Source: an uncultured bacterium (GTDB taxonomy: Bacteria; Patescibacteriota; Minisyncoccia; Phycocordibacterales; CAWITU01). From it: a stretch of DNA of 64,000 nucleotides. The notes under the pieces were generated by a model. It made no database searches and had not been told where the DNA came from. It was given only the letters and a program-made list of their open reading frames with translations. Positions 1 through 64,000 of the stretch are shown one piece after another. Where the stretch lies: NCBI GenBank assembly GCA_963839205.1, contig CAWITU010000002.1, positions 75,034-139,033 of the forward strand, read 5' to 3'. The position numbers were made by a program, and so were the translations under genes. Each line of letters opens with the position of its first letter. The first letter of the stretch is position 1.

Positions 1-231
1 CTTCCAACCTTGAAGGCTGGAAAAATTCAGGAGTAGTCAAATCTCTTAAAGTGTATACGGCCCAGGATGATAAAGTCTGCGCGGAGTGCAAAAGACATCA
101 CGCTAAAATTTTTCCGATAGAAGTTTCAAAAATGGGTTTTAATTTACCACCCTACAAACAATGCTCTTGTCCCTTCGGTTGTAGATGTTATTTTAGGCCC
201 TGGGATATTTCTTTGGATTGATAGCGCGCCA

Positions 232-1209
232 TTATTCTATAAGCTTCAACCGTCTTTGAAGAGCATGTGTGTTCCCATGCTCTAAAAGCCCTCTGTAAGA
301 ACTTACCGTTTCTCTCTTGGGATACCCTTCCATATTCCGTATAACCTTTCGCTTGGTAGTAGTTCGAATTTGTCGATGATGTGGAAAATGTACCCAGCCA
401 AGAAAATCTACCCCCGAATCATAGGTTTTTATATATACCTTATGCTCGTGAAGGGTAAGGTGCAGCCTCTCTTTTAGAAAGCTATCAATCTTCAACAAAA
501 TTTCTTTAAGATAGTCCTGGTTGTTTGATAGAATTGCAAAATCATCTGCGTAGCGAATATAGTATTTGACTCTTAGCTCCTGTTTAAGATACATATCAAA
601 CTCGTGCATATACACATTAACTAAAAGCTGCGATGTGAGGTTGCCGAGTGGTAGACCAATACCAGGCTGGGTAGTATAAAAACTTGAAACAACCTGGCTG
701 ATGAGCCAACGGATATCTTGATCGGCGATATGCCGTTCGAGAATCTCTACGAGAGTTTCCTGGTCTATACTGGCAAAGAATTTCTTAATGTCACATTTGA
801 GGACAAAACATGTTTTTGTATGGTTTTTCGAAACCCTACGTGCAAAATCTCTAAAACGATCGAGTGCTCTATGGGTGCCCTTGTACTTTCGACAAGAATA
901 GGAATCGTAAATAAAGCGATGATGAAAATACCAATAAAGCTCTTTGTATACGAGGTGGTGCAAAACCCTATCTCGTACTGTAGCTTTATGGATATTTCGA
1001 GGTTTTGGATCAGCAACATTAAATGCCGAATACGGCCCATGTATATAGGTTTTGTTTTTAAGATCTGAATACAAACTCGTGAGGTTTGTAGCAAGCTCGG
1101 TTTGAAATTTTATAACATCTTTTTTATTCCTTTTACCGCGCAAAAATCTCTCCCAGGTCAGGAGTAAATTTTCCATTGTAATGATAGAATCATATTTATG
1201 AGTCAACAT
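232..1209 (-). CDS. DGR-type reverse transcriptase (DGR-1)
   Basis: RT motifs including YADD (YADDFAIL) and the DGR-specific motif-4 signature LPLGNLTSQ (IGxxxSQ) followed by NVYMHEFD. N-terminus 'ENLLLTWERFLRGKR' is typical of DGR RTs. The true start may be the internal Met near 1176. ORFs 718-1068(+) and 765-1094(-) inside it are spurious. Confidence 0.85.
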   Translation of the reverse strand: MLTHKYDSIITMENLLLTWERFLRGKRNKKDVIKFQTELATNLTSLYSDLKNKTYIHGPYSAFNVADPKPRNIHKATVRDRVLHHLVYKELYWYFHHRFIYDSYSCRKYKGTHRALDRFRDFARRVSKNHTKTCFVLKCDIKKFFASIDQETLVEILERHIADQDIRWLISQVVSSFYTTQPGIGLPLGNLTSQLLVNVYMHEFDMYLKQELRVKYYIRYADDFAILSNNQDYLKEILLKIDSFLKERLHLTLHEHKVYIKTYDSGVDFLGWVHFPHHRQIRTTTKRKVIRNMEGYPKRETVSSYRGLLEHGNTHALQRRLKLIE

Positions 1210-1602
1210 GCCGTTCAGAAAAAACCTTTAAGTGTCCCCCCCCAGATTCCACTTGTCCTTGTGCGAGCTAAAAGTGCGTACCAAGTCTGGCATAACTCCA
1301 TTACAAATCTAAAGCGCGTTGATCGTTATACGATTGGTGCCAAGATTGATGATATTTTTCTCTCACTTCTCGAACTGATATTCAGAGCCTGTTTTGCTTA
1401 TGACAAATTTGAAAAGTTGTCGCTGGTATCACAAGCTATCGCAAAATCTGATCTACTTAAATTCTTTTTACAGATAGGCTGGGAAGACAAAGTCATTGAC
1501 CACAAAAGTTACGGCGCGCTCATCCTTCTCCTTGACGAAGTGGGCCGTATGCTTGGTGGTTGGAAGAAAACCCTTGGAGAGAAAACTCCCACTAACAAGT
1601 AG
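1198..1602 (+). CDS. Avd-like four-helix-bundle accessory variability determinant (DGR-1)
   Basis: 134 aa. The C-terminal 'LKFFLQIGW...LLLDEVGRMLGGWKK' parallels Bordetella phage Avd 'LRFWLRFLAG...LIAEVGRILGSWIAR'. Has the size and helical pattern of TIGR02436-like proteins. It lies on the strand opposite to RT, TR and target. Confidence 0.55.
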   Translation: MSQHAVQKKPLSVPPQIPLVLVRAKSAYQVWHNSITNLKRVDRYTIGAKIDDIFLSLLELIFRACFAYDKFEKLSLVSQAIAKSDLLKFFLQIGWEDKVIDHKSYGALILLLDEVGRMLGGWKKTLGEKTPTNK

Positions 1603-1619
1603 TGGGAGAAATCATTGAA

Positions 1620-1741
1620 GTTGCAGAAGCAGAGGAGAACGTTGTCGTCATTCCAGTCATTCTCGAAATTGCCGAGGTTGAGGTTGAAATCACCGTCCGA
1701 GTTAGCGTTCACGTACGGCACCCTGTGGTAGCCGTCGAGGT
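1620..1741 (-). repeat. DGR-1 template repeat (TR1)
   Basis: 122-nt repeat matching 2108-2229. All 17 mismatches fall at minus-strand adenines of this copy. The minus-frame translation (ORF 1509-1721) is Asn/AAC-rich (SDGDFNLNLGNFENDWNDDNVLLCFCN). ORFs 1602-1844(+) and 1509-1721(-) are TR read-throughs, not genes. Confidence 0.8.
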
Positions 1742-1995
1742 ATCCCCTAAAGCAATGTACGACGTGCCGTCTATACCACCAAGAAGAGCCCCAGCTCCTC
1801 TCTGTATTTTATTCCGAGCCCTGAAGATCATTCGCGCTCGCTGATACATCGCACCGACTTATTTGATTTTTTCATAAAAGGTGGCACTCACACTCAAGGC
1901 GTACCCGAAGTGTTGCTGGCCGATTCCCTATACGAGATTTCGATGACATGAAACCGTAGCCGCATGCTCTATCTACCGTCCACAGATATTATATA

Positions 1996-2036
1996 TAAAA
2001 AAGAGTGCCTCCGCCAAAAATATGGCGAAGGCACAA
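1996..2036 (-). terminator. Intrinsic terminator downstream of DGR-1 target gene (minus strand)
   Basis: Minus strand reads gtgccttcgccatatttttggcggaggcac, a hairpin, followed by tctttttt. Confidence 0.5.
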
Positions 2037-2083
2037 AGGGTCTAAAACCCAGGTTATTAACTAAGTGTCCAAGTTTCCAAGGA

Positions 2084-2785
2084 CTACTTGCCCGCAGCGG
2101 GCTCGACGTCGCAGAAGCAGAGGAGAACGCCGCCGTCATCCCAGCCACTCTCGAAACCGCCGAGGCCGAGGTCGAAACCACCGCCCGAGTGAGCGCCCAC
2201 GTACGGCACCCTGTGGTAGCCGTCGAGGTCTGGGAGGCGATCCTTCTCATCGAAGGAGCAGTACCATTTGCCCTTGGGCAATTGGTCACGCTTTTGTTCC
2301 CAGACGAGTGTGGCCCCTTGAGCGCCGGTGTGAACGGCCTTCTGTGTGGCCAGGAAGGCCATACGTTCCTCCGAGGTGGTCCTGCCTGGCACAATCTGCT
2401 TGAAGGCGCGAACGTGGAGTCTGTCGCCGGGTTTCAGAACACGTGTCGGTTTCTTGAAGTTCTTGTCGGTGATGTCCGAGTTGTAGTAATAAAACTCCTT
2501 CTCGTGGTTCCGGCGAAACGTGTCGAGATGATCCTTGTGCACGTAGTCGTCGGGCACCGTGATAATGCCGAGATCCACGAGCAGGCCGAACTTTACCTTG
2601 GGATCAGGCGGATTTGCAGGCTTCGGTTTGCTGTCGCCGAAACGCGCTTCCCGGTCTTCCGTGGAGAGGTTATTGAAACGCTCCCACTGACCGAATGTGA
2701 TTTGACCGCTACGCACCTTTTGCAAGGTGTCAATTTGCAGACCAGCCAATTTGGCCGCATCCGCGTCGATGATTGATGTACTCAT
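2084..2785 (-). CDS. DGR-1 target protein with C-terminal variable region (CLec/FGE-like VR)
   Basis: 233 aa. C-terminus 'GYHRVPYVGAHSGGGFDLGLGGFESGWDDGGVLLCFCD' corresponds codon-for-codon to TR1 with Asn replaced by G/D/S. The gene is GC-rich (~58%) relative to its surroundings. No signal peptide. The antisense ORF 1964-2776(+) is judged spurious. Confidence 0.75.
   Translation of the reverse strand: MSTSIIDADAAKLAGLQIDTLQKVRSGQITFGQWERFNNLSTEDREARFGDSKPKPANPPDPKVKFGLLVDLGIITVPDDYVHKDHLDTFRRNHEKEFYYYNSDITDKNFKKPTRVLKPGDRLHVRAFKQIVPGRTTSEERMAFLATQKAVHTGAQGATLVWEQKRDQLPKGKWYCSFDEKDRLPDLDGYHRVPYVGAHSGGGFDLGLGGFESGWDDGGVLLCFCDVEPAAGK
2108..2229 (-). repeat. DGR-1 variable repeat (VR1)
   Basis: Cognate of TR1: 16 A-to-G and 1 A-to-C differences in the minus sense, all at TR adenines. 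The 3' ~45 nt are identical. A small GC hairpin (gccc/gggc) lies at 2090-2102 just 3' of the VR. Confidence 0.8.
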
Positions 2786-3160
2786 CGTTTTCCTTTCGTT
2801 GATGTTAGTGTACGACTACAAAATGAGATTCCTTGGCTTAGAGCTTTGGCATTTCGTAATTCAGTGTGTATTGTAACATATTTAGTGGCTATCTGTCAAA
2901 TATCACTTACTGTGTATCTACCTCTTAATGTAAGCATAACTTCTCTTGCTCGTCACAATACGATGATGTTCCGACTTTCGTCCAGACCACAATTTCAGGA
3001 GGCTGTGAATATCTGGCGGAATTTAGGCAACACTGCCTAAGGAGCTTCTTAAGCGAGGAGCTTGTCCTGGTCATTTTGTGGAACCCTTACAACACCGCCC
3101 CTCTGGGGTTCTCCCCACAATTTTTTATCTAGCGGCTCTTTTATCTGCTAAAATAGAGAT

Positions 3161-4240
3161 ATGGATAAGTTAAAACAAGGTTCTTTATCTGTTGGAAAAA
3201 TCAAAGCTAAAGATTTCAAGACTGCACCTCCGTTACCAACAATTGATATAGAAAATAGGCGCTATGTTGGAAGTAAAGCCAAGCTGCTTGATTGGATTTT
3301 TGAAAATATTAAGAAAGAGTGTAAGGGTAATAGTTTTCTTGATATATTTGCTGGGACAGGGGTTGTTTCTGCTAGAGCTGCTAAAGTGTACAACAAGATT
3401 ATCCTGAATGATCTTCTTCATTCGAATCACGCTGTTTATCAAGGTTTTTTCTCGCAAGAGAAATACAACAGAGAAAAAGTTTTTGATTTGGTGGCTTATT
3501 ATAATTCTCTTGTTTCGAGCAAGGTAGAACATACTTTTTTCTCACGTAATTATGGAGGTAAGTATTTCAGTATTGATTCAGCAAAATTAATCGGGTATAT
3601 CCGAAACGATTTAGATAATCGGAGGTGTCAATTGAACGATAAAGAGTATTATATACTTCTCACATCGCTTCTCTATTCTGCAGACAAGATCGCAAATACT
3701 GTAGGTCACTACGATGCTTTCTTCTCAAAGAGTGTCGTCGATAAAAAGTTCATCTTTCGCCTAATTGAACCCCTCATAAAAGCGGGGAAAGTTTCCATAT
3801 ACCGGGAGGACGCAAATATTCTTGCTCGAAAGATCAGTGCTGATGTTGTCTATATTGATCCACCCTACAATTCCCGACAGTACAGTCGTTTTTATCACGT
3901 ACTCGAAACCCTTACTCTTTGGGACGATCCAAAACTTACAGGAGTTGCTTTAAAACGACCAGAAGAAAACATGAGTGATTATTGTAAGAATAAAGCCGTT
4001 GTGGTTTTTGAGGATTTAATCAAGAATTTAAAAGCAAAATACATTGTCGTTTCTTACAACAATACATATAACTCAAAAAGTAGCTCATCTAGAAATAAGA
4101 TTGAACTTGAGGATATAAAACATATCCTAAATGCGAAGGGTAAGACAAAGGTTTTTAAAAAGAACCACCAATTTTTTAATGCCGGTAAAACAAATTTTAA
4201 CAATCATCAAGAATACCTTTTTATTACAAAAGTAAAATGA
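3161..4240 (+). CDS. N6-adenine DNA methyltransferase (Dam-like, alpha class), R-M MTase 1
   Basis: N-terminal 'RRYVGSKAKLLDWI', motif I 'DIFAGTGVVS' and motif IV 'DPPY' (IDPPYNSRQY) about 170 aa later. Stop codon TGA overlaps the next ATG (ATGA). Confidence 0.75.
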   Translation: MDKLKQGSLSVGKIKAKDFKTAPPLPTIDIENRRYVGSKAKLLDWIFENIKKECKGNSFLDIFAGTGVVSARAAKVYNKIILNDLLHSNHAVYQGFFSQEKYNREKVFDLVAYYNSLVSSKVEHTFFSRNYGGKYFSIDSAKLIGYIRNDLDNRRCQLNDKEYYILLTSLLYSADKIANTVGHYDAFFSKSVVDKKFIFRLIEPLIKAGKVSIYREDANILARKISADVVYIDPPYNSRQYSRFYHVLETLTLWDDPKLTGVALKRPEENMSDYCKNKAVVVFEDLIKNLKAKYIVVSYNNTYNSKSSSSRNKIELEDIKHILNAKGKTKVFKKNHQFFNAGKTNFNNHQEYLFITKVK

Positions 4241-5148
4241 GTTTAGAAATTCAGATTAAGCGCTCGCCATTCTTTTATGTTGGCGATAAATACAAACTCA
4301 TTGGGAAAATTAAAAAATATTTTCCAAAAGAAATAAACACTTTTGTAGAGCCATTTTTGGGAGGGGGGAGCGTTTTTTTAAACGTAGAAGCAAAACAATA
4401 TATTCTGAATGATGTAGACCAAAATGTTATCTTTTTACATAAATTTCTTGTAGGCCAGGCTGGTAAAGAAAAAACTCTTATAAAACAGATAAAAGTTTTG
4501 CTTAAACAGTATAATCTTTCCCGATCTGTTTTTGAAGATGTGGTACCTTATTCTCTTAAAAAAAAATGGCTTAAAACCTACTACGCCCATTTCAATAGGG
4601 AAGGGTATGCATCACTTAAAGAAAAATACAATAATAATAAAAATAAAGATCCGCTTTTGTTATATTTATTGTTAGTATACGGTTTTAATAGAATGCTTCG
4701 TTTCAATAAGCAGGGTAAATTTAATATTCCTGTAGGCAATGTGGATTTCAATAAAAATGTTTTGAGTGCTCTGCAAAGTTATTTTTCTACAGTAAAAGAC
4801 AGAAATATAAAATTTTATAGTAAGGACTTTAGGATATTTTTCAATAACCTTAAATTGAAGAAAGACGATTTTGTATATGTTGATCCTCCGTATCTAATAT
4901 CGGCCAGTGAGTATAATAAACTCTGGAATGAAAAACAGGATGTAGAGCTTATGGGGGCGCTTGATGATCTTAATGATTTAGGGATAAAATTCGCTGTATC
5001 TAATATTACTGCTTATAATGGCAGAGAGAATAAAAAATTGATATCCTGGATGAGGAATTACAATGTTCATTTGGTCGACAGTAACTATATAAGTTATCAT
5101 AACAATACCAAGAAAGAGATTAACGAGGTCTTAATCACAAATTACTAG
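4237..5148 (+). CDS. Dam-family (D12 class) N6-adenine DNA methyltransferase, R-M MTase 2
   Basis: 'FFYVGDKYKLIGKI', 'EPFLGGGSVFLNV' and 'VYVDPPYLISASEYNKLWNE'. Translationally coupled to both neighbours. Confidence 0.8.
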   Translation: MSLEIQIKRSPFFYVGDKYKLIGKIKKYFPKEINTFVEPFLGGGSVFLNVEAKQYILNDVDQNVIFLHKFLVGQAGKEKTLIKQIKVLLKQYNLSRSVFEDVVPYSLKKKWLKTYYAHFNREGYASLKEKYNNNKNKDPLLLYLLLVYGFNRMLRFNKQGKFNIPVGNVDFNKNVLSALQSYFSTVKDRNIKFYSKDFRIFFNNLKLKKDDFVYVDPPYLISASEYNKLWNEKQDVELMGALDDLNDLGIKFAVSNITAYNGRENKKLISWMRNYNVHLVDSNYISYHNNTKKEINEVLITNY

Positions 5149-5149
5149 C

Positions 5150-6688
5150 ATGCCCATTCGAAGAGAAAGCGAATACAAGCCACTTTTATTTACTACTACC
5201 GTTAGAAACCCTGAGAGATTTAAGGGCATGCTTGCTGTACTTAAAAATTATGACGAGGAAATTTTAACTAATGAGCTTGCAGAAGAGGTTGCTGGGGAGC
5301 TTATTAAGATTGGTATATATCGTCCAATGAAGGTCAGTAGGGAAGTTAAAGACAAGTGGGAGGAAGGACAACCTCTTTCTGCTGAAGATATTATAAAAAT
5401 TCTTCAAGATAATCCTCAGGACCATAAAGAAGCCGGATTTGATCACGGCTGGGTCTCAAGGTTTGATACATGGTTTAAATTAGCAAAAGAACTTGGATTT
5501 GTTTATTACGAGATGAATATTCCTATTGAGTTTTCAAAAATAGGCCTAAAACTTGCAGATACAGAACATCCAGAATTTGAACAGCAAGCATTCCTAAATG
5601 CATTTGCTAAGTATCAGCGCAATAACCCATTGCGGCGTGTTTCTAATGAGAACGTACCACTCATCTTACTTTTACAGGTGATCAAGAAAATCAATGATGA
5701 TCAAGATTTCAATGATGCAGGTATCACTAAACTTGAAGTACCTTTATTTTTAACCTGGCGAGATGATAATGCTGATGCGCTATATGAAAAGATAAAAGAG
5801 ATTCGCACGAGATTTGGATATGAACCAAGTTGGGAGGTCATTTTGAAAGAGGTGGATGAACTTACTGGAGGACGACATGCTTCTATGCCAGATAAGACAA
5901 TAATGGTTGAGTACGTAGATGATTTTTTAAGGAAGATGCGTTTAACTGGCCTCATTACAATACGTGGATTTGGGAGATTTATTGATCTAAATAAAAAGGA
6001 ATTAGCGAAGATAGATTATGTCTTAGAGACATATTCGAAGTATGAGAAGTATAGTAATGAAAAAGATTACTTTAAGTACATTTCCTCTATAGACGAGCAT
6101 TTGATCTCAATAGAACGAGTATATGAGACAAATGTTGTAGAAGAAAATAAACTATTGCAAAAGTGGGCAACTCATTTTAGCTGGGAAATTATTAAACGCG
6201 AGATTTTGAAATTAACTACTAGTAGTCCAACATCGACTGATGAAGTACTTTCCTTGATCCCTAGTCCTCTCAGGTTAGAGTTTTTAACATCTTTAGCTAT
6301 TTTAAATAAGATTCCAAGCGTAACTGTAAAACCAAATTATATATCTGATGATGAGGGATTGCCTTCCTCTCATGCTCCGGGTAATGGCGCAGATATTGAG
6401 TGTTGTGAAAAGGAAAAATATACCCTTCTGGAGGTAACGCTTTTAAATGGTGTTGTGCAGGTTCAGCGTGAGATGCCTCCGATAAGTAGACATCTGGAGG
6501 ACTTTAGAATTAAACATAAAGATGTCGTAACCCTTTTTATTGCCCCAGTTATTCATGAAGATACCAAACGCTGGGTTAGTTTTATAAAACACAAGGACGA
6601 TCTTGATATATACAACTTTTCTATCTCTGATTTTGTTAATAAATTAGATGGCGGTGTAGAAGAACTAAATATGTTAGCTAAGAGTTAG
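5150..6688 (+). CDS. Putative restriction endonuclease (possibly Type IIS-like) of the R-M cluster
   Basis: 512 aa with no recognisable housekeeping domain. Starts 2 nt after MTase 2 in the same operon. Called by gene context only. A possible catalytic region lies around 'GADIECCEKEKYTLLEVTLL'. Confidence 0.4.
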   Translation: MPIRRESEYKPLLFTTTVRNPERFKGMLAVLKNYDEEILTNELAEEVAGELIKIGIYRPMKVSREVKDKWEEGQPLSAEDIIKILQDNPQDHKEAGFDHGWVSRFDTWFKLAKELGFVYYEMNIPIEFSKIGLKLADTEHPEFEQQAFLNAFAKYQRNNPLRRVSNENVPLILLLQVIKKINDDQDFNDAGITKLEVPLFLTWRDDNADALYEKIKEIRTRFGYEPSWEVILKEVDELTGGRHASMPDKTIMVEYVDDFLRKMRLTGLITIRGFGRFIDLNKKELAKIDYVLETYSKYEKYSNEKDYFKYISSIDEHLISIERVYETNVVEENKLLQKWATHFSWEIIKREILKLTTSSPTSTDEVLSLIPSPLRLEFLTSLAILNKIPSVTVKPNYISDDEGLPSSHAPGNGADIECCEKEKYTLLEVTLLNGVVQVQREMPPISRHLEDFRIKHKDVVTLFIAPVIHEDTKRWVSFIKHKDDLDIYNFSISDFVNKLDGGVEELNMLAKS

Positions 6689-6823
6689 GCGCAGCTCTTA
6701 TATTGCGGTTATCCTGGCGAAAAACCATGTTTAAGACAGTCTCTGTATAAAATATGTTAAAAGAAAAACTGACGCTTTTAACGCCAGTGATGAGATTTTC
6801 TTTATTCTCAGGTCCGCGATCAG

Positions 6824-7096
6824 CTAAAAGAGCTTACTGCGTAGCCAGTCCCAAGTAGCTTGAGGCAACCAGCCACTGTAGCTATTTGTCAGGCGGACAA
6901 CCATGAGTAAGTCATTTTTGTGAATGTGACCAGCTAGACGATCCCAAACTTGTTGGGGCGTTAGGCTGGTTTGAATTAGCCAGTGGGAGGTAAGGGGATG
7001 GTTCCAGATACCGGAAACTTCCTTTATGGCCGCGTACAGGTTCGAGTAGTCCTTGCTGGCTTCTTCATGTAATTCGTATGTAATTAACAATACCAT
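6824..7096 (-). CDS. Hypothetical small protein (90 aa)
   Basis: ORF only. Three predicted beta-strand-like hydrophobic stretches; no family recognised. Divergent from the XRE gene. Confidence 0.3.
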   Translation of the reverse strand: MVLLITYELHEEASKDYSNLYAAIKEVSGIWNHPLTSHWLIQTSLTPQQVWDRLAGHIHKNDLLMVVRLTNSYSGWLPQATWDWLRSKLF

Positions 7097-7280
7097 ATGT
7101 TTTTGCTGCTTTGTGTTATTCCAGTTCCGTGATACTCTGTGATTACCACACCCCAGAGAGGTACTACCGACCCAGGATTCTCATCTCTCCTAACGCACCC
7201 TTTTCACTTACCAGAAGGCCGCTTAAAGTGCGGCGTATTTACATTGTAAATGCTTCTGGTTACAATACAACGTGACGAAT

Positions 7281-7316
7281 AATTACATATGTTCTTGTGG
7301 AGAACATATGTAATTC
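7281..7316. promoter_or_regulatory. Perfect inverted repeat (candidate operator) at the XRE gene start
   Basis: aattacatatgttc-ttgtgg-gaacatatgtaatt has 13-14-nt perfect arms. A second palindrome, atttaca-t-tgtaaat, lies at 7241-7255. Confidence 0.4.
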
Positions 7317-7719
7317 AGGGTTACGAGTTATAAACAGCTTTTCTTCAATGAAGAACAAAAAGCCCAAAACAAAAGTTATAATTGAACCAGAAATACTCAC
7401 CACCCCAGATGAGCAGATTCGAGGGTCTGTCGGTAGGAAGATAAAGCAAATAAGGGATGCCTGCTCACAAAGTGCCGAAAGAGTGGCCAAACGGATGGGA
7501 ATAAGTCGTGTTGCTCTGACCCATATAGAGAATGGGCATAACAATATAAATGCCGTCCAACTCTGGAAGCTTGCTTGTATCCTTGGTTGCGAGGTGGCTG
7601 ATTTTTTTCCTCCAATCCCAAAAGGATTTGCTCTCACTCACACGGATTATCAAAAAATTGCCCGCGAAGATGAGAGAGCGAAGGACTGGGCGCAGGAGCT
7701 TTTTGCAGATGAATTTTAG
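7297..7719 (+). CDS. XRE-family helix-turn-helix transcriptional regulator
   Basis: 'MGISRVALTHIENGHNNINAVQLWKLACILGCEVADFF' is a Cro/C1-type HTH. The coordinate is taken from the ORF track. Confidence 0.7.
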   Translation: MENICNSGLRVINSFSSMKNKKPKTKVIIEPEILTTPDEQIRGSVGRKIKQIRDACSQSAERVAKRMGISRVALTHIENGHNNINAVQLWKLACILGCEVADFFPPIPKGFALTHTDYQKIAREDERAKDWAQELFADEF

Positions 7720-8221
7720 TAAAAATATGAACAACGAGAAAATAGAAAAAATTGTTGAAAAATTGCAAGATAAATTAGGTATTAAAACTGCCCCAGTTCC
7801 GCTTGAAGATGTTGCAGAGAAGTTGGGGCTCAAGATTAAAAGGGCTCCCAGCGATGATTTCTCAGGTCTTTTGTTGAGGAAGGATGGGAGGGCCCTTATT
7901 GGTATTAATAGCAATGAATCTCATACCAGACAGCGGTTCACTGTTGCGCACGAGCTCGGTCATTATTTTCTTCATGATACGCAGGATGCTTTTGTCGATT
8001 ACAGAGATAATCAAGTAGGGGGAGTAAGAAGTTCAAGAGAAAGACAGGCTAATAGATTTGCAGCGGCGTTTTTGATGCCCCAAGCTATGTTAGCTGCGGA
8101 CGTAAAGAAGTTGTGTAAGAAGGGCATTTTCGATCCAGAGGTTGAAGCTTTGGCAAAGAAATACGATGTCAGCAAAGAAGCAATGAACTACAGAATTATA
8201 AATCTTGGTTTGTCGAAATAA
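7708..8221 (+). CDS. ImmA/IrrE-family zinc metallopeptidase
   Basis: HEXXH motif in 'FTVAHELGHYFLHD'. Immediately downstream of the XRE gene and overlapping it. Start chosen at the Met of 'MNFSKNMNNEK'; the track ORF 7550-8221 extends upstream in frame. Confidence 0.7.
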
Positions 8222-8440
8222 TTAGCATTCAAATTTTGATTTAGAGAGATACAAGAATTCAAAGAATTATTATTTACAGCTCGCAATCAATTGCAACTTC
8301 TCCCTTACCCCTGTCATATATTCCTGATCAGACAGTATGGTTATAATATCTGACCCCCTCTCACCCATCAATTTTTCTATCAAAAATACCCATGTTTTGA
8401 GGGGTATTTTCAGTTCTAATATTTTTGGTAAAATCAAGCT

Positions 8441-9031
8441 ATGAATAAAGACGATACCAATTTAGTCGAACAAGCAAAAGAAAATCCTCAACTTTTCGAG
8501 GAATTGTACCGAAAATATGCCGATAAGGTGTTTAATTACTTTTGGTATCGCACTGGCCATGACAAGATGCTTGCTGAAGACTTCATGCAAGATACATTTG
8601 TGCGAGCTTTCAAGCATCTTAAAAAGTTCAATGTTCGTGGGTATTCATATCTCACATATCTTTTGACTATTGCTCGCCATATACTTATCGACCATTACAG
8701 AAAACCTGCATCGGTCCCCGTTGAAGATGTTGAAGATGTGCCATTTGAAATTACTCAGGACATAGATAAAAAGTCTGACGGTGAAGCTCTTTGGCACGCT
8801 GTCCAGACATTACCAGCTTCTAATCGAGATGTACTTCTCATGCACTATCAGCAGGACATGCCTATTAAGGCAATCTCTAAAGTTACAGGGGCATCCGAAA
8901 ATGCAGTCAAGCTCAACCTCTCACGTACGAGAAAAAGACTGGCTTCGCATCCATATCTCAGAGACATTCGAGATTTCGCTGATACAAAGCGCAAATATAC
9001 CAGACCTCGATTTATGAAAAAGAAGGCATGA
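8441..9031 (+). CDS. ECF-type RNA polymerase sigma-70 family factor
   Basis: Region 2 ('FNYFWYRTGHDKMLAEDFMQDTFVRAF') and region 4 HTH ('MPIKAISKVTGASENAVKLNLSRTRKRL'). Confidence 0.75.
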   Translation: MNKDDTNLVEQAKENPQLFEELYRKYADKVFNYFWYRTGHDKMLAEDFMQDTFVRAFKHLKKFNVRGYSYLTYLLTIARHILIDHYRKPASVPVEDVEDVPFEITQDIDKKSDGEALWHAVQTLPASNRDVLLMHYQQDMPIKAISKVTGASENAVKLNLSRTRKRLASHPYLRDIRDFADTKRKYTRPRFMKKKA

Positions 9032-9381
9032 CACCTTTTCACACCTTGCCCGTTTAATATAGTGTAAAAGGTCAGGCGGAGTGGTCGAACGCTGGAGAAT
9101 TAAAAATTGGACGTAACCATATGATTTCAATCAATCAAATGAGACGTATTTTTAGGCTTAGAGATTATATCCGTTCAATATCTGATGCCACTTAAACGTC
9201 TCTCTAAGCATACACAGCTAAATATATTTTGTTTGCCTTAAACTCGGACACCGAGTAAAAGTATCACCACTATGATACTACAAGTTGATAAGGCCAAAGC
9301 CCAAGAGGCACTTGCCTCGGGCTCTTGGCGTAGATAATGAACATAGTAAGGTCGAATTACAAACCAATAAAATAAAATAAA

Positions 9382-9891
9382 TTGTTTATGCCGAATATCA
9401 CCAAAAAAGAAAGCAGAGATATACAGCCGTATGATGAGAAAGGTTCGTCTCCGTTGTTCCTAATTAACCGATTTTTCGACGATAGCCTCTGGGACCCATT
9501 CAATATTATGACACCAACTCTTATGGGTTCCCGAACGCTTGGTGGTACATCGAGCAGGTTTCCCAGAGTAGATGTTTCCGAGACTGACAAGGAAATAAAG
9601 GTTGTTGCCAATATACCAGGCATAGACCCAGACAAGGTTGATATTGAAGTCGGCGATGACTACCTTTCGCTCTCTGGAAAAGTCGAAAAAGAAGTTAAGG
9701 ATGAGGATAAGAAGGGTACAGTCTATCGTTATGAACGTGAGTACGGGGAGTTCAGGCGCGAGTTCTCCCTTCCAGCGAGGGTCAATAAGAATGCGATAGT
9801 GGCGAAAGCGAAGAATGGTGTACTAACTCTCACGTTGCCTAAGATGGACGACGAACGCAAGACAAAGGTTAAAGTTGAAGTAGAAAAGTAG
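9382..9891 (+). CDS. Hsp20/alpha-crystallin small heat-shock protein
   Basis: ACD motifs 'VDVSETDKEIKVVANIPGIDPDKVDIEV', 'GEFRREFSLP' and 'GVLTLTLPK'. Confidence 0.85.
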   Translation: MFMPNITKKESRDIQPYDEKGSSPLFLINRFFDDSLWDPFNIMTPTLMGSRTLGGTSSRFPRVDVSETDKEIKVVANIPGIDPDKVDIEVGDDYLSLSGKVEKEVKDEDKKGTVYRYEREYGEFRREFSLPARVNKNAIVAKAKNGVLTLTLPKMDDERKTKVKVEVEK

Positions 9892-9938
9892 CTTATCGCG
9901 CAGGTCGTCATTATTAGAGCTAATCGGTTGTCAAAAAT

Positions 9939-10319
9939 ATGAAAATAATCTCACTAAAACAAAACGCTATTGCGTGTTCCCTGTTGACAGCCGCTTTTAT
10001 GATAATTGCGGCAGGGATAGTACATGCTCAAACAGCGTCTTCAAGTCCGTATGTAACAACATCTACAACGCCAGATGGGGGCGTAAGTGTTAATATGGAT
10101 TTGCCAAACAACTTTAAGGGACAGGTCTATACTGTATATAAGGATGGAAAATGGCAGACCTTTTCTACCACAACACCCTTAACGAGTTCGGATGTTGCTT
10201 CAATGCAAAAAGAGATACAAGACCAAGAGAAAGCCATGCAAGAAATGTTTGCCGCACAGCAAAAATTATTTGAGCAAGAACAGCAAATGTTTCAAAATAT
10301 GTGGGGTAGTTTGTGGTAA
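9939..10319 (+). CDS. Secreted hypothetical protein with Gln-rich C-terminus
   Basis: N-terminal signal peptide (LLTAAFMIIAAGIVHAQ). No domain recognised. Confidence 0.35.
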   Translation: MKIISLKQNAIACSLLTAAFMIIAAGIVHAQTASSSPYVTTSTTPDGGVSVNMDLPNNFKGQVYTVYKDGKWQTFSTTTPLTSSDVASMQKEIQDQEKAMQEMFAAQQKLFEQEQQMFQNMWGSLW

Positions 10320-10490
10320 TCATTAATCTAGAAGAAAGACACCCGAAAGGGTGTTTTTCATATAGTGAGTTGAGGAGTATGGTAAAAAATAGGAATGTAG
10401 ATAGTAGCGTCATTTTTCCTCTCAAAAATAGTTCTAACATCCTCTACGACGGCACCCCTAAAGAGAATCAGATTTTGCTATACTTAACGA

Positions 10491-11111
10491 ATGGAACAAG
10501 AAAATAAACCCAGGATAACTTTTAAAGAAATTTTTAAGAAAATTTGGCCCCACACTCGGTACAATCGAAGCTTACGTATCCTAATAAGTACGAACACGAC
10601 GATGAACTTCGTAGTAGGTTTGTTTGCACCATTTTATGCAGTGTATGTTGTGAAAATTGGAGGGAGTGTCGCACTCGCTGGTATTAGTTGGGCACTTTTC
10701 TCAATTGTTGCTGGTGTTTTAACTTTACTTTTTTCTAGTTGGGAATTAGAAATAAAAGAGCAGGAATTACTGATAGCCTCAAGCTATTTGTTAAAAGTTG
10801 TCGTCTTTATAAGTTACGCTTTCATGTCTAGTATCCCTCAATTATTTCTAACACAAATTATTTGGGGTGTTTCCTCTGCGCTGAATAACCCCGCCTTTGA
10901 TGCTTTGTATACTACTCATACTAGTAAGGATTCTCTAATTGGTGAATGGGGAGGCTGGGAGGGAATTAGTGCAATATCTACTGGTTTAGCAGCGCTCATT
11001 GGAGGTATTGCTATTGAGATAATAGGGTATCAAAGTATTTTTATTGTGATGGCATTGATTTCATTAGGTCTTTGTATTTATATTTGGCGCCTACCTAGAG
11101 AAGTACTATGA
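10491..11111 (+). CDS. Hypothetical integral membrane protein
   Basis: Several predicted TM helices. Overlaps the ATPase start by 4 nt. Confidence 0.35.
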   Translation: MEQENKPRITFKEIFKKIWPHTRYNRSLRILISTNTTMNFVVGLFAPFYAVYVVKIGGSVALAGISWALFSIVAGVLTLLFSSWELEIKEQELLIASSYLLKVVVFISYAFMSSIPQLFLTQIIWGVSSALNNPAFDALYTTHTSKDSLIGEWGGWEGISAISTGLAALIGGIAIEIIGYQSIFIVMALISLGLCIYIWRLPREVL

Positions 11112-13444
11112 GAGAAAATTACAAAGGTTTAACTTCAGAACAAGCGAATGCATTGCTTAAACAGGGTGGCTCAAACAGTTTGCCAGAAAAAAAGAAAAAC
11201 TTCTTTCTTTTCTTTTTAAAAAGTTTTCTTTCTCCGGTATCGCTAATGCTTCTAGCTGCGGCTTTTCTCTCTTTGTATGCAGGTAATGAAGCCGATTTTT
11301 GGATTATTTTATTTCTATTTTTTTCTAATTTTGCAATTGGCTTCTGGCACGAGAGGAAGGCTGACAAATCCATCAAACAACTACAAAAACATCTCACGAT
11401 TAAGGTCAGTACCTTTCGAGATGATGTCTGGAAATTGATAGATTCTATTGATCTTGTTGTGGGGGATGTTGTTGCACTTAAAGTTGGAATGATTGTACCA
11501 GCTGATGTTGCCATCATTGAATCAAAGAATCTGTCAATCAATGAATCAGTACTTACTGGAGAATCTTTGCCTAAAGAAAAAACGGTTGGAGGAACTTCAT
11601 ACTCTGGATCATATGTAACAACTGGTGACGCTGTTGTCAGGGTCACAGCAACTGGAGCAAAAACTTTCTTTGGTATGACTGTTGCCTCAATAGATTCAAA
11701 GCCTCGTCAGAGTTCTCTGGAAAAAGATATTCTCTCAATTTCTAAATTCATCTCGATCATAAGTATTGTAATTGTAATAATTTTAACGTTAGTACTTCTA
11801 ACAAATCACGCAGCATTTATTAATGTAGTAACTCTAGATTTGAGTCTTCTAATTGCTGGTATTCCCGTTGCTCTTCCGACTGTCATGAGTTTAATTATAA
11901 GTATCGGTGTTCTTAATCTCTCAAAGAAGCAAGTAATTGTCAGAAGGCTTGCATCTCTTGAAGACTTAGCGAATGTTGACTTACTTCTTTCAGATAAAAC
12001 CGGAACGCTTACTCAAAATAGTATTAAAGTGGAAAAAATAATTCCATTTGAAAACTTTACTGAAAATGATGTCGTAAAATATGCAGTGAGCGCGATTGTT
12101 AATAAAGACAATAATCCGCAAGATCATGCTGTTTTCGAAAAAGCAAAAACATTATCACTTGCCCCGTATCATCAGGACGACTACATTCCTGGAGATTCAG
12201 AGAGAAAGAGAAGCACGGCCTTCATTACTGTAGATGATAAAAAATATGCGGTGGCCTCCGGTACACCTCAGATTATTAAATCTTTATGTACTTTAGATAA
12301 GTCGTCCGAAGAATTATTTGATAATGCGGTAAAGAATGGTGCAGAGGATGGGTATAGGGCTTTAGCGGTTGCTGTTAACACAAAAGGTATCGAAGAAAAA
12401 AACATGGAATTAATTGGTATTCTTTTTGTGGCTGATAGTTTGCACGCTGATGCCAAATCAACAGTAGAGTTTATGGAACAAAATGGTATTGGGGTCAAAA
12501 TGATTACGGGAGATAATATTGAAATTAGTATGAGAGTAGCTAGAAAGCTCGGAATTAAGGGTGGGATTTACACTAGGAGTATTTTAGATGGTGACAGAAA
12601 TTTTCTAGAAGAACGTTTTGATTCAATCGGAGGCTTTGCTGAAGTGTTACCAAAGGATAAATATGAAATTGTTTCAATTGCTAGGGGTCACCATGTTGTA
12701 GCAATGACAGGTGATGGGGTAAATGATTTGCCTGCGGTTAAAAATGCCGATGTCGGTTTTGCTGTAAGTGGAGCAGTCGACGCTCTCAAGGGAGGGGCTG
12801 ACATTGTACTTCTAAAGAACGGAATTTCAGTTATTAAAGACGCAATTATTGAGGCAAGGAAAATTTTCACACGTCTTTACGATTATTCACTCTACCGAAT
12901 TTCTGAAAGTTTTAGATTAATTATCACTATTGCTGTTATTGGTTTAATTTTTAAAACATATCCACTCACGCCTGTTCAGATAATTATTCTGGCATTTTTG
13001 AATGATATCCCGATTGTGTCCCTAGCATTTGATCGTGTTAAAGATACAGAGAAACCGGCTCATATTGATGCCAGAAAACGTTTTACTCTCAGTACTTTGT
13101 TTGGTCTGACCGGAGTAGCTAATAGCATGATCCTACTTTTTATAATGATTTGGCTACATTTACCATGGGCAGTGATTCAAACAGTCTTCTTCCTTAAACT
13201 CACTGTCTCAGGTCATATGCTTGTTTACGTAGCACATACAAAAGAAAAATGGTTTGAGTATTTACCGAGTTCGCAGGTTATTATTGCCACTATCACAACT
13301 CAGGTTGTTGCGACACTTCTTGCATATTTTGGATTGTTTACTGCTCCAATATCAATTTCTCTCATTGTCCTAGTTTGGGTCTGGTCATTCTTCTGGATGC
13401 AGATTAGTGAAATAATGAAGCACCAAAAATTAATTGCAGTGTAA
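11108..13444 (+). CDS. P-type cation-transporting ATPase (plasma-membrane H+/Mg2+-type, P3A-like)
   Basis: Phosphorylation motif 'DKTGTLTQN', 'TGES' in 'LTGESLP', and hinge 'MTGDGVNDLPAVKNADVGFAV'. 778 aa. Confidence 0.85.
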   Translation: MRENYKGLTSEQANALLKQGGSNSLPEKKKNFFLFFLKSFLSPVSLMLLAAAFLSLYAGNEADFWIILFLFFSNFAIGFWHERKADKSIKQLQKHLTIKVSTFRDDVWKLIDSIDLVVGDVVALKVGMIVPADVAIIESKNLSINESVLTGESLPKEKTVGGTSYSGSYVTTGDAVVRVTATGAKTFFGMTVASIDSKPRQSSLEKDILSISKFISIISIVIVIILTLVLLTNHAAFINVVTLDLSLLIAGIPVALPTVMSLIISIGVLNLSKKQVIVRRLASLEDLANVDLLLSDKTGTLTQNSIKVEKIIPFENFTENDVVKYAVSAIVNKDNNPQDHAVFEKAKTLSLAPYHQDDYIPGDSERKRSTAFITVDDKKYAVASGTPQIIKSLCTLDKSSEELFDNAVKNGAEDGYRALAVAVNTKGIEEKNMELIGILFVADSLHADAKSTVEFMEQNGIGVKMITGDNIEISMRVARKLGIKGGIYTRSILDGDRNFLEERFDSIGGFAEVLPKDKYEIVSIARGHHVVAMTGDGVNDLPAVKNADVGFAVSGAVDALKGGADIVLLKNGISVIKDAIIEARKIFTRLYDYSLYRISESFRLIITIAVIGLIFKTYPLTPVQIIILAFLNDIPIVSLAFDRVKDTEKPAHIDARKRFTLSTLFGLTGVANSMILLFIMIWLHLPWAVIQTVFFLKLTVSGHMLVYVAHTKEKWFEYLPSSQVIIATITTQVVATLLAYFGLFTAPISISLIVLVWVWSFFWMQISEIMKHQKLIAV

Positions 13445-13492
13445 AGTTTAATATATCTTTCTCGTCTTTGTCTGTATAATAGCTAAGATTAA

Positions 13493-15256
13493 ATGACCGC
13501 ATTTCTATTCATTTCATTCATAGCCGGTATTTTAACGGTAATCTCACCTTGTGTGTTGCCTCTTTTGCCAATTATAGTTGGAGGATCAATTGCCGGCGGA
13601 AAAAGTTTGAGAAGGGCGCTTGTGGTAACAAGCGCCCTTGGTGTTTCTGTATTCCTTTTCACATTTCTTCTTAAAGTCTCAACTGTATTTGTAATAGTAC
13701 CGCAGGGTGTCTGGAATTGGATTTCAGGCCTAATTCTTTTTGTAGTTGGTATTTCATTTTTATTCCCAACACTTTGGGATCGAATACCTTTAATTAATGC
13801 TCTGTATAGAAGGTCAAATAAAATACTTGGATCTGGTTATCAAAAACAAAATATTTGGGGAGACGTTGTTGTGGGAGCTGCACTTGGACCAGTTTTTTCA
13901 AGTTGTAGCCCAACATATTTTGTAGTGCTCGCCAGCGTTCTGCCGGTGAGTCTTTCTGCTGGTGTTATTGATATTCTTGCTTACACTCTCGGTATGTGTG
14001 GTTTCCTTTTAATAATCTCGGTTATTGGTCAAAACATAGTTAATCGACTAGGTATCGTCGCCGATCCAAATGGTTGGTTTAGAAAAGTAATTGGAGCTCT
14101 ATTTATTTTAGTCGCTTTAATTATAGTTACTGGTATTCAAAATATTATTGAAGCACCACTTTATAATATTTTTGATGAAACAAAAGTTGAACAACATTTT
14201 TTGTCCGGAAATGCTATACCTTCGCCGACGCCTAACGGAGTAGCTCAGACGGTGGGTACAACTTCTACAAATTTTTTGAGTTTGTCGGAAAAAGCCATGA
14301 TATATGAGAAGGCTCCAGAGCTCGTTTCTCCAGATGGGTATATCAATACAGGCGGACAACCAATAACTCTCAGTCAGTATGTTGGAAAGGATGTCGTCCT
14401 GGTAGATTTTTGGGATTATAGTTGTATCAATTGTCAGCGAACAATTCCATATTTAAATGCTTGGTATCAGAAATATAAAGATCAAGGGCTTGTCATCATC
14501 GGCGTTCATACGCCCGAATTTGCCTTTGAACATCAGTTATCTAATATACAGTCGGCAGTAAATCAATTTGGAATTAAATATCCAGTAGTGCTTGATAATG
14601 AATATAAAACTTGGAATGCGTTTAACAATGAATATTGGCCAAATGAGTATCTAATTGATATTGATGGTTATATTGTTCACAACCAAGCGGGTGAGGGTAA
14701 TTATGACGAGACCGAAAAAGCTATTCAGCAAGCTCTGGCCGAGCGCGCCGCACGTCTTGGTTCTAATCAAGTCGTCGCGACTTCAACTGTTGCTATTCCG
14801 ACGACAGATTTATCTGCTATACAAAGTCCGGAAACATATTTTGGTTCAGACAGAAACGAGTATCTTGGTAATGGAACACCTGGCGAACAAGGTGTTCAAA
14901 ATTTTGCTTTGCCAAATAATCCACAATTAAATACTTTATATCTTGGTGGAAGTTGGAATATTTTCCCTCAGTATGCGGAAGCTGGTGCTAGTAGTAGTGT
15001 CGTCTTTGAATATAATGCGCATGATATTTATATGGTAGCTGCAAATAATGGAGGAAGCGTAAAAATAAAAGTATTGCTAGACGGACAGCCCGTTGGCAAC
15101 TTTGCTGGAGCAGATGTAGATCCAAAAACTAGTGAGGCAATTATAAACGGAGATCGTCTTTACAAACTCGTTCACAACCCAACCCCCGGCGTTCACACAA
15201 TTGAGATTCAAATTGAGAGTGGAACTCTAGATGCATATACATTTACTTTTGGATAA
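13493..15256 (+). CDS. CcdA/DsbD-like membrane domain fused to a thioredoxin-like (TlpA/ResA) domain, plus an extra C-terminal domain
   Basis: N-terminal 'ISPCVLPLLPIIVG' is CcdA-like. CxxC appears in 'WDYSCINCQRTIPYLN'. A ~200-aa C-terminal extension is uncharacterised. Confidence 0.65.
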   Translation: MTAFLFISFIAGILTVISPCVLPLLPIIVGGSIAGGKSLRRALVVTSALGVSVFLFTFLLKVSTVFVIVPQGVWNWISGLILFVVGISFLFPTLWDRIPLINALYRRSNKILGSGYQKQNIWGDVVVGAALGPVFSSCSPTYFVVLASVLPVSLSAGVIDILAYTLGMCGFLLIISVIGQNIVNRLGIVADPNGWFRKVIGALFILVALIIVTGIQNIIEAPLYNIFDETKVEQHFLSGNAIPSPTPNGVAQTVGTTSTNFLSLSEKAMIYEKAPELVSPDGYINTGGQPITLSQYVGKDVVLVDFWDYSCINCQRTIPYLNAWYQKYKDQGLVIIGVHTPEFAFEHQLSNIQSAVNQFGIKYPVVLDNEYKTWNAFNNEYWPNEYLIDIDGYIVHNQAGEGNYDETEKAIQQALAERAARLGSNQVVATSTVAIPTTDLSAIQSPETYFGSDRNEYLGNGTPGEQGVQNFALPNNPQLNTLYLGGSWNIFPQYAEAGASSSVVFEYNAHDIYMVAANNGGSVKIKVLLDGQPVGNFAGADVDPKTSEAIINGDRLYKLVHNPTPGVHTIEIQIESGTLDAYTFTFG

Positions 15257-15452
15257 TTAATTGAGGAAGTCATATATGGTACATTGCTTCTCATGTAGAT
15301 TGTGTTCTGGTGGTATTTTTTGTAATTTAAATATATTGATGTCGTCATGGCTGTGTTAGATAGGGTATTGAAGGAGATATAGTATTTTAATTCCAAGGGC
15401 TCAAACATGGGTACCACTTTAAGCTGTCGTATCTTTCCTCTCCCTATTTAAT

Positions 15453-15500
15453 TGCCAGTCCGCTTCGGGCGGACTGGCCTGTGTTAGGGCGTTTTTTAGA
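15453..15500 (+). terminator. Intrinsic terminator-like hairpin
   Basis: gccagtccgc-ttcg-ggcggactggc, followed by gttagggcgtttttt. Confidence 0.45.
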
Positions 15501-15584
15501 GGTAATATCTTTCTGAGTAGCCCGTCTTAGCTTAAAAGGATTATAAATAAAGGTCGTTTTATCAACATTTAAATTAAAAATACT

Positions 15585-15776
15585 ATGTGGCAAAACTATC
15601 TAAATGCACTGCTGGGGTTTGTTTTAGCGATTTTGGCCTTTGTAGGTCCAACGGGCACAACGCTCACATGGACATTGTTTGGCTTCGGTCTGGTAATACT
15701 GGTAGTAGGTCTATGGGGAGGAATTGCAGCATCAACTTATAACGAAGCTGAAGAACACCGACACGGACATGCCTAA
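15585..15776 (+). CDS. Small membrane protein with His-rich tail (63 aa)
   Basis: Two TM helices and C-terminal 'EEHRHGHA'. ORF only. Confidence 0.3.
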   Translation: MWQNYLNALLGFVLAILAFVGPTGTTLTWTLFGFGLVILVVGLWGGIAASTYNEAEEHRHGHA

Positions 15777-15834
15777 GTTTGATTAAAGAAAATTTGTAGA
15801 CGAAAAAATTCACTCTCGCGAGTGGATTTTTTCG

Positions 15835-17451
15835 TCACATCGTCGGTATCATCCATTTCAAATAGTAAGCTTGAAGATAAGTAATTACACAGATAATTAA
15901 TACGAGACCAATACTGTGAAGTATTGTAAATCTGAAAAGCTTTCCTTCTTGCCCAGTTAATTTTGTAGATGCAGTTGCTACTGAAATACTTTGTGGTGAG
16001 ATCATTTTTGCTGCGACGCCGCCACTACTATTGGCGGCGACAGTTAAGACTGGATTTATACCAAGAGAATGTGCTGTTTGTGATTGAATATTACTGAATA
16101 GTGCATTCGAAGAGGTATCGCTTCCAGTTATGAAGACGCCAAACCATCCTAGGAGCGGTGAAAGAAAAGGAAAAAACTGCCCTGTTGATGTTAAGGCATT
16201 ACCGATAGCGGCGGACATCCCTCCATAATTGGCAACATAAGCAAAACCAACTATTGAGGCGATAGTAACCAGTGATTTACTTAATTCATTCAATGTTTCT
16301 AATGCTGTTTGCCAAAATATTTTCCAGGGAAGCTTGAGAATAATCGCTGTAAGTATTGTGGCGAAGAGAATGGAAGTTCCTGCAGCGCCAAGCCAGGTGA
16401 AAGAATAACTTATTGAAAGACTGCTGCCGTTACTAATTATTGAATTATTAAGTGAACCAAAAGGAATTAATATCGTTACTTTGTTTAGAATTTGTTGGAT
16501 GCTGGTAATTCCCCAACTTCCTATAAAAATAATCAGTAAAAGAAATGGTGTCCAAGCTCGGATTAATTCACTTTTGTTATGTGGGGGTCTGGTTGTTTTA
16601 GCAACTTCATTTAATTTTTCTTTTGGAAAACACCAAATTTCTTTTGGTTGCCAGATTTTAAGCAAACCGATTAAACAAATAATAGAAACAATTGCAGAAA
16701 GAACATCAGGAAGAGTTGGTCCCAAATAACTCGCAGTTAAAAACATGGTCAAAGCGTATGACCCACCAGTTACCAAAATGGCTGGCCAAATATCTTTAGC
16801 CCCTTTCCATCCCGAAACAATAAGGACAAGCCATAGCGGAATAATAAAAGCGATTATCGGAAGTTGGTGAGCAATCATTTTACTCAGAATGTTTTGATCA
16901 ATATTTGTTAAGTGGCCTGCTGTAATAACGGCAATACCAATACCGCCAAAAGCTACTGGTGCGGTATTGGCGATAAGACAAACTCCCGCAGCATACAACG
17001 GTTCAAAACCAAGACCGACTAGCATACCAGCTGTGATGGCCACAGGCGCTCCGAAACCGGCGGCGCCTTCAAGGAAGGCGCCGAAACAAAAAGCGATTAG
17101 TAGTGCCTGAAGTCTACGATCAGTTGTAACAGACTCAATACTATCGCGGACAATTTCAAAACCACCACTTCTAACACTGATGTTATAAAGAAAAACAGCA
17201 TTAAGAACAATCCAGCCAATTGGGAATAATCCATTTAAAATTCCATAAAATCCCGAGAGGAGTGCCAGACTAATTGGCATTGAATAAACTGTTGTGACAA
17301 TTAAAAGACCCGATAACAATGTTAGTAAAGTCGCAATATGACCTGACACTTTACGACTAAGTAAAAGTACAAAGAGAATTACAATTGGAACAACCGCCAC
17401 TATCGCAGAAAAGAGTGTGTTGTGTAGAGGGTTTGTAACTTGATACCACAT
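15835..17451 (-). CDS. lctP: L-lactate/glycolate permease (LctP family)
   Basis: N-terminus 'MWYQVTNPLHNTLFSAIVAVVPIVILFVLLL..KVSGHIA' matches the LctP family start. ~538 aa polytopic. Confidence 0.65.
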   Translation of the reverse strand: MWYQVTNPLHNTLFSAIVAVVPIVILFVLLLSRKVSGHIATLLTLLSGLLIVTTVYSMPISLALLSGFYGILNGLFPIGWIVLNAVFLYNISVRSGGFEIVRDSIESVTTDRRLQALLIAFCFGAFLEGAAGFGAPVAITAGMLVGLGFEPLYAAGVCLIANTAPVAFGGIGIAVITAGHLTNIDQNILSKMIAHQLPIIAFIIPLWLVLIVSGWKGAKDIWPAILVTGGSYALTMFLTASYLGPTLPDVLSAIVSIICLIGLLKIWQPKEIWCFPKEKLNEVAKTTRPPHNKSELIRAWTPFLLLIIFIGSWGITSIQQILNKVTILIPFGSLNNSIISNGSSLSISYSFTWLGAAGTSILFATILTAIILKLPWKIFWQTALETLNELSKSLVTIASIVGFAYVANYGGMSAAIGNALTSTGQFFPFLSPLLGWFGVFITGSDTSSNALFSNIQSQTAHSLGINPVLTVAANSSGGVAAKMISPQSISVATASTKLTGQEGKLFRFTILHSIGLVLIICVITYLQAYYLKWMIPTM

Positions 17452-17570
17452 AGGTATTTATTATAACTTATAAAATATCAACTGATTAGATTGAAACGTC
17501 ATACTTTTCCATTTCAATCGTCTTCCTAAAGAGTAAATAGCCCATTCATTATTAGTTAAATACATAATTT

Positions 17571-18062
17571 ATGAAAACAACAGGAGTAATTTGGACAATA
17601 GTGGTCGTTATTATAATTATCGGGGCAATTTGGTGGTTTGTATCTTACCAATATAGTTCTCAATATAATAGTTCAGTGTCATCATCAACGGTAGTTAACA
17701 CTCAGCCGATTATTCAGTCTCCTGCCACATCTACCGTGTCTATCGCCACAGATCCAACCTTAGGCTCATATCTCACAGCTACAAACGGAATGACCCTGTA
17801 TGTATCAAGTGCTGATATCCTCGGTGTAAGTAAGTGTACAAGTACTAGTTGTATGACAAGCTGGCCAGCGTATACAGTTTCACCGGGTAGCGATTTAACG
17901 GTAGGTCCTGGTATAAATGGAATAGTAAGTTCAACAACACGTAGTGATGGCACAATGCAAGTTACGTATAATGGAAGTCCTCTCTATTTTTGGTCAAATG
18001 ATGTTAACCCGGGTGATATAAAGGGAAACGGTGTAAGCACTTTCACAGTTGCCAAACCTTAG
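17571..18062 (+). CDS. Secreted lipoprotein-like protein (PF03640 'secreted repeat' type)
   Basis: Signal/TM at the N-terminus. Motifs 'TLYVSSAD...CTSTSCMTSWPAY' and 'GSPLYFWSND'. Confidence 0.45.
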   Translation: MKTTGVIWTIVVVIIIIGAIWWFVSYQYSSQYNSSVSSSTVVNTQPIIQSPATSTVSIATDPTLGSYLTATNGMTLYVSSADILGVSKCTSTSCMTSWPAYTVSPGSDLTVGPGINGIVSSTTRSDGTMQVTYNGSPLYFWSNDVNPGDIKGNGVSTFTVAKP

Positions 18063-18075
18063 GTAAAATAATCTT

Positions 18076-18324
18076 ATGAATATAATTCTTTATACGAAGA
18101 CGGGGTGTCCTTGGTGTGCGGGAGTCTTAGAGTTACTTCGAGATAAATCCGTACCTTTTGAAGAAAGGGAAGTACGTGGAAATAAAGCTTATTTTGAGGA
18201 GCTTGTTAAAAAGTCAGGGCAAGATAAAACACCAACTCTAGACATCGATGGATTTATATTAGCTGATTCAGATAAGGATCAAGTATCTGCTTATCTTAAA
18301 GAAAAAGGAGTACCGGGGTTCTAG
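18076..18324 (+). CDS. Glutaredoxin-like protein
   Basis: 'ILYTKTGCPWCAGVLELL' is a CPxC thioredoxin-fold motif. 82 aa. Confidence 0.7.
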   Translation: MNIILYTKTGCPWCAGVLELLRDKSVPFEEREVRGNKAYFEELVKKSGQDKTPTLDIDGFILADSDKDQVSAYLKEKGVPGF

Positions 18325-18356
18325 AATTTAAATTCGGATTTGGTATACTTTTTGAT

Positions 18357-18872
18357 ATGAAAGACGCACTACGTTTCTTGCAAGAAAACGATACCGCTGT
18401 CATATCAACGGCGTATGGTAATGTCCCTTATTCCGCAACGGTTCACTATTTTGTTGATTCTAAATTTAACTTTTATTTCATAACTAGGCAGGGCACCGAT
18501 AAGTATCTTAATTTGGTGATTAATTCAAATGTATTTGTCGTTGTAGGCACTGGTCCAAAACATATATCCGTTCAAGTAAGGGGCAAAGCAAATATTTTGA
18601 AAGGAAAAGAAAAACAGTCTGCTTTGGACGATGTCTTGTCAGTGATAAAAAATAAAAAAATAAACAAATGGCCGATTAAGGAAATGAAAAAATTTTCACC
18701 AGGACCAACTTTTATTGACACGCTCCTTAAGTCAGAGGTAGTGGTTAAGATTGTGCCACAACAGCTTATCTTTATGAACCTTGATGATGAAAAATATCCT
18801 GAATCACTTTCGACCGAATACCATACAATCCTGCCGAAGACAAAGTCGCAACCAAAGAAAAAGAAAAAATAA
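18357..18872 (+). CDS. Pyridoxamine 5'-phosphate oxidase-like FMN-binding protein (putative)
   Basis: 'LRFLQENDTAVISTAYGNVPYSATVHYFVD' pattern. Lys-rich tail. Confidence 0.4.
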   Translation: MKDALRFLQENDTAVISTAYGNVPYSATVHYFVDSKFNFYFITRQGTDKYLNLVINSNVFVVVGTGPKHISVQVRGKANILKGKEKQSALDDVLSVIKNKKINKWPIKEMKKFSPGPTFIDTLLKSEVVVKIVPQQLIFMNLDDEKYPESLSTEYHTILPKTKSQPKKKKK

Positions 18873-18904
18873 AAAACCCGCCACGACCAAGGCGGGTTTT
18901 TTAT
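18873..18904. terminator. Bidirectional intrinsic terminator between convergent genes
   Basis: aaaaaacccgcc-acgaccaa-ggcgggtttttt. Confidence 0.75.
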
Positions 18905-18929
18905 TATGAAGTAATTTGTAATTATACTT

Positions 18930-19640
18930 CTACTGGGTTTTTGTCGTTACAGGTTTTTCTATTGTCCACGAAACGTTTCCAGCAGAATCTTTTGATTCAA
19001 GGGTGTAGTAATAAGTGGTATTTGGATTCAAGGCATTTATCACAACATTTGCAGCTGTGGAAAGGCCGTTAGAACTTTGTACTGATGGAGCAGTTGCATA
19101 GAGAAACGGATACGAGTTCTCATACATTACCCGCGAATATGCTGGTTCGTTTGTACTCCAATTTAAGGTAACAGAATTGGTAGAAGGCACTACGGACACA
19201 GTTGATAGTTCGATTACTGGTGCGGCGGGGCCAGCATAGCTTCCACCGATAGCACTAGTCATGACTCCAATATTACTTCCTTCCAAGGCTGCGTTTATTG
19301 CAGCAAGCGTTATAGGGCCAACATTTCCAGTAGGTGAAATGTTATTCTTGGTCTGCCAAGCCATAACTGCTGCTTGAGTTAGAGATCCATAATAACCGGT
19401 AACAAGACCTTGCGGGTAAACTGTACTATCTTGTGCTAGAAATGTTTGCAGGGTTGAAACGTCGGTACCTGTAGAGCCAAGCCCAAGCTGGCTTGATATT
19501 AGTGTGGCTGCGTAGGTGGGGACCACCAGGGCCGACGCAAGTAGTGCGATCGGAATTATAGTGGAGACCTTTGCCCAAATGAGTCTAGTTTTCATAGTCG
19601 TTTTTAAATTAATAAATAAAGATGGATTTCGACTATCCAC
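18930..19640 (-). CDS. Secreted peptidoglycan-binding domain protein with Ig/FN3-like C-terminal domain
   Basis: Signal peptide. PG_binding_1-like 'LQTFLAQDSTVYPQGLVTGYYGSLTQAAVMAWQTKNNISPTGNVGPITLAAIN'. Confidence 0.55.
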   Translation of the reverse strand: MDSRNPSLFINLKTTMKTRLIWAKVSTIIPIALLASALVVPTYAATLISSQLGLGSTGTDVSTLQTFLAQDSTVYPQGLVTGYYGSLTQAAVMAWQTKNNISPTGNVGPITLAAINAALEGSNIGVMTSAIGGSYAGPAAPVIELSTVSVVPSTNSVTLNWSTNEPAYSRVMYENSYPFLYATAPSVQSSNGLSTAANVVINALNPNTTYYYTLESKDSAGNVSWTIEKPVTTKTQ

Positions 19641-19708
19641 GAAGTTACGACGAACAGGCTTGACTATTATTACTAAAACGTTGTTATAATTAAATGTAAT
19701 AGGTTTTA

Positions 19709-20245
19709 TTGGCTAACGTCATAACCATGCGGTCTAAAAGAGAAGCGCAATTTACTGTTGCTTTTAACGAACATGCAGATGCGCTTTTTAGGTACTGTCA
19801 TTTTAAGATCGCTGACAGGGAGACGGCTAAAGACGTACTCCAGCAGACATTTATGAAGACGTGGCTATATATGAGCGAAGGTAATGAAGTTACAAATATT
19901 AAATCTTTTCTATATAAAACAGCTGGTAATCTCATAATTGATTATTATCGTAAAAAGAAACCCTTATCTTTAGATATGTTAATGGAGGAAGGTTTTGATC
20001 GGGGTTTTGACGAAAGCAAAACCCTTCAAAATAAATTAGACGGCTCCACCGCCTTAAAACTCTTAAGGAAAGTTCCAGATGGTTACCGAGAAATTCTCTT
20101 TATGAGATATGTTCAAGAGCTTTCTTTGAAAGAGATTGCTGAAATTACTGGGGAAACTGAAAATAATATAGCAGTCAAAATCCATCGTGGTCTAATTAAA
20201 GTGAAGGAATTATTTTATAAAGCTGAAAATGAAAAAAATGATTGA
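19709..20245 (+). CDS. ECF-type sigma-70 family factor
   Basis: Region 2 'ALFRYCHFKIADRETAKDVLQQTFMKTW' and region 4 'LSLKEIAEITGETENNIAVKIHRGLIKVKEL'. Confidence 0.7.
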   Translation: MANVITMRSKREAQFTVAFNEHADALFRYCHFKIADRETAKDVLQQTFMKTWLYMSEGNEVTNIKSFLYKTAGNLIIDYYRKKKPLSLDMLMEEGFDRGFDESKTLQNKLDGSTALKLLRKVPDGYREILFMRYVQELSLKEIAEITGETENNIAVKIHRGLIKVKELFYKAENEKND

Positions 20246-20846
20246 AAAAATTGCAGAGTCTGCAAAACAAATCACTCTAAATGAGCATGAGAAGTCTGTT
20301 ATGTTTCAAAATCTAAAAATGTTTATAGAGGAAGATCAATTAAATTTCGTTGACTTTGAATCAAAAAGTAGGTACTCAATCTTTTCTGATTTTTCAAAAA
20401 TGCGAGTATTATCGATAACAGGAAATCCGAAGTTTGCTTTAAGTATTTTGTTTGTTTTGTTTGTTTTGTTTGTGTTTGGTGTCGGGTCTACGTTTGCAGC
20501 TCAAGATTCATTACCTGATAGTTTACTTTACCCTATTAAAATTGGCATAGATGAAAAGATTACATCTGCTTTTTCTATTGGACCAGTTTCAGATGCGGGA
20601 ACTCAATTTACTCAAGCAAATAATCGTTTGATGGAAAAAGATCGGCTTTCTCAAAATGGCTCGCTAACTAATAATGAAATAACAGAACTCAGTAATAATT
20701 TTAGTTATCATGTGGATCAAATCAAAAATGATATAGCTTTGCTTAAAAGAAGAGGAGATGTTGTCGGAGCTGGCTTTATCGAGGGGGAATTGAATAACTT
20801 GCTAAGTTCCAATAGTCTTTTAATTAAGATTTTAAATTCTAATTAA
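20229..20846 (+). CDS. Putative anti-sigma factor / membrane protein
   Basis: Overlaps the sigma gene by 17 nt. Single TM 'LSILFVLFVLFVFGVGSTFAA'. Contains a (TTTGTTT)n microsatellite at 20449-20480. Confidence 0.35.
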   Translation: MKKMIEKIAESAKQITLNEHEKSVMFQNLKMFIEEDQLNFVDFESKSRYSIFSDFSKMRVLSITGNPKFALSILFVLFVLFVFGVGSTFAAQDSLPDSLLYPIKIGIDEKITSAFSIGPVSDAGTQFTQANNRLMEKDRLSQNGSLTNNEITELSNNFSYHVDQIKNDIALLKRRGDVVGAGFIEGELNNLLSSNSLLIKILNSN

Positions 20847-20904
20847 TTTTATAGTTTCCAAAATTCTACTTGCAAATTATTTGCAGGTAGTGTAGAATGT
20901 TTGC

Positions 20905-21336
20905 ATGAGTAAAATAGATGAAGAAAGTATCGCAAATATAATACGAAAGGCTGGCTTTCGTGCCACAGATACTAGAGTTTCGTTGGTTTCCTTTCTTACA
21001 AAGACAAAATATCCATTAAGCATTCAAGAAATAATTAATGGATTAGGCAGAAAGGACGTCGATCAAGTAACTGTTTATAGGACCGTTAATTCTTTTAAGG
21101 ACAAAGGAGTAATCCGTGAGGTAAATCTTCAAGGAGATTTACCTCGTTATGAATTAAGCGATACTGAAAATGATCATCATCATATTGTCTGTACTAAATG
21201 TAACCAGCTCGAGGATTTTATAGGATGTGAAGCTCTTAAAATGGAGAAAAAAATTCTGAGCAAGTCGAAAAATTTTTCAAAAATAACAGGCCATTCATTT
21301 GATTTTTATGGCCTATGTAATAAATGTTTAAAATAA
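20905..21336 (+). CDS. zur: Fur-family metalloregulator (likely Zur)
   Basis: 'FRATDTRVSLVSFL', 'HHHIVCTKCNQLEDF' and C-terminal 'CNKC'. Precedes a ZnuABC-like operon. Confidence 0.7.
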   Translation: MSKIDEESIANIIRKAGFRATDTRVSLVSFLTKTKYPLSIQEIINGLGRKDVDQVTVYRTVNSFKDKGVIREVNLQGDLPRYELSDTENDHHHIVCTKCNQLEDFIGCEALKMEKKILSKSKNFSKITGHSFDFYGLCNKCLK

Positions 21337-21358
21337 TTAGTAATTTTTTAAATCAATT

Positions 21359-22288
21359 ATGAAATCAAAATCCATTGTAGCGATTGTTGTAGTCATTTTA
21401 TTAATTGTCGGAGGAATTTTTATATTCACCTCAAAAAGACCTGTTTCGTCTACACAAACTTCAAGTGGTAAAGTCATTCAAATTGTTGCAGCTGAAAATT
21501 TCTGGGGTAGCCTTGTTTCTCAAATCGGAGGGACGCATGTTCAGGTAACTAGTATTGTGTCTGATCCAAATGCAGATCCTCATGAATATGAAAGTAATAC
21601 AACTGATGCGCGTGCTGTAGCAAATGCTGATTATGTTATTGAGAACGGTGTGGGATACGATAGTTGGATGGATAATCTTCTATCAGCTGGGGCTAATTCA
21701 AATCGAAAGGTTTTAAATGTTGGAGTCTTGGTCGGGAAAAAAGAGGGAGACAACCCACATCTTTGGTATAACCCCGCATATGTAAATACTGCGATTGCAC
21801 AAATGGAAAGTGATCTTATTGCCATTGATCCAGCGGATACAGCATATTATCAAGAACAGTATGCTACTCTACAATCTAACCTCGCCGAATATCAAGGGCG
21901 TATCACTTCTATAAGACAGCAATATGGTGGAACACAAGTTGCGTCTACAGAATCTATTTTTGCCTACGTTGCTACTGCGGCTGGGCTAAATCTTGTCTCG
22001 CCACCCGAGTTCATTGATGCAGTCGCAGAGGGAAATGATCCACCAGCTTCTAGTATCGTTGAGTTCCAAAATCAGCTGAAAAGCGGTCAGATAAAAGTAT
22101 TAGTATACAATCAACAGACTGTCACCCCTCTTACTGAGAGTATAAAAAAACTTGCGGCTGATCAGGGAATCCCAGGTATCGGTGTTACTGAAACTATTCA
22201 ACCACCTGATGCAACATTCCAAGAATGGATGAATGCGGAGTTAATAACACTTCAGAATGCTCTTAATGCAAAAGCATTAGGGAATTAA
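21359..22288 (+). CDS. znuA: Metal (Zn/Mn) ABC transporter substrate-binding protein (TroA/ZnuA family)
   Basis: TM/signal at the N-terminus. 'IVAAENFWGSLVSQIGGTHVQVTSIVSDPNADPHEYE' is cluster-9 SBP. Confidence 0.75.
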   Translation: MKSKSIVAIVVVILLIVGGIFIFTSKRPVSSTQTSSGKVIQIVAAENFWGSLVSQIGGTHVQVTSIVSDPNADPHEYESNTTDARAVANADYVIENGVGYDSWMDNLLSAGANSNRKVLNVGVLVGKKEGDNPHLWYNPAYVNTAIAQMESDLIAIDPADTAYYQEQYATLQSNLAEYQGRITSIRQQYGGTQVASTESIFAYVATAAGLNLVSPPEFIDAVAEGNDPPASSIVEFQNQLKSGQIKVLVYNQQTVTPLTESIKKLAADQGIPGIGVTETIQPPDATFQEWMNAELITLQNALNAKALGN

Positions 22289-22291
22289 AAA

Positions 22292-23092
22292 ATGGAAAAT
22301 TATGAAATAATTATTGCTAAAGATCTTGCTGCTGGATATGGAAATTCCATTGTGTGGAATAATGCAAATTTCTCTATTCGTAAGGGTGAGTTTGTCGGCA
22401 TCTTGGGTCCAAATGGAGCAGGAAAATCAACTCTTTTTCGGCTTTTGCTTGGTCTTTTGCAACCGACTGTCGGTACTGTTTCTGTGTTTGGTGAAAAATC
22501 TAGACGAGGAGATCGAAGAATTGGTTATGTTCCACAACGTCATTCGGTTGATCCTGAAATGAACATAGAAGCACTTGAAATTGTCAGATTGGTTTCTTGC
22601 GGAGATCGATTTGGTTTTGATTTACCTTCGACGGCAAAGCGAGAGCGTGCAAAAGCTCTATCCGCACTTCGGGATGTTGGAGCAGAAAATCTTGCTCATC
22701 GTCCGCTCGGATCACTGTCTGGTGGAGAATTACAGCGGGTATTTTTAGCGCAGGCATTATCCGGTAATCCAGACCTCTTGCTCTTAGATGAACCCTTGGC
22801 AAATCTTGATATCCGTCGCGAGGGAGAAATGGTCCAACTTATAAAAAGAATAGTTGATAAGACTGGTGTGACAGTGCTTCTAATTGCCCACAATGTTAAT
22901 TCACTCTTACCAGTCTTGAGTCGAGTTATGTATTTAACAAATGGTCATATTGCAACTGGCCATCCTGGTGAGGTATTAAATTCAGAATCATTGTCGAAGT
23001 TATATGATGCGCCGATTGAAGTCCTCAGAGATTCACGAGGTCGCATTGCAATTATCGGCGCTGAGGAAGGGGCACACCACCACCATGAATAA
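22292..23092 (+). CDS. znuC: Metal ABC transporter ATP-binding protein
   Basis: Walker A 'GPNGAGKST', signature 'LSGGELQRV', Walker B 'LLLDEP'. C-terminal His-rich tail 'EGAHHHHE'. Confidence 0.85.
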   Translation: MENYEIIIAKDLAAGYGNSIVWNNANFSIRKGEFVGILGPNGAGKSTLFRLLLGLLQPTVGTVSVFGEKSRRGDRRIGYVPQRHSVDPEMNIEALEIVRLVSCGDRFGFDLPSTAKRERAKALSALRDVGAENLAHRPLGSLSGGELQRVFLAQALSGNPDLLLLDEPLANLDIRREGEMVQLIKRIVDKTGVTVLLIAHNVNSLLPVLSRVMYLTNGHIATGHPGEVLNSESLSKLYDAPIEVLRDSRGRIAIIGAEEGAHHHHE

Positions 23093-23918
23093 TCCAATCT
23101 TCAGTCTAAATATTGTCAGTGATTTTTTAGATATGTGGCAGTACACTTTCATGCAGCATGCCTTTGAGGCGGGTACGATTGTAGCAATCATTGCCGGAAT
23201 CATCGGATATTTTGTGGTACTTCGTCGATCATCATTCGCCGCCCACGGTCTGTCGCATATTGGTTTTACTGGTGCCGCGGGAGCAGTATTAATTGGTGTC
23301 AATCCTATTTTTGGACTATTTGCTTTTACGATGGGCGGAGCAATTATTATGGCAACGTTAGGAAAACGTGCTTTTAATCGAGATGTGCAAATTGGAGTAG
23401 TACTCTCATTTATGCTCGGTCTCGGAGTCCTTTTTATTAGCTTATACAAAGGTTATGCAACTGAAGCCTATTCAATTCTATTTGGTGAAATATTAGGAAT
23501 AAGTTCAAATGACGTCTGGGTAACCCTTATTACGGGAGTACTGGTCTTAATTGTTTTCTTCATACTATACCGATCTATCCTATTTACTTCTCTTGATGAA
23601 GAAGTCGCAGAGGCAAAAGGTATACCGATATTTATTATAGGCCTAGCATTCATGCTGCTTATCGCAGCTGCAACCTCGATTGCTGTGCAGGTTGTCGGGG
23701 TTTTATTGATATTCTCACTTATGGTGACGCCGGCCGCTATTGCTGAGCGACTTGCTCGCCGACCAGCACATGGGCTTATGATTTCTGTCTTAATTGCTCT
23801 ACTCTCGACTTGGTTTGGACTCTTCGTTGCCTTTTATCTGCCTTATCCGGTCAGTTTCTTTATTACAGCCACAACATTTGTCATATATATTATGGTAAGG
23901 CTGTGGAAGCAGCTTTAA
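23085..23918 (+). CDS. znuB: Metal ABC transporter permease
   Basis: ABC-3 family polytopic membrane protein. Start at 'MNNPIF' overlaps the znuC stop (atgaataa). Track ORF 23004 extends upstream in frame. Confidence 0.8.
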   Translation: MNNPIFSLNIVSDFLDMWQYTFMQHAFEAGTIVAIIAGIIGYFVVLRRSSFAAHGLSHIGFTGAAGAVLIGVNPIFGLFAFTMGGAIIMATLGKRAFNRDVQIGVVLSFMLGLGVLFISLYKGYATEAYSILFGEILGISSNDVWVTLITGVLVLIVFFILYRSILFTSLDEEVAEAKGIPIFIIGLAFMLLIAAATSIAVQVVGVLLIFSLMVTPAAIAERLARRPAHGLMISVLIALLSTWFGLFVAFYLPYPVSFFITATTFVIYIMVRLWKQL

Positions 23919-24298
23919 ATTGTTCCTGTGTTGTAGAGCAAAACTAAACCGACAATGAACACAACGACACCACCCACAGTTATTAGGTTATCTTTGCTTA
24001 CCATTCGATAGAATGAAGCAGCTGAATTAGGGAAGAATGTAAGAAAAACTCCCTTTAATAGAGCTAACCAACCTACAATTGTTACAAAAAGAACTAAACC
24101 TGAGCTCCATGCACTATTAAGGGAAAGAATAATAGCACCAGTAGCTAGTGCGCTTAACCCACATGCCCAAGTTGTTCCTTTATTTTGAGTCATATCAGAA
24201 ATAAAACTTAGAGCATTCTTTCTGTTGATAATCATTGAAAGACCAACTAACGTGAAAAGAGTTCCTAGTATTTGAGAGATGATTAAAGCATTAGTCAT
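23915..24298 (-). CDS. Hypothetical membrane protein (127 aa)
   Basis: 4 predicted TM helices. ORF only. Confidence 0.3.
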   Translation of the reverse strand: MTNALIISQILGTLFTLVGLSMIINRKNALSFISDMTQNKGTTWACGLSALATGAIILSLNSAWSSGLVLFVTIVGWLALLKGVFLTFFPNSAASFYRMVSKDNLITVGGVVVFIVGLVLLYNTGTI

Positions 24299-24371
24299 AT
24301 ATTTAATATTATTATTGATAGTAATTTAGAGAAACCGACCTTTCGTCTATTATACTCCATATGGATTATTA

Positions 24372-25520
24372 GTGAGAGGTATTTGGTATACTGTATTTAT
24401 GAGCGAAAGCTACACATTATATAGAAACATAATCATTCATGGCTTATATACTAGGCTCCTTAAGCCCATTTTCTTTCAAAGTGATCCAGAAATGGTTCAT
24501 GACCGTATGGCCTATTTGGGGTCAAAGCTTGGTTCTAACAAATTAACTCGAATGATCACTTCGGGTTTGTTTAATTTTAAGAACGAAAGTCTTTCTCAGG
24601 AAATTCTAGGAATCACATTCAAAAATCCAATTGGTCTTTCAGCCGGTTTTGATAAAAATGCCGAACTTACAGACATTCTGCCTTCGGTGGGCTTTGGTTT
24701 TGCAGAAGTCGGTTCTATTACCGGAGAAAAATGTGAGGGAAATCCTAAACCAAGACTTTGGCGTCTGCCAAAGTCGAAAAGTCTCTTAGTTTATTATGGA
24801 CTCAAAAATGATGGGTGTGTTTCAATAGCAAAAAAGCTTGAGAATAAAAAATTTTCCATCCCTGTTGGAATTTCGGTGGCAATGACGAATTGTAAGGAAA
24901 CCTCGGTAATTGAAAACGGTATTAATGATTTTGCTAAAGCTTTTAAAGTTATGGAGCCTTTGGCTTCATATATAACGGTTAATATCAGTTGCCCTAATAC
25001 TTTAGGAGGACAACCATTTATTGAACCAAATAATCTAGACAATCTTTTTAATACGTTAGATACGATCCAAACTGTTAAGCCAGTCTTTATCAAGTTGTCA
25101 CCAGATTTAAGTAATGAGGAAACTGACCAAATTCTTAATGTGGCTCACAAACATAGGATTCAGGGGATTATTTGTACAAATCTTTCAAAAAAACGAGATA
25201 ATCCTGAAATCGTCGATAGTCATGTTCCTGCAGTTGGTGGAATGAGTGGAAAGGTTGTTCAAGAAATGTCCGATGATTTAATTGCCTATATATATAAAAA
25301 AGAAGGTAAGAGATTTGTTATTGTTGGCTCCGGCGGAGTTTTCACCGCAGAAGATGCTTACAAAAAAATACGACTCGGTGCATCCTTAATTCAGTTGATT
25401 ACCGGGATGATATTTGAAGGTCCTCAGGTCATAAGTGAAATTAATCGTGGTTTAGTTGAACTTCTAAAAAAAGATGGATTTACTCATATAAGCCAAGCAA
25501 TAGGTGTAGATATCTGTTAG
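24372..25520 (+). CDS. pyrD: Dihydroorotate dehydrogenase (class 2, quinone-dependent)
   Basis: 'FKNPIGLSAGFDKNAE', 'GFGFAEVGSIT', 'KPRLWRLP', 'GVSVAMTNCK'. Confidence 0.8.
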   Translation: MRGIWYTVFMSESYTLYRNIIIHGLYTRLLKPIFFQSDPEMVHDRMAYLGSKLGSNKLTRMITSGLFNFKNESLSQEILGITFKNPIGLSAGFDKNAELTDILPSVGFGFAEVGSITGEKCEGNPKPRLWRLPKSKSLLVYYGLKNDGCVSIAKKLENKKFSIPVGISVAMTNCKETSVIENGINDFAKAFKVMEPLASYITVNISCPNTLGGQPFIEPNNLDNLFNTLDTIQTVKPVFIKLSPDLSNEETDQILNVAHKHRIQGIICTNLSKKRDNPEIVDSHVPAVGGMSGKVVQEMSDDLIAYIYKKEGKRFVIVGSGGVFTAEDAYKKIRLGASLIQLITGMIFEGPQVISEINRGLVELLKKDGFTHISQAIGVDIC

Positions 25521-25529
25521 AATATATTA

Positions 25530-26501
25530 ATGAGTAAAAAAATATTTGTAACTAGAAGAATTCCTGATATTGGTATTAAAATGCTTCAAGATAAGGGGTA
25601 CCAAGTGGATATATATCCAAAAGATGCAATTCTTCCTCAGAAGTATTTGATTAAAATTTTAAAAAAGGGTTCCTATGATGCAGTTCTGTCTCTTCTAACT
25701 GATAAGATTGATAACTTGGTTTTTGATGCTTCTCCAACTGTAAAATTATTCGCAAATTATGCCACTGGCTTTGATAATATAGACCTTGTCTCTGCTAAAG
25801 CACGAGGCATTACCATAACAAATGCGCCAGCACCATTAACTTCTGAAGCTGTTGCGGAACATACCATTGCTCTCATACTTTCACTTGCTGCTAGAATTGT
25901 TGAGGCGGATGAATTTGTTCGTAGAGGAAAATATACTGGTTGGGGTCCAATGGATTTTATTGGTACAGATATCTTAGGTAAAACGCTCGGACTTGTTGGA
26001 GCCGGCCGAATTGGAGAAAGGGTCGCCTACTATGCAAAAGGTTTAGGAATGACGATACTTTACTATGATGTAGCTAGAAATGAGAAAATTGAAAAAGAAT
26101 ATGGGGCTGTTTATTTTGATAATGTTGAAAAACTTTTACCGCAAGTTGATGTTGTGAGTCTTCATGTACCGCTTTTTGACTCGACAAGACATCTTATAAA
26201 TGAATCAAGACTACACATGATGAAGCCAACGAGTTTTTTGATTAATACTTCTCGGGGAGCAGTTATTGATGAATTGGCCTTGGAAAAAGTATTGAAAGAA
26301 AAAGTTATTAGTGCGGCAGCACTTGATGTTTTTGAGTTTGAACCAAAAATTACTAAAGGTTTATTAAAACTTCAAAATGTTATTCTTACACCCCATATTG
26401 GTTCAGCAAGTGTGGCAACTAGAAATCAGATGGCAGAGTTCGCTGCCCAAAATATTATTGATTTCTTTGAAGGTAGAACTCCTAAAAATATTGTTAATTA
26501 A
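25530..26501 (+). CDS. D-isomer-specific 2-hydroxyacid dehydrogenase (glyoxylate/hydroxypyruvate reductase-like)
   Basis: NAD-binding 'GLVGAGRIGERVAYYAKGLGM' and catalytic 'PHIGSAS'. Confidence 0.8.
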   Translation: MSKKIFVTRRIPDIGIKMLQDKGYQVDIYPKDAILPQKYLIKILKKGSYDAVLSLLTDKIDNLVFDASPTVKLFANYATGFDNIDLVSAKARGITITNAPAPLTSEAVAEHTIALILSLAARIVEADEFVRRGKYTGWGPMDFIGTDILGKTLGLVGAGRIGERVAYYAKGLGMTILYYDVARNEKIEKEYGAVYFDNVEKLLPQVDVVSLHVPLFDSTRHLINESRLHMMKPTSFLINTSRGAVIDELALEKVLKEKVISAAALDVFEFEPKITKGLLKLQNVILTPHIGSASVATRNQMAEFAAQNIIDFFEGRTPKNIVN

Positions 26502-26515
26502 TAAAAAGTAATTGT

Positions 26516-27317
26516 ATGCCAAATTCCAGAGCACAAATAATAGCAACTGTCGGTCCAGCGTCTTCTAGTAAGGAGGTACTTTCAAGTATGGTTTTTCATC
26601 AAATGGATGTAATTCGTTTTAATTTTTCATGGGGGAATCTTGAGGAAAGAATTAATCAATTAAAACCATTCGTGAAATTGAAAAAGAGTCTGGCCGTAAG
26701 ATAATAATATTTATTGATTTACCTGGTCCAAGAATTCAGGATAATGCATTACATACATATGACCATGGTGCCATTTCTGCAATAACTGAGAATGATAAAG
26801 AGTTTATAAAATTTGCAGCAGAACAAAAAGTTGATTATGTTGCGGTCTCATTTGTGGGAGGTCCAGAAGATATTGAAAATTGTCGAGAAATTATAAAAAG
26901 TTTTTCTGGTACTCAAAAAATAATTGCAAAGATTGAAAGGGCGATTGCCGTTGAAGCAATAGATGAATTATTAAGGTCACCGACGCGGTTATGGTTGCAC
27001 GAGGGGATTTGGGTAGTGAAGTCCCAATTGAAAAGATCCCTTTTATTCAGGCTGAAATAATTAAAAAATGCAATGACGCTGGAAAACCGGTTATCACTGC
27101 CACTCAAATGCTTATTTCAATGGTAAACTCGCCATCTCCAACTCGGGCTGAAGTGACCGATGTTGCAAACGCTATTATTCAGGGCTCAGATGCTGTGATG
27201 CTTTCTGATGAGACTACAACTGGTAAATATCCAATTGAAGCTGTAACTATCATGGAGAAAATAGTACTTGAAGCCGAGAAACACATGGATGGGTCAAAAA
27301 CGCTACATCTTTTGTAA
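26516..27317 (+). pseudogene. pyk: Pyruvate kinase, split into 3 frames by at least 2 frameshifts (pseudogene or indel errors)
   Basis: PK segments 'IIATVGPASSSKEVL...FNFSWG' (frame of 26516), 'REIEKESGRKIIIFIDLPGPRIQ...DYVAVSFV' (next frame) and '[45 protein letters not shown]' (frame of 26991). Frame switches near 26655 and 26970. Confidence 0.7.
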
Positions 27318-27326
27318 AATAAAATA

Positions 27327-28560
<1,234 letters not shown>

Positions 28561-28586
28561 TATTGAAAAGGAATTTTAAAGAAACT

Positions 28587-28626
28587 AAAAAGGGCGGGCC
28601 TTTGATGTCGCCGCCCTTTTAGTTTT
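28587..28626. terminator. Bidirectional intrinsic terminator (eno / nrdJ convergent)
   Basis: aaaagggcgg-gcctttgatgtc-gccgccctttt. Confidence 0.7.
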
Positions 28627-28637
28627 AGTACCTTTTG

Positions 28638-30951
28638 TTAAAGAGCAATTTCACAAACTCCCGCTACACAAGCTAATTCCTTCTTAATATCAAGTTCATC
28701 GGTCTTTTCATATGTAATTATTTTTGAATAATCAATATGTTCAAGTCTTTTAGCTAGTTCGTTGTATCTCTTTTCATCAATTGGTTCGTACGGAGCTAAT
28801 TGGTAGACGTGATTGTCTCGAGGTAGGAATGAAAGGCCACCGACAATATCCCAGTTTTCATAAATCCAATTAGCGACAGTAATCCATTCATTTTCACCAA
28901 CAGAAATTGTTACAGAAGGATTGTGTTCGGTGTAATTAGTTTTTACTAATTTCCAATGCTCAAGTTGATCAATTGCAGTGATATCGTTTTTATAGAGTGA
29001 TCCAGCAGGAGATTTAACTGGGAATTCAAGAACATAAGTAGTTACATTATCACTTGATTGACCAACTTCTGGGAAGTAAGGAACACCCTGGTCTCTAAGC
29101 ATTTTGAATAGAGAATCAGTTGCTGAAATTCTAACTCTTCTAATATAGAAAGGAGCGTGACGAGGATGCATACCAGATGAACAGTCAACGGTCTGCGAAA
29201 GTGTGCCAGATGGTTTTACTGCTGTTGTACAAGTTGAAGGATTAATACCGAGTTTCTTTGCATAAATTTGGTTAACTCTGATAACTTCTTTTTTTAGTCT
29301 TTGAAGTACACCAGCATTTCTGACTAGCGGACAATCCCATTGACCGGTAATTGAAACACCAAGGAGTGCCTCCTTCTGACAATTTTCTTTCCATTGTTTT
29401 GAAAGATAAGGGAAGTTAGTTAAGCTCGCTTGATATGTTCCAAGGATAGTTGCGAGGCGGATTTTTTCCATAAGAGTTTTTTCGGCATCTTCCTTTCTGG
29501 CAACCACTTCAGACAAGTTACAAAATTGTTTTGATTGTAGAATAATTTCTCCGCAAGGATTGGTGCCGATAGATCCAACAATATTTTCCCCAGTTGGATC
29601 AAAGTAACCTTTATGTTCTTTCAGGACTTTAATGCGTCTCTCTGGAAGAGTTTTTGCAAGTGAACCTCTATTGAAGATCCCTCCTTCTCCAGAACCTGAT
29701 TTCATGAGGGCGATCCATTCTTCAAGAAATTCAGCATTTGTTGGCTTTTGGTTATAAACAGCTGAATCGTTCGCAAACATTCTTTGAGGTTCTGTAAGGT
29801 AGAAAGCGCCCTTTTTGGCGTCTCGAATCTCGGTATCATCAAAGTCTGAAAGTGAAATCATAGCGCTTCTTCTGACTCCTCCCGAGACAACACAGTCTCC
29901 AATCATACAAATAATGTCATGGACATCGATATTTCTAAGTCTACGTCCTTGTCGTGCAAGCATCTTTTCTCGTGTAAAAGAAAGAAGTCGGCGAAGTGGT
30001 TCTGGGCCAGAAGCTTTTCCTCCCATAGTTTTAAGTCTTGTTCCAGCAGGGCGTAACCCAGAGAAATCAAATTCAATATCATCTCCATTTGCCCATGCAG
30101 TCATACCAATTGTCAGAGAGTCTGCCCAACCTTCTTTACTATCAGGAATAACATGAGTTGGTAATTTTGTTCCCGTCTGAATTCAATCTGCGGAAATATT
30201 TAAACGTTTTGACTTTCTGTTGACCAACCTGCGGCGGGCCCGCGCATTCAAACATACATAATCTAAGCAAGATCTTGAAAACTCTCTGGTGCGATGTACG
30301 AACAATTGTATGCACAGACACTAGTTTTATTTGCAGCACCTCCAGCAAATTGTAAAAGTCTCATCGAAGGCATCGCTTTGTGATTGAAAATTCCTTCTCG
30401 AAGTTCCTTATATTCTAATTCTTTAATTTTGTTTCCGACATTTTGTTTCATGAAGGAAATATAGCAATCAACCGTATCAATCGAAGTCTCTCGTCTGTCT
30501 TCTTAGCAATCCATCTTGAGTAACTACGATAGTAAACAAATTCTCCGAGTGAATTTCTAAAATATTTTTTACTGTCCTCTGCTAATTTCTTAACCTTAGC
30601 AGGAACTTGAAGACCCTTTTCTCTAAGTTTGGCGCGCTTCTCTCTATATAGTATGTAAGTTTTGGAAGTTTTAACGTATTCGCTCAAAATAAGTTCCTTT
30701 TCTACCGTATCCTGTATTCCTTCAACCGTTGGAACTAAATTTTTATATTTTCTAGTGATGCGAAGTGCGTCAGCATAAACTTTATTTGCTACAAGCTCCG
30801 CTTCTTTGATGGATCCTTCATTAGCGGCAATCATCGCTTTACGAATTGCATTGATAACCTTCTGCATATCAAAAGGAACGATTGTCCCATCTCTTTTTAG
30901 AATGTTCTTAACGACCGTAACGCTTGGGGCAATCTTCTTTTTTGATGGCAT
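28638..30951 (-). pseudogene. nrdJ: Class II (adenosylcobalamin-dependent) ribonucleotide reductase, frameshifted in its middle
   Basis: N-terminal ATP-cone ORF 30448-30951 ('KRDGTIVPFDMQKVINAIRKA'). C-terminal ORF 28638-30104 has 'FDFSGLRPAGTRLKTMGGKASGPEPL' and active site 'GTNPCGEIIL'. Between 30104 and 30460 the reading frame changes at least 3 times ('AMPSMRLLQFAGGAANKTSVCAYNCSYIAPESFQDLA' and 'VIPDSKEGWADSL' are in different frames). Confidence 0.7.
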
Positions 30952-31273
30952 GGATAATTTCTACAATTAGCTGTTAATTTATGTGACAAGTATATCAAAA
31001 CAAATTCCTTAAACGAAAAGAAAAAACTGTGTCTATTGCTCTTCTCCAAGTTAAAAAATGTTTGTCAATATTGCAAGCGTGGCGATAAGGTCTACAATGG
31101 TTTTATTGTCATTTGTCGAGTGAAAAACTCGGAGTCCCTTAAATAAGGATTGGAAGTGAGGTTCAATCCCTCCACTGTGCCGCAACGGTAATGCCCCATT
31201 TGGGGACAAGTCCGGTCATCTAGTGACATTATTCCCGAGCAGGATATAAGTTGGTACTTATATAAGGAATTCA

Positions 31274-31297
31274 AGCTCTGCTTCGCAGAGTTTTTTA
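31274..31297 (+). terminator. Intrinsic terminator ending an unannotated plus-strand transcript
   Basis: ctctgc-ttcg-gcagag followed by tttttt. Confidence 0.55.
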
Positions 31298-31386
31298 TTT
31301 GTCTAAAAAATATTTATGAAGAAAAAAAGAATATTTTATAAAATCTTTGTAAACAGGCACGATTTTTATAATCACCCTTATTTTTA

Positions 31387-31800
31387 TTGTTGGATTTTTA
31401 CATTCGTCTCCCAGAAAATAGTTCAATTTCTACGGTTCCACCTAGTAGTAATCAAATAGATGAAGTTGTGTCACCACAAGTTAGTGTATCAAAGGTTGCG
31501 ACCACGACTTCAGTTAAAAAAATCAGCCCTTCAATCGAAATTAATTTTATTGTCGGCACTTCGACCCATACTGTCGAAGTGCCGAGCGGTTCAACTGTCT
31601 ACGATGCGATGAATATTTTAGCTTCCACAACTCCATTTAGTTTTGTTTCAACATATTATTCTGGTCTTGGTTATTTTGTTCAAGAAATTAATGGAATAAA
31701 AAATTCAAACAATATGTATTGGACTCTTTTATGTTAATGGAAAGTACTCAAACAGTCGGCGCTTCGGATTATGTGCTTTCCCAAAATGATAATGTCGAGT
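31387..31800 (+). pseudogene. DUF4430-domain protein (transcobalamin/BtuG-like fold), one apparent frameshift
   Basis: 'GYFVQEINGIKNSNNMYWTL' then, in another frame, 'YVNGKYS..VGASDYVLSQNDNVEWRYE', which is the DUF4430 signature (WxYxVNG...GDxIxWxY). Confidence 0.45.
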
Positions 31801-31829
31801 GGAGATATGAAAAATAATATGTCGAATAT

Positions 31830-33560
31830 GAAAAAAACTTTAGTCATTGTTATCTGCCTCGTAATTTTTTTACCAACATTTCATTGTGCATTTGCTGATG
31901 ACACGTCGACTTCAACAACAGATATTATTGATGCTTCATCTACTGATGCTACAACTACTGATAACACCATCACTTCGACATCAACTACAGATATTGCCTC
32001 CTCGACTGACTCTGGGGTATCGACAACGACAGTTGCAACTAATTTGGGAACTGTTCATCTTGATGTTCGGTATCAAGATACTACTGGTATTTGATGGAAA
32101 TGTTGCTTTACCAGTGGCTACAACTACCACTCTCGATGATTCGAGTGGGGTTGCTCATCCAATTTCCTCTAACAGTGCCTTATATCTATTGTCACTGGTC
32201 CAAGCTTCGTCATCAAATGCTTTCTCAATCAGTGACTTACAATACTATTCTTCATTTGGTGAGTTTTATATAAATTGCCTAGATATACAGGCCTCTTCTA
32301 CGATTCATGCTTGCGCAAATTGGCAATACGCAGTTAATGGATCTAATCCGTCTGAAGGCTCTGATCAGTATATAGCCACAGGAAATGACAATATTTATTT
32401 TTACTATGGTAATCAGAGACAGTTTTCCGTTTCAGCTACTAGCACTGACACTGTTACTCCTGCCACGGTCACTGTTCAAAAATATGATTACACTAATAAT
32501 TCATGGATACCTCTTGCTGGAGAAATTGTAGATGCCACGCAACCAAATCCGAATGACCAGTGGAATCCATTTATTATTGCGACCTCTACAAGTGATGCTG
32601 GTGGTACAGCAGAACTTCTTCTAACCAATCCAGGGATTTATAATATTGGACTTTCTGACGAGGTTTTTATCCGACCGCTCTTACTGTTTCGACTTCTACC
32701 GCTTCTTCAACTGACGGACTCGACAACTACAACAACGCCTCCTCCAGTTGTAATATCAGGTGGTGGAGGGGGAAGTGGTGGTGAATAATTCATAACGCAT
32801 TTGATTTGAATAAGGCTTTACAATTTATTTCTTCAAATCAAAGCAGTGACGGGTCATTTGGGGGAAGTATGTATACAGACTGGGTTGCGATTGCCCTCGC
32901 TTCGTTACCAGATAGTAATAGTCAGAGATAAAATTGTAAGTTTTCATAAAATTGAACCAAATGTTGAAGAGAGCGTCACAGATTATGAAAGAGATGCCAT
33001 GGCACTCGAAGCTCTCGGTATTAATCCATACACAGGAACTTCAGTTAATTATATTCAGCCAATTATCTCGGCATATGACGGGACTAAAATAGGAGATCCA
33101 ACTTTGGTGAATAATGATATCTTTGCAATTTTTCCACTCATGAAAGCAGGATATTCTTCCAATGATCCTATAATTCAAAAAACGATTGCCTATATTATTT
33201 CGGAGCAAAATTTAGACGGTTCATGGGCAGAAAGTGTAGATCTCACAGCGGCAGCAATTCAGGCATTTCTCTTAACACCTTCAATAAGTGGAGTAAGTCA
33301 GTCAATTAATAACGCTCGTCAGTATCTAGTAGAAAATCAGCAAGCTGATGGAGGATTCGGTTCAGTGGATTCTACGAGCTGGGTCTCTTCAAGCCATTGC
33401 TTCCTTGAATGAATCAAGATACAAATTGGCTTAAGGGTAGCAATGACCCGCAAGATTATCTTTATAACAATCAGCAAAACGATGGGGGGATTGATAGTAC
33501 TTCTACTCCAATATATACAAGGATATGGTCAACAGCCTATGCAATTCCGGCGGCTTCCAA
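31830..33560 (+). pseudogene. Secreted surface protein: Thr/Ser-rich linker, DUF4430-like domain and prenyltransferase/terpene-cyclase-like QxxDGxW/F repeats; at least 3 frameshifts
   Basis: Signal peptide 'MKKTLVIVICLVIFLPTFHCAFA'. 'ANWQYAVNGSNPSEGSDQYIATGNDNIYFYYG' is DUF4430-like. Repeats 'SSDGSFGGSMYTDWVAIAL', 'EQNLDGSWAES', 'ENQQADGGFGS' and 'NQQNDGGIDS' lie in different frames (ORFs 31771, 31886, 32846, 33409). Confidence 0.45.
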
Positions 33561-33996
33561 CAAAACCTGGGCATCAATTTTGACTTCATTTCCTGAGCCA
33601 AGCTACACAACTTCTAATAATGGAGGACAAGTGCCAGCCACCACCCAGATTTTATGTGAATCAGGCGACAAGTACTCCTATAGTCCAAAATCCACAAATT
33701 CAGGCACAATTGAGTACACTAGTACCACAACAATTTCGGTCATTCCTGTGTATACAAAAATAACTAAACATATTATCCTTACTAAGCGGATTGCTTACTT
33801 AAAAATCAAAATCAACCAGTTCGCAACGTCGCCAATTCAGAAAGTGAAAGAAATAAATAACACTGATTTTACCGCTGATATTGGAGCGAAGTCAGGGTTG
33901 GGGAGCAAATTGGTTTGTGGTGGGGTAAGATATTATCGTCATGTCATCACATATTTTTGGGAAAATATTTTCCTTTTAAAAATTAATATCATATTT

Positions 33997-34527
33997 ATGT
34001 CACGCAAATCATCATTGCTCATCGCTTCAGCACTAGTTGTCATCGGAGTAGCATGTAGACTCTTGCCTCATCTTTGGAATATGACACCAATGCTCGCAAT
34101 CGCTCTCTTTTCGACAACTTATTTAGGCTTCTACTATTCATTTGCAATTTCAATCTTGATTATGGGTGTTTCGGATTTCTTTATTGGTTTTTACGATTGG
34201 AGAGTTATGCTCGCTGTATATGGAAGTTTTATTTTAGGAGCTCTAATTGGACTATTTATTCAAAAAAACAAAACAGTTGCGACTATTTTTCTAAGCACTT
34301 GTGGAGCATCTTTAATTTTCTTCTTAGTGACAAATTTTGCTGTCTGGGAATTTGGAACGATGTACGTTCACTCGTTTGTAGGCCTCACGCAATCATATGT
34401 AATGGGTATTCCTTTCTTTAAAGATTCTCTAGTTGGTGATCTTATGTACACGGGAGTATTCTTTGGAGCCTTTGAAGCCATCCGATTCTTTAGTCTAAAT
34501 AAAATAAATAGAGCCATACGTGTATGA
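33997..34527 (+). CDS. Small polytopic membrane protein (ECF-transporter S-component-like; possible cobalamin/vitamin uptake)
   Basis: Internal Met of track ORF 33409-34527 ('MSRKSSLLIASALVVIGVACRLLPHLWNMTPMLAIALF...'). ~5 TM helices. Lies downstream of the DUF4430 genes. Confidence 0.35.
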   Translation: MSRKSSLLIASALVVIGVACRLLPHLWNMTPMLAIALFSTTYLGFYYSFAISILIMGVSDFFIGFYDWRVMLAVYGSFILGALIGLFIQKNKTVATIFLSTCGASLIFFLVTNFAVWEFGTMYVHSFVGLTQSYVMGIPFFKDSLVGDLMYTGVFFGAFEAIRFFSLNKINRAIRV

Positions 34528-35198
34528 AATTCGTAACTGTTAGTGATCCTAAAATCGGTGTCGTTGCTGTAGTTAGTAAAATTCGAGATTTAGTAAAAGA
34601 TGGAAAGAGGGTTCTCTGGCTGGTTCCTGGTGGATCAAATATTCCTATTTCAGTTGAGATTCTTAGCCATTTGATAGTGGATATTGATAGAGAACATCTA
34701 AAAAAACATTTATCAGTTATGTTGACCGATGAGCGCTATGGTCATGTTGGTCACGCCGATTCAAATTGGCAACAATTAATAGATCACGGATTTAATTTTG
34801 ATTTTGTTAATCCTGTTCCAACGCTTTCGGGCTTATCATTTGAAGAAACTGTAAAAAAGTTTGGCGAGAATGCTGAAGAAAGATTTCAAAATGCCGACGC
34901 CATTATCGGGCAATTCGGCGTCGGCCATGACGGTCATATCGCCGGAATTATTCCTCATTCTCCAGTAGTAGGCACACTTAAATCAGCTGAAGGTTTTAAA
35001 TCTGACAAATTTGTGAGAATTACTTTAACTCCACATGTATTATCTAGAGTCACCGTTGCTTATGCTTTTGTGTCCGGTGAATCTAAAAAAGTGGCTTTAA
35101 TTAATCTAAAAGAAAAAGACCTTTCATTAGATGAAGAACCATGTCAAATTTTGAAAAAAATTGGAGAAAGTTATGTTTATACTGACCAAATAGTCTAA
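34524..35198 (+). CDS. 6-phosphogluconolactonase / glucosamine-6-P deaminase superfamily protein (putative)
   Basis: 'VLWLVPGGSNIP' and 'LTDERYGHV' resemble the Pgl/NagB family. Confidence 0.45.
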   Translation: MKFVTVSDPKIGVVAVVSKIRDLVKDGKRVLWLVPGGSNIPISVEILSHLIVDIDREHLKKHLSVMLTDERYGHVGHADSNWQQLIDHGFNFDFVNPVPTLSGLSFEETVKKFGENAEERFQNADAIIGQFGVGHDGHIAGIIPHSPVVGTLKSAEGFKSDKFVRITLTPHVLSRVTVAYAFVSGESKKVALINLKEKDLSLDEEPCQILKKIGESYVYTDQIV

Positions 35199-35223
35199 GC
35201 ATTTTCGTGATACAATTTATTTT

Positions 35224-36050
35224 ATGATTACCTACATACAAGCAATTATTCTGGGACTCCTTCAGGGATTAACTGAACTTTTTCCAGTTTCTAGTCTCGG
35301 GCATAGTGTAATTTTGCCATCGCTATTACATTGGAATATTGATCAATCCTCTGATTCTTTTTTAATTTTTATTGTTCTAACTCATCTTGCAACAGCAGTT
35401 GCTCTTCTCACTTTTTTCTGGAAAGAGTGGGTTCATATTGTTGTTGGTTTTTTCCGATCAATTTTTAAATTCAATATTGGGAGTGATTGTTCGGCCAAAA
35501 TGGCTTGGCTTATTATCGTGGGTACAATCCCAGCAGGTTTAGTTGGTCTAGTTTTTCAGAAAAAAATTCAAGGGTTTATTTGCTTCGCCAGTTTTGGTGT
35601 CAGCAGTTTTGATTTTAAATGGGCTAATGCTTTTTGGGGCAGAATTTTTGAGACGAAGGAAATGAAAAAAGTGTTATTGAAATGACTTGGTTTCAAGCAA
35701 TTTTAACTGGTATTGCCCAATGTTTAGCCCTTATTCCAGGATTTTCGAGAACTGGTTCTACAATATCAGCCGGGCTTGCAGAAGGGTTGTCCCATGAATC
35801 GGCAGCCAGATTTTCTTTCTTTTTAGCTACCCCAATTATTTTGGCGGCCGCTCTTCTTAAATTACCTCACGTGGTTCTTCACCCAAATATGGCATTAGTT
35901 GGTCCATCAATCGTTGGGGCCATATTTTCAGCGGCCGCCGCCTATTTCTCTACCCGTTTTCTTTCCAAATATTTCAAAACAAAAACTCTTACCCCATTTG
36001 CTATTTATTGTGTCTTGTTTGGTGCCTTGAGTTTGATTGTTCTACACTAG
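35224..36050 (+). pseudogene. uppP: Undecaprenyl-diphosphatase (BacA/UppP) split by a frameshift near 35580-35690
   Basis: N-terminal ORF 'IQAIILGLLQGLTELFPVSSLGHSV'. C-terminal ORF 35682-36050 'WFQAILTGIAQCLALIPGFSRTGSTISAGL'. Confidence 0.7.
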
Positions 36051-36538
36051 AACTTATTTGATTTATCAAACATCTCGTTAAAAAATTCCTGAACATCTAT
36101 CCCATTTCTTAATTTGTTTCTTTTTCGTACATGGTATTCAGCGATTGAATAAGCTCTAATGAAAAAAGAATTTTTAGACCCAAGCCAGACCATGTCTGTT
36201 AGTAGATGAAAAAGCATACCCGCAAGGATGGTCATAAAAAACCAATAACTGACAAATAAAGCCAGTAGATACACCAAGATAAACATTTCAGCAGTATGCA
36301 TCAAGCTAAATCCAAGATTGCGCCGATCTGGTTCACTTTTCATCATGGCGTCATAATATCTAAACATTCTTCGTGGACTCCAATCTTTGCCTTTAGTTTT
36401 CCAAAGATAGTCCAAATAATGATCGCAGTCTATTAGTACAGCAGATGCCCAGAAAAGTAAGCTTTGCGGTATTCCCCAAAAAGGTAATAAGGCAACTGCC
36501 GCTACTCCTCCAAGTACAATATGTCCAGGTAATCTCAT
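36047..36538 (-). CDS. Membrane-bound metal-dependent hydrolase (YdjM/DUF457-like), putative
   Basis: 'MRLPGHIVLGG' start and 'LIDCDHYLDYL'. 4 TM. Confidence 0.4.
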   Translation of the reverse strand: MRLPGHIVLGGVAAVALLPFWGIPQSLLFWASAVLIDCDHYLDYLWKTKGKDWSPRRMFRYYDAMMKSEPDRRNLGFSLMHTAEMFILVYLLALFVSYWFFMTILAGMLFHLLTDMVWLGSKNSFFIRAYSIAEYHVRKRNKLRNGIDVQEFFNEMFDKSNKF

Positions 36539-36604
36539 AGGCTCACAGTATACATCTTCATTTTATTTTTTAAAAAGTCTTTGTGATATGATGAATAAAC
36601 TTTT

Positions 36605-37903
36605 ATGACTAGACTTATTGGACAATTTATTTTGGGACTAAGTGATTTGGGGTCACCCTGGCTCTATACTATTATTTTAATTCTTTCTTTCGCAGAAGGA
36701 TTCCCAATTTTTGGTTTTTTTAGTCCAGGAGGAATCAGCTGTCTTTTGGCAGGTGTACTTATAAAAATTTCTGGTCTTAGATTTTATAGCGGTTTGTAAA
36801 TTTCAACGCTCGGGAGCATTTGGTGGTGATATTCTTCGGTTATTTTTTGGGGAATAAATATGGTCACAGTCTTATTGCAAATATGGAAAAATAATTTTTA
36901 GAGAGGAGGAAAAGATAGATACTATGAAAAAAATGATTCACGAGCATCGTGGTAAATCTATTATTGTTGGTCGATTTAATTACATTACAAGATCACTCTC
37001 ACCATTTCTCTGTGGTTCGTCTGGGTAGCCCTTATTTCTTTTCTTACTTATTTGATTTCTTTACGGCTTTTCATGGGTTCTACTTCACGTTATTGCCGGT
37101 TACATTTTTGGCCAAGGATATATGTGGTCGCTGCAAAATATATAAATTATTTTTTAATATTGGCGGTTGTTTTATCCGTGGTGATATTTTATGGTTATCG
37201 TTTCCTTAATAAACAACATCATGTATTTCAAAAAATATCATATTTATACATTGGTTCGTTAACATTATCTCTATTATTTCATTTGGACTTATATCAGACA
37301 GCGTTTCTGAGAGTGGGGCAATCACCCATTTTGATCATGCAATTTATTCTTTCATTCCAATGTTTATGGAATCCAATTGGAATTAGATTAGCTGTTTTTT
37401 TTAGTACATTTGGTAATCCGATAGTAGTAATAACGCTTTTATTGGTTTTAGTTCTATTTCTTTTGATTAATAAAAAGATATTGGCAAAGCCTAATTTTGT
37501 TTTTTGGTTCTGCGTCCGCATTAATCTTTGAAGTTTTAATTAAATATGTCACACAGTATTGCACGCCCATCGCCATCTTTAATTCCAACCACATTTAAAT
37601 AGCTTTCCGAGTGGTCACGCAGTTATTGTGAGTGTATTTGCCACGTTTGTTATTTACTGTTTTTGGAATGATATTAAATCTGTCTGGGGCAAATATGTTT
37701 TGGTTATTGGTTCAATTTTATTTGCATTACTTGTTGGAGCTAGTCGAGTTTATCTTGATACTCATTGGATGAGTGATGTTTTGGCTGGATATGCCATCGG
37801 TGTATTTTGGGTGACTTTTTTTGTTCTAATCATTCAAGTACCGATTTTTATTAGACGTGGACTCTTACTTCTACTTGAAAAGGATATTTTGACAAAGGTG
37901 TAA
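36605..37903 (+). pseudogene. DedA (VTT domain) - PAP2 phosphatase membrane protein region, multiple frameshifts
   Basis: DedA-like 'ILSFAEGFPIFGFFSPGGISCLLAGVL' (36605 ORF). PAP2 motifs 'SFPSGHA' (~37604-37620) and 'SRVYLDTHWMSDVLAGY' (37628 ORF). The intervening ORFs 36949 and 37052 are in other frames. Confidence 0.45.
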
Positions 37904-37923
37904 TTAAAGTTTAGTTTAGTTAT

Positions 37924-38829
37924 ATGGCAAAAATTCTTTCCGGCAAAATTCTTCGGGATAAATACGCGCTTCGACTTATGGAGCAAATTTCGACATTTAA
38001 GAAGGCACCAACTCTTGCAATTATCCAAGTTGGAAATCTTCCAGAATCCACTGCCTATATAAACCAAAAGAATATTTTTGGCTTAAAAATTGGTGCCACT
38101 GTTAAGCATATTGTATTTCCAGTTAATGTTTCTGAGGGAGAATTGATTAAAAAAATTAGAATTCTTAATAAAGATAAAGGAGTTCATGGAATTATAATTC
38201 AATTGCCGATATCAAAAGGATTAAATGTGAATAATATTATTGAATCAATTGATCCGATTAAAGATGTTGACGGTTTGCATTCACTAAATATGAAAATGAT
38301 TTGTGCTGGAAATGAAAAAGACGCTTTTGTTCCAGCAACTGCCAAAGGAATCATAAATTTGCTAGAGGAATACAAGATTCCAATTTCAGGAAAGAAATTT
38401 TTAGTAATCGGAAGATCAATGTTGGTAGGGAAGCCAACTGCACTTGTTCTACTTAATAGAAATGCAACAGTTACGGTGGCCCATCATATGACAAAACCAA
38501 ATGATTTGAAGAAAATGGCGAAAGAGGCCGACGGCGTCGTCGTCGCCGTCGGCCGCCCGCTCTTTTTCGGCCCTTCCTACTTCCGGAAGGGCCAGACCGT
38601 TATTGATGTCGGCATTAATCTAATAAACCCCACAACGCTCCAGCTTCGCGGGGCAGGAAAGGGTCTCAAAGAAGAAATCTCTAGCAAGAAAAAATTAGTC
38701 GGCGACGTCGATTTCGATAAAGTCAGTAAAATTGTTAAAGCCATCACTCCTGTTCCCGGTGGCGTTGGTGCTATGACTGTCGCTGCCTTATTTGAGAATT
38801 TAATTTCCGCATATCAGAGACAAATGTGA
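37924..38829 (+). CDS. folD: Bifunctional methylene-THF dehydrogenase / methenyl-THF cyclohydrolase
   Basis: 'YINQKNIFGLKIGA', 'GRSMLVGKPTALVLL', 'PVPGGVGAMTVAAL'. Contains an atypically GC-rich palindrome at 38527-38553. Confidence 0.85.
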   Translation: MAKILSGKILRDKYALRLMEQISTFKKAPTLAIIQVGNLPESTAYINQKNIFGLKIGATVKHIVFPVNVSEGELIKKIRILNKDKGVHGIIIQLPISKGLNVNNIIESIDPIKDVDGLHSLNMKMICAGNEKDAFVPATAKGIINLLEEYKIPISGKKFLVIGRSMLVGKPTALVLLNRNATVTVAHHMTKPNDLKKMAKEADGVVVAVGRPLFFGPSYFRKGQTVIDVGINLINPTTLQLRGAGKGLKEEISSKKKLVGDVDFDKVSKIVKAITPVPGGVGAMTVAALFENLISAYQRQM

Positions 38830-38842
38830 TATAATTTTTTGT

Positions 38843-39358
38843 ATGTCTTTAAGAACTAATAAAGGTTTTACCCTTATCGAACTCCTAGTCGTTATCGCTA
38901 TCATTGGTATTTTGGCTGGAATCATATTAGCGGCTTTGGGCACTTCAAGAAGCAAGGGGAATGATGGGGCGGCTCAATCAGAAATGGATCAAATAAAAAC
39001 TCAAGCAGAAGTTTATTACATCACAAATACAGTAGCACCTAATTCATATGGTGCGACTGGTTTGGTTGGTGTTGCTGTGTGTCCAACATCCGGCTCAAGT
39101 ATGTTTGCGGCCTCCTCTACCAGTGGTGGTTTGGCGGGTCTTATAAGTGCAGTTAATTTAAATGAAGCTTCTACAACAGCCGTAACTTGCGCAGCCGGAG
39201 AACCACCAGCTGGCGGTACGGCTGCTACCTCTTGGGCTGTTTCCACCACTCTTACCACATTTTCAGGAAAATATTTTTGTGTTGATAGTAGCGGCTATTC
39301 TGGGCTCGGAACTAAGAAGGCAACTGGTGGCTATACTGCTGTCGCTTCCTGCCAGTAA
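38843..39358 (+). CDS. Type IV pilin / pseudopilin (prepilin-type N-terminus)
   Basis: 'KGFTLIELLVVIAIIGILAGIILAAL' is a class III signal peptide with G^F cleavage and an E+5. Confidence 0.7.
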   Translation: MSLRTNKGFTLIELLVVIAIIGILAGIILAALGTSRSKGNDGAAQSEMDQIKTQAEVYYITNTVAPNSYGATGLVGVAVCPTSGSSMFAASSTSGGLAGLISAVNLNEASTTAVTCAAGEPPAGGTAATSWAVSTTLTTFSGKYFCVDSSGYSGLGTKKATGGYTAVASCQ

Positions 39359-39417
39359 GGTGTTATAATGCCGCCTAGCGGATTCCCTCGTCGGCTTGTC
39401 ACAGGGTTAATTGATTT

Positions 39418-40272
39418 TTGGCGTATCAATATATTAATAAAAATATGAAAGAATATTTATCTGATAAAAAGGGTTTATTTTTTACTAGTTCAATTGCTTT
39501 AATACTTCTTGCAGTATTTCTTTTAGTCCAGACAGTGGAGTCTTTGAAAACTATCAATACAATTGGCGAGGGTATTGTTCCACAGAATACAATTTCTGTA
39601 AGTGGAGAAGGAGATGTCTACGCTAAGCCAGACATCGCCACTTTTTCTTTTGCGGTTGATGAGACTTCCGATACGGTAGCTGATGCCCAGACTAAAGTTG
39701 ATACTACCGTTTCAAAAATTCTTTCATACTTGAAGAGTCAAGATGTCGCCGACAAAGATATTACCACGGAAGATTATAGTGCTAATCCACAATATCAAAA
39801 TCAATCAGTCGCCTGTCCTCCAACACCATTAATGAGTGGGAATCTGATTGGAAATATAGTAATAAGTTGCCCACCTTCCAATCCGGTCATCGTTGGTTAT
39901 GAAGTTTCTGAAACTATTTCAGTTAAAGTAGAAGACTTAACTAAGGCAGGGACAGTACTTGCCGGAGTCGGTACATATGGAGCGACCGATATTAGCAGTC
40001 TTTCTTTTTCGGTTAGTAACCAAGATGATTTGAATAACCAGGCAAGACAGTCAGCAATCAATCAGGCAAAATCAAAAGCAAATACTTTGGCAAATCAATT
40101 AGGAGTTCAATTGGGAAGATTGGTTAGTTTCTCTGAAAGTGGAAATACGCCATATCCTATCATGTACGCTAAAAATGTTGGTATGGCGGTAGCATCGGTG
40201 CCATCTGCTCAAATTCCACAGGGCCAGAGTGAAACTACCTCGAACGTTACTCTTGTTTATGAGATTAATTAA
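39418..40272 (+). CDS. SIMPL/DUF541 (YggE-like) periplasmic protein
   Basis: N-terminal TM; 'ISVSGEGDVYAKPDIATFSFAVDETSDTVADAQTKVDTTVSKILSYLKSQ'. Confidence 0.6.
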   Translation: MAYQYINKNMKEYLSDKKGLFFTSSIALILLAVFLLVQTVESLKTINTIGEGIVPQNTISVSGEGDVYAKPDIATFSFAVDETSDTVADAQTKVDTTVSKILSYLKSQDVADKDITTEDYSANPQYQNQSVACPPTPLMSGNLIGNIVISCPPSNPVIVGYEVSETISVKVEDLTKAGTVLAGVGTYGATDISSLSFSVSNQDDLNNQARQSAINQAKSKANTLANQLGVQLGRLVSFSESGNTPYPIMYAKNVGMAVASVPSAQIPQGQSETTSNVTLVYEIN

Positions 40273-40440
40273 TTTTTTCCTATTTTTAATTATCCCCAGA
40301 AATTATGGGTATACAATTTTTCTTCCTGTAATCTATGATATTATTAAAGATAAATGAAACATATTCTCAATCTTAGTTCAAAAAAAGAACCAGAGGTCGT
40401 TATCGTTGAAAAAATCATCCTTAAAAAAAGAAGTTTTTTT

Positions 40441-41133
40441 ATGGAGACACTTCGGGTTATCTTGGCAGTTGTTATTGTTTCGGGAACAATATGGGGGGTT
40501 TCTTTTGCTGGTTCTCTCATCCCCCCATCTGGCACCCCATCTAAAACCATGTACACCTTAGATGATATTTATACCCTTGTTACTACTGGCACTACTACGC
40601 CTTCTACAAATTTCACAACTCCCGGATCAGCAACATCAACATTTCACACACTAACAGATATTGTGAATGCTTACCATGTACCAAGTACAACTTCTAATCC
40701 AAATTCTATAGGTCCGTTTGTTTCCGACGGTCAGCCAGACAATGGCTATCTTGATCAGAACACTGGCCTTATTTGGGAAAATACTGATGCGGGACAATAT
40801 CTCTGCTGGGATGGAAACCAAGGTTGTGGACCAATACAAGCCGTGGAGTACTGTCAGTATCTTGATGCCGATGGTGTAACTGTGGATGGTACACCTCAGA
40901 ATATTTGGAGACTACCCACGATTAAAGAATGGGAGTCGGTGTTAGATTACAGTAACGATGCATATAATACATACGGTGTTGCGACCGCGTTGCCGAACAC
41001 TCCCAACGCCTACTATTGGTCGAGTACTGAGTATGCACCCAGCAACTTCTACGCTTGGGTCGTCGGCACCGTCGGTGGTAGTCTGGACGTCTACAACGAG
41101 AACGGCTACGCCCTTGCTCGATGCGTCCGCTAG
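40441..41133 (+). CDS. DGR-2 target protein: secreted DUF1566 (Lcl/TvpA-like CLec fold) protein with C-terminal VR
   Basis: Signal peptide 'METLRVILAVVIVSGTIWGVSFA'. DUF1566 motifs 'TGLIWENTDA', 'WRLPTIKEWESVL' and 'YWSSTEYAP...ALARCVR'. The last ~38 codons equal TR2 except at TR adenines. The track ORF starts upstream at 40354. Confidence 0.85.
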   Translation: METLRVILAVVIVSGTIWGVSFAGSLIPPSGTPSKTMYTLDDIYTLVTTGTTTPSTNFTTPGSATSTFHTLTDIVNAYHVPSTTSNPNSIGPFVSDGQPDNGYLDQNTGLIWENTDAGQYLCWDGNQGCGPIQAVEYCQYLDADGVTVDGTPQNIWRLPTIKEWESVLDYSNDAYNTYGVATALPNTPNAYYWSSTEYAPSNFYAWVVGTVGGSLDVYNENGYALARCVR

Positions 41134-41142
41134 AATTCCTGC
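41000..41142 (+). repeat. DGR-2 variable repeat (VR2)
   Basis: Aligns with 41703-41845 at an offset of 703 nt. About 22 substitutions, all at TR adenines; A to G, T and C all occur. The 3' ~35 nt are identical, including the stop codon. Confidence 0.9.
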
Positions 41143-41164
41143 ATTCTTTGATTCTTTTCTTCTT

Positions 41165-41186
41165 CCGCGCACAAACCTGTGCGCGG
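41165..41186 (+). promoter_or_regulatory. GC-rich stem-loop downstream of VR2 (DGR target-recognition hairpin)
   Basis: ccgcgcaca-aacc-tgtgcgcgg, a 9-bp stem, 23 nt after VR2. No counterpart after TR2. Confidence 0.6.
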
Positions 41187-41208
41187 TGGCTGATGGGACT
41201 TAATCAAT

Positions 41209-41568
41209 ATGTCACAGTACCTTCATTTACCAATATATAATGCAGCCTTTGTCTTTCTGAAAGAACTCAATATGAGGGTACCGAAGTTTGCCAAGCAGTA
41301 TAAATATTTTCTTGGCGGACGGTTGATTGAATACAACGTTGACATAATTCGGTTAATTATTGAAGCGAACAATTGTCGGGATATGTCTCAAAGGGCAATA
41401 GTGCTAGCAAAGCTTTCCGAAAAAATAGAGCTTCTTATACTACATTCTCGGATAGCTGAAGAGCTTGAACAGTGGGGGAATAAGAAAGGGTATTTGTTTT
41501 TGGTCGAAAAATTAGCAGATCTTTCAAAACAAGCCGAGGGTTGGAGAAAATCTTCCCGGAGTTTTTAA
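41209..41568 (+). CDS. Avd accessory variability determinant (DGR-2)
   Basis: 119 aa. 'LPIYNAAFVFLKELNMRVPKFAKQYKYFLGGRLIEYNVDIIRLIIEAN' is the typical Avd N-terminal helix pattern. Basic C-terminus. Confidence 0.75.
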   Translation: MSQYLHLPIYNAAFVFLKELNMRVPKFAKQYKYFLGGRLIEYNVDIIRLIIEANNCRDMSQRAIVLAKLSEKIELLILHSRIAEELEQWGNKKGYLFLVEKLADLSKQAEGWRKSSRSF

Positions 41569-41702
41569 TCTTAGATTGAAAAGTGTGGAATAAGGAATTC
41601 AGTCTCTGCTCTTCACTTTTCCAGACAATTGTTTGAGAAGGTGGAGAATAAATGTACCTGAAGGTCACGGAAAGTCAGAGACTTCATTAATGTGTCATAC
41701 TT

Positions 41703-41845
41703 CTCCCAACGACAACTATTGGTCGAGTACTGAGTATGCACCCAACAACAACAACGCTTGGAACGTCAACACCAACAATGGTAGTCTGAACAACAACAAC
41801 AAGAACAACAACAACCTTGCTCGATGCGTCCGCTAGCATTCCTGC
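41703..41845 (+). repeat. DGR-2 template repeat (TR2)
   Basis: AAC/AAT-rich; translation 'YWSSTEYAPNNNNAWNVNTNNGSLNNNNKNNNNLARCVR'. Sense strand is the same as the RT. ORF 41633-41836 is a TR read-through, not a gene. Confidence 0.9.
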
Positions 41846-41874
41846 TCCTACCCTCGGCTTATTTTGAATAATCT

Positions 41875-43047
41875 ATGAGTACTATTTTTACATTAGAAAA
41901 AATATGGAATGCCTATGAAGATTGCCGGAAGCGTAAAAAGAATACAGTTAATGCCCTGAAATTTGAGCTTAATCGTGAGAAAAATCTTGTAAAACTTTTG
42001 TATGATCTAAAATCTCGCCGTTATAAAATTTCTCGGCATATCTGTTTTATTGTTACAGTTCCTACGCCACGAGAAATATTTGCTGCGGATTTTCGAGACA
42101 GGATCGTTCACCATCTTTTGTATAGAGAGCTATATGAAATGATTGATGTTGATTTGATTGCTGATTCATATGCTAATCGACGGGGTAAGGGAACCCATTC
42201 TGCTGTGTCTCGTCTTAGTAAATATATTAAGGAGATCAAAAGTGAGACGGGTGGAGGATTTTATCTTAAGCTTGATGTCCAGAGTTTTTTTCGTTCTATA
42301 GATAGAAGTATTTTATTTAAAATTTTAGAGGACAAATTATTAAAAAAAGTTTCAGGTTATGTGTTTAATTCCAATCACGACGACGTGTGGTTACAAGAGG
42401 TGTTTTGGCTTTTGAAGGAGATCATTTTTAATGATCCGACACTAAACTTTATTTATAAAGGAAATCCAGCTTTACAAAAACTCATTCCCCCGAATAAGTC
42501 ACTGTTTTATTCGGGGGGACGAGGATTACCTATCGGAAATTTGACTAGTCAATTTTTTGCTAATGTTTATCTTAATGAACTTGATCAATTCATTACAAAA
42601 AAACTTGGCTTCAGTAAATATCTTCGCTACGTTGACGATTTTGTTATTGTTTCCGACGACAAGGAAAAGTTACGCTCGTCAATAAAACCGATTGATGATT
42701 TTATACGTCAGCGTCTCAATCTTAAAATCCATCCCCATAAGATTTGTCTTCAGTCAGTTTCCTTGGGTATAGATTATTTGGGATATTTTATAAAGCCAAC
42801 ACATAGTGTAATAAGGCAAAAAGTTGTTAGTAGGTTTAAAAACAAATTATATAAAATATCGCACAAAGAGAGTTTGTTGCGCGATCAAGTTGAGCAAATT
42901 TTACCTATGATTAATTCATATTACGGACATTTTAGTCATGCCAGTAGTCACAACTTACGTGTTGCTCTCTATAAAGAACATATGTTAAAATTAAAGGAGA
43001 GAATCGTTTTTGATGATAAATATAATAGTGCTAGTTTAAAAAAATAA
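41875..43047 (+). CDS. DGR-type reverse transcriptase (DGR-2)
   Basis: 'LPIGNLTSQFFANVYLNELD' (DGR IGxxxSQ signature), 'YLRYVDDFVIVSDD' and fingers motifs 'FRDRIVHHLLY' and 'RRGKGTHSAV'. Confidence 0.9.
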   Translation: MSTIFTLEKIWNAYEDCRKRKKNTVNALKFELNREKNLVKLLYDLKSRRYKISRHICFIVTVPTPREIFAADFRDRIVHHLLYRELYEMIDVDLIADSYANRRGKGTHSAVSRLSKYIKEIKSETGGGFYLKLDVQSFFRSIDRSILFKILEDKLLKKVSGYVFNSNHDDVWLQEVFWLLKEIIFNDPTLNFIYKGNPALQKLIPPNKSLFYSGGRGLPIGNLTSQFFANVYLNELDQFITKKLGFSKYLRYVDDFVIVSDDKEKLRSSIKPIDDFIRQRLNLKIHPHKICLQSVSLGIDYLGYFIKPTHSVIRQKVVSRFKNKLYKISHKESLLRDQVEQILPMINSYYGHFSHASSHNLRVALYKEHMLKLKERIVFDDKYNSASLKK

Positions 43048-43096
43048 TCAATCTAAGACCAGAGTAAAACATTTTATTATAAATAAAATTAAATTT

Positions 43097-43855
43097 ATGA
43101 AAAAAAAGCCAATAGTATTTTTAATAACGATCGCAGTGGTAATCTCTTTTGTGGGATTTGCTGGGTCTTCTTTAGTTGCAAAAGCTGCAGATAAAACATC
43201 ACGTCCCATTGTTGGAGTAGTTACAGGAATTAATGGCACAACGCTTACAGTGGTCACAAGAAACAATGCTACTTACAGCGTAGATGCAGATAACGCCGAT
43301 GTTGTTACGGGTTTTTTAGGTTTTTGGGCAAAACCTTCTTCTTTTTCTAATATTCAAGTCACAGACACTCTTACTGTGAAAGGAGATGTTAGTGGTTCTT
43401 CAATTATTGCTATTGATATTGCCGACAATAAGACACCAAGTAATGCTCTTTCTGAAGAATCTTTAAAGCCTTCTCCTACTGATGCCACTTCGACTCAAAC
43501 AAATTCTGATACGCAAAATTTGAATGAGCAAGCCTCATCTACCAATTCAGATGCTTCATCAACGATCCTAGATACCCTTCAAGGGATTGTAAATAATGTA
43601 GTAGCAGGTGTGTTTAGTGGCACATCTATAGGAACTTCAACTACGGTTGACGTAACATCTACTTCAACAAATTATACAGATTCGAATCAGCAAGCAGATG
43701 CAAGCACTACAGCGACAACAACTTCAATTGTAGATACAGTGATTAATACCATTTCAAATACAGTTCAGAGCGTTGTTAATGCTGTCACTGGTGGAGCAAG
43801 TACCACTGATAGCACTAATTCAAGTGATGCCTCAGCTTCAAGTACAGATCAATAA
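43097..43855 (+). CDS. Secreted Ser/Thr-rich hypothetical protein
   Basis: Signal peptide 'MKKKPIVFLITIAVVISFVGFAGSSLVAKA'. Low-complexity S/T-rich C-terminus. Confidence 0.4.
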   Translation: MKKKPIVFLITIAVVISFVGFAGSSLVAKAADKTSRPIVGVVTGINGTTLTVVTRNNATYSVDADNADVVTGFLGFWAKPSSFSNIQVTDTLTVKGDVSGSSIIAIDIADNKTPSNALSEESLKPSPTDATSTQTNSDTQNLNEQASSTNSDASSTILDTLQGIVNNVVAGVFSGTSIGTSTTVDVTSTSTNYTDSNQQADASTTATTTSIVDTVINTISNTVQSVVNAVTGGASTTDSTNSSDASASSTDQ

Positions 43856-43924
43856 TCGAATTTACACTTTCCCACATATTTGGAGTAGTAAAATATGGTA
43901 TCTGTGTTAAAATCTATAATATAA

Positions 43925-46900
43925 ATGGACAAAAATTTCTCTGGAAATAAAAAATTATTTAACGGAAGTTTTATTTTCGTCATTTTTTTTGTGTTATTTG
44001 CTTGTGCAATTGTTTTACAAACTACGGGTGTATTTGCATCAACGTCAACAGCACCTATTGATTCAGAGTATCATTATGCATGGGGAGAAAATGTCGGTTG
44101 GATAGATTTCTCAAATGTAAATGTAGACTATGCTTCCACGACTCTTAGTGGCTACGCTTACGGTGAAAATATTGGCTTTATTTCTTTGAACTGTAAAAAT
44201 ACTGATTCTTGTGCATCCAATAATTACGCTGTCACCAATGATAATTATGCGGGGGTACTTGGTGGATATGCTTGGGGAGAAAATGTCGGTTGGATTGATT
44301 TCTCAAATGTAACCTTTTCTACGAGCACTGGAGTTTTCAGTGGCTACGCATACGGTGAAAATATTGGAAATATTATATTTGGCACGAGCACTAATAAGGT
44401 CGTTGTTGATTGGGTGCCACCACTTGCAACAAGCACTCCAGTGACATCTTGCGGGACGATTGTATACCCCGGAACATATACTCTAGGTTCTGACATCACT
44501 GATAATTCTACTTCGACCGCATGTTTTACTGTCCTCACCGACAACGTAATCATCAATGGCCTTGACCCTATTGATAACACAACAATTCACACTGTCACAG
44601 GTAATGGAAGTGATTATGGTGTAGATGCAGAGGGGATTGATTCTGGTGCAGACGGACATTCAGTTACTGTAGAAAATATTTCATTGAATAATTTTAGTAA
44701 TGGAATCAGCACGAATGCAAATAGTAGTGGAAACGGAAATGGGGGTTCTCTCACTGTTACGAATGCTACAATTATCGGTGCTGTTTCTGCAAGCGGGTCT
44801 GGTTCTGGCCAAAGTGGTACTGTTTTAATAAACAACTCCAATATCACTGTTCCAAATGGTTCATCGTGGACACTGAATGACGGGGGTACTGGCAACATTT
44901 GGATATTTAATGGTAATAGTTTTAATACTGGAACTATTCATGGTACGGCTAAATTTTATAGCACTTCTCAAATGCAATCTGGATCGGCTGATACCTGTAA
45001 TTTTTATGAAGCAAGTAGTATAACAGGTGGTACTTGTGGCACGATTAACTTACTGCAACCATATTATTTTGATCCTACATCAGATTCGTTATGGAGTAAT
45101 CCATCCAACTGGTATTGGAAGAGCGGTAGTGCTACTAGTACAGTTCCAGACACAGCATCAAGTACTCCGCAGACTCAAGATACGGTTTATTTAGGTGGAA
45201 CTCCAACTAGTACCCCTAATACCATTTTAGCTACTATCTATGTCGCAACATCTACACCAAATACTGGTGATATTGCCGTAGATCTTACAAATCTCACTGG
45301 CCCAAACACAGTCACAAACTTTTACAACGGACACAGTGTCGGTAATATTCAAGGAACAATTAACCTTTACAATAATCTTTCACTTTCAAGTGTCAAAGGG
45401 ACGGGTACCCTTGATCCTAATATCATCATTAACTTTTATGACACCTCACATAACGATGTCTCCAATGTATCGGGAACGTTGAATTTTTATGGTCACAGTT
45501 ATAATTCATCAAACGGTAGCGCTGTAAATACTCCAAATTTTTACGATTCTAGTTATAATCAAAATACCCTTCAATCAGCTGTTTTTGGTGATGAAAGTAA
45601 TAATACTGGCACAACCACAAATGCGATTTTTAATGGAACTTCCACGAATTCTGGGTCAGTTGGTGTTGCTACATTTAATGATAATAGCAACAACACTGGT
45701 AGTGTAGGGCAAGCCACTTTTAATAATAGTTCCTACAATATCGGTACATCCACTATTGCCACTTTCGTCGGTGATCTTTCGGAAAATTTTTACCAATCTA
45801 TTAATGGCTCTGTTTCTGGAGTAAAGACTCGTCTATATACGAATTTAGCTCCGCAGGTTAATTTACTCAGATCTTTTGTTGATTCGGCTTGGACGATTGT
45901 CGCAGATAATACACTAGTTAAGTTACTCTTTAGAAATCTAATCGATATATTTGGAAGAAATGCAAATACTACGACAACATTGGTTGAACAAAATGGCGGT
46001 GTAATTCTTCGTCCATTAGCTCCAGGTATTATTTCATCTTGCGGAGTTCTTGATACAGAAAATGGGACATATACCCTCGATACATCTACGGATGCTCAAA
46101 ATTATTTCTTCAATTACAAATATGACACTTGTTTCATTGTCCGTGCCAATGGTGTAACTATCAATGGTGCGAATATGACAGTGAGAACTAGCTCAAATAG
46201 TTCATCTTCAATTGCTGTTCTTGCCACATCGACGCCTTCACAAGATGGCACTTATAATGCTTTTACAAACCTTACTATAAATAACATTAGATTTGCAGGA
46301 TTTGCATACGCAGCAAACGCAGATGGTACGGATAACCCAAGTGGTGCGGGAGGTAATGGAGGAGTTGTCTCATTTGCCACTTCAACATTAAATGCAAACA
46401 TTCTTGCTGATGGTGGAAATGGAAGTGCAGACGGTGGCAATGGTGGTTCTATATCCATTGTTAACGTCAACACTAGAGGCTTTACTGCGTCAACAACACT
46501 TTCTGTAAATGGAGGTAACAGTACTTCGTGTGGAAATGGTGGTAATGCTGGGACAGTCAACACTTTCCATTCCTCATATAACATAGTCTCCGTGCTTGCA
46601 GGTAATGGATCAAATTCCGGTTGCCCAGGCAATTCTTCGGCAGGACAGGCTGGTTCTTCTGGTGGTGGACATGTAGACGTGGGTGGAAGTAACGGCTCTA
46701 GTGATGATCCAGGAGCAGCTCCTGCGCCATCATCTCCTAGCTCTCCATCATCTCCAATTTCTTATGGTGGCGGTGGTGGCTCCATTTCACTCACTCCTTC
46801 TACTACCTTTGGTGGTGGCTCTCTACCAGTCGTAACCCTTCCAGTTAATATCCTGACCCCACTTCACCTCAAAGCTTTACCAACCTTCGGTTCCACTCCA

Positions 46901-47494
46901 ACCTCCTTCAACTTCTTACCATTAGTGTCTTCGTATCTTTTTGCACCAATTCCAAATCCTCTGGGAGCAGCACTTGTCAAAGATATTTCACTTTCAAAAT
47001 TCATCGCGACTCTCGGAATTAGTAATGCTCAAAGCTTAGCCGTTCTTCAAATCAATCCAGTTAAGCTTCCAAAAACCATAACCACATTGCCTCCAGGATT
47101 GTTCATGGTCACAGCGGGAGATAAGGCGGTTATTACGAGCCTTGTTGCCAATAAAAAGTATCAGTTAGTAGAGTCAGTAACCGTTTCTCCAGGTACCACA
47201 CTAGGAGTGTCTATCATTCCTCAAAATAGCTCGAAGATTACTGCTTCATTTCATAATGCAAAAGTATCATTCGTTCCTGTTAAAACTGGTCCTAAATCAG
47301 AGGTCACTGCAACAATTGTCTCTCCAAATGTGGCTGGAACATATTACCTCACATCCAATGCTTCACCGCTTACCGTTGCCATCAATGTAGTTTTGCCACC
47401 AAAGGTTATAGTTAAACCAACACCGGCTCCGTCGGTGGGGATAACAAGCGTTTTGAATTGGCTTAATTCAGTGGTAAAATTGTTTAAATGGTGA
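43925..47494 (+). CDS. Giant secreted repeat protein (1189 aa; putative adhesin/surface protein)
   Basis: N-terminal TM/signal. Duplicated 'GYAWGENVGWIDFSNV...SGYAYGENIG' module (nt 44075-44400). Gly/Asn/Ser-rich beta-solenoid-like middle region and Pro-rich linker. Confidence 0.5.
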   Translation: MDKNFSGNKKLFNGSFIFVIFFVLFACAIVLQTTGVFASTSTAPIDSEYHYAWGENVGWIDFSNVNVDYASTTLSGYAYGENIGFISLNCKNTDSCASNNYAVTNDNYAGVLGGYAWGENVGWIDFSNVTFSTSTGVFSGYAYGENIGNIIFGTSTNKVVVDWVPPLATSTPVTSCGTIVYPGTYTLGSDITDNSTSTACFTVLTDNVIINGLDPIDNTTIHTVTGNGSDYGVDAEGIDSGADGHSVTVENISLNNFSNGISTNANSSGNGNGGSLTVTNATIIGAVSASGSGSGQSGTVLINNSNITVPNGSSWTLNDGGTGNIWIFNGNSFNTGTIHGTAKFYSTSQMQSGSADTCNFYEASSITGGTCGTINLLQPYYFDPTSDSLWSNPSNWYWKSGSATSTVPDTASSTPQTQDTVYLGGTPTSTPNTILATIYVATSTPNTGDIAVDLTNLTGPNTVTNFYNGHSVGNIQGTINLYNNLSLSSVKGTGTLDPNIIINFYDTSHNDVSNVSGTLNFYGHSYNSSNGSAVNTPNFYDSSYNQNTLQSAVFGDESNNTGTTTNAIFNGTSTNSGSVGVATFNDNSNNTGSVGQATFNNSSYNIGTSTIATFVGDLSENFYQSINGSVSGVKTRLYTNLAPQVNLLRSFVDSAWTIVADNTLVKLLFRNLIDIFGRNANTTTTLVEQNGGVILRPLAPGIISSCGVLDTENGTYTLDTSTDAQNYFFNYKYDTCFIVRANGVTINGANMTVRTSSNSSSSIAVLATSTPSQDGTYNAFTNLTINNIRFAGFAYAANADGTDNPSGAGGNGGVVSFATSTLNANILADGGNGSADGGNGGSISIVNVNTRGFTASTTLSVNGGNSTSCGNGGNAGTVNTFHSSYNIVSVLAGNGSNSGCPGNSSAGQAGSSGGGHVDVGGSNGSSDDPGAAPAPSSPSSPSSPISYGGGGGSISLTPSTTFGGGSLPVVTLPVNILTPLHLKALPTFGSTPTSFNFLPLVSSYLFAPIPNPLGAALVKDISLSKFIATLGISNAQSLAVLQINPVKLPKTITTLPPGLFMVTAGDKAVITSLVANKKYQLVESVTVSPGTTLGVSIIPQNSSKITASFHNAKVSFVPVKTGPKSEVTATIVSPNVAGTYYLTSNASPLTVAINVVLPPKVIVKPTPAPSVGITSVLNWLNSVVKLFKW

Positions 47495-47557
47495 GAATGT
47501 CTTAACCCACTACTCAAACAATATATTAGTAATTATCAAGTAATTTAATTTAAAAAA

Positions 47558-47935
47558 ATGTTTAAAATCGAATCAGGTGTACTAGATAAAACACGATTGT
47601 TCTCAAACTTCCTAATGATCGTGCTTCTTGCTGGAAACCTTTTCTTTACAGCTCAATATTTCGAGAACATGAAGGTTCAAACACCTGTTGTCGATAATAC
47701 TGGAAAGAATATTCAGATTGCACACTTTCTACAGGAATTTATTGTGATCGTCCTCAACCCCCAGACTCCAGTTTCCTCTGACGACAGAGTGAAACTTGAG
47801 AATGATGTTCGACAGATAGGGGATCCACAGATCTTGACAGATTGGCAGAATTTCGTTGCAAGTAATAATGCCAAGGATGCTCAAACTAGCGCTATCAAAC
47901 TTATGTCTTTGCTCTCTGCAAAGATGATTCAGTAG
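47558..47935 (+). CDS. Hypothetical protein with N-terminal TM helix
   Basis: ORF only. Confidence 0.3.
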   Translation: MFKIESGVLDKTRLFSNFLMIVLLAGNLFFTAQYFENMKVQTPVVDNTGKNIQIAHFLQEFIVIVLNPQTPVSSDDRVKLENDVRQIGDPQILTDWQNFVASNNAKDAQTSAIKLMSLLSAKMIQ

Positions 47936-47949
47936 GCTCTCGAAATTTC

Positions 47950-48075
47950 TCCACTTAAGTCGGCGGCTCTTAGTCGGTCCTTTCTTTTTCTGCGCCCGCT
48001 CGAAAAAGTAAGGACACGACACGACCCTAACTCCACCTTACGGTTCATTCTTTCGTGCAAGGCGAAGAAGAAATA
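47950..48075 (+). repeat. Intergenic repeat element, copy A
   Basis: Shares a 34-nt perfectly identical core (cgaccctaactccaccttacggttcattctttcg) and flanking modules with 56085-56200 in inverted orientation. Confidence 0.55.
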
Positions 48076-48186
48076 GTATTTTGGCAGTCGAAAGATGTGC
48101 GACGAGCCAGTACCGGCGAGAAGTTCTTGAGACAACAAAGTACTATTCTTCGAAGTTGACATTAAGATAGAGAAGAGTATTCTATC

Positions 48187-48212
48187 GGGTAACAGCCCCG
48201 AGAGGGGTTTTT
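48187..48212 (+). terminator. Terminator-like hairpin upstream of secE
   Basis: agcccc-gaga-ggggtttttt. Confidence 0.4.
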
Positions 48213-48233
48213 TATTAAGTTATCTAAATTTCC

Positions 48234-48413
48234 ATGGGAATCGCAGATTATATTAAAGAAACAAGAGTAGAGATGAAGCACGTTAAATGGCCAACTACTA
48301 ACCAAGCAATTGCTTTCACAAGCATTGTCATTTTACTTTCTATTGTAGTAGCTGCTTTTCTTGGAGTTTTTGATTATCTATTCTCTCTCGTTATTCAACA
48401 CATTCTCGGTTAA
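48234..48413 (+). CDS. secE: Preprotein translocase subunit SecE
   Basis: 59-aa ORF 'MGIADYIKETRVEMKHVKWPTTNQAIAFTSIVILLSIVVAAFLGVFDYLF', directly upstream of nusG. Below the track's length cutoff. Confidence 0.6.
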   Translation: MGIADYIKETRVEMKHVKWPTTNQAIAFTSIVILLSIVVAAFLGVFDYLFSLVIQHILG

Positions 48414-48429
48414 TTTTTAAATAAACACT

Positions 48430-48975
48430 ATGGCCAAACAACAAATAAACAGCGAAAGAAACTGGTACGCTATTCACACCTATGCTGGGTATGAAAATGC
48501 CGTTTCTCGAAATCTTAAACAGCGTATTGAATCCTTGGGTATGGAAGGAAAAATTTTCAATGTGCTTGTTCCTACCGAGAAGAAGATAAAAATTAAAGGA
48601 GGGAAGCGCGTTGAGGAAGAAGAGAAAATTTATCCCGGTTATATCCTTGTAGATATGGTTGTTACCGATGATTCTTGGTATGTCGTCCGAAATACTCCTC
48701 GTGTGACTGGGTTTGTTGGATCAGGCGTCTACCCAGTGCCACTAGACAAGAAAGAAGTTGAAGAGCTATTCAAGCGATTAGATACCGGTACTGTTAAACA
48801 TAACATCAATGTTGATGTTGATGACGCTGTAATCATTATTGACGGGCCATTTAAAGACCTTGAGGGCAAGGTCAGTGAGGTTGATAATGAACGCGGTAAG
48901 GTCAAAGTTCTTGTTTCAATGTTCGGTCGCGAAACACCAGTTGAACTTGATTTCTTGCAGGTTAAAAGAATTTAA
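48430..48975 (+). CDS. nusG: Transcription termination/antitermination factor NusG
   Basis: 'NWYAIHTYAGYENAV' NGN domain and C-terminal KOW 'GPFKDLEGKVSEVDNERGKVKVLVSMFGRETPVELDF'. Confidence 0.9.
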   Translation: MAKQQINSERNWYAIHTYAGYENAVSRNLKQRIESLGMEGKIFNVLVPTEKKIKIKGGKRVEEEEKIYPGYILVDMVVTDDSWYVVRNTPRVTGFVGSGVYPVPLDKKEVEELFKRLDTGTVKHNINVDVDDAVIIIDGPFKDLEGKVSEVDNERGKVKVLVSMFGRETPVELDFLQVKRI

Positions 48976-48993
48976 GGTATTCTCTACATCTCC

Positions 48994-49416
48994 ATGGCTA
49001 AACAAATACTAAAAAAATTAAAACTTCAGATTCCAGGCGGTAAAGCCGTTCCAGGTCAGCAACTAGGCCCCGTTCTTGGTGGTGCTGGTATTAATATCGG
49101 CGAATTCGTTAAGCGTTTCAATGAGGAGACTAAGGGCCGAATTGGAGAAACTGTCCCTACGATTGTTGAGGTTTATGACGACAGAACCTATAAACTTATC
49201 TATAAAATTGAACCAGCCTCAGCTTTGATTTTGAAAGCTATCGGTATTGAAAAAGGTTCTGGTACTAACATCATCAAAAAAGCCGGTTCTATCAGCAAAG
49301 CAAAGATTAAAGAAATTGCCGAAAAGAAAATGCCTGACTTAAATGCTGGAAGTCTTGAGGCCGCTATGCTAATTATTGAAGGAACTTGCCGATCAATGGG
49401 AGTGGAGGTTAAGTAA
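48994..49416 (+). CDS. rplK: 50S ribosomal protein L11
   Basis: 'IPGGKAVPGQQLGPVLGGAGINIGEFVKRFN'. Confidence 0.9.
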   Translation: MAKQILKKLKLQIPGGKAVPGQQLGPVLGGAGINIGEFVKRFNEETKGRIGETVPTIVEVYDDRTYKLIYKIEPASALILKAIGIEKGSGTNIIKKAGSISKAKIKEIAEKKMPDLNAGSLEAAMLIIEGTCRSMGVEVK

Positions 49417-49430
49417 ATTAATTCTGTGAA

Positions 49431-49463
49431 AAGAGGGCGGCCCAAAGGGCCGCCCTCTTTTCT
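49431..49463. terminator. Strong intrinsic terminator after rplK
   Basis: aaaagagggcggccc-aaag-ggccgccctctttt. rplA is not present downstream. Confidence 0.8.
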
Positions 49464-49516
49464 TTTGACTTTGTTCCACAAACTGATAATGTGGCCCTGA
49501 AAGGAACCTCGAAAAT

Positions 49517-50578
49517 ATGAACATAACCAAATCTGACATGACTCAGTTGGCGGCTAAATTTAAAGAAGCGGTTCAGTCTGTCGGTCGCATCGCAATTGTT
49601 ATCGCTCAGGTTGACCCTGATGCTCTCGCTGCGGCTCTGTCGCTTAAGGAAATCATAGCAATGCTTTCGGCCCATTCAACTCACACGGCCATCGACATTG
49701 TTTATGGTGGTGATGTTGCTAATTCGCAAAATCGGGCAATCATCAACTATTTCAATCTGCAGATGATTCCGTTTAGTAAGTACGATTTTTCTGGTAAGTC
49801 TGTTGCACTTGTCGATTCCTCAAAAATTGCTGATCGGCGAATCGCTTTTCCAGAGAACACGGTGCTATCAATGATTATTGACCATCATCGTGAGCCTGAT
49901 CCACCAGCTGGTAATAATCAGTTTTATTGGGTGGATGATGTCGGATCAACGTCGACCATGATTGTCGAGCTTTATCAAGCTCTGGGATTTGAAATTGAAA
50001 AAATCAGTCCGGTCTTGGCCGTAATGCTGACGCTTGGGATTCGAATCGATACCGACACTTTAATCTATGGTTCCGATAGGGACGCCGCAGCCCACGCACT
50101 TGTCGTAAAGCGTTCTGATCCCAAAGATCTGAAAAGGCTTTTGCACCCGTCACTTTCCAAAGATTACTTTGATCACCTCCAGATGGCTCTTCAAAACAAG
50201 TGCCAGAAAGGGGCTCGAATGGTCGCTGGTATTGGGACTGTTGATCGAACAGACGGTGACGACGTCGCCCTGATTGCAGATATGCTGATTCGGGACAATA
50301 CCGTTTCGCTTGCAGTGGTCTGGGCTATTATCGACGACAACGTTCGTATCGCTGCTCGCAACGATGATTCGTCGGAACCGTTAAATGATTTCTTGCGCCA
50401 AAGGTTTGGTCAGGCGTCTGGATCGAAATTTACGGTTGATGGACGAGAAATCGGCGGGGCACTTCTTGAATTTAAGCGTGAGTCCTGGATGACCAAGGCT
50501 TTTGCCTTCGATGAATCTCGAAAGAAATTCGAGGAGTTTATCGGACAGCTCATCAACGATTTGGTATTTCAGGATTGA
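49517..50578 (+). CDS. DHH-family phosphoesterase (NrnA-like oligoribonuclease/pAp phosphatase)
   Basis: 'GGDVANSQ', 'IIDHHREP' (DHH motif) and a DHHA1-like C-terminus. Noticeably higher GC than neighbours. Confidence 0.6.
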   Translation: MNITKSDMTQLAAKFKEAVQSVGRIAIVIAQVDPDALAAALSLKEIIAMLSAHSTHTAIDIVYGGDVANSQNRAIINYFNLQMIPFSKYDFSGKSVALVDSSKIADRRIAFPENTVLSMIIDHHREPDPPAGNNQFYWVDDVGSTSTMIVELYQALGFEIEKISPVLAVMLTLGIRIDTDTLIYGSDRDAAAHALVVKRSDPKDLKRLLHPSLSKDYFDHLQMALQNKCQKGARMVAGIGTVDRTDGDDVALIADMLIRDNTVSLAVVWAIIDDNVRIAARNDDSSEPLNDFLRQRFGQASGSKFTVDGREIGGALLEFKRESWMTKAFAFDESRKKFEEFIGQLINDLVFQD

Positions 50579-50591
50579 GGGTAGTAAGAAT

Positions 50592-50633
50592 GGAGGCGCG
50601 GTTTTCAAAGAAAACCGCGCCTCATTTTGTTTT
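50592..50633. terminator. Bidirectional intrinsic terminator (DHH gene / folA convergent)
   Basis: gaggcgcggtttt-caaag-aaaaccgcgcctc followed by attttgtttt. Confidence 0.7.
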
Positions 50634-50661
50634 ATCTTATTATTGACAGCGTAAACGCTTT

Positions 50662-51153
50662 TCAATTCCTTTCCAATTCTAAAAAAGTGTAGGAGTAATT
50701 TTCATCATGACTTTCTTTTTTGTAAGTAATTTTTGAAAATTCGGAACAGTCGGGGAAATAGGTATCACCAGCTACATCTAAATCAACTAGCGTTAGGTAT
50801 AGCTTGTCGGCGAGAGGGAGGGCTTCTTTGTAGATTTGGCCGCCGCCGATTATGAACACTTCGTGTTCGTCTATGACGGCGGCGTTCAGAATGGCCTCTT
50901 CCAGCGAACTCGCCATCACCACTCCATCTGCCACCTGTTTAGCATCACGACTTATTACAATGTTGGTGCGCATTGGAAGAGGCCTCCCAATCGATTCAAA
51001 AGTCTTCCTGCCCATGATTACTGGATGACCTGAAGTTATCTCTTTAAATCTTTTAAAATCTTCTTTTATGTGCCATAACATGGTATTGCCACCCCCGATT
51101 ACTCGGTTTTTGGCTAAAGCAGCTATTATTGAAATTTTTGGTTTGATTTTCAT
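50662..51153 (-). CDS. folA: Dihydrofolate reductase
   Basis: 'ISIIAALAKNRVIGGGNTMLWHIKEDFKRFKEITSGHPVIMGRKTFESIGRPLPMRTNIVISRD'. Confidence 0.85.
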   Translation of the reverse strand: MKIKPKISIIAALAKNRVIGGGNTMLWHIKEDFKRFKEITSGHPVIMGRKTFESIGRPLPMRTNIVISRDAKQVADGVVMASSLEEAILNAAVIDEHEVFIIGGGQIYKEALPLADKLYLTLVDLDVAGDTYFPDCSEFSKITYKKESHDENYSYTFLELERN

Positions 51154-51198
51154 GGTGGTCGCCTATATACTTTCTTTATTACATTTCAATTCTAACAC

Positions 51199-51807
51199 AT
51201 GACCGAAGGCAACATTTCAATCAATAGAGGAATTTTCAGTTTAGGTTCCAATTTTCAAGAACGCCATATTGAGGACTACAAAAAACTTGGGAAATTAATT
51301 GAGCACTGCAAAGGGCTCGGTCTTAAAATTGTTTTAACACAAGGTACTTACGACATGCTTCATATTGGTCACGCACGTTATTTTGAAAATGCAAAACGTC
51401 ACGGAGATATTCTCGTGGTTGGAGTTGATAGTGATGAAAAAGTCCGCGAGAGAAAAGGGCCAGAGAGACCTGTCGTTCCAGAATCGGAAAGGCTTGAAAT
51501 GGTAGCTCATCTTCGCCCTGTCGATATTGTAGTTTTGAAACCACTTAAAGCTCCGAAATGGAATTTGATAAAAACAGTTAAGCCAGATGTTCTCATTGCT
51601 ACCCGCGAAACATATACCAAAAAGCAGATAAAACAGTTGAAAGAATTTTGTCGGGAAGTGGTTGTATTAGATCCTCAAGCGACTACTTCAACAAGTGCCA
51701 AAATCCGAAAGCTTCAGATTAGCACTGCCAAAAGTTTAGGTAAGGCTCTAACTCCAAAAATTATGAATACGATTGAGGAGGTTCTAAGCAATCTTAAAAA
51801 TAACTAA
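51199..51807 (+). CDS. Cytidylyltransferase-like nucleotidyltransferase (RfaE domain II / TagD-like)
   Basis: 'VLTQGTYDMLHIGHARYFENAKRHGDILVVGVDSDEKVRERKGPERPVVPESERLEMVAHLRPVDIVV' is HxGH-type. Confidence 0.55.
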   Translation: MTEGNISINRGIFSLGSNFQERHIEDYKKLGKLIEHCKGLGLKIVLTQGTYDMLHIGHARYFENAKRHGDILVVGVDSDEKVRERKGPERPVVPESERLEMVAHLRPVDIVVLKPLKAPKWNLIKTVKPDVLIATRETYTKKQIKQLKEFCREVVVLDPQATTSTSAKIRKLQISTAKSLGKALTPKIMNTIEEVLSNLKNN

Positions 51808-52642
51808 ATGAGAACAGTTATTATCGCTTATATCCCTGTCCTACATGCGGGGTATAAAAAACTTTTTGAATCAAATCCAGAAGCTAAGGAACTGTGCATT
51901 CTTGGGCCAGAACTTATTTCGCAATTTCCACACCTAACTAAAGATATTCGCCAGTTAGATCCTGATTTCATAAAAACCGCCGTTGAATCATGGAAAATGT
52001 TTGAAAAAATTGCGATTCTAGATGAAAAATCTCTTTTAAAATTGGCTGAAGAAAAGCCAACTATCATTTTGCCAAATGAGGATGTAATGAAATCAATTGT
52101 TGAGAAATATTTAGCAAGAATTCCAATTAAATACAGCCCGATTTTCTTTAAATGGGATAAGCACAATACTGTTTTGGAAACTGAGATTAATCCAGACAGA
52201 AAGGTCTCAAAAGAAAAGTTTGATAGAGAGATGATTGAAAAAGCGGGAAAAGAAGGTGAGGAGAGTTCTGATATTTGGAGGAGAATTGGCTCTGTTGTTG
52301 TTAAGGATGGGAAAGTAATTATTCAGACTCACAATAAGGGAACGCCGACCGAACAGACCTCAATGTACGAGGGAGATCCTAGAAATAATTTTCATAAAGG
52401 GTGTTCATCTTGAGCTTTCAACCTTTATGCATTCTGAAGCCGGAGCAATAGCAGAAGCTGCTAGGAAAGGGATATCACTTGAAGGTGCTGATTTGTACGT
52501 AACCACTTTTCCTTGCCCTCCATGCGGAAAACTAATTGCCTATTCTGGAATCAAAAGAGTGTTTTATAAAAATGGCTATGGAGTTCTAGATAGCGAAAGA
52601 ATTCTCAAAGACAAAGGTGTGGAGATAATAAAAGTGGAATAA
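51808..52642 (+). pseudogene. dCMP deaminase with a ~140-aa N-terminal extension; frameshift near 52395
   Basis: 'RIGSVVVKDGKVIIQTHNKG' then, in another frame, 'HSEAGAIAEAARKG...LYVTTFPCPPCGKLIAYSGIKRVFY' (zinc-binding HAE/PCxxC motifs) in ORF 52427-52642. Confidence 0.55.
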
Positions 52643-52653
52643 AAAAGCGGCGC

Positions 52654-52685
52654 GATGCTTTACATCGCGCCGGCAATTCGAATTA
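52654..52685. terminator. Bidirectional intrinsic terminator
   Basis: ggcgcgatg-ctttac-atcgcgcc. Confidence 0.6.
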
Positions 52686-52690
52686 AAAGA

Positions 52691-53305
52691 CTATTTCTGT
52701 TTTCCTAATTTGGTTTCCACCAGAGTTTTTTCTTCTGGCCGAAGTCCCTCCATAAGTTCTTCGTCAGTCATCTCTCTGGTTTTGCCAGATAGCCGCATTT
52801 TTTCGAAAACTTGGAGAATGGGTAATTTTTTCTCCAGATCTTCTGGCGATTTGGCGATGGTTACTTCAACCCGATCCAGTCCGGTTGGTACCTGATAGTT
52901 AATATGTAGGTGATCCACGCTCTTGGCGTTGAACTGGGCATCTCCTGACCGGATGACGATTACTCCGCCTGGAATGTTGAACTCCTTTTGGATCCAGTCG
53001 AGTATTTGTTTCAAATCGACAAGCTCCTCGTAATCCATTTCATGGACGGCGGTAATATGCCGTTTGCTAGGCACGATTAATTGGAATTTTTGTCCACTTC
53101 TTGGTGCGACATCATTTTTCCAAACAAGCCAGGATCTGTTCTCGAACAGGACTTTGTTGACCGTGGTGTCAATTTGGCAAAATGGGCATTTACCCTCCAA
53201 GAGATCCCTTACCTTAAGAAGGTAATAGCGGAAATTGCTGACGTTGAACAACTGCCAAACATCCTCAGGTTTAATACCCGGGAGTTCAAAACTGATTTTA
53301 ATCAT
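52691..53305 (-). CDS. HIT-superfamily (GalT/Apa2-branch-like) nucleotide hydrolase/transferase
   Basis: 'CPFCQID', 'GGVIVIRSGDAQFNAKSVDHLHINYQVP'. Confidence 0.5.
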   Translation of the reverse strand: MIKISFELPGIKPEDVWQLFNVSNFRYYLLKVRDLLEGKCPFCQIDTTVNKVLFENRSWLVWKNDVAPRSGQKFQLIVPSKRHITAVHEMDYEELVDLKQILDWIQKEFNIPGGVIVIRSGDAQFNAKSVDHLHINYQVPTGLDRVEVTIAKSPEDLEKKLPILQVFEKMRLSGKTREMTDEELMEGLRPEEKTLVETKLGKQK

Positions 53306-53454
53306 GTAAAGGTTCTCCTATGTTTTTGGGTTCTCTATCTTTCGAGGTCTATACTACTTATGATTCTGAATAAGTCAATTTTCCAATTCCCATATGAAAT
53401 TTTTATGAATGACCTTAGAAACTAATCTTAAAAAAGTCGTGCTAGCATGTTTGC

Positions 53455-53844
53455 ATGGAGAAAGATTTTTGGAAATGGCATGCAGAAAAGAGTAATCTTA
53501 ATAAAGATAAAATCAGGCCATTTTTTCATGAGGCAGAGGTATGGTTTGCGTCAATTGGATCAAATATTGGTTTTGAAGAAGACGGAAAGGGTAATAATTT
53601 CTTAAGACCAATTATTATCATTAAAAAATTTAATAACGAAGTATGTTGGGGTATTCCGACCACTAAAAAGTTTAGGAATAGTAAGTATTATTTTCACTTT
53701 GAGTTTAGCCAAAATAAGTATACTAATGCCATCCTGTCTCAACTTAGACTGGTTGATAGTAAAAGGTTAAGTTATAAGATTGGTTCGGTTAGAAACAGTG
53801 ATTTCAGGAAAATGAAAAATCGCCTTATCTCATATTTGAAATAG
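53455..53844 (+). CDS. Hypothetical protein, weak PemK/MazF-like toxin resemblance
   Basis: 'EVWFASIGSNIGFEEDGKGNNFLRPIIIIKKFNNEVCWGIPTT' resembles the MazF 'RPalVvs...P.Ts' pattern. No cognate antitoxin found. Confidence 0.3.
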   Translation: MEKDFWKWHAEKSNLNKDKIRPFFHEAEVWFASIGSNIGFEEDGKGNNFLRPIIIIKKFNNEVCWGIPTTKKFRNSKYYFHFEFSQNKYTNAILSQLRLVDSKRLSYKIGSVRNSDFRKMKNRLISYLK

Positions 53845-53925
53845 AGCGATTTTTTCTTGACCCCTTTCGGGGAGGGCCGAAGCCATTTGTACCATTATGA
53901 TAACAATCGTCAGTATAAAGTCAAA

Positions 53926-54405
53926 TTATTTTTTTCTATCGTTTGACTCGCCAAATTTAAATTTAAAGGCGCCGTCTTCTAGATGTTCTAGGTCGGGTTC
54001 AATGAGGTGGGCGTGAATATGATTAACGGAACTGCCGTAATTTCCTAGTGACGGATTTTTACCAAAACGAATAGCTACCCCACCTCCTGGCATATTTCTT
54101 TCTTTTGAAATTTCTCCAAAAACTTTCAGTAATTCACCACCGGCTTCCTCTGGTAAATCCTTAATATGTTCAATGTGAGTCTTATAAATAGCCAAAACCT
54201 GATGCTTTGTGCCTTTGTATGGCCATTGGTTATCTGTAAAAAGCCAGTACTTAGTCTCTTTGAGGATTGGGTTTTTATGATAACGATCTAAATTTTCTCG
54301 GCAAAAGGGGCAAACACCATCCACCACTATTTGCTCCATCACTTTTCTCTGGGCATCGGAGCGAGCATTTCCAACTCTAACTAAATCGTTGCTTAAATCA
54401 GACAT
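53926..54405 (-). CDS. HIT family hydrolase (histidine triad)
   Basis: 'CPFCREN', 'GGGVAIRFGKNPSLGNYGSSVNHIHAHLI' (HxHxHxx). Start taken at the internal Met to avoid overlap with thyA. Confidence 0.65.
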   Translation of the reverse strand: MSDLSNDLVRVGNARSDAQRKVMEQIVVDGVCPFCRENLDRYHKNPILKETKYWLFTDNQWPYKGTKHQVLAIYKTHIEHIKDLPEEAGGELLKVFGEISKERNMPGGGVAIRFGKNPSLGNYGSSVNHIHAHLIEPDLEHLEDGAFKFKFGESNDRKK

Positions 54406-54406
54406 G

Positions 54407-55318
54407 TTAGATTGCGACAGGAATAGCTTTAATTCCTGGGTGAGGATTGTAATCGGAAAGCGTGAAGTCTTCCTTTCTAAAATCAAATAAGTCTTTCTTT
54501 TCTTTGTTCAGAGTCATTGTTGGAAAAACTTTGGCTTCTCGAGCGAGCATTGTTTCAACTGCTGGAATTTGATCTACATATATATGAGCATCTGAAATTG
54601 TATGGACGTATTCGTAAGGAATTGTATTTGTAACATGGGCGAGCATCATAGTGAGTGCTGCATACTGAACCATGTTTGATGGAACGCCGACAGGTACATC
54701 ACCTGAGCGCTGAATCATGTGAAGTGTTAATTTTCCTTCAATAATTCTTACGTGAATCCAGCCGTGACATGGAGCAACGACAACTTTCTGTTGTTTACCT
54801 TTACCTCGGCCGATGTATTGAGGAACCCAAGGGGAGACGAAGTGGGTACGAAGCTGTGGTTCTTCAATAATCTGTTCAACTAAGTGTTTGAATTGGTTAA
54901 ATGGATTTCCTTCAGAAGTTGGGAAATCGTGGAAAGCTGAGCCGTATGAGCCGGGGCCTAAATCTCCAGCCACAAGTCCACGTTTGGCGCATTTTTCAGG
55001 AGTGGCCCACGATTTCCACCAGAAGCAACCAAATTTTTCTAATTCTTCAACTGTGTGAGCACCGTTTATGAATGCACAGATTTCAGCAATAGCTTGTTGC
55101 CATACGGTGACAGGTAATCTTTCGGATACCTTTGGGTCCATATTTCGTTCGGTAATCATTGGGAAGCCATTCTCAAGCTTGAAATGCATTGAGCCGGGTC
55201 CAATCAAGGTCAGTGCATCAACACCTTGCTGGCTTGGGATTCTTGTACCATCCTTAAGAATTTTTCTAAGGAGATCTTGGTATTGAGTATCAGGTGTTCG
55301 CTCTGTTAGTGGTTTCAT
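54407..55318 (-). CDS. thyA: Thymidylate synthase (ThyA type)
   Basis: 'QYQDLLRKILKDGT', 'VVVAPCHGWIHVRI', 'IQRSGDVPVGVPSNMVQYAALTMMLAH', C-terminal 'NPHPGIKAIPVAI'. Confidence 0.85.
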   Translation of the reverse strand: MKPLTERTPDTQYQDLLRKILKDGTRIPSQQGVDALTLIGPGSMHFKLENGFPMITERNMDPKVSERLPVTVWQQAIAEICAFINGAHTVEELEKFGCFWWKSWATPEKCAKRGLVAGDLGPGSYGSAFHDFPTSEGNPFNQFKHLVEQIIEEPQLRTHFVSPWVPQYIGRGKGKQQKVVVAPCHGWIHVRIIEGKLTLHMIQRSGDVPVGVPSNMVQYAALTMMLAHVTNTIPYEYVHTISDAHIYVDQIPAVETMLAREAKVFPTMTLNKEKKDLFDFRKEDFTLSDYNPHPGIKAIPVAI

Positions 55319-55347
55319 ATGCAAGAATAATACAATATACTTCTGGT

Positions 55348-55971
55348 ATGGCCAAACCAAAATTTATTGTGCTCGAAGGCGGGGAAGGGGCAGGCAAAAG
55401 TACCCAGATTAAACTGCTCAAAGGAAGTTTGGGAGATAAAATTGTCATTACTCGGGAGCCAGGAGGTTCTCCTTATGCCGAAGAAATTAGAAATGTGATT
55501 TTGAAATCACCGAATGCGAAAGGCGCGGGCGCCAAAACGCATTTTGCATTGTTTTGGGCCGCCCGCGCCGATCATATTCAAAATACAATCCAACCTGCAC
55601 TAGATTCTGGCAAACCAGTTATTTGTGACAGATTCGATTCCTCAACTTTTGCCTATCAGATTTATGGACAAGAGGCCAAGGAGCTCAAAGATTTTTTCTG
55701 GAAGACGAGAGAATTCTATTTAGAAAATTTAAAACCTGATCTCTATATTTATTTGGATGTTGATATTGAAACAGGGCTACGAAGAAAGTTTGCTGACGCA
55801 GAGGAGATTAATCATTTTGAGGAGAGGGAGCTGGCATTTCATAAGAGAATGAAAGAGGGGTTTGCAGAATTTTTCAAATCAGTGCCCCACAAAATTATTG
55901 ATGCTAATCAGTCACTTGAGAAAGTCCAGGCCGATTTGCTTGAGATTATCAACTCCGAACTCGGATTTTAA
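55348..55971 (+). CDS. tmk: Thymidylate kinase
   Basis: 'FIVLEGGEGAGKSTQ' P-loop, 'REPGGSPYAEEIR'. Confidence 0.85.
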   Translation: MAKPKFIVLEGGEGAGKSTQIKLLKGSLGDKIVITREPGGSPYAEEIRNVILKSPNAKGAGAKTHFALFWAARADHIQNTIQPALDSGKPVICDRFDSSTFAYQIYGQEAKELKDFFWKTREFYLENLKPDLYIYLDVDIETGLRRKFADAEEINHFEERELAFHKRMKEGFAEFFKSVPHKIIDANQSLEKVQADLLEIINSELGF

Positions 55972-56084
55972 GCTCCAAAAAATAATATCTCTTCGCCTAG
56001 CTTCAGAAAAGTATTCTTAAAAAACCACGCTGTAAAATTCTACTGAATTTTCAGCTCGGCCTCGGACCAGTCCTCCGTCAGGCT

Positions 56085-56200
56085 TTTTTAAGAACACTTT
56101 TCTTTCGCATGGCTCGAAAGAATGAACCGTAAGGTGGAGTTAGGGTCGTTTCGAGTCCACACTTTTTGCAGAAAACGAGACTTAGGTGAGATTTTCTAAA
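56085..56200 (-). repeat. Intergenic repeat element, copy B (inverted relative to copy A)
   Basis: Reverse complement carries the same 34-nt core and 'aggaccga-taagacccgcc' / 'gacttaggtgag' modules as 47950-48075. A short third fragment lies at ~59765-59800. Confidence 0.55.
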
Positions 56201-56280
56201 AAAAGTGAGGACCGAATAAGACCCGCCCCCACATAATAGGGAGATTTTTCGTCGGGTTAGAATTTTGCTACAATAGCCAG

Positions 56281-57459
56281 ATGAAGGACAAGCAAATCGA
56301 AAAACTAATTAAGGCCGAAAAGGCCAGACAAAAGAAGGTTATAAACTTAATTGCTTCTGAAAATATTGTTTCTCAGGACGTTCTAAAAGCACTTGGTTCA
56401 GAACTCACTAATAAGTACGCCGAAGGCTACCCACACAAAAGATATTACGGAGGTCAGACTTACACTGACCAGCTTGAAGAATTAACCAAAGCTCGGGCCT
56501 TGAAATTATTTGGCTTGGCTCCAGAAAAGTGGCACGTGAATGTTCAGCCACTTTCTGGTTCTCCAGCTAACTTCGCTGTTTATACCGCTCTCGTTCCACA
56601 AGGCGGAAAGATTATGGGTATGTCACTTGATAATGGTGGTCATTTAACTCATGGTCATAAAGCATCGGCTACTGGAAAATTTTGGATTCAAGTTCCGTAT
56701 GGAGTTTCTAAAACTACAGAAGTAATTGATTATGAAGAAATAAAAAAACTGGCTGTTGCGGAGAAACCAAATATTATTGTTGCCGGTTTTACTGCTTATC
56801 CCAGAACTGTTGATTTCAAAAAATTTCGAGAGATAGCGAATGCTAGCGGGGCAATTCTAATGGTTGATATGTCACATTTTGCAGGACTTGTTGCTGGTCG
56901 GGCCTATCCAACGCCTTTTGATTATGCCGACATCGTTACAACAACAGTTCACAAAACATTGCGTGGTCCTCGAAGTGCCATGATTTTTGCTAAGAAAGAT
57001 GAAAGAGGTTTTGATAAGTTGATTGATAAAGCTGTTTTTCCAGGACTTCAAGGCGGTCCACATATGAATCAGATTGCTGGTGTGGCAGTTGCTTTAAAAG
57101 AAGCTGATAGTCCTGCATTTAAAAAATATGCCAAACAAGTCGTTAAAAATGCCGCAGTTCTTTCAACGGAGCTTCAAAAACTTGGTTGGAAAATTATTTC
57201 AGGTGGCACTGATAGTCACTTAATTTTGGTAGATACTTGGATGGAAGGAAAGGGAATTTCAGGGTCGGAAGCTAGCACTAGACTTGAGACAGCTGGAATC
57301 ATCGTAAATAAAAACACCATTCCAGGAGAGACAAGGTCACCATTTGACCCTTCTGGGATTAGACTCGGTACAGCAGCAGAAACAACTCGGGGTAAAAAAG
57401 AAAAGGATATGAAAAAAATTGCTGAAAAGATTGATAAAGTTTTAAGAAAAAATAATTAG
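56281..57459 (+). CDS. glyA: Serine hydroxymethyltransferase
   Basis: 'YAEGYPHKRYYGG', 'GGHLTHGH', 'TTTVHKTLRGPR'. Confidence 0.9.
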   Translation: MKDKQIEKLIKAEKARQKKVINLIASENIVSQDVLKALGSELTNKYAEGYPHKRYYGGQTYTDQLEELTKARALKLFGLAPEKWHVNVQPLSGSPANFAVYTALVPQGGKIMGMSLDNGGHLTHGHKASATGKFWIQVPYGVSKTTEVIDYEEIKKLAVAEKPNIIVAGFTAYPRTVDFKKFREIANASGAILMVDMSHFAGLVAGRAYPTPFDYADIVTTTVHKTLRGPRSAMIFAKKDERGFDKLIDKAVFPGLQGGPHMNQIAGVAVALKEADSPAFKKYAKQVVKNAAVLSTELQKLGWKIISGGTDSHLILVDTWMEGKGISGSEASTRLETAGIIVNKNTIPGETRSPFDPSGIRLGTAAETTRGKKEKDMKKIAEKIDKVLRKNN

Positions 57460-57465
57460 AGAAAA

Positions 57466-58056
57466 ATGAAAGACGACATAAATTTTTTATATGAAATTGG
57501 TGGCCTAAGGAAAGTCCCAAGAGCTTGGCAACAAGTTCTTTCTGGAAAGGCGCAGAATGTTTCAGAACATATTTTTCGAGTTGTGATGATTGCTTGGACG
57601 ATTGCTGTAAAAGAGGGGGCAGATGTTAATAAAATTATAAAGATGGCCTTAGTGCATGATGTTTCGGAGTCGCGAGCAACCGATATTGCTTTTATGCATA
57701 GAGATTATGTCACCAGACATGAACATTTGGCTATTGATCATATTTTTAAAAACACGACCCTAGAAAAAGAAGTAAGAGGACTTTTAGATGAATATGAAGA
57801 AAGAAAAAGCCTTGAATCAAGAATTCTTAAAGATGCAGATAATTTGGATGTCGATTTGGAATTACGCGAACTTTCTAAGGATGGTGACAGCGCGGCTTTA
57901 TATATGCAAGAGACTCACCGTCCTCATGTCAGAGCCGTAAAACTATACACTAAAACAGCCAAAAAAATGTGGGATGAAATTAAAAAAAGCCATCCGGATA
58001 ATTGGCACCGCCACCTCACAACCAAGTGGGTTAAAAGTAAGAAAGGTGCTCGATGA
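57466..58056 (+). CDS. HD-domain phosphohydrolase (5'-deoxynucleotidase YfbR-like)
   Basis: 'HIFRVVMIAW' and 'ALVHDVSESRATDI' (H...HD...D). Confidence 0.65.
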   Translation: MKDDINFLYEIGGLRKVPRAWQQVLSGKAQNVSEHIFRVVMIAWTIAVKEGADVNKIIKMALVHDVSESRATDIAFMHRDYVTRHEHLAIDHIFKNTTLEKEVRGLLDEYEERKSLESRILKDADNLDVDLELRELSKDGDSAALYMQETHRPHVRAVKLYTKTAKKMWDEIKKSHPDNWHRHLTTKWVKSKKGAR

Positions 58057-59762
58057 TATCGGGTAATTTAAAAAAAATAATAGCTGACGCTCTTAACACT
58101 TTTGACAAAGAGGTTCGTCTTGAAGATGTGTTGTTAGAACATCCCGATGATTTTAAAAATGGCGACTACTCAACACCGATGGCACTAGTTTTGGGAAAGA
58201 AACATAAAATCAAACCATTAGAGATTGCCGAGAAAATTGCAAAATATATTGAAGACAATAAGCCGGAAGAGATTGAGAAAGTTGACGTTGCAGGAATTGG
58301 TTTTGTTAATTTTTTTCTTTCTAAGAAATTTTTTGAAAAAGAAATGGCCGAAATTGCCACGACCGGCAATTTCGGCCAGTTATCTCTACTCGCCGGAAAG
58401 AAAGTCGTCGTTGACTATACTGACCCAAACCCGTTTAAGCAGTTCCATATCGGCCACCTAATGTCGAACGCTATCGGCGAGGCATTATGCAGAATCATGG
58501 AGTGGAACGGCGCTGATGTTAGCCGAATTTGTTACCAGGGTGATGTTGGACGTCATGTTGCCCTAACCATTTACGGTTTCCGTTTGATTGATAAACCTTT
58601 CCCTAATGATGACGCTACATTAAGTGAGAAGACGGCATATTTAGGCAAAGCATATGCGCTTGGATCAAATGTACTTAAGGATAACCCGGCCCTTGAAAGT
58701 GAAGTTCAAATTATAAATAAAAAAATCTACGATAGAAGTGATGGGGAGGTGAACCAACTTTACGATAAGGGCAGAGAATGGAGCCTAGAACATTTTGAGG
58801 AGATTTATGAAATCTTAGATACAAAGTTTGATCATTACTTTTTCGAAAGTCGGACTGCTCCAGTTGGTAAAAAAATAGTTGAGGATAATATTGGAAAAGT
58901 TTTTGAAGAAAGTGATGGTGCGGTTATTTTTCCTGGGGAGAAATATGGACTTCATACCAGAGTCTTTCTAACTAAAGAGAAATTGCCAACATATGAAGCA
59001 AAGGACTTGGGACTGGCAAAACTTAAATACGAAGTTTATCCATATGATTCGTCCATTATTGTCACCGCTTCTGAACAGAACCAATATTTTGAGGTTCTAA
59101 TAAAAGCTTTAAGTTTTATTTTTCCAAATATTGCTAAGACAACGAAACATGTTCCACATGGAATGATGCGTTTACCTTCTGGCAAAATGTCCTCACGGAC
59201 AGGGGACGTCATTACGGGTGAGTCAATGATTTTCTCGTTAGAAGATGAGGTGGCAGTTAAGATTAAAGATAGAAATTATGGAGAGGAACTTTCCAAAGAT
59301 ATTATTGAAAAAGTTTCTATCGCTGCGATTAAATATTCTATTTTAAAACAATCTCCCGGCAAAGATATTATTTTTGATTTAAATTCGGCACTTTCGTTTG
59401 AGGGAGACTCTGGCCCCTATATTCAATATACATACGTCAGAGCAAAATCTGTTATTGAAAAAGCTAATTCAATTGATACTAAAAATATTAAATCGAATCC
59501 TGATTCTAAAACTTCTGAACTCGAAAAACTTTTGTATCGTTTGCCAGAAGTCGTGGAAAAAGCTGGTAAGGAGCTAGCACCACAATACATCGTTACTTAT
59601 TTACTCAATGTTGCATCAGCGTTTAATAGTTTCTATTCAGCAAACAAGATTTTGGATGCTGGTTCAGATACTCCTTATCGTTTGCTAATTACTAAAGCTA
59701 CAACAATTGTTCTCAAAAACGGCCTTTCAATTCTGGGAATCAAAGTTCCAGAGAGGATGTAA
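58053..59762 (+). CDS. argS: Arginine--tRNA ligase
   Basis: 'NPFKQFHIGHLMSNAIGE' HIGH region, 569 aa, class I anticodon-binding C-terminus. Confidence 0.9.
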   Translation: MISGNLKKIIADALNTFDKEVRLEDVLLEHPDDFKNGDYSTPMALVLGKKHKIKPLEIAEKIAKYIEDNKPEEIEKVDVAGIGFVNFFLSKKFFEKEMAEIATTGNFGQLSLLAGKKVVVDYTDPNPFKQFHIGHLMSNAIGEALCRIMEWNGADVSRICYQGDVGRHVALTIYGFRLIDKPFPNDDATLSEKTAYLGKAYALGSNVLKDNPALESEVQIINKKIYDRSDGEVNQLYDKGREWSLEHFEEIYEILDTKFDHYFFESRTAPVGKKIVEDNIGKVFEESDGAVIFPGEKYGLHTRVFLTKEKLPTYEAKDLGLAKLKYEVYPYDSSIIVTASEQNQYFEVLIKALSFIFPNIAKTTKHVPHGMMRLPSGKMSSRTGDVITGESMIFSLEDEVAVKIKDRNYGEELSKDIIEKVSIAAIKYSILKQSPGKDIIFDLNSALSFEGDSGPYIQYTYVRAKSVIEKANSIDTKNIKSNPDSKTSELEKLLYRLPEVVEKAGKELAPQYIVTYLLNVASAFNSFYSANKILDAGSDTPYRLLITKATTIVLKNGLSILGIKVPERM

Positions 59763-59852
59763 GCTCCGAACAAAGCACTATTCTTCTTCGCCTGGCATTT
59801 TGGTCGATTTTGTTTGAAATGCCCATAAAAATGTTATTCTGTAGGAATAAAC

Positions 59853-62800
59853 ATGAATCCTGAAGCAGAAGTAACTAAATCAAATATTGCCAAAAGGGAG
59901 GAGGAAATTCTTGAATTTTGGAAGAAAAACCGAATTTTTGAGAAAAGCCTTGAAAAGGATTCTCCAAAAGGGAATTTCGTCTTTTATGATGGGCCTCCAT
60001 TTGCAACAGGCCTACCTCACTTTGGTCATATTCTTCCGACAACAATTAAGGACTTAATTCCTCGTTATAAAACAATGAGGGGTTACCACGTACCTAGGCG
60101 TTGGGGCTGGGATTGCCACGGCTTACCGATTGAAAATCTAGTTGAAAAAGAACTCGGGCTAAAAAATAAAAAAGATATTGAGCAATATGGTATAGAAAAA
60201 TTTAATGCCGCCGCCAGAGTAAGTGTTCTTCGCTTTGCAGATCAATGGAAAGAAATTATTCCACGACTCGGTAGATGGGTTGATATGGAAAATGATTATC
60301 GTACAATGAACTCATCGTACAGCGAATCAGTTTGGTGGTCATTCAAAAAACTTTTTGAAAAGGGATTGGTCTACGAAAGTTTTAAAGTCATGCCGTATTG
60401 TCCGCATTGCGGAACAACACTTTCTAATTTTGAAGTTGGATCAAGGGTATAAAGATATAGCTGATATTTCCGCTTATGTTAAATTCGAGTTAGTAGATGA
60501 ACCTGGGACCTACGTCTTGGCGTGGACGACAACGCCATGGACTCTTCCTGGGAATGTCGCGCTAGCAGTTGGAAAGGATATTGAATATTCCAAAAAAAGA
60601 TAGGAAATGATTTTTATATAATTGCTAAAGAAAGACTATCAGTTGTAAAGGAAAAGTCACGAAGAAATTGAAAACAATTTCTGGCGCTGATTTGGTTGGT
60701 AAATCATATAAACCAGTTTTTGATTATTATAAAGATACCATATTAAAGAATGTGGTCGGAGAGGAAATTAAGACTAAAAGTGGTTGGAAAATATATTCAG
60801 CAGATTTTGTCACCATAACTGATGGTACTGGTATTGTTCATATCGCTCCAGCTTTTGGAGAAGACGATTTTCAATTAGCAAAGAAAGAAAACCTTCCTTT
60901 TGTTCAGCATGTTGATGGTGAAGGTAAATTTAAATCTGAAGCTATTGATTTTGTTGGGCAGTTAGTTAAACCAAAAGAGGACCCACAGAAAGGGGATATT
61001 GAAATTATAAAAAATCTGGCTCATCGTGGTTTTCTTTTTGCTAAAGAAAAATTTATTCACTCATATCCGCATTGTTGGAGATGCGATACACCACTTTTAA
61101 ATTTTGCGACTTCATCATGGTTTATAAAGGTTACGCAGTATAAAGACAAACTTGTTTCATTAAATAAATCTGTTAAATGGGTGCCAGAAACAGTTGGGGA
61201 TGGTCGTTTTGGTAAGTGGCTTGAGAATGCAAGGGATTGGGCAGTTTCAAGGTCTCGCTATTGGGGAACACCAATGCCTATTTGGAGATGTGATAAATGC
61301 GAAAAAGTTGAAATTATTGAATCAATTGATAATCTCAAAACCAAGACAAAAAGAAATAAATATATCTTGATGAGACATGGGCAGGCTATGGGTAATTTGG
61401 ATGATTGAATAAGTTGTTCCGCATCGGATACAGAAAATCATTTAACGCCGAAGGGTAGGGAAAAAGTTAATTTAAGTGCCCAAAAACTTAAAGAAAATAA
61501 AATTGATTTGATTTTTGGCTCTGATATTTTGCGTGCCAAGGAAACGGCTAATATTGTTGCTGAAACTCAGGGAATTAAAAAGAAGTTATCTATGACGAAA
61601 GACTCCGAGAATACGATGTTGGTAAAACTCCAATGAAAACCTGGAAAGAATTTGGAGACGTTTATACTTACAAAGATCGTTTTGATAAGACTTTCCCAGA
61701 AGGTGAAACATTTAGAGATGTTGCCAAGAGAATGGCTAATTTCATCTATGATATTGATTCAAGGTATGAAGGAAAAACAATTTTGATAGTTAGTCATCAA
61801 GCTCCAATTATGATGTTGGAACTTCTAAATAGTGGCAGAACTTTAGATATGATAAGCGAATTTACGAGACCAGAACGTCATCTTGTTATTTTGTTCCAGC
61901 CGAGTTTCGACATTTTGATTTCGCTCCCTTACCACATAATGAAAATTACGAATTAGATTTGCATCGACCATTTAGTGATAGGGTTTCTTGGTCATGCTCA
62001 TGTGGAGGAGAAATGAAAAGAGTTCCAGAAGTATTTGATACTTGGTATGACTCTGGGGCAGTTCCTTTTGCTTCAAATCATTATCCTTTTGAGAATAGTA
62101 AAAAAAATCTTTTGGGATTTGGGATGAAACCAAAGAAATTCCCAGCAGATTTTATTGCTGAAGGACAGGACCAAACTAGAGGTTGGTTTTATTCACTCTT
62201 AGCATTAAACGGCCCAATCTTTGGAGTTTCTCCTTATAAAAACGTGGTAGTTAATGGAACTGTTTTGGCCGAAGATGGACAGAAGATGTCAAAGCGTTTG
62301 AATAACTACCCACCACTTTTGGAAACTGTTGGGAAATTTAGTGCAGATGCTCTCCGATACTTTTTAATGACCTCTCCTGCTGTCAAAGCAGAAGACGTAG
62401 CTTTTGCAGTGAAAGGCGTCGATGAAGTTCAGAAGAAAGTTCTCATGCGACTTTTGAATGTCGTTTCATTTTATGAAATGTACGTGTCCCGCGAAGCTTC
62501 TGTAACAAATGCGAAGTGGAACGGGAAGAAAAGTAAAAATGTTCTTGATCAATGGATTATTGCTCGTTTAAATCAGACTAATCAGATTGTTTCTAATTCG
62601 TTAGAAGCGTATGAATTAGATAAAGCTTCTAGACCAATTGCTGATTTTGTAGAAGACCTTTCCGTTTGGTACTTGAGACGTTCGCGCGATAGATTTAAAG
62701 GTGACGATGAAGAGGATAAACAGTTTGCTCTTTCGACAACGCAGTTCGTACTTCAGGAATTTTCAAAGTTGATTGCTCCATTTATGCCATTTTTGGCAGA

Positions 62801-63383
62801 GGATATTTACCAAAGAGTTAAGAATAATGATGCGCGCGAGAGCGTGCACTTGGAAGAGTGGCCCGCCTCCGCCGGAGCTTCGGCGGGCGAGGCCCAACTA
62901 ATTGATCAAATGGTAGAGGTCAGAAGAGTTTGCTCTCTAGCTCTAGAGTTAAGACAGAAAGCAAATATAAAAGTTAGACAACCACTTTCTGTTTTGAAAA
63001 TTAAAGCAGAAATACTTTCAGATTTATTAGAACTAATTAAGGATGAAATAAACGTTAAAAAAGTTTTAAATGATAAAAGCATCCAAAATGAAGTTGATCT
63101 TGATTTGGTAATCACTCCAGAACTTAAAGAAGAGGGAATTGTTAGGGATATCATGAGGGCTATTCAGGATCTCCGAAAGGAAAAGAATCTTAAGCTTGGT
63201 GAGGAGGTCTCAATTTTGATTGAGACTAGTGATGAAATGAAAACACTAATTGAGAAAAATCTCGCAGAAATTTCAAAATTAACTAGTTTAAAAGAAATTG
63301 CCTTTGCTCAAAATGACGGCGAGTCTCTTAAAATTGATGAGACCGAAGTAAAAATCAATGTCGCATCACATCTATCAAACTGA
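59853..63383 (+). pseudogene. ileS: Isoleucine--tRNA ligase (type 2) fragmented over at least 5 ORFs, with an embedded histidine-phosphatase-like module
   Basis: '[11 protein letters not shown]' (HIGH), '[11 protein letters not shown]', 'WRCDTPLL', 'DLHRPFSD..CGGEMKRVPEVFDTWYDSG', 'KMSKRLNNY' (KMSKS) across ORFs 59853, 60355, 60668 and 61959. Frame changes at A-runs (for example ccaaaaaaaga ~60595). Confidence 0.75.
61365..61945 (+). other. Histidine phosphatase (PGM/SixA-family) module inserted in frame within ileS; contains an in-frame TGA and a frameshift
   Basis: 'KYILMRHGQAMGNLDD*ISCSASDTENHLTPKGREKV...IDLIFGSDILRAKETANIV' then, in another frame, 'YDERLREYDVGKTPMKTWKEFGD...GKTILIVSHQAPIMMLELL'. 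The N-junction is in frame with ileS. Confidence 0.45.
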
Positions 63384-63942
63384 AGCCTTTGTTATAGATA
63401 GTAATAGCTACAGGGAGGCCGATAAAATTATCACGCTTTTTACTAAGGAGTTAGGACTTCTTCAAGCGAGGGCAGTTGGAGTTAGACTTCTTCAGTCCAA
63501 ACTTCGTTACTCACTCCAAGATTTTTCGTATGCCAAGGTATCGTTAGTTCGTGGTAGAGAATTGTGGAGATTGACCAGTGCCGGTTCAGCTTACAATATT
63601 GTTTCTAAAATTAGCCCAGAAAGTTTTGTTTTTGCGCGAGCCTTATCTTTGATTAAAAGACTAGTTCATGGAGAAGAGAAGAATGAAAATTTATGGTTAA
63701 CACTCTTTAATGCTCTAAATTTTTTAAAAAGTGATGATGTTTCAAAGATTAATTCCGAATATGTAGAATGGGTATTGGTGCTTAGAATTCTCCACGCGCT
63801 CGGGTATGTGGCACCGAATCCTGAGACTCTACCGTTTCTAAAAGATTTGGAGTGGAGCCCGGCGCTTATTGAGTCCGCGCCGGGCTCTAAAAAATCAATA
63901 CTTCTATCTATTAATGAAGCTTTAAAACAAAGTCAGCTCTAA
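63358..63942 (+). CDS. recO: DNA repair protein RecO
   Basis: 'YQTEAFVIDSNSYREADKIITLFTKELGLLQARAVGVR'; ~194 aa. Confidence 0.75.
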   Translation: MSHHIYQTEAFVIDSNSYREADKIITLFTKELGLLQARAVGVRLLQSKLRYSLQDFSYAKVSLVRGRELWRLTSAGSAYNIVSKISPESFVFARALSLIKRLVHGEEKNENLWLTLFNALNFLKSDDVSKINSEYVEWVLVLRILHALGYVAPNPETLPFLKDLEWSPALIESAPGSKKSILLSINEALKQSQL

Positions 63943-64000
63943 TTATGTATAAGCGAGCTTCCACAAATCCTCGCTAGCCGTTATAATTTATAATATGGTA

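Follow-up and report, generated by a model that had tools for sequence, protein, structure and literature searches.

Among the diversity-generating retroelements (DGRs) described so far, those of CPR bacteria are dominated by a single layout, TR-(avd)-RT, termed the 'B3' architecture, to which 90% belong (Wu et al. 2018, PMC5758913), and the targets of CPR clade 2 DGRs are typically free of transmembrane (TM) segments or other recognizable domains (Roux et al. 2021, PMC8144416). The DGR of Bordetella phage BPP-1, arranged as mtd-avd-TR-brt, combines adenine-specific transfer from a template repeat (TR) to a variable region (VR) with a reverse transcriptase (RT) bearing the [I/V/L]GxxxSQ motif, an Avd protein, and a variable protein of C-type-lectin (CLec) fold that forms the phage tail fibre. 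Directly 3' of its TR lies a stem-loop of ~9 bp, seen by cryo-EM as the Avd-binding element, and a 3' 'spacer' there holds a priming adenosine and an RT-binding stem-loop; 5' of the TR only 20 nt are needed. An 'Avd-binding stem-loop just downstream of TR' has been described for 207 of 278 Avd-DGRs. In a survey of 155 DGRs, transitions to G were the commonest change, with 'widely varying ratios' between VRs (PMC3521204). The Bordetella RT reconstituted in E. coli likewise gives mainly A>G (bioRxiv 10.1101/2025.08.18.670894), whereas the purified enzyme misincorporates dA most in vitro, so that the spectrum depends on cellular conditions.

The locus analysed here, DGR-1, lies near one end of the window, a 64,000-nt stretch of an uncultured patescibacterial genome, and its cassette comprises an RT, an Avd, a TR and a target of 233 aa whose C-terminus holds the VR. 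The 325-aa RT gene (232–1209, minus strand) matches Pfam RVT_1 (E 9e-24) and PHROG 1423, reverse transcriptase (E 2e-98), and holds the two motifs that the earlier note had pointed out, YADD within IRYADDF and LGNLTSQ, an instance of [I/V/L]GxxxSQ, within GLPLGNLTSQ. The accessory gene avd encodes 134 aa on the opposite strand (1198–1602, plus), matching Pfam bAvd PF22296 (E 5e-13; 50 bits against a cutoff of 40) and PHROG 3206, 'Avd protein of DGR' (E 2e-16), and its start overlaps that of the RT head-to-head by 12 nt. This gene, antisense between TR and RT, had been left out of the earlier note. It is antisense to both TR and RT in all 55 family loci examined, and the order target-VR-spacer-TR-(avd)-RT recurs at 17 loci from genomes and at most of 80 from metagenomes. 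At 14 genome loci with the same cassette the RTs are 68–81% identical to that of DGR-1, and the titles of 53 genome loci name nearly all hosts as Patescibacteria-lineage metagenome-assembled genomes (MAGs), with a few unclassified or otherwise labelled.

With a DGR-type RT, TR/VR differences confined to TR adenines, a target gene that carries the VR at its 3' end and an Avd, DGR-1 is an intact and complete DGR that is probably active today. The opposite-strand avd between TR and RT, the patescibacterial host and a target with no TM segment, signal peptide or known domain place it with the B3 / clade 2 DGRs of CPR bacteria, from which, sharing their gene order, antisense avd, hosts and C-terminal VR, it differs in nothing essential. 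By contrast, the antisense position of avd between TR and RT and a cellular rather than a phage tail fibre target set it apart from BPP-1.

A repeat search across the 64 kb returned only two long repeat pairs, one at 1617–1741 / 2105–2229 with 86% identity and the other belonging to a second DGR at 41000–41845. Ungapped alignment of TR (1620–1741, minus strand) with VR (2108–2229, minus strand) gives 17 mismatches over 122 nt, all of them at adenines of the minus (coding) strand of the TR (T on the plus strand), with 16 A>G and a single A>C at plus-strand position 1703; these counts agree with those first reported for the locus. The TR holds 30 adenines, of which 57% are changed in the VR, and none of the other 92 positions differs. 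It is non-coding, rich in Asn codons and situated 488 nt downstream of the VR. Translation confirms both of the peptides quoted previously: the TR frame reads ...SDGDFNLNLGNFENDWNDDNVLLCFCN, and the VR gives ...SGGGFDLGLGGFESGWDDGGVLLCFCD, after which the 233-aa ORF (2084–2785, minus strand) continues through VEPAAGK to its stop, leaving 7 codons between the VR and the stop. In the protein alignment of the family, hypervariability falls on these columns too. The identical block had been given as 45 nt at the 3' end; the longest is in fact 32 nt (1710–1741) and, as read on the coding strand, opens the repeat at its 5' end. Towards the 3' end, 18 adenine-free identical nucleotides (1623–1640, GTTCTCCTCTGCTTCTGC) precede the last variable codon (AAC/GAC), and the flanks of TR and VR diverge past this block, a candidate IMH/IMH* region. 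Five nucleotides past the VR, a small GC hairpin with a 5-bp stem, GCCCG-CUG-CGGGC (2090–2102, minus strand), can be read from the sequence; it may be the counterpart of the inverted repeat downstream of the IMH in BPP-1, in an uncertain role, and it is not conserved across the target-family loci.

The target gene (2084–2785, minus strand) encodes a charged, helical N-terminus forming a three-helix domain, a Pro-rich linker and a small C-type-lectin-like domain of about 165 aa (residues ~65–228) with a conserved end, ...LLCFCD. Its family exceeds 549 Patescibacteria proteins, the closest homologue being 74% identical, and an exact-protein look-up returned no record of the protein elsewhere. 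The protein matches nothing in Pfam or PHROGs, a profile search against the PDB gave chance matches only (E above 0.2), and no sequence similarity to TvpA (2y3c), Mtd (1yu0) or FGE-type domains is detectable. A structure model of the C-terminus had been proposed as a check for a CLec/FGE fold; the predicted structure is that of a divergent C-type-lectin fold with the VR displayed on it, but Foldseek found nothing significant in the PDB, the top matches being nonetheless of C-type-lectin fold. We saw no signal peptide or TM segment (highest 19-residue Kyte-Doolittle mean 1.12), which bears out the earlier assessment, and CPR DGR targets in general share this want of TM segments, signal peptides and Pfam domains. 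Targets of this kind without signal peptides had already been reported before DGR-1.

A promoter-like site, TTGACA-18-TACAAT with a TG (2870–2899, minus strand; 11/12 matches in the promoter scan), stands upstream of the target gene, and an intrinsic terminator with a 12-bp stem and T-run follows it (2005–2034, minus strand), an equivalent GC hairpin with T-run being present in related spacers. The intervening 3' UTR (2035–2083, minus strand) is rich in short CTTAG, CCTTGG and CCCTTTG motifs, and such motifs are enriched family-wide in the first 150 nt past the VR (CTTAG 16x, CCCTT 12x, CCTTG 7x). As had been noticed, the region is GC-rich, with a GC content of 0.52–0.63 over 2000–2850 against 0.30–0.42 in the flanks, and third codon positions (GC3) reach about 0.65–0.69 in the target against about 0.37–0.38 in the RT. 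Neither 'GC-rich' nor 'cytoplasmic' is peculiar to DGR-1, each describing the family or clade as a whole, and the clade property has been published (PMC8144416). A chimeric assembly is rejected as the source of the GC jump because the same jump occurs at every family locus, and DGR mutagenesis is rejected because third-position T is depleted like A and the part of the gene outside the VR is affected too. The GC3-rich target family belongs to AT-rich genomes.

Upstream of the TR, a promoter scan places a promoter-like site, TTGGCG-18-TATAAT (1988–2017, minus strand), whose TATAAT/TATACT box falls at the same columns of the family alignment. Between it and the TR lies a structured leader of ~240 nt (1742–1981, minus strand), its presumed 5' end set by the promoter. 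RNAalifold over 21 loci gives 54 pairs, 36 of them with compensatory changes, and 95.9% of cells are paired against 36–52% in slid controls. The helices are P1 (1967–1946), P2/P2a/P2b (1935–1872), P3 (1854–1843 with 1768–1757), P4 (1840–1815) and P5 (1802–1781), and the single-stranded blocks AUGAAAAAA, AGUCGGUG and AAUAAAAU are invariant. A covariance model of the 3' domain, in which 23 of 25 pairs covary, matches 1752–1871 (minus strand) and 44 loci outside the training set, always just 5' of a TR. The leader is absent from Rfam, where positions 1–3200 gave no match at E<=1. Its single-sequence fold is unremarkable (z = -1.1), and the structural evidence is the covariation.

Downstream, 11 nt past the TR, a 9-bp stem-loop, CUCCCACUA-CUUGU-UAGUGGGAG, is followed by UUUU (1582–1608, minus strand); it overlaps the avd stop codon and gives a terminator-like match. 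Folded one by one, nearly all family loci show a hairpin of 7–10 bp with TTTT at this position, the stem sequences differing; joint folding of a MAFFT alignment of 46 loci with RNAalifold recovers only 4 pairs, since the subgroups do not align in register. By its position and size this element matches the Avd-binding stem-loop described 3' of the TR, the one in BPP-1 included, and is thus a putative Avd-binding site. The BPP-1 3' spacer has no obvious counterpart at DGR-1, since the stem-loop there runs into a U-tract and then into antisense avd coding sequence, and the 240-nt covarying leader of DGR-1 contrasts with the 20 nt that suffice 5' of the BPP-1 TR. A stop duplex like that of BPP-1 was also considered and dropped, a by-eye search of the 5' and 3' TR flanks having given no consistent covariation or complementarity.

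The spectrum of the DGR-1 VR can be judged against 57 TR/VR pairs of the same lineage, which together hold 517 changes to G, 197 to C and 256 to T (53% G, 20% C, 26% T). The VRs are heterogeneous (chi-square p 1.5e-5), a beta-binomial describes them better than a binomial (LRT 19), and at 94% G the DGR-1 VR is an outlier by each measure (binomial p 3.6e-4; context-aware p 7e-5; beta-binomial tail 0.0055), and chance under a uniform 1/3 model does not produce such a skew either. The scarcity of A>T and A>C had been called unusual for a mutagenesis that normally yields all three substitutions: the VR is indeed a true outlier, but the premise was overstated, A>G being the commonest class. About 0.3 VRs this extreme are expected among the 57 pairs and two are observed, DGR-1 and locus L129 (23 G / 1 C / 1 T).

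Spectra diverge even where the machinery is shared: the two VRs of locus L020, with the same RT and TR, carry 8/1/2 and 4/6/6 changes to G/C/T (Fisher p 0.02). DGR-2, in the same genome as DGR-1, differs from it with 13 G / 2 C / 9 T (Fisher p 0.006), so a pool bias that is constant across the host is not enough to account for the skew. Between L002 and L003, with TRs 97.5% identical, the VRs differ at 23 sites, 19 of which are TR adenines, an indirect sign that DGRs of the lineage are active. The skew is explained neither by RT sequence, no RT residues being specific to DGR-1 and L129, nor by genome GC, as the G fraction shows no correlate in flank GC or TR GC. Context matters within the codon: across the lineage the first A of AAC is changed in 81% of cases, evenly to G/C/T (.35/.34/.31), and the second in 49%, almost never to C. 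The family turns AAC into Gly (GGC) less often than expected (27 cases against 38.6), yet the DGR-1 VR is Gly-rich, so something beyond sampling may be at work.

We consider it likely that DGR-1 belongs to the standard Patescibacteria lineage of B3 / clade 2 architecture and that its skewed VR is the extreme tail of the ordinary A>G preference. Three-way mutagenesis from which only Gly, Asp and Ser (small or acidic) variants survived in the population is an unlikely alternative when taken as the explanation of the skew. The outcomes at codon positions 1 and 2 of AAC are non-independent in the family (chi-square p 3e-12), so selection or context does shape the VRs that we observe, and no change is synonymous, all TR adenines standing in the first or second position of their codons. 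Against this, the family under-represents Gly, an all-Gly/Asp surface would be an odd binding site, and L129, with a different VR sequence, shows the same near-pure A>G, poly-Gly outcome, for which a mutational effect looks likelier than convergent selection. A mutational cause could lie in a distinct regime in which only dC is misincorporated (for example through dTTP shortage in a nucleotide-scavenging organism) or in which adenosine of the TR RNA is deaminated to inosine. We hold such a regime to be improbable, even though 2 of 58 VRs stand at 92–94% A>G, no other VR has as large a share of its adenines changed as that of L129 (81%), the first adenines of AAC in DGR-1 became mostly G against the even family split (the context-aware p above) and the Bordetella RT spectrum shifts with conditions. 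The one A>C of the DGR-1 VR speaks against it, the G fraction tracks neither the share of adenines that are changed (rho 0.01) nor genomic GC, no deaminase gene adjoins the cassette, and an overdispersed ordinary model already yields a 0.5% tail. That the Gly-rich VRs of DGR-1 and L129 represent a separate state of the Patescibacteria DGR lineage, by dC-only insertion, for example under thymidine shortage in a nucleotide-scavenging cell, or by inosine in the TR RNA, is decidedly improbable.

Two further readings would deny that the VR is a working allele. The VR in the contig could have been assembled from a diverse population as a consensus or along a chimeric path, metagenomic VRs being often heterogeneous and the window probably coming from a MAG, as all relatives do; yet a plurality consensus at family frequencies would read GAC (52% A at the second position) and not the observed GGC, and the assembly runs unbroken across the region within a 279 kb contig, so we regard an artefact as very improbable. 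The earlier note also raised 'A-to-G editing-like decay of a retired VR', in which the VR would drift from its TR through transitions. Beyond the transition bias itself nothing points that way: the 122 nt hold no non-adenine difference, with no T>C, C>T or G>A, although generic decay would yield other transitions too, and the RT, Avd, leader RNA and stem-loop are intact and match the family consensus. A fossil VR is scarcely credible.

Taking DGR-1 as an ordinary member of its lineage with an extreme VR, we propose a scheme in which the promoter at ~2017–1988 (minus strand) would drive a TR RNA consisting of the ~240-nt structured leader, the 122-nt TR and the 9-bp stem-loop with its U-tract. 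The RT and the Avd encoded on the other strand would bind this RNA and copy the TR into cDNA with misincorporation opposite adenines, and the cDNA would then replace the VR at the 3' end of the target gene, rewriting about 14 Asn/Asp codons on the presumed ligand-binding face of the C-type-lectin-like domain. The present VR would have arisen in a recent homing event, and its 16:1:0 G:C:T spectrum would mark the far end of a lineage-wide preference for inserting dC opposite A. Variation from VR to VR most likely arises from single events, such as the state of the dNTP pool during cDNA synthesis, together with selection on the protein.

As a DGR, DGR-1 adds nothing categorical, for its architecture, hosts, adenine specificity, target type and A>G preference have all been described before. 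In the part of the CPR DGR literature that was covered, we found no description of the target family with its CLec-like model, of the GC3 anomaly or of the leader RNA. The 57-pair natural spectrum of one CPR lineage, context-dependent as it is, provides a baseline for judging 'odd' VRs. The covarying leader suggests that B3-type DGRs carry the RNA scaffold for RT-Avd upstream of the template and not in a Bordetella-style 3' spacer, which, if true, bears on how cDNA synthesis is primed in the most DGR-rich group of bacteria.

At window positions 232-2785 (minus strand), DGR-1 is a genuine, complete and, judging from its sequence, probably active diversity-generating retroelement (DGR) of the known CPR type. 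Its reverse transcriptase gene (RT; 232-1209, minus) matches Pfam RVT_1 and a DGR-RT PHROG (E 2e-98), and avd, recognized by bAvd PF22296 (above cutoff) and by the PHROG 'Avd protein of DGR', lies on the plus strand at 1198-1602, which places it antisense between the template repeat (TR; 1620-1741, minus) and the RT. The avd start codon and the RT start overlap head to head, and by inference the promoter of each lies within or beyond the opposite gene. The gene for the 233-aa target (2084-2785, minus) carries the variable region (VR; 2108-2229) at its C-terminal end and is flanked by sequence motifs for a strong promoter-like site (2899-2870, minus) and an intrinsic terminator (2034-2005, minus); a second promoter-like motif (2017-1988, minus) faces the TR. 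The target 3' UTR (2035-2083, minus) is dense in short CTTAG, CCTTGG and CCCTTTGA-like motifs spaced by ~8-10 nt, and such a motif-rich 3' UTR occupies the first ~100 nt past the VR in most family loci, where the enrichment relative to the remaining sequence of the loci is 16-fold for CTTAG and 12-fold for CCCTT. DGR-1 adjoins a restriction-modification cluster (3161-6688, plus) of two D12-class N6-adenine methyltransferases (3161-4240 and 4237-5148) and an AlwI-family endonuclease (5150-6688). At the window edge, a short Cys-rich ORF (51-221, plus) has a weak, sub-threshold match to phage Mu F/minor head protein (E 0.002), a hint that DGR-1 may border a mobile element.

TR and VR align without gaps and differ at 17 positions, each a T in the plus-strand copy of the TR and thus an adenine on the minus strand (17/17). 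A>G accounts for sixteen of the changes and A>C for the remaining one; in all, 57% of the 30 minus-strand TR adenines are changed, with 0 mismatches at the other 92 positions. The 17 differences and their 16:1 split agree with the earlier note, as do the peptides it quoted, the 233-aa ORF and the two RT motifs, YADD and LGNLTSQ. Its 45 identical nucleotides at the 3' end need correction: the uninterrupted match between the two copies spans 32 nt (1710-1741) and sits at the coding-strand 5' end of the repeat, while the 3' end carries an identical, adenine-free 18-mer (1623-1640) that is absent from the rest of the window. A search for long repeat pairs in the 64 kb returned this pair and one more, at 41000/41703. 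The latter positions fall in DGR-2 (40354-43047, plus), which has the classical same-strand order of target (40354-41133, with an N-terminal hydrophobic segment), VR (41000-41142, ending ...ARCVR), avd (41209-41568), TR (41703-41845) and RT (41875-43047; 31% identical to the DGR-1 RT); its TR/VR pair has one non-adenine mismatch and a spectrum of 13 G, 2 C and 9 T.

A genome scan returned 53 loci, whose titles point to Patescibacteria-lineage MAGs in nearly every case, a few being unclassified or otherwise labelled. The same cassette, in the order target-VR, ~340-nt spacer, TR, antisense avd and RT, is present in 17 of the 53, with RT and Avd identities to DGR-1 of 68-81% and 64-91%. About 30 genome loci, roughly two thirds, are orphan target homologues with no RT, Avd or TR within 6 kb (among them L001, L005, L006, L008 and L009), and in some MAGs an orphan occurs alongside a cassette (for example L025 and L040). 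A metagenome scan with the RT alignment added 80 further loci. Throughout the lineage avd is antisense (55/55 loci examined), with 394-474 nt between TR end and RT start, and a purpose-written repeat finder recovered 57 TR/VR pairs with 0-3 non-adenine mismatches in each. In L007, L020 and L110 one TR serves two VRs.

The target ORF has no family match in Pfam or PHROG. Its homologues number at least 549 at E<=1e-3, the best 60-74% identical, and those with names come from Patescibacteria without exception. The family alignment is well conserved apart from the last ~35 residues, in which the variable columns are exactly the TR Asn/Asp positions, with variants including Tyr, His, Arg, Phe, Cys and Leu. 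From an AlphaFold2 model built on a 30-sequence alignment (mean pLDDT 82), the check for a CLec fold that had been proposed, we conclude that residues ~65-228 make up a divergent CLec-like domain, in keeping with a DGR variable protein. With a 19-residue hydropathy maximum of 1.12 and a charged helical domain at the N-terminus, the target is apparently cytoplasmic, as the earlier note had it; this is an already known trait of the clade, since CPR clade 2 DGR targets typically lack TM or other recognizable domains (PMC8144416).

The reported GC richness of the target (0.52-0.63 vs about 0.38 in the flanks) is likewise common to the whole family. GC3 is 0.69 in the DGR-1 target vs 0.37 in its RT, and family means are 0.65 for the target outside the VR (2230-2785, minus, plus 56 related loci) vs 0.38 for the accompanying RT; RT and avd composition tracks the AT-rich host, and the target remains GC-rich. 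Even in 31 orphan homologues GC3 is 0.65, with flanks averaging 0.44 GC. Because A and T are both depleted at third codon positions and the effect is family-wide, neither adenine mutagenesis nor misassembly lies behind it.

The near-absence of A-to-T and A-to-C changes, which had been called unusual, holds up as an outlier, but against a bias that was already known. In a survey of 155 DGRs, A>G was the most frequent class, with ratios that differed widely from VR to VR (PMC3521204). When reconstituted in E. coli, the Bordetella RT misincorporates mostly C, giving A>G (bioRxiv 10.1101/2025.08.18.670894), whereas dA is the most misincorporated nucleotide with purified enzyme in vitro (PMC7826257), so the DGR spectrum is condition-dependent. 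Counting substitution classes over the 57 lineage pairs gives 517 G, 197 C and 256 T (53/20/26%). Within AAC, the first A is changed in 81% of cases (G/C/T.35/.34/.31) and the second in 49% (.69/.03/.28); as the second almost never becomes C, lineage VRs have next to no Thr, Ala or Pro codons. They carry an excess of Asp, Ser, Arg, Tyr and Phe and a deficit of Gly, Cys, Ile and Val. The 16/17 G of DGR-1 departs from the lineage (binomial p = 3.6e-4; 7e-5 with sequence context), yet the lineage G fraction is itself overdispersed (heterogeneity p 1.5e-5; beta-binomial LRT 19), and a beta-binomial fitted without DGR-1 gives it a tail of 0.0055, or ~0.3 cases expected in 57 pairs. The related locus L129 (VR 2499-2608, TR 2969-3078) is as extreme: its changes are 23 G, 1 C and 1 T, and 81% of its TR adenines are affected. 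Its VR turns Asn to Gly nearly throughout and is unlike that of DGR-1 in sequence. Five further loci (L080, L095, L131, L122 and L114) reach 76-81% G. The skew is thus real, yet part of a continuous, overdispersed distribution.

As to its cause, we found no unusual RT residue common to DGR-1 and L129, and among the lineage pairs the share of G follows neither GC content, in the flanks or in the TR, nor the changed proportion of adenines. Two VRs of L020 that share one TR and RT have spectra of 8/1/2 and 4/6/6 (G/C/T; p 0.02), and DGR-2, in the same window as DGR-1, stands at 13/2/9. The cause therefore most likely lies at the level of the event or in selection, not in enzyme sequence or genome composition. 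Among AAC outcomes in the family GGC is under-represented (27 observed vs 38.6 expected), yet both extreme VRs are poly-Gly, which leaves a small probability that the DGR-1 VR reflects a separate mutagenic state; in statistical terms the A>G-only VR is an outlier on a bias known before, and is evidence neither of decay nor of a new mechanism. Editing-like A-to-G decay of a retired VR, which the earlier note had raised to explain the skew, fits poorly: generic decay of that kind would be expected to bring other transitions, of which 122 nt hold none, and RT, Avd and RNA elements are intact and agree with the consensus. The lineage, moreover, is demonstrably diversifying: L002 and L003, whose TRs are 97.5% identical, show 23 differing VR sites, of which 19 correspond to TR adenines. 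No close strain turned up in the databases searched. Taken together, the absence of non-adenine change, the intact parts and the diversifying lineage argue for a recent homing event as the likely origin of the DGR-1 VR.

On the 3' side, a 9-bp stem-loop with a UUUU tail (1608-1582, minus) lies 11 nt past the TR and overlaps the stop codon of antisense avd, and nearly all family loci have a 7-10-bp hairpin with TTTT at this site, with differing inner stem sequence. It looks like a candidate intrinsic terminator of the TR RNA and, by analogy, like a counterpart of the stem-loop that Avd binds in the Bordetella DGR RNA; an Avd-binding stem-loop just downstream of the TR occurs in 207/278 Avd-containing DGRs, CPR included (bioRxiv 10.1101/2023.10.23.563531). 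On the 5' side, a conserved, structured leader RNA of ~240 nt (1742-1981, minus) reaches from the promoter-like site to the TR, and is found directly 5' of the TR in ~65 related loci (for example L002:6790-7024 and L063:2858-2978). RNAalifold gives it 54 pairs in 7 helices, 36 of the 54 with compensatory changes, and invariant single-stranded blocks AUGAAAAAA, AGUCGGUG and AAUAAAAU; 95.9% of cells are paired, vs 36-52% with partners slid, and 0/500 shuffles match the observed values. Covariation extends to 23/25 pairs of the 3' domain. A covariance model of this domain, built from 20 loci, has a single match in the window (1752-1871, minus) and none near DGR-2, and it matched 44 loci outside the training set, each directly 5' of a TR (E 1e-22 to 5e-4). 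The leader has no match in Rfam 15, and we found no description of one in the literature searched. The Bordetella model needs just 20 nt upstream of the TR and places its scaffold in a 140-nt 3' spacer. In contrast, the 3' side in this lineage consists of hairpin, U-tract and antisense avd, and the covarying structure is 5' of the TR, from which we infer that the RT-Avd scaffold of the lineage may lie largely 5' of the template and not in a 3' spacer.

Follow-up and report, generated by a model that had tools for sequence, protein, structure and literature searches.

A diversity-generating retroelement with a Lcl_C/DUF1566 target protein in a probable Patescibacteria genome

To our knowledge, no prokaryotic systems other than diversity-generating retroelements (DGRs) deliberately direct hypermutation at one selected surface of a protein. 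The DGRs catalogued so far number in the tens of thousands and include a clade restricted to Patescibacteria, which are genome-reduced bacteria that depend on attachment to other cells. The locus examined here carries two similar repeats, one at the end of a gene for a lectin-like protein and the other directly in front of a reverse transcriptase (RT) gene. It raises the questions of whether all parts of a DGR are present, to which type the element belongs, how its RNA is arranged, and whether this particular copy may still be diversifying its target.

We parsed the locus within the 64-kb stretch of DNA in which it lies (hereafter the window) and compared it with related loci, designated by numbers preceded by L. 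Our main finding is that the element is a complete DGR, as an earlier note made from the letters of the sequence had proposed: it comprises a DGR-type RT, an Avd-like gene, a template repeat (TR) and a variable repeat (VR) with adenine-specific differences, a lectin-like target, and an IMH-like end. Its features are listed in Table 1. The same contig carries another DGR, unrelated to this one, at a distance of 40 kb.

Table 1. Features of the retroelement; positions are counted from the first letter of the window
Feature	Position	Strand	Remarks
Target gene, 259 aa	40354-41133	+	Lcl_C/DUF1566 ORF
Variable repeat (VR)	41000-41142	+	24 substitutions at TR adenines
IMH-like 3' end of VR	41112-41142	+	Identical to TR through the stop codon; GC-rich core TGCGTCCGC
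GC-rich inverted repeat	41165-41173 / 41178-41186	.	Perfect 9-bp stem, loop AACC
avd-like gene, 119 aa	41209-41568	+	Full-length but sub-threshold Avd matches
Conserved structured RNA element, avd-TR spacer	41579-41686	+	RNAalifold, covariation
Long-range helix P1	41583-41596 with 41840-41851	+	Encloses P2, P3 and TR
Helix P2	41601-41609 with 41674-41683	+	RNAalifold
Helix P3	41610-41614 with 41644-41648	+	RNAalifold
Template repeat (TR)	41703-41845	+	AAC (Asn)-rich; 50 A in 143 nt; IMH*-like C41837
DGR reverse transcriptase, 390 aa	41875-43047	+	Motifs IGNLTSQ and YVDD; Pfam RVT_1

The repeat pair and the target protein

VR and TR align without gaps over 143 nt, at an offset of 703 and with 83% identity; they lie where the earlier note had placed them, and have the length that it gave. 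That note had also counted about 22 differences, all of them at TR adenines. Our count is 25 mismatches, 24 of which fall at TR adenines (Fisher's exact test for A versus non-A positions, p = 2e-12), so that the rule holds throughout the coding part (24 of 24) but not over the whole repeat. The sole exception is TR C41837, opposite VR A41134, one base past the TAG stop codon. Among the 50 TR adenines, the 24 that are altered in VR became G in 13 cases, T in nine and C in two, and the two copies agree at all 85 non-A positions of the coding overlap. This absence of other differences suggests that the last homing event was recent relative to neutral drift, and that the two repeats are kept in register. 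Within the 64-kb window, no further copies match TR at its non-A positions.

The coding consequences are equally regular. VR spans the final 44 codons of the target ORF and is divided into a diversified part (41009-41111) and an invariant 3' part, in which positions 41112-41133 are the same in both copies; the claim of a shared 3' end running through the stop codon thus stands. The last coding position with an adenine in its template, 41121, is a synonymous site. All 24 A-site changes occur at the first or second position of AAC, AAT, GAC or AAG codons; together they alter 16 codons and introduce no stop codons. TR itself reads NNNNAWNVNTNNGSLNNNNKNNNN, and 22 of its 24 adenine-bearing codons are AAC or AAT, in agreement with the AAC-rich character ascribed to it.

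At the 3' end, the GC-rich core is followed by TAG and then by A in VR or C in TR. The same pair of bases directly past TAG, A in VR and C in TR, recurs in L081, L001 and L163-L165. The A41134/C41837 difference looks like a mark that tells recipient from donor, in the sense of the IMH/IMH* concept (PMC5758913).

The target protein begins with a charged N-terminus of 27 residues, followed by a single hydrophobic helix at residues 28-49 (nt 40435-40500). A Thr/Ser-rich linker, which is conserved, then leads to the Lcl_C/DUF1566 domain at the C-terminus (residues 133-259, nt 40750-41130). The protein matches Pfam Lcl_C at 1.6e-20 and 73.9 bits (cut-off 34.9). The start codon probably lies at 40354 and not, as first proposed, at 40441, which is an internal ATG: the 12 residues VIVEKIILKKRS upstream of it recur unchanged in the L081 homologue, where serine replaces the methionine at 40441, so that the extension is kept and the internal Met is not. 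An AlphaFold model reproduces the helix at 28-49 and has block-mean pLDDT values of 78-94 over residues 131-259. Its top Foldseek match is 8q4e, the C-terminal domain of Legionella Lcl (E 6.9e-5); it is followed by weaker ones, at E 0.06 or higher, most of them to C-type lectin-like domains. A single-sequence search of the PDB with the target gave no match. The Pfam match and the resemblance of the model to C-type lectin-like domains support the description of the target as a DUF1566 protein with a CLec fold. Its description as bearing a signal peptide is only partly sustained: a hydrophobic helix is present, but since it stands behind a charged N-terminus of 27 residues, a membrane anchor or uncleaved signal anchor fits equally well.

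A target of this kind is known from the Legionella pneumophila DGR, whose LdtA protein belongs to the CLec2/DUF1566 category 'd' (Wu et al. 2018, PMC5758913) and in which VR likewise overlaps a DUF1566-type domain. The likeness extends to a VR that ends ...RCVR, to a surface-exposed target (predicted in our case), and to the cellular, chromosomal nature of the element. LdtA is described as an outer-membrane-anchored lipoprotein, whereas in the protein studied here no lipobox was recognised and the N-terminal helix is of the transmembrane or signal-anchor type; the host lineage is also another.

Proteins and RNA of the cassette

The RT carries the sequence IGNLTSQ, which had been pointed out as a DGR signature and is indeed found in the ORF translation; the motif-4 signature of the DGR clade of RTs is [I/L/V]GxxxSQ. 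It matches Pfam RVT_1 (6e-20), and its best PDB match is 8ub7_A, a 328-aa 'Reverse transcriptase' (E 2.3e-43, 152 bits) that we take to be the Bordetella phage bRT, and whose IGSLTSQ aligns with IGNLTSQ. The best group II intron RT in that search reaches 40 bits, more than 100 below 8ub7. Compared with both the 8ub7 RT and the DGR-1 RT, the protein has approximately 40 extra residues (about 156-213). Its nearest relatives are encoded in MAGs of Paceibacterota and other Patescibacteria, and an A-biased TR/VR pair is present at 52 of 81 loci with an RT homologue.

The Avd-like protein matches Pfam bAvd (5.6e-6, 27 bits) and, over positions 1-104 of 104, NCBIfam DivGenRetAVD (E 7e-7, 29.5 bits), in both cases below the cut-off (40 and 80, respectively). 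Among its positional orthologues in the alignment, 15 of 16 match bAvd, the best at 8e-15. A profile made from this alignment matches PDB 2gsc ('Putative uncharacterized protein XCC0516'), the only entry recovered in the profile search of the PDB, which did not return the Bordetella Avd entries; a single-sequence PDB search with Avd gave no match. The order target, avd, TR, RT was correctly given at the outset, and is common to L081, L001-L005 and L163-L165.

Most of the conserved RNA structure lies upstream of TR, in the 134-nt avd-TR spacer. The element detected there shows covariation, with eight pairs altered on both sides, and 98.5% of cells are paired, a share that drops to 38-51% if the partner is shifted along. 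The 3' strand of P1 is formed by 12 nt that overlap and follow the 3' end of TR. This helix was predicted independently with seven and with nine sequences; 93.5% of its cells are paired, and three pairs change from GC to AU on both sides. [quoted passage not shown] A covariance model of the spacer element, R1, matches only upstream of TR in relatives with at least 53% RT identity and did not find the element in more distant DGRs, which suggests either that the element is limited to a subclade or that the model is too shallow.

On the other side of TR, only 29 nt precede the RT start. A search that took in the 3' flank of TR together with the initial 125 nt of the RT gene found essentially no conserved structure or priming duplex (-2 kcal/mol); with a 29-nt gap devoid of conserved structure, a Bordetella-like downstream spacer with a priming adenosine was thus not found, and the search of TR-flanking structure yielded no Avd-binding stem-loop or priming site. 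It is conceivable, though we hold it to be rather unlikely, that the DGR RNA of the subclade (at least about 53% RT identity) is arranged unlike that of Bordetella, with P2 and P3 placed 5' of TR inside P1. If RT/Avd binding and priming did come from the 5' spacer, the cis-priming geometry would differ from the downstream-spacer (Sp A56) model.

Two other candidate elements were rejected. An inverted repeat at 41879-41891 and 41933-41945 is, by our reading of alignment A5, not conserved in L003. The spacer motif GGAATTC pairs perfectly with the VR version (GAATTCC) and mismatches the TR version; it was discarded as an RNA guide to the VR IMH because L002-L005 keep GGGAATTC while their VR flanks diverge.

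Competing readings of the element, its activity and its hairpin

Could the RT instead be that of a group II intron, a retron or a defence-associated RT system (DRT), and the repeats be an ordinary partial gene duplication? Like any prokaryotic RT, the protein can be expected to match the group II, retron and DRT/UG models of NCBIfam/PADLOC below threshold, and it does, but the scores are far under the cut-offs: 97.6 bits against 300 for the group II model TIGR04416, 54 bits against 235 for retron_St85, and values far below threshold for Drt2, Drt3a, Drt4 and Drt5. Scanning all 64 kb of the window for tRNAs, and against Rfam at gathering thresholds, gave no matches, and thus no group II intron or retron RNA; the neighbors of the RT gene are avd, TR and target, with no retron/DRT effectors. 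A duplication, moreover, is not expected to confine 24 of 25 differences to the adenines of one copy. Together with the lead of more than 100 bits that the 8ub7 RT has over other solved relatives, these observations make such a reading practically untenable, and the element is very probably a chromosomal DGR of the cellular, Patescibacteria-associated type. A DGR can nevertheless be structurally complete yet silent or decaying, in which case the VR/TR differences would record past homing only. The RT and target of this element form single-member clusters, and exact-protein look-ups of the RT (window sequence, P0001) returned no indexed contig. The sole independent assembly came from the Avd look-up: a 972-nt Logan contig (L162, ERR10755936) that is identical to the window over 41122-42093, the variable part being outside its span. 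We consider silence improbable all the same, as all three ORFs are intact, the AAC-rich design of TR is retained, not one non-A coding position has drifted between VR and TR, and the RNA structure at the flanks has been conserved. Activity is, furthermore, demonstrable in a relative whose RT is 71% identical: over 5771 nt, its sequences from two assemblies (L164 and L165) show 26 differences, of which 25 lie in VR, 24 of these at TR adenines. Among target homologues clustered at 90% identity, variable columns are concentrated at VR Asn positions, and two clusters vary at these positions only, the P0128 cluster being one of them, with 18 of 18. That the Logan contig begins one base after 41121 would fit a graph branch at a heterogeneous A-site, a weak hint in the same direction. 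From these indications, our copy may well be active today. L163, considered as a case of avd hypervariation, turned out to be a chimera of L001-like and L164-like sequence, by recombination or co-assembly, and was set aside.

The function of the GC hairpin is less clear-cut. The 9-bp stem-loop reported at 41165-41186 is present, on the VR side only: it lies 22 nt past the end of VR/TR homology and none follows TR. Only six distinct hairpins of equal quality occur in the 64-kb window. Its stem, loop size and distance fall within the ranges for phage DGR hairpins (a stem of 7-10 bp, a 4-nt loop, 4-34 bp from VR; PMC3240598), so far in keeping with its likening to the hairpin of the Bordetella phage DGR, but the loop, AACC, departs from the phage consensus GRNA. 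Alternatively, the hairpin may merely terminate transcription of the target gene, with no part in retrohoming. A position 32 nt beyond the target stop codon, between the target gene and avd, would suit a terminator, as would the non-GRNA loop and the patchy occurrence of the structure: a perfect GC hairpin follows VR in just 6 of 32 related loci, and nothing comparable was found in the relatives L081 and L002-L005. Against this, a T-run is absent on both strands, in contrast to the canonical terminators at 49435 and 52649 of the same window, while size, loop length and distance agree with the ranges of DGR hairpins. The survey of perfect stems also under-counts, since it misses the imperfect GC hairpins found at the corresponding site in the L001 and L165 lineages, and a GC-rich inverted repeat downstream of VR is present in only 34% of DGRs anyway (PMC5758913). 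A terminator thus seems possible but is the less probable reading. With a loop that departs from GRNA and no hairpin in L081, a role in homing can only be inferred, and we regard the GC hairpin as a candidate hairpin/cruciform element for target recognition.

Proposed mechanism and relation to known systems

In the mechanism that we envisage, the avd-TR-RT region would be transcribed, and the TR RNA would be held in a structured RNA by the spacer stem-loops P2 and P3 and the long-range duplex P1, and bound by an RT-Avd complex. Reverse transcription would set out from within the GC-rich IMH*-like end and would misincorporate bases at random across from adenines of the template; the cDNA so mutagenised would then take the place of VR in the target gene, at its 3' end. 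Directionality would come from the IMH-like end (VR A41134 versus TR C41837) and possibly also from the VR-only GC hairpin. As each of the 24 adenine-bearing codons could come to encode many amino acids and AAY never changes to a stop codon, the predicted outcome is a hypervariable face for a presumed ligand on a fixed scaffold, in a protein that would be membrane-anchored or secreted.

The prototype of such systems, the DGR of Bordetella phage BPP-1 (mtd-avd-TR-brt), has the same gene order. Both show A-specific TR-to-VR differences, a VR that ends a lectin-like target, a GC-rich IMH-like end with bases that discriminate VR from TR, a GC hairpin with a 4-nt loop on the VR side only, and an RT with the [I/L/V]GxxxSQ motif (the match to 8ub7, presumably bRT, being at E 2e-43). 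The BPP-1 element is phage-borne and diversifies the Mtd tail fibre, whereas ours is chromosomal in a probable Patescibacteria cell, with a Lcl_C/DUF1566 target that has an N-terminal membrane helix. The RNA also differs, as BPP-1 has a 140-nt structured spacer downstream of TR, while the structured RNA described here is upstream and TR nearly abuts the RT gene (29 nt). Two smaller differences are the hairpin loop (GRNA in the phage, AACC here) and the insertion of about 40 aa in our RT.

By description, and not by placement in a tree, the element also resembles DGR clade 2, a group of cellular DGRs that occurs in Patescibacteria/CPR only (Roux et al. 2021, PMC8144416): it is cell-encoded, the relatives of its RT are in MAGs of Paceibacterota and other Patescibacteria, and two DGRs are found on one small-genome contig. 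CPR DGR targets are usually without a recognisable transmembrane or conserved domain (Roux et al., PMC8144416); unlike these, the target described here combines a Pfam Lcl_C domain with a predicted membrane helix.

The element is a well-parsed representative of a known type of system, and leaves the knowledge of DGRs unchanged. Its value lies in being clean and fully parsable, with target, Avd, TR, RT, IMH-like marker, hairpin and flanking RNA structure all laid out, and the annotated locus should be useful for comparing DGR RNA architecture and for read-level tests of activity. The compact cassette of 2.7 kb may also lend itself to engineering. For the biology of Patescibacteria, a hypervariable lectin-like surface protein would be a plausible tool for the recognition of hosts or partners.

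Adenine-restricted differences between the repeats

The variable repeat (VR) and template repeat (TR) of DGR-2, the diversity-generating retroelement (DGR) under study, lie where the earlier note had placed them and align without gaps over 143 nt, at an offset of 703. That note had counted about 22 mismatches, all at TR adenines; there are in fact 25, and the rule holds for 24 of them, the exception being TR C41837, which faces VR A41134 one base past the TAG stop codon. Substitutions affect 24 of the 50 TR adenines (13 to G, 9 to T and 2 to C), and the bias toward adenines versus other bases over the whole repeat is highly significant (p = 2e-12, Fisher's exact test). Within the 134 bases of coding overlap, 24 of 49 adenines are changed, compared to none of the 85 other bases. 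All changes fall on codon positions 1 or 2 of AAC, AAT, GAC or AAG codons, so that TR and VR differ in 16 codons; TR reads ...NNNNAWNVNTNNGSLNNNNKNNNNLARCVR. Neither strand of the 64-kb window, when scanned, contains a further copy matching TR at its non-A positions.

As had been claimed, the repeats share their 3' end: the final 22 bases up to and including the stop codon are equal. The difference that follows (TAG-A-ATTCC in VR, TAG-C-ATTCC in TR) recurs in L081, L001 and L163 to L165, database loci with related DGRs. Since it persists in several lineages although VR is overwritten again and again, it must be outside the transferred segment, which is the behaviour expected of the VR end (IMH) versus the TR end (IMH*) (PMC5758913). 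On this basis, 41112-41142 may be read as an IMH-like end of VR, and the 3' limit of information transfer would be placed between 41111 and 41134.

The GC-rich stem-loop described after VR only is indeed present, with no counterpart after TR. Six distinct hairpins of equal quality, in total, occur in the 64-kb window; this one is accompanied by a T-run on neither strand, in contrast to the canonical terminators (49435 and 52649). Its stem, loop size and distance are within the ranges of phage DGR hairpins (stem 7-10 bp, loop 4 nt, distance 4-34 bp), but its loop, AACC, does not fit their GRNA consensus (PMC3240598). The L001 and L165 lineages possess an imperfect GC hairpin at the equivalent site, and a perfect-stem survey found none after the VR of L081 and L002-L005; this patchy occurrence agrees with the published figure of about a third of DGRs with such an inverted repeat (PMC5758913). 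We infer a plausible role for the hairpin in target recognition.

Coordinates of features in the window
Feature	Position	Strand	Remarks
Target ORF	40354-41133	+	Pfam Lcl_C (PF07603, formerly DUF1566), 1.6e-20, residues 133-259
VR	41000-41142		
GC hairpin	41165-41186		CCGCGCACA-AACC-TGTGCGCGG, perfect 9-bp stem, 22 nt past homology end
avd	41209-41568	+	Full-length but sub-threshold bAvd and DivGenRetAVD matches
P1	41583-41596 with 41840-41851		Spacer paired to 12 nt overlapping and following TR 3' end
P2	41601-41609 with 41674-41683		RNAalifold prediction
P3	41610-41614 with 41644-41648		RNAalifold prediction
TR	41703-41845		
RT	41875-43047	+	Motifs IGNLTSQ and YVDD
DGR-1 RT	232-1209	-	LGNLTSQ; 31% identical to DGR-2 RT
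DGR-1 Avd	1198-1602	+	Divergently transcribed; bAvd 50 bits, over cut-off
DGR-1 TR	1617-1741	- (read)	
DGR-1 VR	2105-2229		At 3' end of ORF 2084-2785 (-)
ORF	3161-4240		Matches D12-class N6-adenine methyltransferases
ORF	4237-5148		Between methyltransferase and AlwI-family ORFs
ORF	5150-6688		Matches AlwI-family endonuclease

Proteins of the cassette

The Lcl_C match bears out the proposal of a DUF1566 target. In an AlphaFold model built with 45 homologues, the C-terminal domain (residues 131-259) has moderate-to-high confidence (block-mean pLDDT 78-94) and one long helix is predicted at residues 28-49. Searched with Foldseek against the PDB, the model best matches the Legionella Lcl C-terminal domain (8q4e, E 6.9e-5), followed more weakly by many C-type lectin-like domains (E 0.06 and above). 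The start codon first proposed, 40441, is probably an internal ATG, because the 12 residues upstream of it, VIVEKIILKKRS, are identical in the L081 homologue, where a Ser stands in place of this Met. From the longer start at 40354, the hydrophobic helix is preceded by a charged 27-residue N-terminus, so that what had been called a signal peptide should rather be read as a predicted N-terminal membrane helix, cleaved or not.

The Avd-like protein matches Pfam bAvd (5.6e-6, 27 bits for a cut-off of 40) and NCBIfam DivGenRetAVD over positions 1-104 of 104 (E 7e-7, 29.5 bits for a cut-off of 80). When it was aligned with its positional orthologues from related loci and with the Avd of DGR-1, a second DGR on the contig, 15 of the 16 sequences matched bAvd (best 8e-15); the alignment profile matches PDB 2gsc, annotated merely as an uncharacterised Xanthomonas protein.

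The IGNLTSQ signature of the reverse transcriptase (RT) is present as reported, and aligns with IGSLTSQ of 8ub7_A. This closest solved structure, a 328-aa 'Reverse transcriptase' (E 2.3e-43, 152 bits), is presumably the Bordetella phage bRT, as its length and a cryo-EM study of bRT with Avd and RNA suggest. A group II intron or retron origin, which the earlier note had named as a refutation, finds no support: group II intron RTs reach 40 bits at best, the curated NCBIfam models of group II, retron and DRT RTs stay far under all thresholds, and an Rfam search of the 64-kb window gave neither intron nor retron RNA.

Some 40 extra residues, at about 156-213 of the RT, stand before IGNLTSQ and after the region aligned to residues 12-159 of 8ub7; they are missing in the 8ub7 RT and in that of DGR-1. 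Some RT homologues in the database (P0012, P0047 and P0052) bear RVT_1 and Lcl_C Pfam matches together, and we suspect that gene callers fused the TR reading frame to the RT ORF. In the window, an ORF at 41633-41836 contains TR and imitates the end of the target.

Relatives and a structured spacer upstream of TR

Scanning one genome per species for RT homologues yielded 80 loci (38-70% identity), mostly from Patescibacteria MAGs, and an exact-protein look-up added L081 (84%), for a total of 81; according to a simple repeat finder, 52 of them have a pair of A-biased repeats. The closest relatives by RT identity, L081, L001 (70%) and L002-L005 (57-60%; labelled Paceibacterota or Patescibacteria, with one Gammaproteobacteria), have in common the gene order target-avd-TR-RT, with 116-149 nt between avd and TR and 8-40 nt from TR to the RT start. 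As for L163 (3380-3900, compared with L164/L165 and L001), its flanks and VR are identical to L164, while its avd (called in a shortened form of 98 aa), spacer and 5' half of TR are L001-like; either two DGR lineages have recombined, or this mosaic is a chimera produced by co-assembly.

The closest relatives conserve the 134-nt spacer between avd and TR, and RNAalifold, applied first to 7 sequences and later to 9, predicts helices P1, P2 and P3. In the 7-sequence alignment, 96% of cells are paired versus 43-63% with the 3' partners slid, and for P2 and P3 in a 10-sequence alignment, itself fitted to the covariance model, 98.5% versus 38-51%; pairs changed on both sides number 7 and 8, respectively, but represent few independent covariation events, because the aligned sequences form just two or three sub-lineages. 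In L083, another related locus, a shorter hairpin replaces the P3 arm. Among 161 related loci, the covariance model finds the spacer element only upstream of TR in relatives with an RT identity of at least 53%.

[quoted passage not shown] In Bordetella, the spacer that carries the priming adenosine is structured, 140 nt long and downstream of TR (same study), whereas in DGR-2 the structured non-coding module is upstream and TR ends just 29 nt before the RT start; the first 125 nt of the RT gene yielded no conserved structure. Such a layout might entail a priming geometry unlike that of Bordetella, although we hold this to be rather unlikely.

Genomic setting, possible activity and classification

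The window is chromosomal: it contains genes for a P-type ATPase, lactate permease, ZnuA, dihydroorotate dehydrogenase, an aminoacyl-tRNA synthetase fragment and a restriction-modification system, and DGR-2 is adjoined by a pilin-like and a SIMPL protein, with no phage genes beside it. GC content is 36-42% over most of the window, versus 43.5% in its first 4 kb. There, at 232-2785, resides DGR-1, unrelated to DGR-2, whose target has no Pfam or PDB match. Its mismatches fall at TR adenines in 17 of 18 cases, 16 of these 17 being A-to-G, an unusually one-sided spectrum; a restriction-modification cluster (3161-6688) adjoins it.

Directly 3' of the DGR-2 RT (43097-47494) are a 252-aa Ser/Thr-rich protein and a 1189-aa protein, both without Pfam match; the latter has an N-terminal hydrophobic segment and internal repeats like YAWGENVGWIDFSNV (44075-44120 and 44267-44312). 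L081 (6201-10648), whose large protein is 70% identical to the 1189-aa one, shares the syntenic block target-avd-RT-~200 aa-~1180 aa-~125 aa, as does the contig of protein P0003; the upstream genes differ.

The RT and target of DGR-2 each form a single-member cluster, and exact-protein look-ups of the RT gave no match. The sole independent assembly of the locus, a 972-nt Logan contig (L162, from ERR10755936), is 100% identical to 41122-42093 and starts one base 3' of 41121, the last TR-adenine-templated coding position and a synonymous CGA site. A de Bruijn graph branch at a polymorphic A-site would produce such a break, as would many other causes; it is no more than a hint of VR heterogeneity in that sample. 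Two related loci from different sources, L164 (ENA ERZ4201038) and L165 (GCA_037140595.1), with RTs 71% identical to that of DGR-2, have 26 differences in 5771 bases, 25 of them within VR and 24 of these at TR adenines. Likewise, in six 90%-identity clusters of homologues with 65-70% identity to the DGR-2 target, variation falls mostly on Asn-templated VR positions, and in two of them solely there (18/18 and 13/13 variable columns). With all DGR-2 ORFs intact, no drift at non-A positions of the coding overlap and such VR variation in relatives, the indirect evidence that DGR-2 may be active is good, and we consider it improbable that the element is complete yet silent at present.

One natural variant among the target homologues, P0183 of the P0128 cluster, has an almost unmutated, TR-like VR (...NTNNAWNVNTNDGNVNNNNKNNNNLVRCVR), which could be homing with little mutagenesis or TR sequence assembled at the VR position.

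Apart from the hairpin, whose loop deviates from the phage consensus, all features by which sequence can attest membership of the DGRs are found in DGR-2, and we have high confidence in the assignment originally made. By our comparison it would work like the Bordetella prototype, and its target is in the DUF1566/CLec2 category, of which the Legionella DGR is the typical example (PMC5758913). Since about 31,000 DGRs are already catalogued, a figure quoted in bioRxiv 10.1101/2023.10.23.563531, DGR-2 adds to a known class. The phylogenetic neighbours of its RT point to Patescibacteria, and they suggest that DGR-2 may belong to the cellular clade that Roux et al. (PMC8144416) describe as restricted to Patescibacteria; a target with both a membrane helix and a recognisable domain would make it slightly atypical there.
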